Positions 1 through 64,000 of a stretch of DNA of 64,000 nucleotides are shown in pieces. The notes under the pieces are model-generated. The model was not told the origin of the DNA, searched no databases, and worked only from the letters and a program-made list of their open reading frames with translations. Origin of the DNA: Elsinoe ampelina (lineage: Eukaryota); assembly GCA_010093995.1 (NCBI GenBank), contig ML992507.1, forward strand, positions 1,299,868-1,363,867. The letters run 5' to 3'. How positions within the stretch are numbered: the first letter of the stretch is position 1; every line of letters starts with the position of its first letter. The position numbers and the translations under genes are program-made.

Positions 1-289
1 CTATTAGGTCGTCGTTGTTATTAGAGATAGTTCCTCTAAACTTAACTCTAGTTATATCTACCTTAGAGTTAGATTCTACATCTAAGGCTAACGCCCTACT
101 ATAGCTCTCCTCTAGTACTACCTCTTTATAACGAGGCGGCCTACGCTAGTTATTTACTAAGTAGAGGTAGGTAAAACTAGCTATAGGCTTATCCTCGGGT
201 TCTATAGAGAATAGAGTGTAGTTATTAGGCGAAGGGTCCCTAGAGATAGAGGCGCCGGTATAGATCGAGTTACTAGTGTACTTCTACTT

Positions 290-1054
290 ACAACAATTGT
301 TGTTAAATATGTTAGCCTAGGTACCGTCCTTGTTTAAGGACTTCGGATCGTTAAAATCGTATATGGCCTCCCTAGAGCTTATAAAACTCTTAATTTTGTC
401 GTAAATGTATTTAGTGACTAAGTTAACCTAGGGCCTAGCGCGGTCTACGATCTATTATAGGAGCTTAACGTGTAGCTTATCGACGGACCTATAGTTAATA
501 ATAGTAGGGATATAGATCTTCTTTAGGTCGATATAGCCTTTATATAGCTCGAAAAGGTCTAATTAATTATTGTAGAAGAGTAGGCGCTAGTTAGACTTAA
601 TTATGTCTCTCCTATTAACTTATAAGATATTATAGTTCTAGACCTATATTCCGCCTAGTACATAGACGCCACGGAGGACTAAAACCCTCTAAGTATTGTC
701 CCTCGGGGAGATATAGAAGTAGAGTAGGTCTATGTTTTTATATAACAATCTAAGTACTCTATTCTTAAAGATGTCTAGGTAGACCTTACTATACTAAGTT
801 CTCGAGATTATCTTCTTATATATAAGCTTAATAATTTAGCCAAGGATAAAGTCGCTTATGTTATAGACGCTAGTAGAAGGCATAGCGTTAGGCGTAACTA
901 AGCTTTAGAAGGCGTTATAAACATATTTAACATAGATAATTTAGGTACTACTATTAACGCGAACTATTTCCTCGTACTCTTCTACTAGAGCTAGACTAAT
1001 GTCCGGAGTTTACCTACGTGTAACGGCTATGCTAGTTGCTATAGCTTCGACTAT
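290..1054 (-). pseudogene. Second RIP-degraded ORF of unknown function (probably continues toward position 1)
   Basis: Frame ...TPDISLALVEEYEEIVRVN...DLFELYKGYIDLKKIYIP...EAIYDFNDPKSLNKDG carries only TAA/TAG interruptions. The frame is uncertain below ~290. Confidence 0.55.
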
Positions 1055-1309
1055 AGTAGTTGCAAAAAGAGTTAGAAAGTTAAATTCGTAGGGCTAGTAA
1101 TCGAGCTTAGTTCTTAGGTGTTAGTTAATATTTTTAGTAGATAGGGTAAGTTAGACTATAATTGCCTAGGCAATTCTAGTGTTAATATTAATTCCGTATA
1201 GCTATATATATAGCTACGAATTATGTTAAGTTAATATAGTAGAGTCTTTATTATTACGTCGCGTAATACAAGAGATCTCTATAGTTATTATAGCAATATT
1301 AAACTATAC

Positions 1310-3322
1310 TACCCCCCTCTATAGAGTAGAGCCTAGCTATATAAGTATTATATCTAATCTTATAGAGCTATTCTTAAAGTTGTCTATTTTACAAGGGACG
1401 TACTCTATAGCTAGGAAGGAGTTATAGACAGTGTCGGCGTTATATAGTGTGTCTTTATAAAGTCTAGCTTCTAGTACTACCTTAAACACTATATGTTTAT
1501 TATGTCTACTAATGTTGTTATTCTTAACCTATTCTATCTATCCCTTAATTGTCCTTTCCTCTAAGATATAGCCTTCTAGAGCTAAGAAGACTAAGTAGGT
1601 TTAATAGCCTAACTACTTATTACTAGAGTCGATTCTAAGCTCGGCTAATAGGTCTACTACGCATCGGGATGTTCCTTCTAAGGAGCGTATATTCTTGCGA
1701 GTAACTATAAGCTTCTTCTCTCTTAACTCGTCTATAAGTTCCTCTATCGATACTATTGTCCTAATGTTATTAATGTGCCTCTACTTGCCTAGTCTAATAA
1801 CTCTTGCTACGTTTAGTATGCTTACGTTCTAATCCTCTATTACTATCCTTCTTAGGGCTCTCTCCTTGCCTTCCGCTTACTCCTAGTCGCGTATCTAGTT
1901 AGTAATAAGCTCCGCTGCCGCGTGCCTTTACTAATCGAGAAATTCCGTAGCCTCTTTTAAGGTTAGGAATATTAGGCTAAACTTAATAGTGAGCTAGTAC
2001 ATAAACGTTAATCGTTTAGCATCGAAAGGGATAAGTGTGTCGAAAATAACTAAAGCGGGGATCTTAGGCAATTTAATGTTCTATTCGTCTAAGGCTACCT
2101 AACTAAATAAGGCCTTTATAGTGCTAGTTAACTCTAGCACCTTAAAGACCGTAAGGTACTATATTAGTTCTATTTTAGAGATTAGTATCGAGTTAAGGAA
2201 AAACAAGATATAGGCTAGTAGCTATATAATTAGATATGTTATAGACTTAATAGGCCATTACACCGCAATAGTCTCTAAGGTAGGGAAAGGCGCTTCTAGC
2301 TTTACGTACTATGTTAGAAACTTTAGTAGTTAAATATTAGTCTCTAGGGCGTAGTAGAGAGACCTAAAGTAAGTACGTAGGTCTATCTTAAAGAGGTGTC
2401 GGTCTACTACGTCTATAAAGTGTAGGTCGAAGAACTTAATATAGAGTGTAACGTCCCTGCCTTTATTAGTAACTATATAGTCTACTTTGCCGTAATAGAG
2501 GTAGTAGCCGACTTTATAGTCTAAGTAGCTACTAGTGTAGAATAGTAAAGACACGTCCGTTAGCCCTTCGTAGATCTCTACTAGCTAGGTTATATAATCT
2601 ACTAGCTCCTTTATATAGCTCTCTTTTAGATTAGTTACACGTAAGACTCTCTATAGCTCTATAAAAGCCTTTTACCTTTCGAAAATTGTCTATTAGTCCT
2701 CTGTCGTAGGCCCTGCTTTACTTGTCTTATCTCTAAGGTACTTCCCGATGTCTACTATACCTTTAGGGTTATCTATCCTACTTGCCTCTATTACTACTAT
2801 TACATTAGAAACACCCTAGGCCTCTATAGCTACGATCTAGTCTGCTGTTAATACCTTGCCTTTTACGCGGCATTCGAGTAATGCTAAATAGATTAGCGAA
2901 GTAGATATAGTAGGTAGGTCTAGTAGGCGAAGGAATTTCTAAGCTTTCTTCTAGGTTAGACCTACGTCTCCTAGTACTATAGTAGCTATAGTAGTGTTTT
3001 TAATTCTATCGTTTAGGACGTAGTATATAAAACCCTTAGGGGATTAGATTAATAATAGTGCTTCTTCCGCAGTTAGGGCATATATAACTACGGCATAGAG
3101 GGTAGAGTAATATAGTATATCGTTTTCTATAAGAGCGTTGTATTTGTCTTTAGAGAGTTAGAGAATGTTATACGCGCTCTTCTTAAGCTTCTTATATTTA
3201 TAGCTAGTTAAGGAAAGGTAGTCTCTTAATCGCTTATTCTTAGAGAGGGTAGATAGCTTAGAAGGTGCCTTCTTTTCCTTAGTATAGCCTAGGGAATCTA
3301 GCGAGTAGATATCTGTTGCTAT
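1310..3322 (-). pseudogene. RIP-degraded ~670-codon ORF of unknown function downstream of Gypsy pol
   Basis: One frame traceable from ATA (RIP'd ATG) GCA ACA GAT at 3,322 (ATDIYSLDSLGYTKEKKAP...), through the 2330..2554 ORF, to ~1,310. Interrupted only by TAA/TAG. No family recognised. Confidence 0.65.
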
Positions 3323-3599
3323 AGTTAATAGAGAGCTTAGAGAAGGTAATAATTAGGTAGCGCGTACTATATAAAAAGGCGTAAGTATAGCTAGTAGTGT
3401 TAATGTTAGTATATTTACTATGTTTTAGCTTTAAGGTTAGAGGAGTAGCGCGCTAAGACTACACGTAAAGCTAGCATCTAGGGTCTCTACTATAGTATTT
3501 ACTATAGTATAAAAATTTTACCGATTAAAGAGAAATTTAGTAAGGAGATATAATAATATAGTTATAGCAACAAAGAAAAGTAATTATTAGGTCTGTCTT

Positions 3600-6500
3600 A
3601 TTCCTCTTCTTCCTTTTAGTCCGCCTTTAATTCTTAATCTTTGTCTAGAATAACAAGTGTTATATTTCTCTATTAAATCCTTTATATCCTTTAAATCCTC
3701 CTTGTTATACTAAGCGTCGTGTTACGCGCTATAACTCTTCTATCGCACTAGATATTGCGTAATAGCCTTACCTTTCTTCTATAGTATCCTCTTGTTAATA
3801 AGTATATCGATTTTATACGTGTCTCTCTTATCTATAGCATCGTCTATAGTTTATACCGGTCCTAGTTCTACTACTGTCCTACTAAAGGGGTCCTTATCCT
3901 ATAGTACTCTCTCTAACTAGACTACCGACACTATAGGGTAGATATTCTTTAGCTAAACTAAGTCTCCGATGTCTACTAATTTGTAAGCTAACTCTCTAAT
4001 ACGTTTCTCTACCTTAAATAGTCTAGCTTGTCGAGGTCTAAGCTTCCCTAGTAGTACTATTAACTAGTATCTATGTCTAAGACGAAGGAAAACCTTGTCG
4101 CCCGGCTTAAAGGTAATTTGCTTATACTTAGCATCGTATTATACTTTTATCTAACGTTAGGTAAAGCGTAGTAAGTCTTTAGTAGCTTCTCTTACTTTAG
4201 CTCGAAGCTATACCTAATCTTCCTAGTTAAGCTCTAATATAAGCTAGACTAAGTTAGTATAGAGCTAGAATCCGTAAAGGTACTTATTAGGTAACACTTT
4301 AGTTAAGGAGTTATAGGCGTTATTATAGAATACTATAACGTAGAGAATAATCTCCTCCTAGTCGCCGTCGGGGTTCTCGGCTATAAACATTCGAAAGGTA
4401 AGTTCTATAGTCTAATTAGTTCGTTCTAACTGCCTGTCTGTTTATAGATAGTAGGCTATAGATGTTAGTATTCGTGTGTGTAGTTTCTTAAACACTGTAG
4501 TCTAGAATTCCGATAGGAACTTAGGATCCCTATCCGATATAAACCTTACTAGTATGTCCTATCTAGTATAGAAGATTATATCTAACTATGTATATACCTA
4601 GTCGCCCGTAGTCTAGTCCTTTCTGCCTAGTACTAGAAGTACACGTTTAGAGGCCTTATTAGTTGTAGATATAACTAAATCCTTATTCGACTTTGTTATA
4701 GGTAGATCCGTTATAAAGTCCGCTACTATAGTATAGAACGGGACATTCGGGGTAACTACTAGACGAAGCTTACTATAGAGCTTATAGCATATAGTCTAAT
4801 TAAGGCAGCAGATCTTATAATATTTAATGTACTTTTTTAGTTTCTTAGTTAGTCCGCGGATGTAGATACCGGTCCTAAGTCGTTCTATAGTTTAGTAGAA
4901 ACCCGAATAGAACTCGTTATTATAGGCTATTTTAAACACTTTCTAGACTATAGCTTAAGGAATGTAGAGGTAGTCGAAACAGTTGCTATTATTATAGAAG
5001 TAGAGGAGACTATCCTTAAGAAAGAAAGGTAAGTTAAGAGGTATATTATCTTTTATATCTTTACTATTTATAACCTTAATTCTAATTTCCTTTACTTTTT
5101 TAGCTTTCTCTAGTATAGGTCTATACTTCTCGTTATTATCTAGTGCCTTACGGAGCTCGTCCTTAAAGGGATCCTTTATTTAGACTATAGTATAGTTGTA
5201 CGAAAATAGGTCGAGAGTGTTAGGCTTGTTTTTGTCTACTCTAGAGTAATCTCCTATTAAGCGACTTAGAGCGTCGAGTACCTTATATATATATCTAGGG
5301 CAATAGCAAACGTCGAGATTAAATTAGGAAAGGTATTATAAAGCTCTAACTAGTCGTAAGTTAAGTTTGTTAACGCTAGTTATAGTTGTTAGGCTTAACT
5401 ACTTTAATAGTGTAACTATAGTATAATAGTTAGTAAAAACAATAAGTAGTATAGTACTTACTTTAGCTATATAGCAGATTCGACATAAGAGCTAGACTAC
5501 GCCTATAACCTCTAGCTTAGTAGGCTAGTAGTTCTTCTTAGCCGTATTTAGCCCTTTACTAAGGAAAGTAATTACCTTAAGATTAGAGTTAGAGAAGCAA
5601 GTAGCCTTACTATCTTCTATAACTAGATCGGGGTTACTCTTAACTATGTAGACTATAGCACTATAGCTCTACTAGCGGCTACTATCGACGTCGGCGTAGA
5701 GTTAGTAGTTAGGGTCGTAGTAGTAAAGGAAACTAGAGTCCTTAAATTGCTCGCGAAGAGTATTATAGGTAGTAAGAGCATCGGTACGAACTTTGTCTAT
5801 AAGTGCGGCTATAATTAGGGTTTTATAGCTATAGGCTTTACGTGCCTCTCCTTTATTACTAGGTAAGGCCTTAAGTAAGGCGGTTTTTAAAGCCTATAGT
5901 AGTTCTACAATCTAGGCGTAGTATAGAATTATCGTGCGTATATATCCGGTGAGTCCTAGATAGTACTCTAGATCCTTTAGAGTCTCTAGAAAGGCGACAT
6001 CTAGAAGTGCTTAGACGCGGTCCTTATAGATAGCTAAGCCTAAGCCGGAGACCTTATAACCTAGAATAGTTATAGAGGAATAGCCTAGGAAGGTTTTACT
6101 AGGGCTAAGGCTAACGTCTATATCGTCTAGTAGCTTAAATAACTACTCTAGGTAGTTTAGATAGTTATCTAGAGTAGTAAAGCGCGCGAAGATATCGTTA
6201 ATATAGGCTTATATAAACTCGCGGAGGCTGCGAAGAATAGTATCTAAGCGCCTTTAGACGTATTATACGCTATTATAGTAGCCTATAGAGGCAATATTAA
6301 GGTGTTCTTATCCTCGAGAGATATTAACGATAAGCTTATAATAGTCTTCTTCCGCGACTAGCTATTAGTAGAAGAAAGAGATAGCGTCTATAATACTAAT
6401 ATATAAAGCTCTACTTAACTAGGAGATAATATTAGACTAGAGCGGTACGGGGTATAAGTCCTTCTCTAATATCTTATTAAGGCCGCGGATGTCTATTACT

Positions 6501-9500
6501 ATACGGCCCTTATAGATAGGCTCTCTATTATTACCCGTAACGTTTTTCTATACTATAAAGACTAGAAAGCTAAATAGAGTATACTATATAGACTAACTAG
6601 CCTTACCCTCTCTATAAAGCTTGTCTATAGTATTGTTAATAATCTTCTAGGCTGGTTTTAAGGCTAGATATGCTTTAGTTAGTAGTGTCTCCTTCTCCTA
6701 TCTTAGCTTTAGAGGTATCTTTATATATAGCTCTTTCGGTACCTTAACTACTATACCTTTATCGACCTAGAGGCGTTTATACTTTATTACTAAGGCCGAA
6801 AGCTCCTTTAAGGCTCGTCCTTCGCTATAAATAGTTACTCCGTTTAATAGTCGAGACTCTAGACCCTCGTAACGGCTAGTATTAATAGGTGTAAATTGTT
6901 CTATAAAACTAAAATCTGTCTTAGAGATTTAATATATACCGTTAAAGTCTATAGAGCTAAGGGTGCCGACTTAAGTGTCCTTAGAGACTACTATAGTAAA
7001 GTCGGTGTTATTACGTATATAGATTGCCTTAAAATCTTAGTCCGTTAGCGTAGTATAGACTAACGCTTTTACTATTAGAGCTATAGGACTAAATTCTACT
7101 CCCTATCTATAGGGAGTAAAAAGGTACATGTTATTAGAAAGAGCGTAGTTAATGTAGATACCGACTATAGCTCCGGTGTAGAGAGGTAGAGCGTATGTCG
7201 TAGTAGCCCGAACTAATATACTTCTTGTAATTTTCTCTCTATTATAGCGTTTAATAGAGATAGGAACATAGTAGTCGAGATAGGCTTTAAAGCGTACACT
7301 CTTGTTATTAAAGTCGATAACTGCGCTATAGTCGCCTATAATATTAGTTGCTAGTAGTATACTAGGTTCGAGCTTATTAGTAATATATAGCTTAACGTCG
7401 AATAGTAACTAGACATCCTCTCTGTTTTAGTAAGCTAGTGCGTATACTATAGTCTTAGTGTACTTAAAGGTCACTACTGTTCCGCTAATGCTATTAATAT
7501 AGATTAGTTGTTTTAAGCTATAGCGTTAGAGTTTATACTTGTCTACTAAGGCACTATCGATTTAGGAGATGCCTACGCCTATGTCGAACACTCTAAGCTA
7601 AGGCACATCTAATATAGAGAGGGTTATTACTATTTCTATAAAGCGCTACTTACGGTAGTTATATCCTTAGGTGTCGGCTTTCTTAAGAGTATAGAGCAAC
7701 ACGGGGATATTCTAAGGTATAGCTACGAAGGACTCGGTTATTACTATAGCTAGTGCCTCTAAAGCTAGCTTGTCTAGGACTAGCTCTAGGTGCTTATACC
7801 TAATGTAGGCGTAAAGCTCGTTACCGGATCTAGCTACGAAGGTACAAGTCTTATAGGGGTATAGTAGCTTAGAGAGCGTTAGCGAGGTCTTAATAGTTTC
7901 GGGTATTACGTTATAGTTAACCTTTGTCGCTACTCTAACACCGAGTAGCTCCTCTAAGCTTAGTGCCTCGAGCCTTAGTAGCTCTCGGTTAAGAGTACTA
8001 ATTCCTGCTACTATAAAGAAACTACTAACTCTATCTAGCTCCTAAGGCTTAGGTGCTATATTCTTATAGTCGGTCTTAGCTATAGTCTCTAGTAGTGCCT
8101 CTCTATTGTACCTAGCTCTTTTATCCTAGTTACACTAGTTATTATTAGGTTAGTATAAACTATAGTCGTTACTATAGTAACTCTAGTAAGCGTTTAGGTC
8201 GTTATATAGATAAGGATTAAAGTAGAGGTCGAAAGGTTCTTCTAGTAGGGCGTAGAATTTAGAACTACTATAGTACGCGCTAACTCTCGGTAGGTAGTTC
8301 TAGTAGCTAGCGCTCGGCGGGAAATATAGACGAGAGCTATAGAGGATACATCTCTAACTATACTAGCGATTATTATAGTTAGGGCTATTATAGTTCTAGT
8401 TACTAAATAGCCTATTATTAGGATAGCGATTGTTCTAGTTCTAATTCTAGCCTTAGTTCGGGTTAGAGGTGTTTTACTAGCTAGTCTTTACTCTGCCTTA
8501 TAGTAGTGCTAGGCTTAAGACATTTCCGCGGTTAGCGTTATTAGAGTTCGGCATAAATAGTTACTATACTGTCTCTATAGTTCTCTAGTATATCGAGCTA
8601 GTTACATTTATGTTTAGTGTAAAGCCGTAGGGAAGGTAGAGGTATAGGTAAGAAGGGTAGTACGCTATTAGAGTAGGTATAGCTAGAAAGTAGTTCTACT
8701 ATAAGTTAGCTCTAGGCAGAGGTCCTCTAGTAGTAGGCCTTCTTTACTCCTATAGCCTACGATTGTTCGTAGTGCTAGATTGCTCTAAAGATCGCTATCT
8801 ACCTTTAGTGTTTATAGTGTAGCTTAGCTTACTAAAGTTATAACGGAGAGTATTAACCTTAGCCTCTATATACTTAATGAACTAGTTAATAGTAGTCGTG
8901 TCGTTAGGCTTATCGATATAGAGCTAGAAGCTATCCTTAAGACGGAACTAGGCTTACATTAGCTAGCTATAGGTGTCTTTAATACCTGCGTCTCGATAGT
9001 AGTAGACGATAGTAAGAACGTAGTTTTATAGAGTACAATTCTCCGCTAGACTATACTTGTCAAATTTTTCGTTGTTTAATAATCTCTAAGCCTCGGAGTT
9101 ACTAGTCTTAAATTGCTTAATTATAGCATTCGCTAACCTCTTAATACTATAACCTCTACGGAGATATTTATAGTTACTATTAGTAAGCTCTTCTATCTAC
9201 TACGAACTAGCGTCTCCCTTAAAGTAGAGATTTAGATTATAGCGGACGTCCTAGGATAAATAGGTGTAAGTAAAGTCCTTTACAGAATTAAGAAACAAGT
9301 GTATATTCTTAATAGCCTAAAATTAACCTACCGCTATAGTTTTCTAGTTCTTAGCGGCGTTTATATTAGGCTAAAAGTAACCGATAGTAGCTAGGCTAGC
9401 GTAGTATTTTTGCTTCTTCTATCTATACTCTATCTTATTATTGTTAGTGTAGGAGTCTAATACTAAATTTGTATCTTTGTATCTTAAAGGGCACTTATGC

Positions 9501-11383
9501 CTACGTCGATGCCTATATCGACAGCTATAGTATTTATCTTTATAGTAGCGGGAGCTATCTAATCCGGCTAAGCTAAAAGGGCTAGAGCTATTATCGCTAG
9601 ATAAGGGTAAGAGTCGGCATATCTAGTATTACCTCGAGCGTCCTATGTCCTCTTAAGCCTAATTGTAGCGTTAGGACTTCTAAGGTAGTTACGGAACTTG
9701 TTACTTAGTCTAGCGCTTATAGCCGGTTATAGGGCGATTTAGTTGTTCCTAGGCTCTCTAGTCCTAGGCTCTATAGTCCTAGGTACTAAGGTTTACCTAT
9801 ACGAGTCGGCGCTTACAATTGTAATTAATAAACTTATTATATTTATCCTTACGAATTTTACTCTCTATAGTTCTTAAATAGTTTAGGAGTTAGTTCTACT
9901 ATGCCTATAACATAGTTACTAGTAGCAGTTCGAGGTGCTTAGGAGATATAACTATTCGGCCGGCGTTATCGGAATAGACGTAGTAGTACCCCTAATAACT
10001 AGGTCTTATATTGCTTAAAGAAGGCTAGTTATAGCCTTATTCTCGATTAAGAGCGTTATCTTCGTTGTTTAGGCTAGCTAAGAGATAGTCGACGTAGATT
10101 GTGTTACTTATATTAGCGAACTTAATAAGCTTTCTGTTTATTATAGAGAGGTCGGGGCCTTTATAATAGCCTTTAAAGGAGCAATAGTGGACCTTTTAAT
10201 AGAAGAAGGTTTCGGGTAATCCCGAAGGATAAAAAATCTACATATCTATAGAAGAAGCTTATAATAACTTAGAACTCTATTCTCTACTAAGATTTGTAGG
10301 CACTAAAGTAGGCAACGGTACTTCTTCTAGTTCTAGTAAGCTAGAGGTTAAGGGGGGAAAGGTCGACGAGATCGATTAAATCCTTGCCTACTATAAGAAT
10401 GTTAGGAGGCTACCTACGCTTAGTAGTGTACCTAGCGAGGCTCTAGTCGGTAGTAACTTCGCTAGTGTCGAAGCTCTAGTTAGTTAAGCTCTAACTAGTA
10501 GTAAATTCGCTAGCGATGTAGCTCTAGTCGGTAGTAACTTTACTTACACCTAATCGCTAGGCTCGGCGTAAGTATCTAATAATCGTAGAGTAGTACTTAA
10601 CTACTAATCTACCTACTCTTACTAACCTAGAATATTATCTGCCCTTATTGCCTCTTCTAACCTTAATAGGGTTTATTTAATAGCTACGTATAGAGCCTTA
10701 GTAAACTTACGAATTACTACCGAGAGAGAGTTCGTAGTTAAAAGCTAGTTCTTAGAATAGCCGTCTAGTAGCTAGTTATATAGCGCCGGCTTCTTGCCCT
10801 TAGCCTTTAATAAAGGCTAGGTCGTAGAACTTGCCGCTATTCGATTAACAACTTATATAATAGCTAGATTCTTCTTAGTAAGGTACTACTCTAATACCTT
10901 AGAAGCGTATACACTAAGGTAGAATGCTATCTCGATAATATATAGGTTAAATTCGGCTCCTACGTCTAGAGCTACCTAGACGCGTTCCGGAGTAACGAGA
11001 TACTATAAAATTGTACTTGTCGTTCCCGCTATTAATACTAGTTTACTAGCGAGCCGTTCTAAAGGCTCGCGCGTATTAGTATAGCTTAGGTAGATCCTTA
11101 GTAGGCTAATGTAAGTTAAGCCTAGCCTTAGTCTACACTATAGTAAGTAATTATAAGGTTATAACTAGTCGCTTAACGAGTGCTCTAGGTTACAGTGTAA
11201 TAGAGTTATTAAGTCTTAATGCTTAGCTTAGCTATATTGTAAGCAATTGTTAACTATAGCTAGTATGCCGCCTCGGTGTTAGCTTACATAAGGAAATCGT
11301 AGAGTATTACTACCTAGAGGTATTAGAATTAAGGAATCTAAACGATACTACTACTTGTTAAGCACTTAGCTTAGAAGCTTATA
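3600..11383 (-). mobile_element. Ty3/Gypsy chromoviral LTR retrotransposon, RIP-inactivated (gag-pol)
   Basis: Minus-strand translations (*=RIP stop): gag FKGDASS**IEEL (~9.2 kb); protease FDIGVGIS*ID (~7,580); RT KGRIVIDIRGLNK..DLYPVP (~6,490), ISIIDAISFFY**, EFI*AYINDIF (YIDD, ~6,200); RNase H LYADVDSS and FLSKGLNTAKKNY*PTKLE (~5,530); integrase ISDRDPKFLSEF* (~4,530) and TDRQLERTN*T; chromodomain QYLVR*KSYSA*HDA*Y (~3,740). The PR-RT-RH-INT-CHD order is Gypsy. Confidence 0.93.
11196..11383 (-). repeat. Candidate 5' LTR of the minus-strand Gypsy element
   Basis: Lies just upstream of the RIP'd gag start (~11,032). Bounded on + by TGTAA... and ...GCTTATA (RIP form of TTACA). No partner LTR seen in the window, so boundaries are unconfirmed. 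Confidence 0.35.
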
Positions 11384-14363
11384 ACTATAGTAAGGTATTA
11401 TTGTCAGGAAGACTACTAGGCTATCTCTAGTAGATAGAGGCTTACTAAGCCTTAGTATTAGCTATAGTACCTACTATAGTACCTGCTATGGCCTTAACTA
11501 TAGTATCCGCTGTAGTGTCTACTATAGTATCTACTATAACACTTATTAGCTTAATACTTATAATAAAACGCTATAATAATTATCTCTATTATAGTTTTAA
11601 ACTTATTAAACTTATCCTTAATCTTAGGAGAGCTACTAGGAGAAGTATTAGAAGGTATATTAGCTATAGAAGTATCTAGAGAGGTTACTATAGTAAAATA
11701 AGATATAAAAGTTAAACTTAAGAGCGTAGAAATAAAAGGGCAGTAGAGATAAGAAGAAAGAAAGTTAATAGAAGAAGAAGAATAATAAAGGAGAGTAATA
11801 TAGCCTTCTACTATATATAAAGTAATAATAAGATAGCTAGGGTAAAATATAAAATATAAAATATAAGGTTTTTAAGAATTATAGTATACTAAATTAGTAT
11901 TGTATTATTACGCTAGATTATTATATACTTATTATTAGTACTCTATAATATCTAGATTCCTCTTCTTCTAAGCGTTTAAACAAATCTAATATTATATGCC
12001 TTACTATTATAAATAATATTATAATAAGCAAGTATTCTATATACTATATATTTCTAATTTACTAATTTTATATTTCTATTATAATATTATATTCTTATTG
12101 TTAGCTATGCTATTACTAGCTACTAAATTATTACGTATTTCTCTTTTTATTATATATTTCTCTTCTTCTACTTCTTTTACTTCTTCTCTTTTTACTTATC
12201 TTTCTTTATACTACTACTATATCTACCTCGTTACTTTCTATGCCTTTTACTACCTTACCCTTACTACTATAAGATTACTTTATATTATAAGCACCTCCTA
12301 AGACTCTATCCTTAGTAGTAATAGTAACTATGCCTCCTAAGAGAGGTACTATAGTACTAACCTATAGTTATAGTTATAAGAGTAAGTTATCTAGTAGACC
12401 TAAGGCTTCTACTACTAAGTAACCTTATAAGACAACTATTACTCCTAGAAAGAAGAATAAGTTTAAGGCTAGTAGTATAATTATTATAATTAATTATTAT
12501 GTTATATTACTAATACTATATAGCTATTACTCTCCGAGAGATTTATCGCTACTAGAAGTTAACTAAATTTCTTTACTATAAGCTTCCCTTTAGCTACCTT
12601 ATTTGTAAGATTATTAGAGGCTATATTCGTTAAGATAAAAGCTTTTATATCTAATCTAAAGCTCTTAAAGTATTTTAGGAAGCAATAGAGACATTTATTG
12701 TTAGGTATATAGAAGGTATTTATTATTTGAATTTAATACTATTATAGATACTAATATTCTTAGACATAAACCTTAATTATATTTATACTAAGTAAGTTAC
12801 TATTAACTAGAAAGATTTATAGCTTACTTGTTACTATTATATAAAGTTTAATATATATAACTAAGACAATTAGACAGTTTATAGTAAGGATAATTATTCT
12901 ATAAAGGTAGATAAGTAAGTAAGGCATAGGCTATAAGAGTAGATAGGAGGTACTAGCAAGATTAGCATAATTAATAAACGTAATTATAACCTTTAACTTT
13001 TAAATTTTAATTTTTAAATCTTAAGTTCTTAAGATATATATCTACTTCTTAACTCTTAGGCACCTATAGGTACTATTAGGTAGTATTATAAGTAACACTA
13101 TAACTAACTATATACCTAAGGCTAAGTAACACTACCTAAGGCTTAGAGAGTTATAGTTGCTAAGCTTTAGGTACTAGTATCGCTATAGGTTAGGTTATAG
13201 GTAGTAATTCTAGTACCTAACTTAACCTAAAAACTACTCTATTTAAAATAGATATTATAACGTTGTTTAGAACGCTAAAGACACTAGTCTTAGATAGAGA
13301 GTCTATCTTTATAAGCAAATTCTAGAGTGCGCTATACTAGTGCTAGAAGGCGTAACGTAAGCTTAGTACTAGTTTCTATCTATAGATAGATAGCTAAACT
13401 AAAAGGTAAAACTAGACGCTAGAGTAGTACCTACGCTACTTTATCGACTATTACTAGACAGACTAGCTATACTAGGTTAAGTAGGCGTAATTCGTGTATA
13501 ATAATACGTATTAAGTATTACTATATACTACGCTAGTATAGTTCTTATTTACGTAGGAGATACGCCTACCTAACAATATTAAGGCGCTAGCGCTACCTAG
13601 CTATACGCTAGTATATAACCTATTAGTCGATAACTAAGTATAATCTATTACTAAAACGCATATAGAGCTCGCCTAACACCTATATAAAGCATAGAAAGAC
13701 TAAGCGCTAGTCTATAATAGAGGTTAATAAGTAAAAGTCTTCTATAATAGCGATAAGGTTATACTTAGCACTAAGAACCTTCGTAGCGCTAGACCTAGCT
13801 ATAAGCTATTAGCTAAGTATATTAGCCTATTTATAATTATATAACAAATTAGTATATAGGCGTATAAGCTACACTTACTAGACAAAATAAAGCTAATCTA
13901 TAACGTCTTTAATATTACACTACTAGAGCTATATAGGCGTAGTAAGGGTATATACCTACTACCCCTAGAGGTAGAAGAGTAAGAAGAATATATTATTAAA
14001 TATATCTTTAGTAAGAGCTATACTAGCACCCTAAAGGCGCTATACTACCTAGTAAAGTAGTAGGGTTACCCTATAGAAGAAAGTATATAGGAGCTAGTAA
14101 AAAACCTTATAAACGCTAAGGAATTACTATACAAATACGAGGTAGCTTAGTATAAGTATAGTACTAGCTAAACACTCTAGATATACTTAGGATTAATAAG
14201 TTAAAGGTATAAATTTTAAAGTAAAGAGTACCTAGGCGTAGCGCTAGATTAGCTTAGAGTATTATTAGCTTACGTAGAGAGAACGCTAGCGTAGTAAAAA
14301 CTATAGAATTATACTAAAGCGAAGGAGGTATAGTATAGGCGTAGCGCTCTAGCCCCCCCTACC

Positions 14364-15234
14364 TTAACTATCTATATTATCTACCTTAGTCTTATCCTTA
14401 TTATTCTCCTTAATACTATTAATATGCCTAGTTAGCGCCCTTATAGCGTTGTTAATTACCTACGTAGTAGTAGCTTACTTGTTCTTAGTAACTACCTATA
14501 AAAAAGTTAGCGTAGCTTAGGCGTTATAAGGGCGTACTTCTAGACTTATATAATAGGCTAAAGCTTTAAGTATAAAGCTAGTATTACTAATTATACCTAG
14601 GCGTAGCACCTTTACTAGCTACTTAGTGTCGACTTTAGGGGTAGAGAGTATAGCGATAGTACTATTATAGCGTAAAGAAGTTATACTATTACTATTACTC
14701 TTATTAACTACCTTGCTCTTACTCTTAGCGTTAGACTTGCTCTATATATACTTAGCACTAGCCTTCTTACGCACATAGTTAGTATAGGTAGTAATTCGGC
14801 ACTTTAGGAGAATAATGTCCTTCTTAGGAGTAGTAGCGTCGTTATAGAGTAGCATATATATAGTAAAGTATTTATTCTAGAGCTTCTTAGTAGTAGCTTA
14901 ATTCTTAGAGTCGAGCTTAGTAGGCTACTAAGGTTAGTATAAAGTAAGCGTAGTATAGGCGTAGAGTATACCTAGTAGTAGTGTTTATTACTATAACTAT
15001 AACAATTATAGTAGGTAGCCTTAGCCTTAGTAATCTAGTAGAGAGGATCCTTAATAGAGAGTATACTATCTTTAAGCTAAAGGTGCTTATCGATAGTAAT
15101 AGCGTAGCGTAAGTATAGTATAGAGTACTAGTTCTAGTTAGTAAAATCGCTCTTATAAGGTCTATAAAAGGTTAGCGCCGGCGTAGCATAAGTACTATAT
15201 ATAATACTTACTCCTTAGGAACTTTAGGGGCTAT
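14364..15234 (-). pseudogene. Four-exon antisense gene inside the second retroelement (RIP-mutated)
   Basis: Three short fungal-type introns with GT donor, CTAAC branch and TAG acceptor: 15,162-15,211, ~14,925-14,971 and 14,496-14,537. Spliced frame (M)APKVPKEPYKSDF... is maintained and ends in a probable acidic tail. Confidence 0.7.
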
Positions 15235-15874
15235 AGTTATTAAAGTATATAAGCGTATAGGAGGTAAGCTAGTATAGAGCTAGGATAATAAAGGGAAAAA
15301 AAATTACTACGTAGGTACTATACTAGGTTAGTAAACAAATAACTAAATAGATAAGCCCGATAGCTAGATCTATAGTAGCATAGGCTTAGTATATATACTA
15401 AGCCTCCCCTACTAGCCCTTAGGCTAGTAAGACCTAGTCTATACTATATAGCACCTAAAATAGATTACTAGTATAGTATTAGACCTACGTAAGTATAGAG
15501 CTAGCGTTAAGTAGAATACTTATATAAAGGAAGTATTATAAAGGAGAAAAGAAGAAAAGAAGAAGAAGAGAAAAATATATATCTAGCTCTAAGCTAAGAC
15601 TAATCCGGAGAATAATAGGTAGTAGTATATAATAATAAGTAAATTCTTATATATAAAGATAACAACGTAAGAGCGCTATATTCTATATATAAAGATTATA
15701 CTATTATTACTATATCTAGTATACGAAGAATAGTATAGGCTACTATAGGCGCGCTATATATGTAAAGAGTATACTATACCTAAGAGGCGCTAGCGAGACG
15801 CTCTTTCCTAGTTTTCTCCTATACTAGGTTTTCTAGGTTTCATTAAGGCTCGTAGGTATAAGGGTATACCCCTT

Positions 15875-16088
15875 AAAGGGGAAGAATAATTATAAGGACT
15901 AACGTAGTAAGTAAACTATACTAGCTTACCCTAGAGATACTATTCTCTATAGAAGAATAAAACACTCCTTACCTATAGAATAGATAGAGTAGAGATTAGT
16001 CTTATAATAATTAAGAGTATACTAGTATAACACCTATTCTACTCCTATACACTTGTCTTCCTAGCTCTAATATTCTACCTTCGTTATA
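15875..16088 (+). repeat. Polypurine tract plus candidate 3' LTR (~198 bp)
   Basis: AAAGGGGAAGAATAA at 15,875-15,889 is followed by TATAAGGA (RIP'd TGTAAGGA) at 15,891. The segment ends in CGTTATA (RIP'd CGTTACA) at 16,088. Confidence 0.6.
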
Positions 16089-17449
16089 ATAAGCTAGATT
16101 AGACTATTAATTAGATAGTGCTCTTTATGCCTATTAACCTAGTAAAGATACTTATAGTTAGAGCACTAGTTACTAACGTACTACTAGTGCTTAAAAGAAG
16201 ACTCTTAATTACTTATTATAGATAATAAATTTAACTACTAGCTTATAGTTATACTCTACTAACTACTCTAGCTAATATTAAGCTCTTTAATCTTACCTCT
16301 TAGTACAAAGGTAGATATAGTAGATATTATCTCTAGCTATAGAGAAAGGCTTACTAGTATAGTAAGCCTTAGCCTTATACTTTATAAAGCTAGTAGAGGC
16401 TAAGGAGGTACTTATAAAGTTACTAATAGAGTTATTAGCTACTTTAGCTTTAAGAAGGTATACTATAAATCTATATTAAGCTTATTATAGCCTTCTTCTA
16501 ACTAGCGCTCTAGATTAAGTACTAGCCTATTAATATCTAATTACTTATCTACTATAAGCTTATAGCTCTAGTTCTTCCTTAATTTCATATATAAGGCTAC
16601 TAAGCTTATATCCTCTAGCTTTAGAGAGTACTCTACTATCTCTTTAGCCTTAAGCTTAGCCTATATAAGTAATTAACTATATAATAATTTAGCTAGCTCT
16701 TTATATACCTTTCTATTATAGTACTTACTCTTACTAATAGTAATACCTAACTATACCTCTACCTTACGCTACTTAATATCTACTACTAAAGGTACTACCT
16801 CTACCTATACTAAGGTAGAAGTAACCTCCTCTACCTCTATTAACTAGCGTACTCTTAACTTACTTAGTGTTAGTAAAGTAGTTATACACTAGCTAAAGTA
16901 TATAGTATTATAGTTAAGTAATTATATAGCTTAACTAGCAAGATTAGAAAGGCTATTTATATTATAAGGTATATAAGGATAGTTAATAGTACTAGCTATA
17001 GACAAGACTTATAAGTAGTTAGGGTTAATAAAGAGGTATAAATAGCTTCTTAAAGAAGAAGGTAATAGTGTTACTAGCCTCCTTATACTAAGTTAAAGAG
17101 TTATACTAGAGTAGCCTTAAGGCTAAAGAGTCTTAAAGTAGTTGTTAGTAAGGTATACTATAGAGTATACCTTTATATAAAGCTTAAATTAGTAGATATA
17201 GAGATAATTAACTAATTATAGTGTATAGTTCTTTAGCTTTATATACAAATTTATAGCAGCGACAAGTTATTTAAGCTCTATTAATCTATGACCTTCACCG
17301 CCTATTTAACAGCCAATTTTTGGTAGTGTAGTCGCAAATCCGGTCGCCAAGGCTGGGGTGGCCGGCTTGAATCCGAAACAGCTGTATGAGGTCAAATAAA
17401 CTTTCAATCGCTATGCTCGATTACAGGATGGTATCTTGAATCATCATCA

Positions 17450-18904
17450 TCACCTCCCAGAAGTATTACTTTGACTTTGCGGATTATTCCGCCGCCTGAT
17501 CCGCTCCTCTGCCTGTTCGACTATGCGCCGCTTCCTCTCCTTCTCACTCATGGTGGTGCCAGCGGCAGAGCTTGCTTTGCTCTGCTGACTTGTCCTGCTA
17601 TTTGCTCGCGGCCTCCTCGGTGACTTGCGGCTTGCCGGCGAAGACCCTCGTGGCAGGTCAGGAAGCTTCTCTTTCGGCGGAGGTGCGGGTGGAGGATCTG
17701 CGAGCACTTTCTGAGACTCTGTATGCTCAGCTGTCTTCTCCGGCGTGCTCGTCTTCGCCTCTGTGACGGCCGTAGCTGGTATCTTCTCTCGTTTCCGGCT
17801 ACTTGGTCGAATGCTCTTCTGTGATTGCCGGGATCTCGGCCTGCGCGGACGGGGAGATCGAAGCGAGGCAGGCTTGGAGACTGCCTTTTGGGTTGGACTA
17901 CTGCTGGGACTGCTGCGTGGCGAGATCTTCTTGAGAGGGTCAGGTGATCTACTTGAGACTTGTGTTGAATCGTTACGCTTTGCAATCGCTGCAATAGCCT
18001 GTACAAGGGTCGCAGCATCCTCAAAGTCGGCATCCTCCATTCCTTCTGGTGCAGAGTATACATCACGTATAGTCGCTTTTGCCTTTTCTTTCGCCAACGC
18101 AAAGTCTTTACCGCATTCCCAACTGAATGCACAGGATTCGAATGCGACCGAAAGTCGAAGTGGATCCGAGCCTGGTAGTAGACGCCTCGCAAGTACCGTC
18201 GCTTGAGAGAAGTATGCTGTAGCTGCCGGCACAAAGTTGAGCGGAGGCATAAGAAAGTCGGCACTTGATGGTGGGGATCGCTGAACAGGAGAAGAAACGC
18301 CTATTCCAGGTGGCCGAAGTGGTGTGCCTGGTATAGGCGATTGTATCGTGGGTATCGGTGGTGGTGGATACGGCGGGGGTGAAGTCTGGGCCGGTCCACT
18401 AAATGCGTATGGATTCGTGACATATGAAGCGTCAGAGGTCATTGATGGTATCGTTTCTCGTAGCACGGCTTGTCGTGCTCGTGTATCCGTTGATGGTCGA
18501 TCCGTGGTCGTGTTCGTCTTACCATTAGGAGATGTCTTGGGAGGCGTGAGTTGCGAAATGGGTGGATGATTATGGAATAGACAAAAGACATGGTAGAATG
18601 ATGCTCGTAGTTTTGCTGCCATGACTCTGCAGCGAGGTGACTGAGATCCATTCTGGCAATAAGGAAGGATCATGACTTCCGTTATCGCCAAACCTTCTCT
18701 TGACAGCCATATGATTTGGTGGTACAGAGCAACAGATTTTGTGGTGTCCAAACGACGAAGCTTCCTGGCTCGGTATAATTTCCGAGACAAGATGACTGAT
18801 AGACCCAGGATTTGATAGAATGCCGAAGACAGTAAAGGGTTTGTGCGTCCGGCATCTTTTGCGATCTGACACAAGATCTTCTGGTCAATGTCTGATGTTG
18901 CCAT
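17450..18904 (-). CDS. Divergent fungal 14-3-3-domain protein with low-complexity S/P/R-rich tail
   Basis: 484-aa ORF. LLPGSDPLRLSVAFESCAFSWEC resembles the 14-3-3 helix motif [21 protein letters not shown]. Confidence 0.8.
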   Translation of the reverse strand: MATSDIDQKILCQIAKDAGRTNPLLSSAFYQILGLSVILSRKLYRARKLRRLDTTKSVALYHQIIWLSREGLAITEVMILPYCQNGSQSPRCRVMAAKLRASFYHVFCLFHNHPPISQLTPPKTSPNGKTNTTTDRPSTDTRARQAVLRETIPSMTSDASYVTNPYAFSGPAQTSPPPYPPPPIPTIQSPIPGTPLRPPGIGVSSPVQRSPPSSADFLMPPLNFVPAATAYFSQATVLARRLLPGSDPLRLSVAFESCAFSWECGKDFALAKEKAKATIRDVYSAPEGMEDADFEDAATLVQAIAAIAKRNDSTQVSSRSPDPLKKISPRSSPSSSPTQKAVSKPASLRSPRPRRPRSRQSQKSIRPSSRKREKIPATAVTEAKTSTPEKTAEHTESQKVLADPPPAPPPKEKLPDLPRGSSPASRKSPRRPRANSRTSQQSKASSAAGTTMSEKERKRRIVEQAEERIRRRNNPQSQSNTSGR

Positions 18905-20224
18905 GTGGGTTGTCCAGTAGAGCCTGACACTGTTGCCCTACTGGCACCTGTCGCCTCACCAATTACGCGCAAGCAAGTCCTGATCTCTGGTCATGGAGTG
19001 TCTCCCTCACTCTTGCAGTGTTGTCGCTTCTCTTACTTCTTGGTAGATAGTCCTCTGGAAGTGAGTAGCGAGGAACGAATTCGTTTGCCGGAAGGATCTG
19101 AGTTGATCACATTGTTGTCGCTGCGGTCAAGTATGCTGAGTCGTAAAGATTGCCTGTAGCTGTCGTTTTTCTGAAAGGCGTTGCTCGGAGCTCGTACTAT
19201 CGTCGGATGCAGATTGATTGAAAGCAGCTCCAGATCAATCGCTGACAATTGATTGTGTCGTGAATAATTCGTGATGAATCGCAACTTCGCTCAATGGTGC
19301 TACAGAATGGAAGACTTGCTGCGCTATTCAATCAATTCGTAAAGATCATAAGAAAATCGTTCGCTCGGTGACGGGCTCCAGCATCTCAGAGCTCAGCACG
19401 TGGTATTGAGCAGCAGAAGGAAAAGAGCTGCAAATGCGCGAAATGAAGGTCTGTGGACCTGCATGGAAAGATGTAATACTTCCTCAAGCTCGGCCAGAGG
19501 CTTATGAGCTGTAGTACCCACAGTAGATTGCCTGTGCGGTGTCGAGTGTTTAGCGACAAAATGGCCAACGCACCGGCACTGTGTTTCCCACTTGTCCCCA
19601 GCCACCCGCGGAAAAAGGGTCTGTCCTCCCGGTCTGACGTCGATACACGATTGTATGAGTTGTCAGTGGTAACTTGGACATTGAATTGCGGTTCTGTGCC
19701 GATGAGTTGGGCTTCTTCAGCCACCGCGGATGGGTTTGTGAGGTAGAAGAGCAGGAACTGTCGTCACACGAACGGTGAGCAGCAGCAGCACAGCCAGCGG
19801 TTCACGCCCAACCAAGGAACCATTGGATTTGCTTCTTTTGGACATTGCCAGCACATTGTGCTATAACCATTACTGAATATCTTGTATCTGCAACATGTCG
19901 ATATCGCAATAAACTATACATGCTCCGGAGCCGCTGATGTCCATCCCATGCTGTTGACACCGAGCAGACGCAGGTACAGACATCCAAGGAGAACGAGACC
20001 GATCAACCAGCATGCATGATTGGGGCTCCCCACATCTCCGGCCCGTGGACGCCATGGCTGAAAATGGCTTGCTTGTTCTCCCAAAAATACAAGGGCATGT
20101 TTGCACCTTTTGGGAGCAAGTGAAGTAGCGGTGAAGAGGTCATCTCTGATTGGCTCGAGATCACGTGGTCGGGCACTGCTTGGGTCCAGCTTCAATTTCC
20201 AATTTCCAATTTCCAATTCCTCCA

Positions 20225-21920
20225 TCATGAGCACGAGGAATCACTCGTGTCATCATCCGAAAAATCCGTTTCGCTCCCCGTCGTCAGGCTCTCATATCTG
20301 TTGCCGATGCCCAAGTTGTACCTGTCGGATGCCCTCTCATCCTTCACTTTCTCAGAGCCCAACTTCTCTTGAATGCTCCATGCAATTCGTTCTGCACCAA
20401 TCCTTGCGCCAGCCAAGTTTGCCGAACCTGGCCCTATTCGAAGGCTTGCCAGCTTTCCAATCATGAACAACGGGACTTCATCACACCAAGCCATGTCATC
20501 ACTCAAGCAAGGCAAACCACCAATGCCTTCGATGGGGTATTTGTCGACCAGCTTCTGATAATACGGAAGCGTCTTGAAGTCCGTCGGCATGCCTGTGGCG
20601 AAGTAGATGTAGTCTATCCGAGGCAAACTCGTCGTCGGCTCCAGTCGAATATCCCACTGATGGCGACCCGTATCAAAGTCTCGCGACTTGATTGTGGTAT
20701 TGGTGTGGATGAAAAGACGTCCTCGATCGCAGTATTGCTTGAGCACCTTGTGAATACGAGGTGTGATACTACCACCATTCCTGGCTGCTTGGATCTGCTC
20801 CCACCGCTCTTCATCAGTATCTGCCGACCAGAACGAGGCTTGTTGAACATTTCTGAATTTGCCCATCCACGACAAGTCGATATCGAACGGTTTGACTTGA
20901 AGTCAATCAGTCCAGGAAATAATTTCATCTTTGACCATACTCACCTTTTAGATGACTCCGAAGTATCATATGTACTTTCGTCACACCCTTGGCCAACGCG
21001 TTAGCTGCAAGGTGAGCAGCGGTAAGTCCGCCTCCTACAATGACAATGCTGGTCTGCTCTCTGCGCCGGATTTTTGCCTCGATGTATGGATCAGGGAATT
21101 GCTGGATATGCATGGCATGACAAGCACCTTCGATAGCTTTGCACCCTGTCGTTCCAGGTATGAAAGGTACGTTGCCAGCTCCGACCGACATGACGACGGT
21201 CCGTGAGTACCTGGTTCCTCTGTTTGTCTTTACTGTAAATATCTTCTCCACCTCCGATATCTCTTCTACGTAATCATAGTCGAGATCCACGAGAGTTTCG
21301 TTATTGACCACATCTTCGCGCAAACCATACTTGTCAATGACTTCATGGCAGTGGTCGTGGAACAGCGGCGTTGATGGAGTGTAATAGTCACTTCTATCCC
21401 GCTCATCGATTGCTGTCTCCCGCCAATTGCCGGCTGATCCACGATCTTTCTTCCTCTGGTGTTTCGACCTCTCTTGACCAACACAACCGCCAATCTCGAT
21501 CAACTCTTTGGCTCGCTCGTGCTCGTGAGCATACCCTAGCAGGCCATCACGATTGCGAGGGTCAACATGGAAGAACATTGGACTCCTAAGGTGCGAGATC
21601 TCAAACATCCGGAACTGTCGGTCCCACTTGGACAACCACTCTTTGCCGGAGTTGTCGATCACAAGCATTGAATAGCGCTGGCGTTTGACTTCATTCTTCG
21701 AGGCTTCCTTGGTCGCTTTTGTCCTTCTGTCCTTGATGGACATCTTCCCTTCGTGCTTTCTGATCCAGTGGTAACGCTGCTGTTCTTCGTCCGTGAACAT
21801 GGCCGAGGGTGTCTCCTCACGTAGTCTGGAGGCGACTGCCAGGCCACAGGGACCAGCTCCAACGATGATGACATCGTATACACCTTGGGCGTCGTCTGGA
21901 TTGTACAGAATCTCGGACAT
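20225..21920 (-). CDS. FAD/NAD(P)-dependent oxidoreductase (lysine/ornithine N-monooxygenase-like fold)
   Basis: YDVIIVGAGPCGLA (FAD), HLRSPMFFH, IVIVGGGLTAAH (NAD(P)), GPGSANLAGAR. Intron 20,896-20,944 joins SHLK-VKPFD. Confidence 0.85.
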
Positions 21921-23176
21921 ATTCTCACAGGGATGAATGAGAAGGGTGCTGCTGATCGGACTTACGATTCGGATATAGTTCCTGTACATATCAAGGTGTC
22001 GTGTGATGTGACTACCGTGATGGACTCCATCAAGGTACCAACGACCTGCAAGGCCAAGGGACAGCGCGATCATCAGCGCCAGCCATTGTCATGCAAATTT
22101 TTGATTTGTTCAACATACTCGCGTCGCATATCTAGCTGTTTAAAAGATTCAACAGGGATGCCTGAGAGCATATCCGGTCACGTGCTTCGCTATCGATAAG
22201 CTTCGACCTCGTCCCACAAGCCGACCCAGCGACTTCGTCTTGTACAAATGATTGAGCATCGATTCCTGATCGCTCTTGACGATCCTCCATACGCAGCGAT
22301 AGCGGCGGCAACTACCAGGTAGTTTTGTGCTACAGTCGGCATTGATCCTTCATCCGGCCACCCTCGCCTTTTTCCGCAGTGGCATGAGGTTAGCTTCTGC
22401 CTTTCCACCCATCCTTCGAGTAACATGAGAGCAGCCAGTAGATTACCACCATTTCTCACGCTTGATAACTGCAGGATTCACAATAGCTTGCATGAGCCAA
22501 TGGGTAGAGGGTTTACCCCCCCGAGCATCTGCGGGTACCCGCATCACTGGGTTCGATCAGGCCAGAATCGCCACAACGATCCAGACAGCCGGTATCAGTG
22601 TGGGAAGATCCTTTGAATCTCTTTGTTCTTTGGTGAATGTCATGCAGAATTGATCGGCCCGAAGATGTTGAAAAGTCGAGTGTGAGTCGATTGTAGGCAT
22701 CTACATAGGTGGTCCGTTGAGGCCTGTTCCCTTTCATTCTGATTCACCTCCTGCCTGACCACAATACGTGCAGGCATGTGATAATGTTTTCCTTGTGATT
22801 CAACCTCGGAGCTACCCGGCCGAGCTCTCTTGCACAACCTCACTTCACCTTGGTCCATGAGAGACTTTCCCCTGCCATACATGCCAATCTCATAAAGGCA
22901 TTCCAACCAGAGCTCAGATTCTTCCATGACAGCGAGCACAGCCTGATCGATCGCTCTCAACGCCTCTGGTACCGGCCAGCTACGACCGATCTCGCATTTC
23001 ACACGACCTCACTGCTGATAGTGATCACACAACAAGACGAAACTCACATCGCCCCCGATCGAATTCACATCACGACACTCTGCCTTGCATCCTCGCTGCC
23101 TACGAACAAGGCCTTACACGATCCCCCTTCTACATCCGCATCACAACCAACTCACCCCTTCGAACCAGAAAAAAAC

Positions 23177-23890
23177 ATGTGTTTCTTCATAATCTACACC
23201 CACCCCCTCTGCCCACACTCCTCCCAATCCCTCCCGGACCTCTGCGCCCCCGCCCTCGCCCGCAACACCCCCTGTCCCCCAGGCACACGCAAAGAATTCA
23301 AAGTGCGCCAGCGCGACATGTGTCCCTCGTGCGCCGACCGTCGGGCGCGTAAGAAAGAGGCAGAGGGGAGGAGGAGTTTCGATCGGGGTGTCGCTCTGGA
23401 GGAGAGGGTGGGGGAGGGGAGGTTGAATAGGTGGGCGGAGGGGGGGGGGGGGTGGGCTGTGGCTGGGGGAGGGGAGGGGAAGGAGGGGATGGAGGGGATG
23501 GAAGGGAAGGTGGGGGCGAAGGGGATGCAGAGCGAGGGTGTAAAGGGGATGCAGAGCAAGGGTGTGAAGGGAATGGTTGGAGAGGGAGAGGGTCGGGGAG
23601 GGACGGGGGGAGTGGAGGCTGGAGGGGGAGTGCAGGGGCTAAGGAAGGGGGAGGAGAGGAGGGAGATGGAGGGCCCGGATGAGGATATCTTGGACAGGGG
23701 TTTCGTGGTGGGGAGTATAGATGAAGTGAAAGGATGGTCTTTGAGTGAGTTTCTGGGTTTTCCAAAAGGGCATGAAAGAAGGATGAGGGATGGTGGCAGG
23801 AATGCTGGTAGGGACGGTGGTGGGAACCGCTTGGGTGGAGAGGCTGAGAAGGCAAATGGGGATGATGAGGGTAAGAAGTGGTGGGAATAG
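23177..23890 (+). CDS. Hypothetical protein with N-terminal Cys/His motif and Gly/Glu-rich tail
   Basis: MCFFIIYTHPLCPH...DLC...PCP...MCPSC after a good start context (AAAAACATG), then a G-rich low-complexity region. Confidence 0.55.
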   Translation: MCFFIIYTHPLCPHSSQSLPDLCAPALARNTPCPPGTRKEFKVRQRDMCPSCADRRARKKEAEGRRSFDRGVALEERVGEGRLNRWAEGGGGWAVAGGGEGKEGMEGMEGKVGAKGMQSEGVKGMQSKGVKGMVGEGEGRGGTGGVEAGGGVQGLRKGEERREMEGPDEDILDRGFVVGSIDEVKGWSLSEFLGFPKGHERRMRDGGRNAGRDGGGNRLGGEAEKANGDDEGKKWWE

Positions 23891-24242
23891 CGGAAAGGAC
23901 GGGGGGATACGTGGTGACAGTCGCTTGATATGGACTGGGTGGTAAGAGTTGTCATCAGCATTGCGACGGAATGATGGTAGTACCTTTGGCGAGCGGGGCA
24001 TGCATAGCGGTATAGTTGGGATCATTCTGCGGTTTGGGGATACCGTGGAACAATTTCACCAGTTCGGTGACAAAGCATTGAAGAACAGCAAGTCTTTCAG
24101 TAACTATATGGGTATCATAATCATAGCATCGGATCTTTCGTCCAGCAATACGGTCGCCTTCACCCATCATTGCAATGTGAGGTCAGACTACCAGCGTGTC
24201 TGTTCAGTCTACCCCCCGACGCGCCACAAATGCCTTTACTCT

Positions 24243-26984
24243 TCATCCGAGCAGCCTTTGAATATCTCCCGCCGTTCCCCTACCCCTCTTTCTCCTTCCT
24301 GCACCCTCGCCCTCTCTCATAGCAACAGCCATCAGCTTCCTCTTCTCTGCCTGAATCTCAAGGGTCCTCTCCTCGATACTCCCCTTGACCACAAGCCTCC
24401 ATACCGTGCACTCTCTCTTCTGCCCGAGCCTGTGCACACGATCAACAGCTTGATCCTCGATAGCAGGTGCCCACCAGCTGTCGCACATGACGACTGTGTT
24501 CGCCGCGACCAGATTGAGACCGACGGCACAGACACCCAGACTGGCCAGCAAGATTGTCGTGTTGGGATCAGAGTCGAATTGCTTGAGTGATCTGTCTCGC
24601 ATGTGAGCTGGCATGGAGCCGTCAAGTCGAGCGGTCTTGTGGCCTTGGGCTGCGAGACGAGGTTCGACAATGTCGAGGTAGCGACGCCATTGAGAAAAGA
24701 TGACCACTTTGGTGCCTTCCTTCTTGTGCATAGCTTCTGTGAGCTTGAGAAGAGCATCGGTCTTTGCGCTCGTATCTTCGTCTGCGACCTCTTCCTCTGC
24801 ACTTGCATCATCACCACAGTCGACTGCTGGCCCAACAAGGCAGGTCTCGTCCTGCAGATGGTTTCTGCACATGGGGCATTTGTGTTGCATTTCGATTGTA
24901 CGCTGGATGCACGGTCGACAGAAGAAGTGTCCGCATGGTGTGATCACTGGTTCGTTGAGATTGTCGAAGCAGATGGGGCAGTCCTCTTGTGACTCGATTG
25001 AGACCTGCAGTAGATCCTGCAGAGCTTTGACGTTGTCGGGAGTCAGCGATACAGCCTTGCCCTCTGACAGGAGAGACATGAGGTCTAGAACACGACTCTC
25101 GCACATCTTCCAGTGGTTGCAGACCTGCCGCAGACGAAGCAAAATCTCCAGCAAGTGTCGGTACGTTTCCTGGGCCTTGCGAGAATCGCCTGACCGGGAA
25201 GCTCGATTGTAAGTGCTAAGCATGCCGCGAGCTTCGTCTTGCAAAGCATCGTACTTCTTCTGCTCATGATTTGTGAACTCGACATGATGTACATATTCGG
25301 TCAGAGCTGGTAGTTTGAGGTCGATGAAGGACATATCCTTGCGGCGACGCAGGCAGATCGTGCCCATCAGCGCCTGGAGAAGAATGCTAGCGTCCTTGTC
25401 TCCATCCTTCATAGGCCGAATAAGGACGGTGTTGAAAACCTTGAAGTCGTCGAGGCCACCACTGAGGCCAATGAACTTGACCAGCGAAAACAGATCCTTG
25501 AGTGAATTGATAATTGGAGTACCTGTCAGAACCCACTTTGCCCGTGCATCGATGGCGCAAGCAGCTAGAGCGTTCTTGGTCCCCGGATTTCGGATGGTAT
25601 GGCCTTCGTCAAGTACGATGCGACGCCACTGCATAGAGTATAGACCATCCCTTGTCGGCATTTCGGGGGGCTTGTCGCGTCCTCTTGGCATGTACTCAAC
25701 TGAGAGGGTGCCGTAGGTAGTTATGATAATGTCATACTGCTTGAATTCTTCTGCCTTCATCTTCTTTCGGCCTTGTCCATGGTAAGTGTAGACCTTGAGA
25801 GGGTTGGCCTCGTCAACGTGGAGTTCCGCTTGACCGCTCCAATTGCTCATCACGCTGACTGGTGCGACGATCAGAGTCGGGCCAACATCCTCACCATTCT
25901 TCTTCTTGTCTGCGACAATCAAGCTGATAATCTGGACTGTCTTTCCAAGTCCCATGTCATCGGCCAAAATCCCGCCGCGAGCAAGACGTGGTTCCTTACT
26001 CTGAGAGTGGTTTGTGGCGATGTTTGTGTACTGAGTGTTGCTTGCGCGTTTCCAGAGCTGCACAACGTCATCCCCTCCTTCCTCTGGCAGTCGTGGATTC
26101 TCCTGCTCCAACAGCCACGCCAGACCTTGGAGCTGGAAGGGTAGGAGAGGTGTGCTGATTCCGGCCGGCTGATCCTCTTTGGGCATGGCCATCAGCTGCT
26201 CTTCCTGGGCACCGTATTGCTCGGCGACCTTGCTTGCATCGCGCGGATTGAAGACGGTAGCCTCATCCATGAGGTCCTCAATTTCTTCTGGACCTCCGCC
26301 ATCGCCATTGGCGACCGCACCATTATTCCACTGTGCATCTTTCTCCGGCTTCTTGCCTTTGGCGACCTTTTTGAGCTCGGCCGCACGTCTTGCCTTTTCC
26401 TCCTTCTCCCTCTTCTTGAATGCATCAAGATTCAGCCGATCTTTTTGCATGCGCTCACGAAGCTCTGCTCTGATCTGCGGATCGCTCGAACCGAAGAGGG
26501 CGATGTTAAGGGGAATGTCGAACTCGGTTCGTCGTCCAAACAGTCTCCCTTCGGCAATTAGATCATGATTGTCGAGGTATGGAGCGAGCTTGGCGGCGAT
26601 CTGGCGAGGTACGTGACCAATCTGCTGGCGATTCACATTGAGGACCTGAATAGCATTGCGGTCGTACTGATTCTCGGGTTCGCGGCGCAAGACGACAGTT
26701 TCACCAGAGTTTGCGTAGCCATTGTAGAAGCGAATGCCGACGACTTTGGCAGTGTGGATGCCGTACAGCTCAAAGTATTCAGTCTCGGCCGGAGCATTCT
26801 GGGTTGAAGGCATGAGCTCATTGCCGTGATTCTCATCGTCGACGCTGTCGAAAGAGCCTTGTGAAGCAAGTGAAGACCTTGGACCTGCTTGTTGCGAAGA
26901 GCGTGGAGTCTTGGACGTTGGTTGCTCATCGTCGGAGCCAGTCAGGTCCACGACATCGGAATGCGAACGCTTCTGGCCGCCCAT
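24243..26984 (-). CDS. Rad5/HLTF-like SNF2 helicase and RING E3 ligase with HIRAN domain
   Basis: HIRAN (VVGIRFYNG..LRREPENQYDRNAI), GGILADDMGLGKT, RIVLDEGH, RING CPICFDNLNEPVITPCGHFFCRPC..CPMCR, QAVDRVHRLGQ. Confidence 0.95.
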   Translation of the reverse strand: MGGQKRSHSDVVDLTGSDDEQPTSKTPRSSQQAGPRSSLASQGSFDSVDDENHGNELMPSTQNAPAETEYFELYGIHTAKVVGIRFYNGYANSGETVVLRREPENQYDRNAIQVLNVNRQQIGHVPRQIAAKLAPYLDNHDLIAEGRLFGRRTEFDIPLNIALFGSSDPQIRAELRERMQKDRLNLDAFKKREKEEKARRAAELKKVAKGKKPEKDAQWNNGAVANGDGGGPEEIEDLMDEATVFNPRDASKVAEQYGAQEEQLMAMPKEDQPAGISTPLLPFQLQGLAWLLEQENPRLPEEGGDDVVQLWKRASNTQYTNIATNHSQSKEPRLARGGILADDMGLGKTVQIISLIVADKKKNGEDVGPTLIVAPVSVMSNWSGQAELHVDEANPLKVYTYHGQGRKKMKAEEFKQYDIIITTYGTLSVEYMPRGRDKPPEMPTRDGLYSMQWRRIVLDEGHTIRNPGTKNALAACAIDARAKWVLTGTPIINSLKDLFSLVKFIGLSGGLDDFKVFNTVLIRPMKDGDKDASILLQALMGTICLRRRKDMSFIDLKLPALTEYVHHVEFTNHEQKKYDALQDEARGMLSTYNRASRSGDSRKAQETYRHLLEILLRLRQVCNHWKMCESRVLDLMSLLSEGKAVSLTPDNVKALQDLLQVSIESQEDCPICFDNLNEPVITPCGHFFCRPCIQRTIEMQHKCPMCRNHLQDETCLVGPAVDCGDDASAEEEVADEDTSAKTDALLKLTEAMHKKEGTKVVIFSQWRRYLDIVEPRLAAQGHKTARLDGSMPAHMRDRSLKQFDSDPNTTILLASLGVCAVGLNLVAANTVVMCDSWWAPAIEDQAVDRVHRLGQKRECTVWRLVVKGSIEERTLEIQAEKRKLMAVAMREGEGAGRRKRGRGTAGDIQRLLG

Positions 26985-27589
26985 GGTGGATGTGATTATG
27001 TGAGAAGGCAGGATTCACACATGCTCGGAGTTGCACCTGAAGCTCGAAAATGCGACGCTTTTCGGAAGTACGTCATTGACGCCAAGTCACGTGATAATAT
27101 CTCTCCCACATTTGCGGCCAGGCTCCTGTTCGAATTTCTAACCTCCCACCTGCCAGCAGACCACATCGTCCATGTCCGTACCCACGAGCTCGCACGACCT
27201 CATGTTCCGAAACAACTTTCGTCTCCAGATGAAGCCCGACAAAACACTGCCGAGTCACGGCCGTCTTCTGCTCACAGACCTCCGAGGTTTAGCGGGTTAG
27301 AGACATTTTCCCCCACATGGTTCGGACTTTGATTTCACCACATTCATTTCTTCACCCACTGGGTAAATGCACCCCGTAACTCTACCCCAGAGAGCCTCGG
27401 ATGGATGGACGGTACAACAGCTTGGTATATGCAAGTCAATCCTTGTTCCTGCATTTCCCCGCCGTGACTTTTGATCACGCTGGCAAACAAAGGTCGACGA
27501 GACGAAATTTCTCCGACCAATCCGCCCAGGTACCCTGTTGAACGCCCAATGTTTCATCTCTCGCAGTTCCTCCGTGTCAGACAAGCAAT

Positions 27590-27620
27590 CTTGTCAGGAC
27601 TTGTCAGGACTTGTCAGGAC
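27590..27620 (+). repeat. Perfect 10-bp tandem repeat (CTTGTCAGGA) x3
   Basis: Read directly from the sequence, in the divergent intergenic region between the helicase and the pectinesterase. Confidence 0.9.
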
Positions 27621-27976
27621 AGGCTTAGACAAAAAGCTTCTCGCTCGTCTGCAAAAGCTGTAACCACAATTGGCTCGACCCCCCTGGTTGTTCTTGCTTG
27701 TTCATATGCTTGAATCATGCACCACCACTTTGTGCAACGAGTTTCTCCGTCACGCGTAGCCTGTGGCTTGACTAGAGTACACTCTCATAGTTCACAAAGT
27801 CGTTTCGAACGGAATGAGCTGCGGAGACCATGTTCGGTCCGGTGCTGATCACACGGAATGTTGGGACGTCCTTTGTACAGTATACTCGACTTCTTTTAAA
27901 TGGTGGACTTTGCCCTGATTGCCCTGACTTGCTGAACCAAGAGTCTATCTGGCATCGACTTGGGGCTTCTACCATT

Positions 27977-29015
27977 ATGTTGAAATCCATCGCTTTCCTT
28001 CTTACCAATGTGGCTCTAGCCCTGGCGGCGGCCAAGACTACCGCTCCATCAGGTGCTCTTGTTGTCGGTGGTAGTGGAAAGTACAAGACTGTGCAGGCCG
28101 CTGTCAACGCCTTGTCAAAGACGTCCACCTCGACCCAGACCATCTTTATCAACCCTGGTACCTACAAGGAGCAGGTCTATATTCAGGCTCTCAAGGGACC
28201 CTTGACCATCCAGGGTTATACCAGCAACGATGCGTCGTACACCAACAATCAGGTGACCATCACCCAGGGCAAGAGCCAGGACGACTCTGCCAACAATGAC
28301 TTGACCGCCACCCTCCGTGCCTGGACCACAAATCTCAAGGTCTACAATGTCAACCTCGTCAATACCCGCGGGCAAGGATCTCAAGCTCTCGCCCTCTCCG
28401 CCTCTGCCAACGTTCACCCCCCTGCCCATCCCGACATAATACCTAACTAACCCCTTCCAGAACCAAGGCTACTACGCCTGCCAATTTCTCGGCTTCCAAG
28501 ACACCATCCTCGCGCAAACCGGCAACCAGATCTACGCCAAATCCCTAATCCAAGGCGCCACCGACTTCATCTTCGGCCAATACGCCACAGCCTGGTTCTC
28601 GCAATGCGACATCCGTGTTCTCAAAGCCAGCACAGGCTACATCACCGCCTCGGGCCGCCTCGACGCCAACAACCCCAACTGGTACGTCTTCGACAAGTGC
28701 AACGTCGCCGCGGCGTCAGGCAACAGCGTGCCCAACGGTGCATACTACCTTGGTCGTCCATGGAGGGAGTTCGCCCGCGTCACGTTCCAGAATACCGCCT
28801 TGTCTGCCGTGGTCAATGGTGCCGGCTGGGTGCAGTGGAACAGCGGTGACCCTAGGACGAGCAGCGTCACGTTCCAGGAGTACGGCAACACCGGGACCGG
28901 CGCCTCGGGAACCAGGGCCAAGTTCTCGAAGAAGATCTCTGCTGCCATCCCCATCACTCAGATCCTCGGTTCTGGGTACGCGAGCGCAGCTTACGTCGAC
29001 AAGGCGTTCTTGTAG
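27977..29015 (+). CDS. Secreted pectin methylesterase (CE8)
   Basis: Signal peptide MLKSIAFLLTNVALALA; YKTVQAAV, PGTYKEQV, QALAL, GFQDT, GATDFIFG, YLGRPW. Intron ~28,412-28,460. Confidence 0.93.
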
Positions 29016-29178
29016 CTGCCTCTAACCAGCCTTTTCACTTCCTGTACATAGCTTCTCCCAGGTCGCCCACAGCAGCATACAGCCAACCAAAAGCCAGCTC
29101 TTTCCCCGCCTGTCCATCCCCTCCATTCCACTCCCCACCCCACCCCTGTTCTTACGCCTGTCCACATGCCACCCTTTC

Positions 29179-29868
29179 TCAAAAGAACTTCACCCCCTCC
29201 CCCTCCCCACCCGCTCCTCCTTGCCCGGTATTAAAAACCTGCGCCCTCCCCCTCTTGACCAACACCTCAAGACACCTCCTGAACAATTCCTCGTCCATGC
29301 CCCTCCACTCGGTCCCCTCCGTCTCCTCCCCCTCCCTCAACTCATACACAGTGAGCACACTCCCCCTCTGGCCCGTCCCATCCACCCACGCATAAATCGC
29401 ATCCGCCCACTCCTCCACCCGCCGCCAATACACCCACGCCACCGTCTTCTGCTCGTTCGGAACCGTCGCCGCTTCCCTCCTCTTGCTCGCGGCCCCGGGG
29501 ACCGAGAGGACGTACTCCGCGCGCCGATCCCCGTCGGGGGACGCCATCCAGTCTAGGATTCGGCGGATGGAGAGGAGGTCGAGGCGGCGGTTTATGGCGG
29601 GGTTGTGGAAGAGGGGGGAGGTGGTGGCGTCGGAGAGGGAGAGGCGGAAGAGGCGCGCGTGGGCGCAGTAGGATTGGATGAGGGTCGACCAGAGGGTGAG
29701 TTGGCGGGAGAGGGTGGTGAGGTTGGGTTGGAGGGTGAAGAAGGGGGGGAAGGAGTGGTGGGGTGGGAAGGGGAAGGTGGTGCTGGAGGTGGGGTCTTTG
29801 GGGGTGGAGGGGAGGGGGGAGGGGGAGGCAGAGGTGGGGAGGGGGGTGGTGGTCGTGAGTGCGTCCAT
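29179..29868 (-). CDS. VPS25: ESCRT-II subunit Vps25
   Basis: FPPHHSFPPFFTLQPN, LFHNPAINRRL, YWRRVEEWA, VLTVYEL, C-terminal GVKFF. Confidence 0.93.
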   Translation of the reverse strand: MDALTTTTPLPTSASPSPLPSTPKDPTSSTTFPFPPHHSFPPFFTLQPNLTTLSRQLTLWSTLIQSYCAHARLFRLSLSDATTSPLFHNPAINRRLDLLSIRRILDWMASPDGDRRAEYVLSVPGAASKRREAATVPNEQKTVAWVYWRRVEEWADAIYAWVDGTGQRGSVLTVYELREGEETEGTEWRGMDEELFRRCLEVLVKRGRAQVFNTGQGGAGGEGEGVKFF

Positions 29869-30412
29869 GGCGATTTGAGATGTTATCGTTGCATGGCCGT
29901 GTGGAGGTCTGGGCCACAATGTGTACGGAGTGCGGTTACGTCAAAAGAAAGTGCAGTCGAAGTTGGAAGACAACTTGGCACTAGGCGGTGGAGCTTGGTA
30001 GACGGGAGCCACAATCTTGTGGTTGAAAAGCCCCGCACTTTTCAACGACGACGTCGCGTTTTTGTTAAACCAGCCTCTCCACTCGCAAAAGTTTGCAAGA
30101 ACTTGATCAGACATGTGGTAGCTACAGGCGTGGCTAATAACTACCAGACCTATCTGTCAGCCTGAGTTGAGCTTTCAGATCCTGTACTGATGGAGTTATG
30201 GACGAAGCAAGTTGATACTCAGCTGAGATAGTGTTACTGAGGACTTCAATCTTTGCGAGTGGAGTGAAGCCTGTTGGACACAGAAGTCGTGGGACTGCAT
30301 TAGCTGGTAGTTTTGATCTCGGATAGGACTACCAGCATTATGATACACATCTCACCTCCGGTATGTTCTCAGCTGCATGCATATCACGCAAGTGTACAGA
30401 TGTGACCTAAAG

Positions 30413-31848
30413 TCATGAAGACATTGCAGCACACAGCTGCAATCTTGTATACAAATCCTCAGTTTCCTTCGCATACATCTCAATCGCCTTTCTCCGCTCA
30501 CTCGTCGCCATCTGCGTGACCCCACTCTTCCTTTCGCTATCCTCAATGATCACCACCTCCCTCCTCAATCTCACTTCCTCATCAAGCCCCGCATTCGCCT
30601 TCTGCACACTCTTCCACATCCCCTCAACCACTTCCTCCTTGCTCTCCCACTGCTTCGATGGCTGCAAGATCACAAACGGAACCGATCTCTCCGCTCCTCC
30701 TACAACGGACCGCTCAATGTCGTCGTCCTCGTTGAGCATCATCTCAATATGGATGGCATTGAAATTGGTCATGGATCTCAACTTGACGAAATCGTCTGCC
30801 CTACCAGCAACACGCCAGTAGCCCTTCTGTGAGGAGAAGCCGGCGAACGGTCTCGGGTTTGTATAGTCCGACATCTACAGAAGGGTTGAGGCGGAGAACA
30901 TTTTCCATAGTGTCCATGGGTACTAGAAATGGCGTGCTTGCTGGTAGGACGATGGTGATGGTATTACTGAAGAGCGGAATGATCAGTGATATGATTATAC
31001 CGACTGTCCATGAGTGAGGCATGATGTCGATCATGGTATGATGTTCCAGCCCGAAACTGTATGCTGGTCTTTGTGCGAGAGATAGCGTGGCCACCTTGTA
31101 TACATTCTCGTCGAAGCTGGCGATTACGGAGTGAGTCTGCCGAAGAGGTTTCGGTTATGCTAAACTGGGTGAGCATAGAGCGATGCTTAGCACAAGGGTA
31201 TACTGACCTGTAGTCCCCGAGGTCTGAATGATGTAGAAGGTTTCATTCTTTGCAAACTCAAATTGCTTGGAGCATGGATAGAGCCTGGTAGTTTGCTCAT
31301 AGAAATGTTCAAGTTCGGGGAAGCACGAACGAATTGATGTGCCCTCGTGCAGATAGTACGTGGTCCCAGTGATGCTTGTGACTGACGGTCGACAATACAG
31401 CTCGAGTGTCTGTGCTATCAAGCAGCATACCCTGAGCTTCTGTAGTATTTTGTAGCAAAGGGATTCGGAGCTTGCCAACACCGTCAGTTGGTAGTGCCTT
31501 CTCGTCTGTTTCTGCTTCCCTGTCGATTGGTCCTCTCCGCAGCTAGCAGCAAGAATATGTAACGAAGATCGTTTAGTCCGATGTATGCGATTGTTTTCCG
31601 GGCATCTGCTGTGCGAGGGAGTGATCCCAATGTCTCATCGAGCCAGTATGCCATGACCGAGATGGCGCTGGCGAGGTCGCCATAGCGGAAGTGCCTAAAG
31701 CCATCTCCCACATTGTCCGTCTTCGGCACTAGCAGATATTCCGATATGGATTCTCCTTTGCTCTGTCATCGATCAAATTGTTGAGTAGCCGTTGCCCATA
31801 GTGCTTTTGTGTTAGGTCAATGCCGATGTTGCTGGTAGTACCAGCCAT
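30413..31848 (-). pseudogene. Decayed adenylate-forming (NRPS-like/AMP-binding) enzyme gene
   Basis: YGQRLLNNLID start, then a frameshift near 31,740 (NPYRNIC* versus EYLLVPK). IAYIGLNDLRY, IIQTSGTTG (A3) and GRADD (A8) are present, but the A3-A8 interval is much shorter than a normal A domain. Confidence 0.75.
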
Positions 31849-32597
31849 CCTCCAGATATAGAACTTGACCGTGTTGGGAAGGCAGATTATCACGTCTCGA
31901 TAGCTTCCGCGATATGTGGCTCGCTCTACACAATCGACTCAAGTTGACACGCGGTACGTACGAAGCTCGTCATTGATTGACATCAAGGCTGGTGGACGGG
32001 AGCAATCGATGTCACGCCTGACTTGGCAGTCAGATTTTAGTGGACTTCAATTGGTGCAGACGTAATCCGCAGCGACTCTGATGCCGGAATTGCGGTGATG
32101 AATGTAGTCCGTCCTTGTCGGTATGCAAATAAACAGTGATGAATGTTGACGACGAAGTCATCGTTGCTGAGAAAGCGAGGCAGGTTGTCGAGGAATACCA
32201 GCCCGGCCCTCGGCCATCGGTACCTTGTTATCTCCGAATGCTTAGTATCCTTGATCACAATGGCGTTCAATTCGCACTTGGCTTGCTCGACTGATTTGGA
32301 TGATCACATCTTTTGACCAGATCAATGGGAGCAGAGCAGGACGCGGGATGTAGACCGACGCCAGACCTGACTGATAGTAAATTAAGCAGGCAGCCAAGCG
32401 GCACGTCTTTGCTCCGCAAAAGCGACAAACTCCGAAACGGAGATAGACGGTGAAGCTCTGCTATGCTGCAATGCACATATATCAAAGTCAGTCCCGACGT
32501 GTTCGTAGAAAAGCCGGTCAGACTGCACGGTACTTCTGCGAAGAGACACAGTGATCGCAACACTTGTCACTTGAGAAATTCGAAAGACGACCGCATC

Positions 32598-33466
32598 ATG
32601 TCATCTAGCACCATCGTTATTATTACCGGAGGTAATACGGGCTTGGGTTACGAGACAGTAAAGCAGCTGCTTCAATCAATAAGGACCTACCACGTTCTCC
32701 TAGGAAGCCGCAATATCGACAAAGCCCACTCGGCCATCGAGACGCTCCGATCCGAGGTCCCAGACACCAAGAGCACACTGGAGCCATTGCAGGTCGACGT
32801 CGAAGACGATGCCAGCATCCAAGGGGCTTTTGACACCGTCAAGAGTAAGTACGATCATGTTGACGTCCTGATCAATAATGCCGGTAAGTGATATGTATCT
32901 CCACGAGCAGCTCGGCACTGACAAGGTCGGCAGGTGCCGGTTTCGACAACGAGGTCAAATCCGGAGCCATGTCCACCCGCGAAGCATGGAACAAGGCATG
33001 GAACATCAACGTGACTGGGACGAACATCATGACCGAGACGTTCGCTCCGTTGTTGTTGGCCTCTTCCGCTCCTCGCTTGCTGTTTATCGCCTCTGGCACT
33101 TCAACCCTCTCTGGCGTCAGTCAAGCCATTGAGTCTGGCGGGGGGATCAATCAGTCTATTCCGCCAAAGGGGTGGCCGAAGCCAGTGGTAGGGAATGCCT
33201 TTACCAGCTATCAGAGCAGCAAGACTGGAATGAACATGATGATGCTGAACTGGCACCGTATGTTCCAGAAGGATGGAGTCAAGGTCTTTGCAGTCTCTCC
33301 TGGGTTTCTTGCCACTGGTCTTGGTGGATTGGGTGCGGACAAGTTGAAGTCTTTTGGAGCTCAGCCAGTGTCTGCTGGTGGTGAGATGGTCGTCAGTACC
33401 GTAGAAGGTGCTAGGGATGAGCATGCCGGTAAAATTGTGTGGAGGAATGGCATTCAGCCATGGTAG
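32598..33466 (+). CDS. Short-chain dehydrogenase/reductase
   Basis: ITGGNTGLG, DVLINNAG, YQSSK (YxxxK), SPGFLATGL. Intron 32,884-32,933. Confidence 0.92.
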
Positions 33467-35342
33467 TGCCGTTCACCTATGTTGGCCTGATCATTCTTGG
33501 GACGAATAACACCTTTCTCCGCTCTGAAAGATCTGAATGACATTCTTCACCGACCGTGATCGCTGCCATGGCCGGCTTGGATGCAGCCTGCCCATACGGG
33601 GCAAGCCTTCAAGCTGTTGGTCTGGCGATGGTCGAAAGTCAATCTTGCAAAGACAAGTCAACGAACTACTCATCTCAGATCTGATCATCTGTTTCCCTGA
33701 TACGACAGTGGGCGTGAAAATCGTCAGCGTCATAGAAGAGATTGAGTTTTTCACGCACGCTGTGCGCGGCGGCGACTCGGCTGCGGCCGATCTAGCTGTC
33801 TGTGCTCAGATCTCGCATCTCATTTGCCCTGCATGGTGGCGGCCTCTAAATTAAGGGCCAGTGGTTTTAGCGCTCCATCCTTGGGTGGCATGTGAACGGG
33901 GTGCAAGCGACGCGTGAGCCACTTTTGCAATTGATGCCAATACCAGCGGCAATTCGTCTGCAGCGTGGTGTGAAGCTCAATTGAGATAGCAACCAACACA
34001 CTGAGTGCAGAAGAGTGCGGGGCTGGTCTGACGACAGAACGATAAGCCGGTGCAGCCTTGTCGCTGGGGCACGACGCAGTGTGTTGCGAAGGATGGTCAC
34101 CTCATGAGCATGTGCCCGAGAGTCAATTGCCGATGCGAGGCAATTGGGTTTGCGATGATCAGAATCTTGACATTGAGATCCAATCGTTCACAGTTCGGGC
34201 CATGAACTCTCCGCTACGGTGATCGACTGCATTGCCTCGAAGTTGCGTGACAACCAATGACAGCAGAGCATGACGAGGGACAGCGCCTGAGACCCAATCC
34301 GGCCGCATGAAGCCGGGTGAACCCCAAAGCCGACGCTTCTCGTCCTGTCGCCACTAATTGCCACCAATTGCTACGGACAACAAAGAGGAATCATGCCACA
34401 CGCATACCCCGCGAACAATGCGTTTCGAGCTGAGATCATCTGAACAAACAATGACAGAGAGTCTGGGTGAGTGGCTTGCGCAATAACAACCTTGGGTAAT
34501 GAAGTCAAGGCTGAACCACGGATACCGCCGGAAAGGCCAACGAGAAACGCCTCCCGACGTGGGGAATCTGATCCACCAGGCGGCGATCAACGAGACCTGC
34601 ATCCCTCTCCCTCGTCGATGGCGTGAGTCACGTATTCGGGAAAAGTGACTTTGTTTTCTCGTCGGTTGGAGTCATAGATTTGCAAAGAATGCTATGGAGC
34701 AGATCAAAACCGCTGGAATTGGTCGGAACCTAAGCGACCGAATTGTCTGTCATCATCCATGGTACATTCTGTGCAGTACTGGTCCATATCGCGGCCTAGT
34801 CTCGACTCTGTCTGGTCTTTCTGCAGGTTTCCATTCATGGTTGCCAGGCTTATTCATCCTTGCACCCCCTCCAATCCGTTTCGATCGTGTCCGGATCAGA
34901 GACAAACTAGCGCCACAACAATGACTGCCTTGTGACAAGGAGTCACCTGCCTAGCCGCGTTGTCCTCACCTGACATGTTGTGCCTGTATCATCCCCACTG
35001 ATACCCTCTGGCTTTCAACTCTACAAACTCACGCCATTCTTTTTGCGAAAGAGTCAATTGGATCCAATTGCATCTTCTCTGCACGGATTAGAGTTTTCCA
35101 TTATCAATTGGAAGATTTCTATCGTGCAGGCCGTCGTTCTCACCGTAAGACGACACAGCCATCGTTGATTCCGCTCGGACATAGTCGACTCTACTCCGCC
35201 GATCTACATTAGTAACTCTACCTTTGCCACACTTATCAACCTTGCTACAAGGCCTTTCTCCTGTTCTTATTCAATTCACTCTCCCACGATAATTCTCCAC
35301 CTAACCATATTGTCACCCATTCATCCCAGACCGTCCGCCGAG

Positions 35343-36431
35343 ATGCAGTCGGACGTCCGACACGACAAAGCCCTTGCCATGGGTGTATTCTTCTCACCAC
35401 CAGAGGCGCCAAAGCCCGAAAGTTTTACGAGCACGCAGTCGCCTCTCCGTCAGTCACACTCGAACGAGCAAAAGACCGACCAATCCACTAAGCTGCCCTC
35501 CATCAGATCCATCCTGCCACCCATCTCACCACCTGTATCGCCAGCAACTCAGCCTGTCAAAGAGCTAGGATTGGATCAGGTAGCAGACCATTCAATTAGC
35601 GATCCACCATTGTTTCCGGAACGACCACAATCAGATGCCGTCCAACCACTATTCCGACCAGATGCCATCGACCAGCACATCAGTGGGCTCGAGGCCCAAG
35701 GATACAAGGGACCACGGCCGACTAGAGAGGAATATGCACTGGTTACTGGTGTTGTCGGTAGAGTTGCGGATCGATACAATGCAAATCCTAGAGAGTACAT
35801 CAAGAAGGAATTGGCCTTCTTGAAGGCATATCCACCTCGGTGGCAGAACCAAGAAGAAACGAGAGGTGTGAAGAGAAAGGCGGAAATGGACACCAGGGCT
35901 GTGAAGCGATCCAGGCCTGCACCAAAGGCTGCCGTTGAGAAGTTGCCTCACGTCAAGCGGACTGCTCGTGTATCACCTAGAGATGCTCCAGTAGATTCGT
36001 TCGACGTCGAGCCAGCACCAAAGCATCGCCGTAAGGTGTCACGCACTACTCCGACACCGCGAGAGGATATGGATTACCGGAAGATTCCAGACTACTCACC
36101 ACCTGTCGACTCGATGTTGCCTGGAAAGAATCTCAAGATTGATTGGAAGGGCCACCCACTCGACCTCAGCGATGATCCAGACAGGTATCTCTTGGACGAG
36201 CACGAAATCACCCTCGCGTCGGTCCTCCGACTTACAGGTGCTCAATACCTCTTCGCGAAGCGCCGCATTTTCGAGAAATTCGTCGAGCTTGCGCGTACCG
36301 GAAAGGATCTCAACAAGACATCCGCTCAGGCCGTGTGCAAGATTGACGTCAACAAAGCCAGCAAGCTCTGGACCGCGTTCGAAAAGGTCGGCTGGTTCGA
36401 CAAGAAGCATATCGCTCAATATCTCAAGTGA
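35343..36431 (+). CDS. SWIRM-domain protein (Fun19-like)
   Basis: IDWKGHPLDLSDDPD, LASVLRL..QYL..KRRIF, AQAVCKIDVNKASKLWTAFEKVGWF. Start could instead be the ATG at 35,379. Confidence 0.88.
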   Translation: MQSDVRHDKALAMGVFFSPPEAPKPESFTSTQSPLRQSHSNEQKTDQSTKLPSIRSILPPISPPVSPATQPVKELGLDQVADHSISDPPLFPERPQSDAVQPLFRPDAIDQHISGLEAQGYKGPRPTREEYALVTGVVGRVADRYNANPREYIKKELAFLKAYPPRWQNQEETRGVKRKAEMDTRAVKRSRPAPKAAVEKLPHVKRTARVSPRDAPVDSFDVEPAPKHRRKVSRTTPTPREDMDYRKIPDYSPPVDSMLPGKNLKIDWKGHPLDLSDDPDRYLLDEHEITLASVLRLTGAQYLFAKRRIFEKFVELARTGKDLNKTSAQAVCKIDVNKASKLWTAFEKVGWFDKKHIAQYLK

Positions 36432-37074
36432 GGTGGTTGACGCCCGGAGTTTTCACTATTTGGATCAGACTGCATAGCTACACTGGGGATACGGCTGGGA
36501 TGAGTAATTCGATTATGACCACCTTTGATACCCGGGATATTGATGACTTACGCAATGGATTGTTATGGGATTACGGCGTTGGTTTGATAGTCAGGTACGA
36601 CTAGCTCAGTATCATGTATTTGTTGTCGGGCATATGGACTGGCATGGGATTTTCGGATACCGATCGGACACTCTACTCTTTGTTAGCATTCATATTACAG
36701 ACGATGCTCTAGTTCACTCTTTATTACCATGTAATGAACCACATTCGTGCTCTCTATGATTCGCATCCCACCTGTTCTATCCCGCGTACATGTGTGCAAT
36801 GGGTTCTGCCATCATTACTAGCACATTTGCATCCAGTAACACGCTCAGAATTGGTCTAAGTGGTTTGAATGTGACAATTCTAGGGTCTCACGAGGCACGT
36901 GTTGTGGCAGGTAGAAGAGGCCGAGTGTAAATTTAGATGCCAGCACTGCCAAGGATCGCGCGTTCCCCCGGACCCTGCGGCCAGGCAGAGCGTCCGAGCA
37001 CATTGACTACTGCTTCTTACCTCACTTGCTACCCACCTCCGACATCATATCAGCGACCTGGCTCAATCGCAATC

Positions 37075-38610
37075 ATGTCGCAGCCTCAAGTAGAGCATGA
37101 AGACTCGTGGCGTGATGGCGAGGACAACATCTCCGAACAGAAGGAGAAGACCAAGAGTCGAAGACCAGCAAGTACGGCTTCCGCAAGATCCGCTGCAGCA
37201 TATCAGCTTACCTGGTGATAGACACTGCCTTTCGACAGCAACGGTTAAAGGCCTGGCAGTTCGTGCAATCCATGCGAGGTTTAAGGACTTTGACTGACAC
37301 ACGCAAGGCCTATCCTCACGCCAAAGACCGTCCTCCCCCTCTTCTTCGCTGTCGGCGTAATATTTGCTCCCATTGGCGGATTGCTGCTATACGCGAGTGC
37401 GCAGGTGAGAGTCAAGAGATGCAGTCACAACCTGGCCACTATCTGACATGTTCGAAGGTGCAACAAATTCAAATCACATATCAAGACTGCACAAATAGCG
37501 ACGCGAATATTGGCGCACCCCTGTACCCCTCCTTCGCGCCTATCCCAACACAGCACTACAGCGTTTCCTTTAAGAATCAAACACCGAATGCAGAGCTGCC
37601 GCGCTGGTCAAGAAATGAGACGTCTACAATATTTGGGGGAGGAGCAGCAAACTACTCGAATGTCACCACTCCAGTTTGCATCCTACAATTCTACATTCCG
37701 GATGAGATTGGTCCGCCAGTCTTCTTCTACTACCAGATGACCAACTTCTACCAAAATCATCGACGATATGTTAAGAGCTTTGATCGCGATCAATTGTCTG
37801 GACAAGCCCGATCGAACGACTCGATTTCCGGCAGCGACTGTGACCCTCTCCGTGTCGATCCGGAAACGAACAAGACATACTACCCTTGCGGACTGATTGC
37901 CAATTCGCTCTTCAACGATACCTTCTCCTCGCCTGTTCAGCTCAACGTTGCGGGAGATAACGCGAACAACGTGACGTATGATATGACGAACAGAGGCATT
38001 GCATGGGGAAGCGACAAGGACATTTATGGAAAGACCGCATATACACCCGATCAGGTGGTCCCGCCAGTGAATTGGAGATACCGCTACCCGAGATACGACA
38101 ACGACCAATTCCCAATTCCAAACCTGTCAGAGTGGGAAGAGTTCCAGGTCTGGATGCGAACGGCTGGTCTGCCGACTTTCAGCAAGCTGGCAAGAAGAAA
38201 TGACACAACACCTATGAGTGTAGGCCGGTATGAGGTCAGGATCGACGATTGTATGTGCTATATGAGATTTGGGTGAAGTCTAGGCCCTAACAATAACCAC
38301 AGTTTTCCCTGTTACCATCTACGATGGCACAAAGTCGATTTTGATCAGCACAAGGACGGTCATGGGAGGCAAGAATCCTTTCCTTGGTATCGCTTATGTC
38401 GTCGTGGCTGGAGTGTGTGTCCTTCTTGGTGCATTGTTCTTGGCTACACACTTGATCAAGCCACGGTAAGCTTTTCCTTGAGACCATTATATTCTGCCAT
38501 CTGACATGTATAGCAAACTTGGCGATCACAGCTACCTCAGCTGGTCGAGCGAGCAACCCGCCAATGCCATCACAGCACCACGAATTGGCCGACGGAATGG
38601 TTCAAATTAG
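37075..38610 (+). CDS. Cdc50/Lem3 family P4-ATPase flippase beta subunit
   Basis: Spliced [90 protein letters not shown]. Five short introns. Confidence 0.93.
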
Positions 38611-39263
38611 CCACGATTAGACGACTTGTTTTCGAAGGATAAAATCCGGCGTTACTGGCAAACGATCCGCTTGATCCGGATGTGTATAAATGATTTACTG
38701 GTAGGCGTAGCGATACCTGGAGTTGGTTCTATTGCATAGTCCTTCCCGTCCATATCCAAATGCAACTTTTCTCTTTCACCTCTTCCCCGGACTTTCCCCT
38801 GGTCGAGATTCCAGGCCCATCCAAGGGCAACCCACAAGGTCTGTTTGTTCCTTTGTTTCCTACCGCATCGGATCTTCGCCCAACACAAGTTCACAAGCCG
38901 CCACAATTCGGCTACTACTGCTAGTGGTCTAGTCCTGGCCTGTCATTATGCCTAGATCTGGCCGACAAGCTGTCAAAGACGGCCCTGAGGCTCTGCGTCG
39001 CTACCATGACCATGGGTTCTTTGTGACATCGCTTGGGAGTCGCTGCAAACGTCGACTTCATAGTAGCCCTCACAACCTCTAAGAGGCCACCAAAGACGAG
39101 CAAAGGCTTTCGCCACACCGTTCGTCCACAGCCATGCAACCTTTTAAATACGGTGGTCCCTGCGAGTCTGCACCATCATCGATCGATCTTCGTGTCGACC
39201 ACTCGATCGAGACAAGCAGGTAGCTACGATCTCAAGTCAGCCCATACCTCAGCAGACTCCATC

Positions 39264-40169
39264 ATGTACAGCATCCTCTCCATCCTCGCCCTTGCGGCTC
39301 TGACTGCTGCCCGCATCATACCCGGCACCAACACCACCGCCTTCGACTGCGGCGTGGGTGTCGAATCCGCCGACCCCAACTTCCTCGCCACCATCTCCAA
39401 ACTCGACGCCAACAACGAAACCCTCACCTCCTCAGCACGCACCTTCTCCCAGATCTCCCGCCTCTTCACCCGCCAAACCAAAGCCATCCAAATCCCAACC
39501 TACTTCCACATCCTCACCAAAACCTCCAACGCCGCCAGCGTCACCCCGAAAATGATCTCAGACCAACTCACCGCCCTCAACGCCGCCTACTCCCCCCACA
39601 GCATCACCTTCAACCTCATCAACACCTCCATCACCGCCAACGACGCCTGGGCCGTCGCCGCCGGACCCGACATGGACACGATGAAAGCCTCCCTCCGCCG
39701 CGGCACCTACAACGCCCTAAACCTATACTTCCACAGCGACCTCTCCGGCTCCATCCTCGGCACCTGCACGCTCCCCTCCAACATCGGGCCTGGCGTGCCC
39801 CCCCGCAACGTCTACGCCGCCGACGGCTGCAACATCGCGGCGCAAACCATGCCGGGCGGGACGATCCGGGGGTACAACAGCGGCAAAACCGCGGTCCACG
39901 AAGTCGGACACTGGCTGGGGTTGCTGCATGTTTTCGAGGGGTATAGCTGCTCCGGCAGCGGGGATTTCATCAGCGATACGCCCATGCAGAGCACGAGCAC
40001 GGATGGGTGTCCCGCGAAGCCGGCCAAGGATAGTTGTCCTGATCAGAAGGGGGTGGATGCTGTGCATAATTACATGGATTATAGTACGGATGCTTGCTAT
40101 GAGAGGTTTACGACGGGGCAGATGCAGAGGGTGAGGAGTTTGTGGGGGAAGTTTAGGATGGGGAGGTAG
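39264..40169 (+). CDS. Secreted M43 (pappalysin-family) zinc metalloprotease
   Basis: Signal peptide, HEVGHWLGLLH zinc motif, Met-turn HNYMDYS, FTTGQ. Confidence 0.93.
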   Translation: MYSILSILALAALTAARIIPGTNTTAFDCGVGVESADPNFLATISKLDANNETLTSSARTFSQISRLFTRQTKAIQIPTYFHILTKTSNAASVTPKMISDQLTALNAAYSPHSITFNLINTSITANDAWAVAAGPDMDTMKASLRRGTYNALNLYFHSDLSGSILGTCTLPSNIGPGVPPRNVYAADGCNIAAQTMPGGTIRGYNSGKTAVHEVGHWLGLLHVFEGYSCSGSGDFISDTPMQSTSTDGCPAKPAKDSCPDQKGVDAVHNYMDYSTDACYERFTTGQMQRVRSLWGKFRMGR

Positions 40170-40641
40170 ATTCTTTGTATCTAGACAGGAATTTTTGGAG
40201 AGGTGAATGGATTTGTTACGGTTGAGGATTGATGGGGTTGAGGAGTGGAATGTGATCTGTGTTAGGGTCTGGACTCTTTGTTCTGGGCTTTCGAAGCTAG
40301 TGACCCTGGTAGTGTTCGGCTTGCATTCCTTCTGTTTGACAGGGTGAACCATGCAAGGGGCCCAAGGTTCTGCGATCTCTCAACGCATCCTGGTAGTACC
40401 AAACGTGCCAAGTACTCCAATGATCGGGCGCAGAACCGCATACACGATCGTCATTCTTGCAGGCTGACCGCCGATATAGCATCTGGGAAGTGGTATCTCC
40501 ATGCAGGAGAGCGATATGTCTGCCTCGCTGAAGCTGTAAGCCTGACTGACACGATCTGTATCCTGCACAGCCAGGTCGCCATCTCCAGCAATCCCGTCAG
40601 CAAACCTAATGGCCTAGGCGCTATTCCCAATGAGAGGAAAC

Positions 40642-41100
40642 CGTATCTCTTGTTAGGAAATGCGTATCTTAAAGGGGAGCTGAATGTATCTCTCATGTGA
40701 AGACAGCACATCTGCTAGATGAAAATTTGAAATCTCACATCTGAAATTGCCCTCTCTCTCATGTGAAATGGCCATAACCGTCGTAGGGAAAAAACCCATC
40801 TCTTATATGAAAAATTTGTATCCCTTACATGAAAGACTCGTATGCCTTGTGTGAAGATACTGTATCTCGATGTGGAAAAGGGCGTATCTCGATGTAGAAT
40901 TGCCGTATCCCTCATGTGAAGAAATTGTATCTCTCCTGTGAAAATTTCGAATCCCTCACATGAAAACACGTATTCCTTGTGTAAGAATATCGTATCTCAA
41001 TGTGGAAATGGACATATCTCGACGTAGAAAAGCCGCATCTCTAGTGCGAGGACACTGTAACTCTCAAGTGAAAATACTGTATCTCTTATGTGAAGAAACT
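40642..41100. repeat. Degenerate 21-22 bp tandem array (~21 units; consensus ~YGTATCTCTCATGTGAARANNN)
   Basis: Units include tgtatctctcatgtgaagacag, cgtatccctcatgtgaagaaat, tgtatctctcctgtgaaaattt, tgtatctcttatgtgaagaaac, cgtatctcgatgtagaattgc. Confidence 0.85.
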
Positions 41101-41453
41101 ATAAAGGATCTGTTCCCCTTAAGAATTTGTGCCTTTCCGTTGAGGATATGTGCAAAGCCGAGTTCCTATCTGCTCAAAGTCACGTCACATGGGTCCGTAC
41201 TCAAATTGTACACAAATGCATTCATAATCTAGCTGGTAAAGCACTGCAAGCATGAAACGTCATAATCTAACATCCCCCCGTTTTTGTGAAAAGCGATTGT
41301 AAATGCGACAAGCGAACAAAAAAGCTCAAGAGGTATCATGCACCCCGATCAAGTCCGCCCACTGATAGTGCCAGAACAGCCCATACTACCAGCAACTTAT
41401 GTCCATATCACCACCCTGTCCACCCCTGTCTCTGCTCTGGTAGGATGTCCCCT

Positions 41454-44400
41454 CTACGCAGCAGCAGTGATCAGCTCCTTTGGCGCACCGTTCTGCTTCT
41501 GGAGCAGCTCGTAAGGCGGCCTCTTGACAATGCCTCCGGTCACTGGTAGTTGAGATCCAATGCCAGTGAGGTAGCTATCCACCTCGCGAGCCGACATGCG
41601 ACCCTCATTGATGCCCCAAACGATAAGCGACTGGCCACGCCTGCAGTCACCAGCCGCAAACACACCCGGTAGGTTAGTGCTGTACTTGCCCGGCGGCGTC
41701 TTGATGTTCTTGCGCGCGTCCTTCTCGATCTGGCCACCCATGACCTTGTCATCCGGACCCAAGAAGCCCATGGAAAGCAGCACGAGATCAGCGGGGAAGA
41801 ACTGCTCGCTGCCCTCGACGTTCTTCATTGCCCATCCGCCAGAGGAGTTCTTGGTCCACTCCACGCGCACCGTGTTGATGCCCTTGACCTTGCCTGAGCC
41901 GTCGTCCACAAAGTTCTGCGACATGACGCAGTACTCGCGCGGGTCGGCGCCCATGTGTTGCTTGACTTCGGAGTGGCCGTAGTCGATGCGGTAGACGCGG
42001 GGCCATTGCGGCCAGGGGTTATCGGCGGCGCGCTGGGCGGGAGGTTGCGGCAGGAGCTCGAAGTTGGTGATGCTCTTGGCGCCGTGACGGAGGGAGGTGC
42101 CGATGCAGTCGTTGCCGGTGTCGCCGCCGCCGATGACGACGACGTGCTTGTCTTTGGCGGAGATGTAGGCTTCGTCGGCGAGCTTGCTGTCGAGGAGCGA
42201 CTTGGTGTTCTTGTGGAGGAACTCCATGGCGAAGTGGATGCCCTCGAGGCTCCTGTTGGGGATGGGTAGGTCGCGGGCGACGGTGGCGCCGGTGGCGATG
42301 ACTACGGCGTCGTTCTCGCCGCCGAGAGACTCGAGGGTGATGTCGCCGTCACCGACTGCGACGTTGGTCTGGAACTCGATTCCTTCGGCAGCCATGAAGT
42401 CAACACGGCGTTGCACCACGTTCTTGTCGAGCTTCATGTTGGGGATACCGTACATGAGCAGGCCTCCAATGCGGTCGGCGCGCTCGTAGACAGTGACTTT
42501 GTGACCAGCCTTGTTGAGCTGATCAGCGCAGGCCAGACCAGCAGGGCCAGAACCGATGACCGCTACGGTCTTACCAGAGCGGTAAGCTGGCGGCGAAGGC
42601 ACCATCCAGCCCATCTCGAAGCCACGATCGATGATAGCACACTCGATCGATTTGATACCCACTGGGTCCTCGTTGATGCCGAGAACGCATGCGCCCTCGC
42701 AGGGAGCTGGGCAGACACGACCAGTGAACTCTGGGAAGTTGTTGGTCATGAGCAGACGGTTAAGAGCGTCCCGCCACTGGTTCTGGAAGACCAACTCGTT
42801 CCACTTGGGAATGATGTTCGAGATCGGGCAACCCGTATCGGATTGGCAGAAGGGAACACCGCAGTCCATGCACCTAGCGCTTTGGTACTTGAGCTCATCC
42901 TCGGTCAAACGCGACGAGAGCTCAGCCCAGTCCCTAGTGCGTGTCTTGGGGTTTCTGTACTTCTCGGAACGACGCTGGTACTTCATGAAACCGCGAGTCT
43001 TGTCGAGAACCAGAGCCGAGCGCTTCTCCTCACGCTTGCCGTCAGTGACGCTCTCCTCGATATCAAGTAGGTCGGTCTTCTTCTTCTCCTTGGTCTCATG
43101 CTCGTGTTCCTTTTTCTTAGAGTCCTCGTGGAGGCTGCGGACAGCATTGCCTGGTAGGATTGGCAGAGGGTACTGTGACTTCTTCGCTGCTGCGGCCTTC
43201 GCGGCTTCCTCGGCCATGACACGCTTGTAGTCAACTGGGAGGACCTTAACGAAGCGGGGAAGGGCGCGGCTGAAGTCCAGAAGTACACGGGCTGCAAGCT
43301 CGGACCCGGTGTAGTGGTGGTGGTCCTCGATCATGCCTCTGAGGAAGGCAATCTCTTGTGGGTCCTCGAGGGAGGACAGCTCGACCATCTCCTGGTTGAC
43401 CTTGCCCTCGAAGTCGCGCTGCATGTCCAGAACGTAAGCGATACCGCCAGACATACCAGCGGCAAAGTTACGTCCAGTGGCGCCCAGAATGACTACACGA
43501 CCGCCAGTCATGTACTCGCAGCCATGGTCACCGACACCTTCAACAACGGCAGTGACACCGGAGTTACGGACGGCGAAACGCTCAGCGGCAACACCGCGGA
43601 AGAAGGCCTGACCAGAGGTGGCTCCGTACAAGCATACGTTGCCAACAAGGACGTTCTCTTCAGCCTTGTAGACCGCAGCCCTGGGTGGGTAGACGATCAA
43701 ACGACCGCCAGACAAGCCCTTGCCCACGTAATCGTTTGCATCACCCTCGAGCTCGAGAGTAATACCTGGAGCAAGGAAGGCACCGAAAGACTGGCCAGCA
43801 GATCCACGAATGTTGGCATGGATCGTGTCTTGAGGGAGACCAGACTCACCAAAGCGCTTGCTGACGTGGTAGGAGAGCGTAGCACCAAGGGCACGGTCGG
43901 TGTTGACAACGTCGCACTCAATGCGGCATGGGAGACCCTTCTCAAGGGCGAGCTCGGATTCGCTGATGAGCTTGTTGTCGAGGCGTACGTGCAACTTGTG
44001 GTCTTGCTTGCGGACGTTGTAGGTAGCAACACCTGGTCGGAGACCGTGTGCAGGTGTGAGGATGAGTGAAAGGTCGATGTTCTCGGTCTTCGCGTTGCGG
44101 AGATCTTCGCGGACACGGAGGACCTCGGTACGCCCAACCATTTCGTTGATGGTACGGAAACCAAGTTTGGCCATGATGGCGCGTAGCTCGTTGGAGATGT
44201 AGTAGAAGAAGTTGATTACATGCTCTGGTGTGCCCTGGAACTTCTTGCGTAGCTCCGGGTCTTGGGTGGCGATACCGACCGGACAAGTACTGCAACATGT
44301 CAGCAACATATTCTATCAGTTTGGAACGTTCTATAATCACTTCAAGTGGCACTTTCGCATCATAATACAGCCCATAGCGATCAGAGGCGTTGTAGCGAAC

Positions 44401-47400
44401 CCCCACTCTTCTGCGCCTAGTAAACAGGCGATTGCCACGTCCCTACCAGTCCTGATTTGACCATCAGTCTGGACGATGACACGACCGCGCAGATCGTTCA
44501 GCACCAGCGTCTGGTGAGTCTCTGCAAGGCCAAGTTCCCAAGGAAGACCAGCGTACTTGATGCCAGTCCATCGTGAAGCACCAGTACCACCATCGTGGCC
44601 CGAGATCAAGATGTGGTCAGCCTTGGCTTTCGCCACACCGGAAGCGACGATACCGACACCAGTCTCGGAGACCAGCTTGACGGAGACACGCGAGCGTGGG
44701 TTGGAGCACTTCAAGTCGTAGATAAGTTGCTTCAAGTCCTCGATAGAGTAGATGTCGTGGTGAGGAGGTGGGGAGATGAGACCCACACCTGGCGTAGAGT
44801 GACGAGTCCTGGCGATAGGACCAGAGACCTTGTGACCTGGCAGCTCACCTCCCTCGCCAGGCTTAGCGCCCTGAGCCATCTTGATCTGAAGCTCGTCGGC
44901 GTCTGCGAGGTAGTTCGAAGTGACACCGAATCGGCCGGAGGCGATCTGCTTGATGGCGGAACGCATCGAATCGCCGTTCTCCATGCGCAAGCTGCGCTCT
45001 GGGTCCTCACCACCCTCGCCAGTGTTCGATTTGCCACCGAGGCGGTTCATCGCCACTGCGAGAGTTGAGTGAGACTCCATAGAGATCGATCCGTAAGACA
45101 TGGCGCCAGTGACGAAGCGACGCACAATCTCAGTCCATGGCTCAACCTGGTCGATTGGCACAGGGTTGCGCTGCTCAAAGTCGAAATCGAGCATACCACG
45201 GAGAGTGCAGTTCTTGATCTGCTCGTACTCGGATCTCGAGTAAGCCTCGTAAGACTTGTCGTTCTTGGTGCGAACAGCATCCTGGATGTTTGCGATCGAG
45301 GTCGGGTCGTTGATATGAGGCTCGCCACCATCACGCCAGTGGTACTCGCCAGTCTCGGCAAGACCTGGGATTTCGAGGATGTTGCGCGATGGGAATCCCT
45401 TCTCGTGGAGGGCGAACGCGTCCTGGGCGATGAGCTCAAAGGTCATACCCTTGATGCGAGTAGCAGTGCCCGTGAAACACCTGTCCACGACAGAGTCGTC
45501 AACACCAAGAGCCTCGAAAATCTGAGCACCCTTGTAACTCTGAAGAGTCGAGATACCCATCTTTGACATGACCTTCAGAATACCACCGTCGCAAGAGTGC
45601 TTGTAGTTGTCGATAAGCTGCTCGGGGGAGAGCTTCTTGCGAATAAGACCCTCACGATGCATCTTCAAGATACACTCGATTGCGAGATATGGGGCGATGG
45701 CATCGGCGCCGTAGCCGACCAAGACGCACATGTGGTGCACCTCACGGGCCTCGGCAGTCTCGACGAACAGAGCGACCTGTGATCGCCACTTGTTGCGCAC
45801 CAAGTGGTGGTGTACCATACCCGTGCAGAGAAGGGCAGATACGGCCACGCGTTCGGCAGATGTGTTGCGGTCGGAGAGGACCAGGATCTTGTCGCCGTTC
45901 TCAACTGCATCAGATGCGGCGTCGCAGATCTTGTCAAGCGCATCCATGTAGCCTTGAATGCCCTCGGACTTGGCGAAGGTGATGTCGATAGTTGCGACCT
46001 TCCAGCTAGGGTAGATCTTGTTCATTTTTGTGACTGCGTTGAACTCCTCGACGGACAGGATTGGTGACGGGAGATACAGTCTGTGGCATTGCTCCTTGCT
46101 CAACTCGAGAAGGTTACCCTGGGGACCGACGTACGCTCCGAGCGACATGACGATGCTCTCTCTGATGGGATCGATAGGTGGGTTGGTAACCTGAGCGAAG
46201 AGCTGGCGGAAGTATTCATAGAGCAATCGTGGTTGCTGAGCAAGACAAGCAAGCGGCGCATCGTTACCCATGGAACCCAGAGCCTCCTTGGAGTCGGCAG
46301 CCATGGGACCAAGGAGCAGACTGACCTGCTCGAGGGAGTAACCAAAAGCCTTGAGTCGGGGGTCCTCTTGGACTCTCGTCTCAGTCAACGCCAGCGAAAG
46401 ATCGTTGCCCTTCTCAGCAAGCGTCTTGTGAACCTTGGGCAGAGTGATCAATTGACTCTCTACCCACGACCTGAAGTCGACTCGCTGTGAAACCTTTGCC
46501 TTGAGCTCGGCATCGTCAACGATTCTGCCAGCGACAGTGTCGACGAGCAACATGCGTCCGGGCTGAAGACGGCCCTTCTGCACAACGCGTTCAGGCTCGA
46601 TGGCGATAGTTCCGACTTCAGACGCGCAGACAATCCTGTCATCGTCGGTGATGTAGTATCTGCAGGGACGGAGACCGTTTCGGTCCAAATTGGCACCGCA
46701 GTATCGTCCATCGGCGAATGTGAAGAGTGCTGGTCCGTCCCAGGGCTCCATCATGCAGGCAGCCCACTCGTAAAATGCCTGCTTTTGTGGGTCCATGGAG
46801 GAGTTGCCCTCCCACGCTTCTGGGACCATGAGCATGACAGCCTCGGGAAGAGACAGTACGCCGTTGATGACCAAGAGCTCGAGACAGTTGTCAAAGGCCG
46901 CGGAGTCAGAGCCACCGTCCTCGATGATGGGGTAGAGCAAATCAAGCTCGTCACCGAAGAGGTCAGACTTCATGACACCCTCTCTTGCACGCATCCAATT
47001 CTTGTTTCCTCGAAGCGTGTTGATTTCTCCGTTGTGTGCAGCCCATCGGAGTGGCTGGGCTCGGTCCCACGATGGGAACGTGTTTGTGGAGAATCGAGAG
47101 TGGACCAGGGCGAAGTGACCTTCGTAATCGACATTAACCAGATCGTGATAGTACTCATAAACCTGGACAGGCGAAAGCTGTCCCTTATAGACAATGTTCT
47201 TGTTGCTGAGTGAACAGAGGTAGAACCAGTTGTGAAGACCAATAACGTGAGTTGCGCGCTTCCTGAGCACGTAGAGCTGACGCTCGAAGTAGCCCTCGTC
47301 GTACTCGGTCTCGAAAGATGACTTTGGCTCTTTGCCGTCACCGTACGCAGACTTGAGTACTACGAAGGGTTGAAGAATAATAGGCTCGCGAGATGCAGCA

Positions 47401-47977
47401 GCAGGTCCGAGGAGTGTCGAGTCCCTCGGTACCTCACGCCACCCAAGTATCCGCAGGTCGAGTCCGTCTGCCACCTCTTCGAATGTGTCGATAGTCTCCT
47501 TGAGGACCTCGGTGTCTGGCTTGAAGAAGACGTTACCAGCAGCGTACTGACCCTGGGCTGGGAGCTTGAATCCTTGCTCGCGCTCAAAATTCTTGACGAA
47601 GAATTTGTGCGGGATAGAGGTCATGACGCCTGCGCCATCACCGTCTCGGGCATCGGATCCGACAGCACCACGATGGGTCATGTTGCAGAGCAGGCTTCGC
47701 GCCTGGCTGACAATCTTGTGGCTCGCCACGCCCTTGATGTGGCTAGAACGCGTTAGATTGAAGCTGTGAATCGTAGATAGGGATCGTCTTACGCAGCAAA
47801 GCCCACACCGCAGGCATCTTTCTCGTTCTCCGGGTCATAGAGACCCTGCTTCATGGGCAGGGCTCCGGCCCACGACTTGTTCTCCGGCACATTCTGATAG
47901 TCGTAGATGTTCACAGGTTCATCTTCGACGACCTGGGCGGCTTCTTTGGTATCTTCTGTGAATCTCACCCGACCCAT
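41454..47977 (-). CDS. GLT1: NADH-dependent glutamate synthase (GOGAT)
   Basis: DACGVGF amidotransferase start, [30 protein letters not shown] across intron 44,290-44,340, [19 protein letters not shown]. First intron 47,743-47,792. Confidence 0.98.
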
Positions 47978-50900
47978 GCTTTCGGCTAGAGAGCCGAGGG
48001 TTTGCGGGCTAGATGAGAGCGGTTCTTCGTGTTGTGGAGCGTGGGTGTGCTCTGTAGGCGAGGTGCGAGAGTCTCTGGTAGTTCGAGGTCAGTGCACGCT
48101 CGTTTGAAGGACAGCTAGCTCGAGTCTGGAGCGCGACCGTCGGTGATTTGGTAGGCAAAGAGGTCGGGGTACTACCAGAAGACGTCGAGAAATTCTTTGA
48201 CTGAAGGACCTCGAGTTGTCGAGAGCTTGAGGGGCAGAATGACGACGTCCTGGTTTGCGGTCGCTGGAGGGGCTTCTGGGTTGATAAGGTGTCGTCCAAT
48301 CAGACGCCAGCTAAAAGACCTCGAGCTCGGAGAAAAAGCAGACGGCGCCAACACGCAAGAAGATCATGGGGATTGGAGTGGGGGATACGTACTCTCTCTG
48401 ACTGAGGTTGACGATATTGTGGTGTGTGAGTTGGGAGAAGATGGCACTGGACAAGTAGGTGGTAATTCGGGCGCGGTCTCAGGTATTAAGAGAGAAAAAA
48501 GTCCCACGCCCCGTTACCGGTGGAATTCCCCAAGGACAGCCAGGGCCAGCGTGGACCAGCTTGGACCCAGGCAAAGAGGGGATCTCCTGCCTGTCTCCGT
48601 ACCACTGCTCGTCTTCCATACGCCCACGACTCATTTACTCTAGCTAGTCATGAAACGTGCTGTACAGAAATGCTCAAACTTGACACATTACCCTCTACGG
48701 AGTACGAAGCACTTACCGTTGGCTCTTGCAGTCCTGCAATCATCGTACACGTTTATTACTGCTCAGCTACCTACAACGCAGGATCCTCAACCGCGGCAGA
48801 TGTCGGTCACAGCTTGATCAACATGTGTTACGTTGTTGGAGCAGCGAATGAAACGATTCCTAATTCAACAGCCTTGACCGTAGCCCGAGGAGTAGACAAT
48901 GTCTCGCCACCAGAGTGAGTGGCCATTGATAGCCTTGTCTGGCTGCAGGGCGCGCAAATCGCCCAGCGTGCACATGTCAATGCCATCATGGATCCGACTT
49001 GCTTCAGCGCGCGCCAACGGTCCAGGAGCTGGGAAATTTTTCCATTCGACATGCGGATCCTTGCACCTTCTCCACAACCTTGTTTGACTTTACGCAGAGC
49101 TTGCATGGAGATTGCCAATCACCAAGGTCGTGATTGGCTGGACGAATCTCACTAAGATCTGGTGTCCAGATCTCCGGCAGGAAGAAACGGCTCCGGCTGG
49201 GAAAGATCATGTCATTCGTGTTGCAAACGAATGCTCCAAGCCTTATCAGGACCCTTCCACTGGTCGCTGCGCGCCGCTCGTCAAAATGCTCGTGGCCCTA
49301 AGGACTTGACCATGGCTGAAAGACGCGAGCATTCATCCGTGACGGAGAGAACCATCCCGTCTGCATGTTCCATCACAGCTAGCTTTGAGGCTCAAGTCTC
49401 CACGCCTGAGAAGGGGGACTGGAACATGTGGTCCTTCTTGAAGCCCTTCTTGAAGGCAAGATTTGCATCAGATCATTCCAGGTTGACCATGGCACCTCGG
49501 AGGGGCTCTAGAAGGCTGTCTGTCTTTGTCCCTCGAGTGATGTACCATGAAAATTTCTCCAAGCTACACGATGGGTAAAAGCGAGCGAGGGCGTCTCAGC
49601 CGGGCCATTTTCGTGCATGTCCTCCTCCGATGTCGGTGGTTTAAGAACAACCACACTCGATGCCTGGTCAACTGCTGTGGAGAACGGATCGAACTCTCTT
49701 GCTGGTAAGCGACAGGATGTTGCGACGGACACACTCAACAGTAATGTGGACATCGTGATGTCTGCAGCGTGAACTTTCTGACATGTCGCATTGACATTAT
49801 GGCTTCCGGTCAAAGTTGTGTCCTTTCCATGGAGGCCAGCATCTCTCCGACGGCACTCTCGCATCTACAGTGTTTCTCAGCATACAACACTGTGTGGTTC
49901 GCTCTAGAATACTGCCGCACTGGCTCCGCGGATCCATCTGCGTCGTCCGCGCTGATTTATGATCTGACTATGAGGAACAGGGTAAGCAATTGCTCGTCGC
50001 TCGTGCATCCTATCTCGTTTCGTAACGAGCGATTGGTGGTGGACATTGCCGAGTTGTATTGGCTGCATGTCTTGAAGAGAGAAAACGTCATCAAGGGAAA
50101 GGAAAACGATGCATTGATGGCATCAATCAACTTGCCGAAAGCATTTGTATATGATCAAGATACGCTCGCCGCAGTCTCTTCTTGTTTTCACCCCAAGCTC
50201 TTCCTTCTCCTCGATGTGCTGTTGGTATGGGAAGCGAAGTACAACTTGCTACCAGGTCTTGTGAGGAAACATGCTACCGAAGACAATTTGTTTGTGAGGC
50301 GAACTGGTCACTCGGTGCTCTTCGAGCTCCGTGTGCGGAGTCCATGGCGAAGAGCCTTCTCGGTCTGCCTAGGACATTATCAGCTTCCAGAGAGGCCTAA
50401 ACACTTGGAAGGTACGGAACGCACCTTCTCCATGCGGCGCATGTCGCACTACCAGCCCCTGTCAAGCTTTTGGACTTTGGACTTTCTTCTTTTGCAAGCT
50501 GTTGACCGATGAAGGCGAAGCTGGCGATGTGCTCACGCGCAGCGTTGAGTTGTACAATCTTATCAAGCCATGCGGCTGCTGGTAGCAGAGATGACTGTGC
50601 GCGCTGGAGAGGCGTGGTCGGTTTGGCGATAGAAGGGAGGAAGGGGCAACCTGCCCCCAAAATTTCTGGCTTCGATTCTTCAACATAGTTCTTGCACCGG
50701 CATGACATAAAGCATTCTCAGGAACGGCCGAAAAGCCTTCAGGAGAACGAAAGGGTGACCATCGCCAGTGTCAAATGAGCAATACTGTAAAAAATCATGG
50801 CAGCCTTGGTTTGCTGGTAGGGTTTGCTGGCATGAAGAGGGGGCCACTCAATACAACACAAGCACGCAGGTATTCCGGAACATTGCATCGCTGTGCAGGA

Positions 50901-50979
50901 ATCGATGATATGCTGCAGATCACTCCATGCCTCCATGCCAAACCGACGCCAAAATGGCTCAGCCCCATCAGTCTTCATG

Positions 50980-53640
50980 CTACTCCTCATCCTCATCTCT
51001 CAAACCCACCAGTCTCCTCTCGCCTAATTGCAGAATCTTCTCTCCGAGGACATCCCTCCCAAACCTCCCAGCAATCTTGCCAGCGGCCTCCAACATCTTG
51101 CCAGTCCGATCCCTCATCAGGCCAACGATCTCCAACGCCCGCATACCCCTCTCCTCACCTTCTCTGCACTCATGTGCCAGGAGCTGCAGCAGCACCTTGT
51201 CAACGTCCACCTCTCTCCGCGCCACATCCGTCTTCTCCTCTCTACTGACGCGCGTGTTCTGGATATATTCATCCTTGAGTTCGAGAAGCAGGGTCTCGCG
51301 TACGAAACGCTCCTCCAACTTCCGCCTCTCGTCCTCCTCGTTGTCATCAGTCTCCATCTCATCGGTGTTCTTCTGCTTCCTACCCAATGGTACCTCAAAG
51401 TCGAATTCTGACAGCAGTGGCCGGGGGAAGTAGGGATATTTCTCCCCTCCCTTGAGGATAATGCAGTGAAATTTGTCACCGGCCACGGCCACAGGCCAGT
51501 AGGCTTCATCCTTCTTGCCCCCTTGAAGACGCTCGAGTGCGGTCGTATCGAGAAGAGGAACCCACTTCGCTTGACCCATGGACCGCCAATGAAGACATAC
51601 TAGCAGCACACCTGTGCTATCGTAGACACATGGGTCGCCCGATTCTGACCAGAAGACAGATGATAGCTCGGCATCAGACGGCAGCGGGAGTAATGCAGCA
51701 TTTTGATGCGTCTCGTCTCGCTTGACATTGTCGATGGAATAGACAAGAGAGGTAGCTCCGGTAGCAGTCACAGGACCGTTCGAGACTAGCAGAAGATAGT
51801 CCCGCCAGCTCGTCGAAGTGACTGGGAGAGCGGACGTGCGGTAGACACGGAAAGGAACCCCAAAGAGTGTGTATACGCGGACATAGCCAGCGCTTGTTGT
51901 TACTGTGACATAAGAGGAGGACAGAGAAAGTGAAGTGACTTCTTCGCCGGCAGGCAGAGACGTCCGCCAGTCAGTCCGAGCAGTCCATGTCTCATGAGGG
52001 CGGTAGTAAATGAGTGAGCCGTGGCGTGAGGTCGATGGACACGTGAACGCTGCACCTTGGGAAGATAGACAAGCACGGTCGTACAGAAAGGGATCTGTGA
52101 AGTGAAAGTCGCGGTGAAGTGCTCGATCGTAGAACTCGACAGTGATTGTGTGGTGTGTGTCCTGGTCAACAGTCCAAACGAAGCCGGTCAAGTTCAGACA
52201 GAGGTAGCGCCGATTGCCTCGCCACGGTGTGCTGCTGGGTTGGAACGAAGGATGCACTTTCGGCTGCCAAAGGGATTTGGTAGCATAGCGCTTTGCCTGA
52301 GGTCCAGACAGGTAGTCTGCTGTGCGTTTCCCATGTCCATTGACGACCTCGGCATAGCCTGCACCATCGTCGTCGTCGATGAAGTCGTCGCCTCCGGCTT
52401 CAGATTGAGCACCAATGTCGAGAAGATCATCCAGAGAATCCGGTGTCCCGTCACGAGCTCTGTGGCCATTGACCTTGGTTCCGTTCGTTTGTGGTCGCTG
52501 AACATTGTTCGAGATCTCCGAGAGCGCCTCGCCGCGAAGTGGCGCAGCAACCAGAGCCTTCTCGAGAATGGATGCCCGTTCACTGGGCACAAAATCCGTG
52601 TGGATATACAGCTCGCCGTCGTTGTTGGTATATGACACGATGTTATCAACAGGGTGCCATGCAATGGAGAGAACTGGTTCCCGGACGCCCTCGAATTTCT
52701 TGATGATTTCTTGGGTCCTGGTGTCCCAGAGGATCAGAGAGCGATCTTCACCCGCCGAGGCGAGGAGAGCGCCATTGTGAGACCACGCCACTGCCGTGAT
52801 GTCGCCAGCATGACCGGACTGAAACGATTGTTGGTTCTGCCAGTCTTTTGTCGACACTACTTGGACAGCTGCGAGCTTTGTCAGTAATTGTCCAACAAGC
52901 CTTGACTTCCAACTTGCCTCTTGTGACCGTTGGTGCAGCTAGAGCTCTGCCATCTGGATGCCAGATGACGGCGGAGCTTGCTTGAGCTTCAGTCTCAACC
53001 ATCTTAATCAATCCGTCTAGTTTCTTGACCAGCTTTGGCTGTTCACTTGACACGGAATAGACGTAGACAACACCGTCGGTGCACGACACTGCTAGCTGGG
53101 ACCCGCTGTGGTCGAACGCCACATGCTTGACCGGCTTCGCTTGCTCCTTGAGCTGCAGTACTTGGGTCATGTCACGGGTGTTTACCATCTTCACGACCAA
53201 CTCGCTGGCATTCGTCAGTTTTGCTGATTGATGACGTGTTTTCTGAACTTACTCGCTTGCCACAGCAGCCCATAGACCATCTGGTGAGATAGCAACATCT
53301 CGAATTGGTAATGTCGATCTAAGCAGAATCTCGTCGAGAGCATGTGTCTCCAGGGAGTACTTGCAGACGTGACCATCCTCTGACCCAGTAATGAAGAAGT
53401 CGTCTGCAGCCGCTAACGCTGTGTGAGCCTCTTGGGGTACATCGATATTGACTGGCTCAGCATCGGATCCTGTCGTGAAGACTCTGATGACACTGTTGTT
53501 GCCGACCGTGATCAGTTTTCGTCCATTCTTATTGTATGCGGTATAGGTCGGTCCAGGGGCATCTGATAGTCGTCAGTAGTTGTTGCACGTGTTCGCTTCT
53601 GGCACTCACGTGCTGGCCGAGCTCTTATTCTGGATGCCAT
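50980..53640 (-). CDS. CTF4: Ctf4/Mcl1/SepB WD40 replisome and cohesion factor
   Basis: N-terminal WD40 exons (MASRIRARPAH.., TLPIRDVAISPDG); SepB domain FQPSSTPW..RYLCLNLTGFV..HTITVEFYD, YWPVAV, YPYFPRP. Multiple short introns. Confidence 0.92.
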
Positions 53641-53747
53641 GTGCGATGCTTTTCGACCCTCACTCAAAGACTCGGTATCTCAAAATACCAATTGTAGAGA
53701 GACTTGAGGCAATTGTCACATGGAATTGACCTGAGCTTGAAGGAGGG

Positions 53748-53792
53748 GGACGCGACCAGCGCGTAAATTGAAACACGAAGTGCACGCGACTT
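53748..53792. promoter_or_regulatory. Cluster of CGCG (MCB-like) elements in the CTF4/CHZ1 divergent promoter
   Basis: GACGCGAC, GCGCGTAAA and CACGCGAC within ~45 bp. Confidence 0.45.
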
Positions 53793-53991
53793 TTCTCTCG
53801 GCTAGAACAGCCCCTTCTGTGCTCTAGCCTCCAGAGCCATCCTTTACCTTCACTTCACCTTGCACCAATTTTGTTCTTTTCTCACACCACACCAATTGAA
53901 AAGACTTCTCGCTGCTGGTCACTTCGACTCTTGATTCATACTACTAGCTTATCTACTCCGGCATACTTACGACTATCATCCATTTGCAACA

Positions 53992-54402
53992 ATGTCTGCC
54001 GACGACCAAGTCACCTCTGCTGCGCCAGTCGCCGACACCACTCAAGTTGAGACAGAGTCAAAGGGCAAGGGCAAGGCGCCTGCCGCTAGCGAGCCTGTGC
54101 CTGTCGTTGACGACGAGGACGAAGACGAGTCGGAAGAAGACCAGGAAGAGCCTCAAGGTACTTCACTTTCACACAGCGCAACGAACATGCGCAGCTGACG
54201 TTAACTTTCAGAAGCCGAAGACGACGCGGACGAAGACGGAATGGAGGAGATTGATACCGAGAACATCATCTCCGACGGGCGTCGCACCCGCGGCAAGGCC
54301 ATTGACTTCGCCAAAGCGGCTGAAGGGCTCGACGACGAGGACATGGACGACGAGGAGGACGATGATGATTTCGAGGATCCAGATGAGGAGATGCAGGGGT
54401 AG
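53992..54402 (+). CDS. CHZ1: Histone H2A.Z chaperone Chz1-like
   Basis: Acidic protein with CHZ motif EEIDTENIISDGRRTRGKAIDFAKAA. Intron ~54,158-54,211. Confidence 0.88.
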
Positions 54403-54708
54403 AGCTTCGCCTCTTTGACATGAAAGACTTGCGACAATGAAAAGGTGTCGCACTACGTCGCATGACTTCTCAGCGCATAGCGACAGCTCATGGGGACAGA
54501 TTCTGGGATCGGTGAAGCACCTCTAACATCGGGGTTGAATACTGGGTCTGTCAGGCTTCGGAACTGGTGAATGACAAGCATAGGGGAGTTACATGCTATC
54601 ACGGCAGTTCAAGAATGACATAGACCGCATGAATGACGAATCAAAAAGTTATCATGAGAGATGCCCTAATTCACATCACCATCAATCCAGCACCTAGCAT
54701 TGTGGCGT

Positions 54709-56002
54709 TCAATCACTATCCATCAGATCTGCCAGCTCCGCCTCCTCTTCGGCCGTCATCATACCCTCTTTCTTCTCCTCTTCGACAGCCTCGGGCAGAG
54801 GTTTCTCGCGCTCCTCCATCGTCTTTTTCATGTCCTCCGTGTCCAAGCTCCACTGCCTCAGCGTGCCATCCAAGCTGACACTGATCAGCTTCTTGCCTCT
54901 ATCAACCACAGCCAGACCGGTAACTTCGTCAAAGTGGCCAGTGTAGATGCAGATCAGCTTGCCGGAGCTGGCATCCCACACGCGGACCTCTTCGTCGCGA
55001 CAAGCGGTGGCAACAAGCTGTCCTTGCGGTCCAGCCACGACTACGTCTTTCACGAAGTCCGGATGTTCGAGGACTGTGTCTGCTTCCCATCCTCGTGAGC
55101 GGACGAGGTGCTTGGCTGTTTTGTCCAAAGAGGCAGTCCAGAGGTCCGCTTCGTCGTCGTCCGCGGCGTCGGACTCCTCGAAACGTAGTCGATTTACGGA
55201 TGTCTGGTGAGCAGAAATGGGAGGAGCTGACTGTTGTAGCGCTGCTTCCTTGGTCACCGTCCACTGCTTGATGTCCCTCACGCTGTCGGCGCTGAAGAGA
55301 CGTATCTCCTCGTAGCCTGTACTTGAGCGTGGCGAGGTAGGGTCGATGGCAAGGTCAAGTACTCCTCTCACATGTCCTGTCAGAGTGTGTAGCCGTTTGC
55401 CAGTTTCGACCTGCCAGACGATGATCTTCGCATCAGCACTTCCAGTGATGAGTACTGGCTCCCCCTGAATGGTCGCATACGAAAGGCACTTGACAAAGTC
55501 TGTGTGGCCGCCTATGAATCGCTTCCGTAGCTTCCCAGTCGTGACGGACCATGAATGTATCGACTTATCCCAGCACCCAGCAAAGAGAATGGCATCGCCT
55601 TTTGAGGTTCTGCCAAGAGTGATGCTTGTGAGAGGAGCTGTTGGACCCGTGAACGTCTGCGCCACTTTATGTGACTGCTTTTGGTCAGAGTTGAGATAAC
55701 GGCAGCTTGTCATGTGATCAAAGGCAACAAAGGACTGCGCAAGCCTACCTACGTCGAGATCTATTCGTCGCACAGCACCATCGGCACAGGCAACAAAGAC
55801 GCCATCTTCACTGGCAAGCACGCCTAATGACTTTGCCTTTAGATCTATCGGATCACCGGCCTTGTTCTTTGACTTTGCACTTCGTCTCTCATTTGCAGCG
55901 ATAGATTCCCTGATCGAGTCAGAGATTTGTTGTGAATCATTGTGTCAGGCTGTGCACGCACGAGGTCTGGAAGAAGTGATCGCGGTCGCTTGATTGAGCC
56001 AT
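54709..56002 (-). CDS. WD40-repeat protein
   Basis: Repeated GH...WD units (GCWDKSI, GHTDFVK, GHFDEV..SLDGTLRQW), C-terminal MTAEEEAELADLM. Start MAQSSDRDHFFQT with short introns (one at 55,675-55,752). Confidence 0.85.
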
Positions 56003-56315
56003 GACAGATTCAAAACAAGCAGATGCGCAAATCGTTTGTGTGAAGTTATTAAACTTGATGCTCTGCACCGCTCGTTGTGCTTGAAATTGTGCCTGAATAT
56101 CGACGATCAAAGTCTACCTGATTTGTGAAAGAGGCTCACGTCGCACGTGCCCGCTTCCAGGTTCACTCCCCCGCCTCATGACCGAACCGCTCTTGTCATC
56201 CCACCATTCATCCTCCCATCTTCATCTCCTAGGTTCACAACACGCAACGACTCACGCCACAACACCCTCTCAAGCCTTCATCCACGCAACTCCATACCTT
56301 CCAGTCCTCGCCAAC

Positions 56316-56930
<615 letters not shown>

Positions 56931-57490
56931 GCTACGAACGATGCAACACCAGCAAGTCGAAGATATCCGGCTAGTCAAGATCATGTCACGATATGGGTAC
57001 CCAGGGGATAGGGTTGGCGTTTAGGCTCTTTTCAAGCGGCACTGGCATAGTGACCTCGTGAGCTCTGTCTCGAGGGATGACCTAGCAACATGGTGACAAT
57101 CGAGTGGTGGAGTAGGAGCTCAGGAGATAGTCTTCGTATCCTGGTAGACCATCGTCAATCGTTGTGAAGCTCATACTATGAATATTCGGTCGTCCCAGCT
57201 TCTGCCAGAGCACTTCACTTCTTTCCTGTGCTACGCCTCTGTACATCCATGCCATCTATAGCTGCTCCGAGCGCGCGAGTTGGGCTAAACCCTGCCCTCG
57301 AGATGTCGACGAGCGAGCAGACGGTGAGCTCGCAAGCATATAGCCCCACTTTCGTCCGCTTTCGGAAGTATCTTGCAGATCATCGACCATGCTTTCTCGA
57401 AACGACAGCAATTTGCGGACAACAAGCATCCAATTCATCCAGCCCAACGATTCTGCAACCAAGAAATACCAGAGGCCGAGACCAATAACT

Positions 57491-57853
57491 ATGGCATCCG
57501 CTCCTCGCTACACGTACATAATATCACGGTAAGCAATCATTCAACGCCAGCAAAAGTCCTCGTCTCCCGAAGACCTCCCAGGCCAGCTCTCTTGCCCTCA
57601 CAGCAAGTAGTACATTACTCGAATTGCAATACTGACCGCGGACAGTAACCTCGATCCCATCTTCGCCCTCTTCATCGGCCTCTCAGCGGCATATACCCGC
57701 ATCAATCGCGAGCAGACAGAGAAGGGATTCTCCCGGCAAGATACATTGGATCAGCTTCAGCGGAGATTTGATATTGCATTTGGGAGGGATGTGCAGCCTA
57801 GGAGGATAGGGGCAGATGACGGAGGCAAAGCTGTTGACACAAAGGGGACGTGA
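57491..57853 (+). CDS. Small NCE101-like (non-classical export protein 1 family) membrane protein
   Basis: Spliced MASAPRYTYIISR|NLDPIFALFIGLSAAYTRINREQTEKG...; intron 57,529-57,645 (GTAAGC..CTGAC..CAG). Absent from the ORF track. Confidence 0.75.
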
Positions 57854-59239
57854 GCAGACCATGGTTTACCAGGATAAGGGAAGACTATAGGGATATGACC
57901 TTCATCTGGGAGGATGTCCGAAGACGTTAAGGCGGACTCATTATCCTTGATACCATCTTTTGAAGAGCAGGTGCCGCGGGCGATGGTGCACAGCGACAAT
58001 GTGGCAGTCGCTTTGTACCTCGGTCAGCGAAAGCGGTTTGCACTGATGGCAGCCGCGTCAAGGATAGGACCACGCCCATCGCTATGATCATTGCACGCTG
58101 CAGGGCCAAGGCGGGCGGAACAACGACATCGAGAAACCAGGAGACAGTCGAGGGGCACCGGCGATGAGTGTTCTCCATTTAGTCCATCAAAGCCACGCAG
58201 GCCGCACCAAGTGGCCGCTGGTTTGTTTCGTGGGAGAACTCGGTCTGTGGAAGCAGGCAAGGCAACCTTGAAGCAGGCCATGATCTGATGAAGCTCCCGC
58301 TATACAGTCAACACACTGCCTGGAATAAGCTTTCGCGGGCACGGGTGGGCACGAACGGGAGAGAGGCTGTCTGTAGGCTAAACATAACTTGGATAAATGA
58401 TAGGAGAATGTAACATCCACCAATCCTGAACATTATCGTGTTGAAAGCCGTGGTGGGACTGTACAAGCCGCTTGCGAAGCCCATCAAGGGGAGTCGATGC
58501 CACTCGAAGCGTATCTGAATTGCCACTACAAGAATATCAACTCTTCCGTGGAGCGCGTGCAACCTGCTGGGCCCGGTCTGGATTCGCTCCATAATAATGC
58601 CATCATCCATGCTGCAGTCGCAGGCCTGTGTTGCATAGTGTCGGGGACGAATTGCATGGGCGATCGTCGATGGCTGTAGTAGAGAGAACATTGTTTCATT
58701 TCAAGTCGCTGGAGAGATAAATGGAAAAGGGACACTACAAGGGACCGGGCTACAGTAGAAATGGTCCCCATTATGCTTACCCAGCGATGTATGATGCAAA
58801 TTCTTTCCACCGACTTGCAAGATTGACAGCAACATCACACACATTACCAAAAGGAGAGACTATGACTTAGGCATTGTACAAGCGTGCCATGGCTGGTAGG
58901 ATCTCTGCTGTTCTACCAGGTAAAGTCATGAGATTATTGACATGTAGAGGACCATATCGTCCAGAATTCGGGCCGGGCAGCTGAAGATAAGATTAGATCA
59001 GATCAATGGTGGGGCATGAGGGTTGTCGTCGCTCGTGGAAGCGCATGACGTCGGTCTATGCCTCTATGAGCATGGTGTTCAACCTTGCAACAGGGATTGG
59101 AACTCATGAATAGCATGTGGTAGTGAATCAAGGCATTACTGCCAGCAAATTCCGCAACTATGATGAGTAACCTCAAATGAAAGCCGCAGTATTGTGAATA
59201 GAAGAGGCTGGTGCGTGCGAGGTCGTCCTGGTAGCTGGT

Positions 59240-59254
59240 CGAAGGTTCGAGAAG
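59240..59254 (+). promoter_or_regulatory. Heat-shock element (nGAAnnTTCnnGAAn)
   Basis: cGAAggTTCgaGAAg, ~230 bp upstream of the Hsp70 ATG. Confidence 0.75.
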
Positions 59255-59482
59255 AAGGATCGGCGCCATTTTTCACACACCGTCATATGGAATAAAACCA
59301 CAGCACACTCATCCTCTCAAACTTTTCCATCATCAAGAATTCTTCCTCACCTTTTTGCATTTGTTCACCTGCACATTGCACTTTCTACCAGCTCAAATCC
59401 TGTTCAAGTCAATTACGACTGATACACAACTCCGCAACTTCACAACTTCTTCCACTACAGAACCCCTCACTGCACAGTCACC

Positions 59483-61540
59483 ATGGCACCAGCAGTAGGC
59501 ATCGATTTGGGTACCACGTACTCCTGCGTTGGTATTTTCAGGGATGATCGCATAGAGTGAGTATCAGCGAGAGAGGGGCAATGGACATCGCTAACATATT
59601 TCAGGATCATCGCCAATGACCAGGGCAACCGCACCACCCCCTCTTTCGTCGCCTTCACAGACACCGAGCGTCTGATCGGAGATGCTGCAAAGAACCAAGT
59701 CGCCATGAACCCAAACCACACAGTCTTCGACGCAAAGCGTCTCATCGGTCGCAAGTTCGAGGACGCTGAGGTGCAAGCCGATATGAAGCACTTCCCGTTC
59801 AAGGTCATCAACAAGGGCGGCAAGCCAGTCATCCAGGTTGAGTTCAAGGGCGAGAACAAGGATTTCACCCCAGAGGAGATCTCCGCCATGATCCTCACCA
59901 AGATGAGGGAGACTGCAGAATCATACCTCGGCGGCACCGTCAACAACGCAGTGGTTACAGTCCCCGCCTACTTCAACGATTCACAACGCCAGGCCACCAA
60001 GGATGCTGGTCTCATCGCTGGCCTCAATGTCCTCCGTATCATCAACGAGCCCACAGCCGCAGCAATCGCCTACGGTCTTGACAAGAAGACCGAGGGTGAG
60101 CGCAACGTCCTCATCTTCGACTTGGGCGGAGGCACATTCGATGTTTCCCTGCTCACCATTGAGGAGGGTATCTTCGAGGTCAAGTCCACAGCCGGTGACA
60201 CTCACTTGGGTGGCGAGGACTTCGACAACCGCCTCGTCAATCACTTCGTTAGCGAATTCAAAAGAAAGCACAAGAAGGGTATGAGTCCTGACCATCCTGG
60301 TAGTAATTCCGCTAACATCCTACCAGATCTCACCGCCAACTCCCGCGCCCTCCGCCGTCTGCGCACCGCATGCGAGCGCGCCAAGCGTACTCTGTCATCC
60401 TCCGCTCAGACTTCCATCGAGATCGACTCTCTCTACGAGGGCATCGACTTCTACACCTCCATCACCCGCGCCCGTTTTGAAGAGCTCTGCCAGGACCTCT
60501 TCCGTTCCACCATGGAGCCGGTCGAGCGTGTCCTCCGCGACGCCAAGGTCGACAAGTCATCCGTCCACGAGATCGTCCTCGTCGGTGGCTCTACCCGTAT
60601 CCCCCGCATCCAGAAGCTCGTCTCCGATTTCTTCAACGGCAAGGAGCCATGCAAGTCCATCAACCCGGATGAGGCCGTCGCCTACGGTGCCGCTGTCCAG
60701 GCCGCCATCCTTTCCGGTGACCAGTCATCCAAGTCCACCAGCGAGATCCTCCTGCTCGACGTGGCACCGCTCTCCATCGGTATTGAGACCGCTGGTGGTG
60801 TCATGACCCCTCTCATCAAGCGCAACACAACCATCCCCACCAAGAAGTCCGAGACCTTCTCCACCTTCTCCGACAACCAGCCTGGTGTGCTCATCCAAGT
60901 CTATGAGGGTGAGCGTGCTCGCACCAAGGACAACAACCAGCTCGGCAAGTTCGAGCTTACCGGCATCCCACCTGCTCCTCGTGGTGTTCCTCAAATCGAG
61001 GTCACCTTCGACGTCGACGCCAACGGAATCATCAACGTCTCCGCCGTCGAGAAGGGTACCGGCAAGTCCAACAAGATTGTCATCACCAACGACAAGGGCC
61101 GCCTGTCCAAGGAGGAGATCGAGCGCATGCTTGCTGAGGCTGAGAAGTACAAGGAGGAGGATGAGGCCGAGGCTGCCCGTATCTCCGCCAAGAACGGTCT
61201 TGAGTCTTACGCCTACAACCTCAAGAACACCGTCGGCGAGTCTGCTTTCGAGCAGTCCGTCGAGGCTTCCAAGCGCGACTCCCTCAAGGCCGAGATCGAC
61301 AAGGTCATCGCCTGGATCGACGAGAACCAGCAAGCCACCAAGGACGAGTACGAGTCACAGCAGAAGGAGCTCGAGTCGACAGCCAAGCCCATCATCGAGG
61401 AGTTCTACATGAAGCGCCAGGGTGGTGGTGCCGGTGGGATGCCAGGCGGTATGCCCGGTGGTATGCCCGGTGGTGCTCCAGGTGGTGCTGCAGGTGCTGG
61501 TGGTGACGGTGACGGACCTCAGGTCGAGGAGGTCGACTAA
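59483..61540 (+). CDS. HSP70: Cytosolic Hsp70 (SSA type)
   Basis: [33 protein letters not shown] repeats, C-terminal EEVD. Introns ~59,557-59,604 and 60,279-60,326. Confidence 0.98.
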
Positions 61541-62029
61541 GGGTGTGCATTTAGCATATTCACGAAGCAGACACGATCTGTTTTTCTGGCGTTTGGGATT
61601 GCATGACGCTCATAGAACAGGGCGGAAAAGCTTAGCAGTTCTTTGATGATCTAGATAATGCGCCGCTGAGGCGAAATGAAGATATTTCCAAAACCCTTCT
61701 TATCGTGCCTGATGTTAGCCATGACCTCTGCTTTGCCGGTGGTACCTCGAAGCTTTCCTCTGTCCGTTCTGGCGGACTCGTCTCATGCGGAGGTATCTCG
61801 ACTTGCAAATCACGAATGCTTGCGGATGTGCAGGAACTGCGTACCACTGACGAATGTATGGAGCTGAGAATCTATTTGCGTCCTCGTGGGTATCATGTCT
61901 ATCTTTTACTCGTACATAGCCAAACATTCCTCTTGTTCAAATTTATCCTTCTTCTCTGACTGATAAATCTTGCTCATGTGATTCCGTCCACAACCAACCC
62001 AACAGCGACACTCGACCAGTCCCAGACCC

Positions 62030-62650
62030 CTAAGGCACCTTCCAAAACGCCTTCTCCACCTTCTCCTCCCTCACCTCCCAGACATCCTCACTACTCCTCC
62101 CCCCGGCCCTGCGCTCCCTCTCCCTCCCCTCCCTCTCCTCGTAATACCTCGCGATCGCCTCCCCCTTCTCCTTCTCCCCCCAGCTCTTGGTGCGCATGCA
62201 GAACCAGAACGCGTCCCAGTGCTCGCTGCAGGGCTGGAGGGATCCGAAGCGGTAGATGTCGTTGAATTTGCCGCCGAGGCTGGCGCAGTAGAAGGCGCTG
62301 TCGAAGAGGGTCCGGCAGGACATGGTGCGGGGGCGGAGGGAGGCCGGGGAGATGTCGGAGGGGGAGCGGGTCCAGGGTGTTGGGGGGGGAGGAGGAGATG
62401 GGGAGGTGCTGGTGGTGGTGGAAGGGGAGTCGGGGGTTGGGGGGGAGTCGAGGGAGGCGAGGAAAGCGGTGAGTTCGGCTTCGGCTTGTTCGTCGCGGTT
62501 GGGGGGTCGGGAGGTGGGGGTTGTGGGTGGGAGGAGGGAACTGGGTTGGGTTGTGGATGGTGGTGGTGGTGGTGATGTGGATGAGGGTGTGGGTGTCGAG
62601 GGGTCGGAGGGTGTGGATGAGGGTGAGGAGGCGAAGGGCCACCAGCCCAT
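62030..62650 (-). CDS. Emi1-like twin Cx9C protein
   Basis: MSCRTLFDSAFYC...PCSEHWDAFWFCMR (two Cx9C) and SSEDVWEVR. Confidence 0.82.
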   Translation of the reverse strand: MGWWPFASSPSSTPSDPSTPTPSSTSPPPPPSTTQPSSLLPPTTPTSRPPNRDEQAEAELTAFLASLDSPPTPDSPSTTTSTSPSPPPPPTPWTRSPSDISPASLRPRTMSCRTLFDSAFYCASLGGKFNDIYRFGSLQPCSEHWDAFWFCMRTKSWGEKEKGEAIARYYEEREGRERERRAGGRSSEDVWEVREEKVEKAFWKVP

Positions 62651-62911
62651 GTTTGCGGATGATGTGAATGTTCCTGGATATGTATGCCAGAGATAAGGCT
62701 GCTGTGTGAGAGTGACAATTGCTATGATGTGGTTGCTGATCCCAAAATTTTAGCTTTTGGTAAAGATGAAGCTTTGGGCGGAACGGGCGCGCCGCTGACG
62801 AGCATGTGACTGACCAAGTTTCGCGACCTTGCGAGCATGATTCTTCAGAACAAACTTCAAACTTCTCGGATATGATCACCATCTTGGATAGATACTCGTG
62901 AACAGGATGCC

Positions 62912-64000
62912 ATGTTGACGCGACAGATCTGGCGTGGCCGGGGCTGCGCTCTGCAGCAACAACGACTACTCCGCCGACCAGGACCACAAGGTCATGCCTG
63001 GCGAAGATGCGCTTCCTCGGAGACTGGCGATAACAGAACTGGTCACATAGAAGCTGGACCCAATGAAGGCGTAATCTTCTTCAACAATGTATTTCCACTG
63101 TCATTCCAATGGCTGTTCCGGATACCCTTCTTCACTGGCGAGATCACTGCATCACGACTACTAAAGTCGTCGTTTGGGAATGATCCAACCCAGGTCATGA
63201 ATGCTGCTCGAGATGGATTGACCACCGAGGCCGGAAAAGCGCCTGCAGAAATCATTGAAGTGCTGCCACGGATGAAGGAAGGGGGGGCATTTATCAAATT
63301 CTCCCATTCTGGTAGCACTACCCCTGGTCAGATACAGGAGACTGTCTCCAAGTACTTGCGGGAGAAGAGCGTGCGCCGTCCACTTCTCTCGTTCCATGGC
63401 GTGTCAGCAGGACTAGTCAAAGGCAAGCCTTGGGTAGAGGACTTGCATCGGCTGCCCAGCCAGAGGGTAAAGGTCGAGTTCTGCCCAACCACACCTGGAG
63501 AGCAAGCCGCAGAGTTGTCTCAGGAGGATCTCTACAGCTTCTTCAGACCGTATGGAAAGCTCGCCGATATCATCTCCCAGCCACAAGATTCCAAGGTCGT
63601 GCCTAGATACGCCTACCTGGACTATGCAATCACGCGAGAAGCGGTAATGGCCAAGAACTGCATGCACGGGTTTATCTTGGGCGAGTCACAGGGGGGAGGC
63701 AAGACTGGCACGCTTCTTAGGCTCTCGTACGAAAAGAAGCAACGCACGCGATGGATCTGGGACTGGATCAGTGGTCACACCAGGATTGTCATCCCGCTAC
63801 TTGCTGCACTGGTCGCGACCATTACGGTCACTGTCTTTGATCCTATCAGGACATTCTCCATCAAAACCCACATCACAAGATCTCTACATCTTGAAAATTA
63901 CAAGATCTTCAGATGGCTACGCAGTCGGACGCAAGACTTCGTCGACACATTTAAGAAGCGTATTGGCGTGGCAGAGGCGGCGGGCATGCAGGCTATCTGG
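62912..64000 (+). CDS. YME2: Mitochondrial escape protein 2 (Yme2/Prp12), runs off the window end
   Basis: Arg-rich presequence, PRMKEGGAFIKF, LVKGKPWVEDL, RRM LSQEDLYSFFRPYGKL..AKNCMHG, TM segment HTRIVIPLLAAL..VFDPIRTFSIK. Confidence 0.9.
   Translation, partial: MLTRQIWRGRGCALQQQRLLRRPGPQGHAWRRCASSETGDNRTGHIEAGPNEGVIFFNNVFPLSFQWLFRIPFFTGEITASRLLKSSFGNDPTQVMNAARDGLTTEAGKAPAEIIEVLPRMKEGGAFIKFSHSGSTTPGQIQETVSKYLREKSVRRPLLSFHGVSAGLVKGKPWVEDLHRLPSQRVKVEFCPTTPGEQAAELSQEDLYSFFRPYGKLADIISQPQDSKVVPRYAYLDYAITREAVMAKNCMHGFILGESQGGGKTGTLLRLSYEKKQRTRWIWDWISGHTRIVIPLLAALVATITVTVFDPIRTFSIKTHITRSLHLENYKIFRWLRSRTQDFVDTFKKRIGVAEAAGMQAIW

Follow-up and report, generated by a model that had tools for sequence, protein, structure and literature searches.

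The window analysed in this work, i.e., the whole stretch of 64,000 nucleotides of Elsinoe ampelina DNA counted from its first letter, opens with 17.4 kb in which the GC content ranges between 24 and 38% per kb, versus approximately 50-60% elsewhere. The RIP indices of this block (TA/AT of 2.14 and (CA+TG)/(AC+GT) of 0.23) compare with values of 0.55 and 1.27 outside it, and those of the segment under study, positions 14364-15234, are 2.53 and 0.15, respectively. These first 17.4 kb are a RIP-destroyed block of a dothideomycete fungus, which the closest named relatives of a flanking gene place in or near the Elsinoaceae, and for the minus strand of the segment a first-pass annotation had proposed a spliced, Cys-rich accessory gene running antisense to the retroelement in which it lies.

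Genomic context of the segment

The RIP block contains the 3' part of a plus-strand chromovirus, element A, constituted by integrase, SH3 domain, chromodomain, a 1.7-kb spacer, a polypurine tract (PPT) and an LTR of approximately 200 bp. The remnant of the integrase core (13260..13751, plus strand) is heavily RIP-mutated and was recognised by eye from peptides in its translation; it gave no Pfam match, and displayed weak tblastx similarity to the integrase of a second chromovirus of the block, element B, at 13275-13337 and 13365-13445 (E 0.034). The integrase C-terminal domain SH3_Tf2-1 follows at 13752..13934 of the plus strand (PF24626, E 8.4e-9 and 1.6e-10; 41.4 bits, against a cut-off of 30), and a weak match to Chromo lies in the same frame at 13992..14141 (PF00385, plus strand, E 0.037; 14.4 bits, under the cut-off of 25.1). 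Further downstream, the polypurine tract AAAGGGGAAGAA was read from the sequence at 15876..15887 (plus strand), directly before the peak in contig depth that corresponds to the 3' LTR (15888..16090, plus strand, approximately 200 bp). This peak comes from X1, a DNA run of the same organism that comprises 32 Mb of contigs, and loose contig ends occur at 16089/16090 both in X1 and in X3, a run labelled as a second organism.

With an integrase followed by a chromodomain, a PPT and an LTR, element A displays the 3' arrangement of a chromovirus, the Chromo match being weak and below its cut-off. The element context given by the first-pass annotation was thereby confirmed by the SH3_Tf2-1 and weak Chromo matches on the plus strand, the purine tract and an LTR-like depth peak at 15901-16140. 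A complete chromovirus would also have protease, RT and RNase H further upstream on that strand, together with a matching 5' LTR, and these were not recovered for this copy: Pfam recognised none of the three domains on the plus strand of 4001-13800, RIP-tolerant alignment located no 5' LTR within the window (score of 49, versus a shuffle mean of 51), and self-comparison of the RIP block, plain or purine/pyrimidine-collapsed, revealed neither a second copy of the element A family nor a 5' LTR. On its 5' side, this copy is therefore either truncated or too heavily mutated. A word-based protein search with the pol tail of element A returned no match, and a pattern search of viral contigs for related loci yielded 43 matches, none of them a relative. 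RIP-degenerate DNA patterns were also run against metagenome contigs; two scans gave 0 matches and then 3 loci were obtained, which share nothing else with element A and were attributed to chance.

The most AT-rich part of the block, 11000-13000 (GC 24-30%), displays a self-reverse-complement similarity of 61% over 11329-12633, and may be the ruined RT/RNase H region of element A. On the 3' side, the stretch between the antisense remnant and the PPT (15235..15875) is a spacer without 3-base periodicity, which harbors a purine-rich microsatellite at 15540-15574 (TRF) and is repeated, according to the X1 depth, at the same order as the rest of element A. Part of it, 15342-15752, is similar to 11972-12395 in reverse complement when the alignment tolerates transitions (score of 109, versus a null of at most 65.5).

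Element B is better preserved and occupies 3659-9300 of the minus strand, with all its domains in one frame: RVP_2 at 7286-7624 (E 0.016), RVT_1 at 6050-6505 (E 2e-5), RT_RNaseH_2 at ~5470-5590, Integrase_H2C2 at ~4800-4960, SH3_Tf2-1 at 3977-4102 and Chromo at 3659-3817 (E 7e-4), all on the minus strand and all from Pfam. The two elements belong to different families; weak integrase similarity is all that was seen between them.

The segment is a regular part of a repeated element

In the X1 data, 2,303 contig pieces align to 12901-16500 at 80% identity or more. Their summed depth, which is a sum over contigs and not a copy count, is 4,075-5,688 upstream (12901-13260), 12,946-19,506 in the integrase/chromodomain tail (eight bins, 13261-14220), 6,239-15,484 across the segment (eight bins, 14341-15300) and 6,949-15,396 in the spacer up to the PPT (15301-15900). 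It then rises to 48,998 and 24,456 in the two LTR bins (15901-16020 and 16021-16140, respectively), and drops to 483-783 past 16140. This profile is that of one repeated unit ending in an LTR of approximately 200 bp located after the purine tract at 15876-15887. In X3, 28 of the 30 bins are covered, including all eight bins of the segment. None of the runs that contain the stretch is recorded as RNA, and two runs presumed to be RNA (X5 and X8) contributed no aligned piece, a result without bearing on expression. The X1 pieces differ at 553 places in all, and of those tallied by the kind of change, 300 of 306 are transitions, as RIP produces.

A segment lacking from other copies of the element would have the appearance of a one-off nested host fragment. 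The other copies do not lack it: the X1 depth of the segment is near that of the pol tail, X3 covers it as well, and the segment belongs to the regular make-up of a Ty3/Gypsy family of high copy number, which supports the first-pass annotation on this point. One contig of X3 joins 14268 to 14398, omitting 129 nt just downstream of the antisense stop, which points to a variable length, between copies or species, of the spacer that separates pol from the antisense ORF.

Coding periodicity and strand preference

The TA phases in 14301-14900 (22, 73 and 30) give a chi-square of 36.1, the top value among 164 windows scanned in the RIP block, whose median is 5.7. The TA-phased stretch extends from ~14,340 to ~15,230, and its phase switches from 1 to 0/2 at ~14,930-14,950. 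Consistent with this, sequence identity is higher at all lags divisible by 3 (0.319, versus 0.258), with no dominant tandem period, and the adjoining spacer is flat. Tandem repeats were considered as the source of the periodicity and discarded, as TRF shows only arrays of 6-12 nt and the autocorrelation involves all multiples of 3. The coding signal of the 14364-15234 segment exceeds chance.

Since stop counts, RNY pattern and TA-class shares did not separate the strands, two codon models were used: model 1, built with the codon frequencies of 14 long host ORFs of the window after simulated RIP, and model 2, trained on the real RIP-mutated pol of element B. For 14364-14927 both models place frame -f2, the very frame of the first-pass reading, at the top, with a strand margin of 0.141 per codon in model 1 (the largest of 175 windows) and of 0.137 over the best plus frame in model 2, these strand calls being drawn from composition, as the minus strand is A-rich here and RIP erases most other evidence. 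For 14972-15160 both models again favour the minus strand, with -f0 scoring at least as high as -f1.

As for the controls, model 1 recovers the Pfam-defined frame of the element B pol in all 25 windows (margins of 0.03-0.09), both models recover the SH3/chromodomain frame of element A, and model 2 also recovers -f1 in the gag region of element B. One of the two controls in element A failed: neither model puts its integrase core (13101-13750) in the expected frame, possibly as a result of frameshifts, which are likely in this stretch; the TA phase changes twice there. Taken together, the antisense coding claimed by the first-pass annotation is supported as to strand, and as to its own frame in 14364-14927; the frame upstream is ambiguous.

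The main antisense coding remnant accordingly spans 14364..14927 of the minus strand (188 codons including the terminal stop), and comprises exons 3 and 4 of the first reading together with the candidate intron at 14496-14537 that had been placed between them. Read from 14924 to 14364, it contains 187 codons with 8 internal stops. The upstream antisense remnant (14972..15171, minus strand) is uncertain in frame, and corresponds either to exon 2 of the first reading in -f1 or to a stop-free -f0 frame of 84 codons at 14917-15171.

Intron-like stretches and the joined frame

The first-pass annotation joined the antisense frame across three introns, and the three intron-like stretches are indeed present on the minus strand: candidate intron 1 at 15211-15162 (50 nt, GTAAGT..GCTAAC..TAG), candidate intron 2 at 14971-14928 (44 nt, GTATAC..ACTAAC..TAG) and candidate intron 3 at 14537-14496 (42 nt, GTACGC..GCTAAC..TAG), the latter being in frame. 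Their removal leaves exons 15234-15212, 15161-14972, 14927-14538 and 14495-14364, i.e., 735 nt or 245 codons, which agrees with the approximately 240 codons announced and includes the peptides quoted; the resulting frame has 12 internal stops and starts at an ATA, and is in this sense not a single open one. The first exon, of 23 nt, carries this ATA start and lies with candidate intron 1 in 15162..15234 of the minus strand; the sequence was verified, and the exon is too short for any frame test.

Introns of filamentous ascomycetes are of the GT..AG type, with a 5' site GTRNGT and a branch site CTRAY shortly before the 3' end. All three candidates possess GT..AG and CTAAC; the 5' site is perfect in one of the three (GTAAGT), GTACGC keeps the G at +5, and GTATAC does not. 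Within the RIP block, the minus strand contains 3.06 occurrences per kb of the loose motif GTA..CTAAC..YAG, versus 0.06 per kb outside. Distinct motif acceptors amount to 5 per 870 nt in the segment, against a mean of 1.15, and at least 5 are found in 8 of 372 windows. The only other locus with 5-6 acceptors per 870 nt is 7866-9170 of the minus strand, which corresponds to the sense-strand gag/protease of element B, where introns cannot persist, as splicing would have removed them from the genomic RNA, and comparable clusters thus arise without introns. By themselves, the intron-like motifs are no more than what chance would give.

Among the three candidates only that of 44 nt changes the frame, and the TA phase switches there. 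An alternative model uses a 67-nt stretch (GTAATA..CTAAC..TAG, 14991-14925) to join -f0 to -f2 in frame; it comprises 233 codons with 6 internal stops, versus 12, reaches an equal codon score and removes the Tyr-rich exon. Given this alternative and the equal motif cluster in the gag of element B, the particular three-intron structure was not upheld. What can be delimited is a frame-change zone at 14925..14991 of the minus strand, holding both the 44-nt (14928-14971) and the 67-nt (14925-14991) candidates, either of which restores a frame. No frame-changing indel near 14,950 was present among the X1 places listed (40 of the 553 that differ), and the frame change is family-wide rather than copy-specific. 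That an intron in antisense orientation would survive retrotransposition is, in principle, a sound argument: such an intron is not removed from the genomic RNA and hence is passed on to new copies. The antisense copy itself is dead, with 6-12 stops depending on the model, no ATG and no present function.

The zinc-cluster reading and the nature of the product

From a Cys-rich pattern obtained by reverting RIP, the first-pass annotation had suggested a zinc-cluster DNA-binding module, an idea that found no support. Fungal Zn2Cys6 domains follow the spacing C-x2-C-x6-C-x5-12-C-x2-C-x6-8-C, and this six-Cys spacing fails even when all Tyr residues are read as Cys: in the exon-2 peptide of the first reading, YLRY is followed at +7 by His rather than Tyr/Cys, and more than 20 further residues separate it from the next Y/C cluster. 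That peptide contains one real Cys only, and the 'CxxC...' pattern emerges only when Tyr is hypothetically reverted to Cys, in a frame to which the codon models give no preference. In the exon-2 frame, TAN codons constitute 25%, and Tyr accounts for 6.4-9.2% of the residues in each frame of the block versus 1.8% outside. The likeness to Zn2Cys6 (PF00172) is thus limited to a Tyr run derivable from Cys by RIP (TGY to TAY); the differences are the missing Pfam match, the unmet spacing, and the placement of the Tyr-rich peptide in one of two equally scoring frames.

Homology searches were negative. Pfam gave nothing at E <= 10 for either exon frame, and nothing at E <= 0.01 in the three minus frames of 13901-16000. 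A phmmer search against 1.84 billion representatives produced 0 matches at E <= 0.001, a weak negative given the RIP damage and the low complexity of the query, and a PDB search with the antisense frames likewise gave 0 matches, which is again a weak negative in RIP-damaged sequence. In tblastx against the rest of the RIP block, nothing was obtained for the antisense segment. As the SH3 domain is still detectable in the same copy (E 1.6e-10), a conserved fold would probably have been visible; a lineage-specific low-complexity protein would not.

An acidic tail before RIP, also put forward in the first-pass annotation, is possible, as a T precedes many of the Lys/Asn codons, whose origin could be Glu/Asp, and this pattern is equally well explained by C-to-T changes in the preceding codon. 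The role of anti-silencing factor that had been proposed for the antisense product is speculation.

Antisense ORFs between pol and the 3' LTR in other elements

Antisense ORFs located between pol and the 3' LTR (aORF-3R) are described in PMC7264820 (section 5) for Grande1 of maize, RIRE2, Wallabi and Gran3 of rice, Retand of Silene and PvRetro13 of bean, with their function stated there as unknown. A fungal case is also described, namely brtn, an antisense ORF between pol and the 3' LTR of Boty in Botrytis and Sclerotinia (PMC7264820, PMC8365987, PMC4227169); two supplementary files of PMC8365987 contain no mention of it. One literature search listed no paper that mentions Elsinoe, which does not show its absence from print.

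The segment shares the features of this group in several respects. It is located within a Ty3/Gypsy element, after pol ends and before the PPT/3' LTR (14364-15234, between Chromo at 13992-14141 and the PPT at 15876-15887), and occurs in most copies of the family as judged by X1 summed contig depth, as well as in X3. With regard to an open frame opposite gag-pol, 6-12 stops interrupt it in this RIP-mutated copy, and the periodicity and the two codon models favour a minus-strand ancestral ORF.

Compared with the brtn of Boty, as far as the citing texts describe it, the likeness is one of element type, position and orientation: in both cases a fungal chromodomain Ty3/Gypsy element carries an extra ORF between pol and the 3' LTR, opposite to gag-pol. 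The host belongs to Dothideomycetes here and to Leotiomycetes in the case of Boty, and the present copy is RIP-dead, its ORF being deduced from statistics only. The plant aORF-3R, as portrayed in the same part of PMC7264820, share with the segment the position, the orientation, the presence in most copies of the family and an unknown function; they differ in that the plant elements are of the Tat/Retand type, whereas here the element is a fungal chromovirus, and no sequence similarity was detected. The phmmer search against 1.84 billion representatives returned no similarity of the segment to brtn or to plant aORF-3R, a weak negative in which brtn itself stood outside direct comparison. On balance, the segment is probably a further antisense ORF of the aORF-3R kind, a layout already known from plant and fungal elements.

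The antisense product of Grande is a nuclear protein with its own promoter. Antisense genes of retroelements that bear introns are exemplified by HBZ of HTLV-1 and by the reporter cassettes with an antisense intron that serve to assay Ty1 and L1 retrotransposition. As in these systems, an antisense intron stays in the genomic RNA and is inherited by new copies; the difference is that the introns of the segment are candidates only, and their positions are not unique.

Interpretation and alternative explanations

We give an even chance to the proposal that ~14,364-15,170 is the fossil of an additional ORF antisense to gag-pol, of the aORF-3R kind; the broader statement that the element bears an antisense coding region, which takes in a functionless captured fragment, is fairly probable. 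If the former holds, an ORF of ~190-250 codons would have been transcribed in active copies from its own promoter, presumably within the 15,235-15,875 spacer, and would change frame once near 14,950, most simply via one short intron, which would persist because the genomic RNA of the element is the other strand. The predicted product would be polar and of low complexity, perhaps acidic and rich in Ser before RIP, and may have acted in the nucleus on the expression or integration of the element itself. The fullest version of the proposal is rather unlikely; it states that a chromovirus family common to at least two dothideomycete data sets harbors a conserved, intron-bearing antisense accessory gene unrelated to described proteins and kept spliceable opposite the genomic RNA, whose pre-RIP product would be an acidic, low-complexity (possibly Cys/His-bearing) nuclear regulator of the element.

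Several of the above observations would be expected if the segment were a non-coding 3' spacer, with its frames, intron-like motifs and Tyr-rich peptides being by-products of the RIP composition (TA, GTA, CTAAC, TAG): the excess of the loose intron motif on the minus strand inside the block, the equally dense cluster (up to 6 per 870 nt) in the gag/protease of element B, the high Tyr content of all block frames, and the fact that at least two different 'clean' spliced models fit. RIP alone, however, creates no 3-base phase, and the segment is the most periodic of the 164 windows, at all multiples of 3; its strand margin is also the widest among 175 windows, in a model that scores 25 out of 25 on real RIP-mutated pol. 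We therefore regard a non-coding spacer as unlikely. An improbable explanation, to a similar degree, is that of a passenger fossil, i.e., a piece of a host gene or mobile element captured in reverse by the ancestor of the family and copied along with no role. The lack of homology between the segment and known retroelement proteins, its biased and low-complexity composition, and the finding that no antisense signal follows the chromodomain of element B, located in the same block, would fit with such an origin, the latter also implying that the feature is not general to the chromoviruses of this genome. Against it, the segment is kept at near-full depth in a many-copy family and in the run labelled as a second organism (X3), no terminal direct or inverted repeats surround it (scores of 54 and 42, versus a null maximum of 60), and the phmmer search found no host homologue either.

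The periodic stretch might also derive from coding on the sense strand of element A, where it would either extend pol at its C terminus or form a third sense ORF. Between 14972 and 15230 the plus frame has 8% of TAN codons, which is more ordinary than the 25% in the minus frame of the first reading, and element B displays a sense-strand coding signal for 3.6 kb after its chromodomain. In both models, however, +f2 scores below -f2 by ~0.13-0.15 per codon over 188 codons; moreover, 14150-14300, the would-be link to pol, lacks periodicity, and the plus frame translates into a succession of Leu, Ile, Ser and Thr broken by approximately 11 stops, all of which makes sense-strand coding very unlikely.

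Should the antisense ORF reading be correct, a second fungal family, from another fungal class and in high copy, would carry an antisense ORF, which would indicate that this layout recurs in fungal chromoviruses and would provide a comparison partner for brtn. If the gene were in addition conserved and intron-bearing, it would constitute a second, independent fungal case beside brtn, in which the logic of intron retention would be open to study. From a methodological point of view, a coding fossil and its strand are still detectable in fully RIP-mutated DNA by means of TA phase and a RIP-aware codon model, where homology searches fail; conversely, in DNA of this kind neither intron-like motifs nor patterns that are 'Cys-rich after reversion' can safely be relied upon.

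Other features of the window

At the left edge of the window (1-3650, minus strand), the frame of element B keeps a coding-like signal past its chromodomain, for approximately 1,200 codons and with a margin of 0.087. Neither half of this stretch gave a Pfam match, and 1826-3649 gave no PDB match; it is either a long sense-strand addition to element B or the start of a further element. Past the LTR of element A, the stretch 16100-17400 is strongly 3-periodic (TA phases of 44, 68 and 26 in 16301-16900), with its best codon score on the minus strand (-f1) and no Pfam match; it is ~61% similar to 14548-14778 (E 5e-5), a resemblance that may be compositional only. The border of the RIP block is very sharp: within ~50 bp of its end starts an ORF of 495 codons (17450-18937, minus strand) that encodes a 14-3-3-domain protein, whose closest named relatives come from Sphaceloma murrayae, at 72% identity, and from Elsinoe fawcettii, at 81% across 67% of the query.
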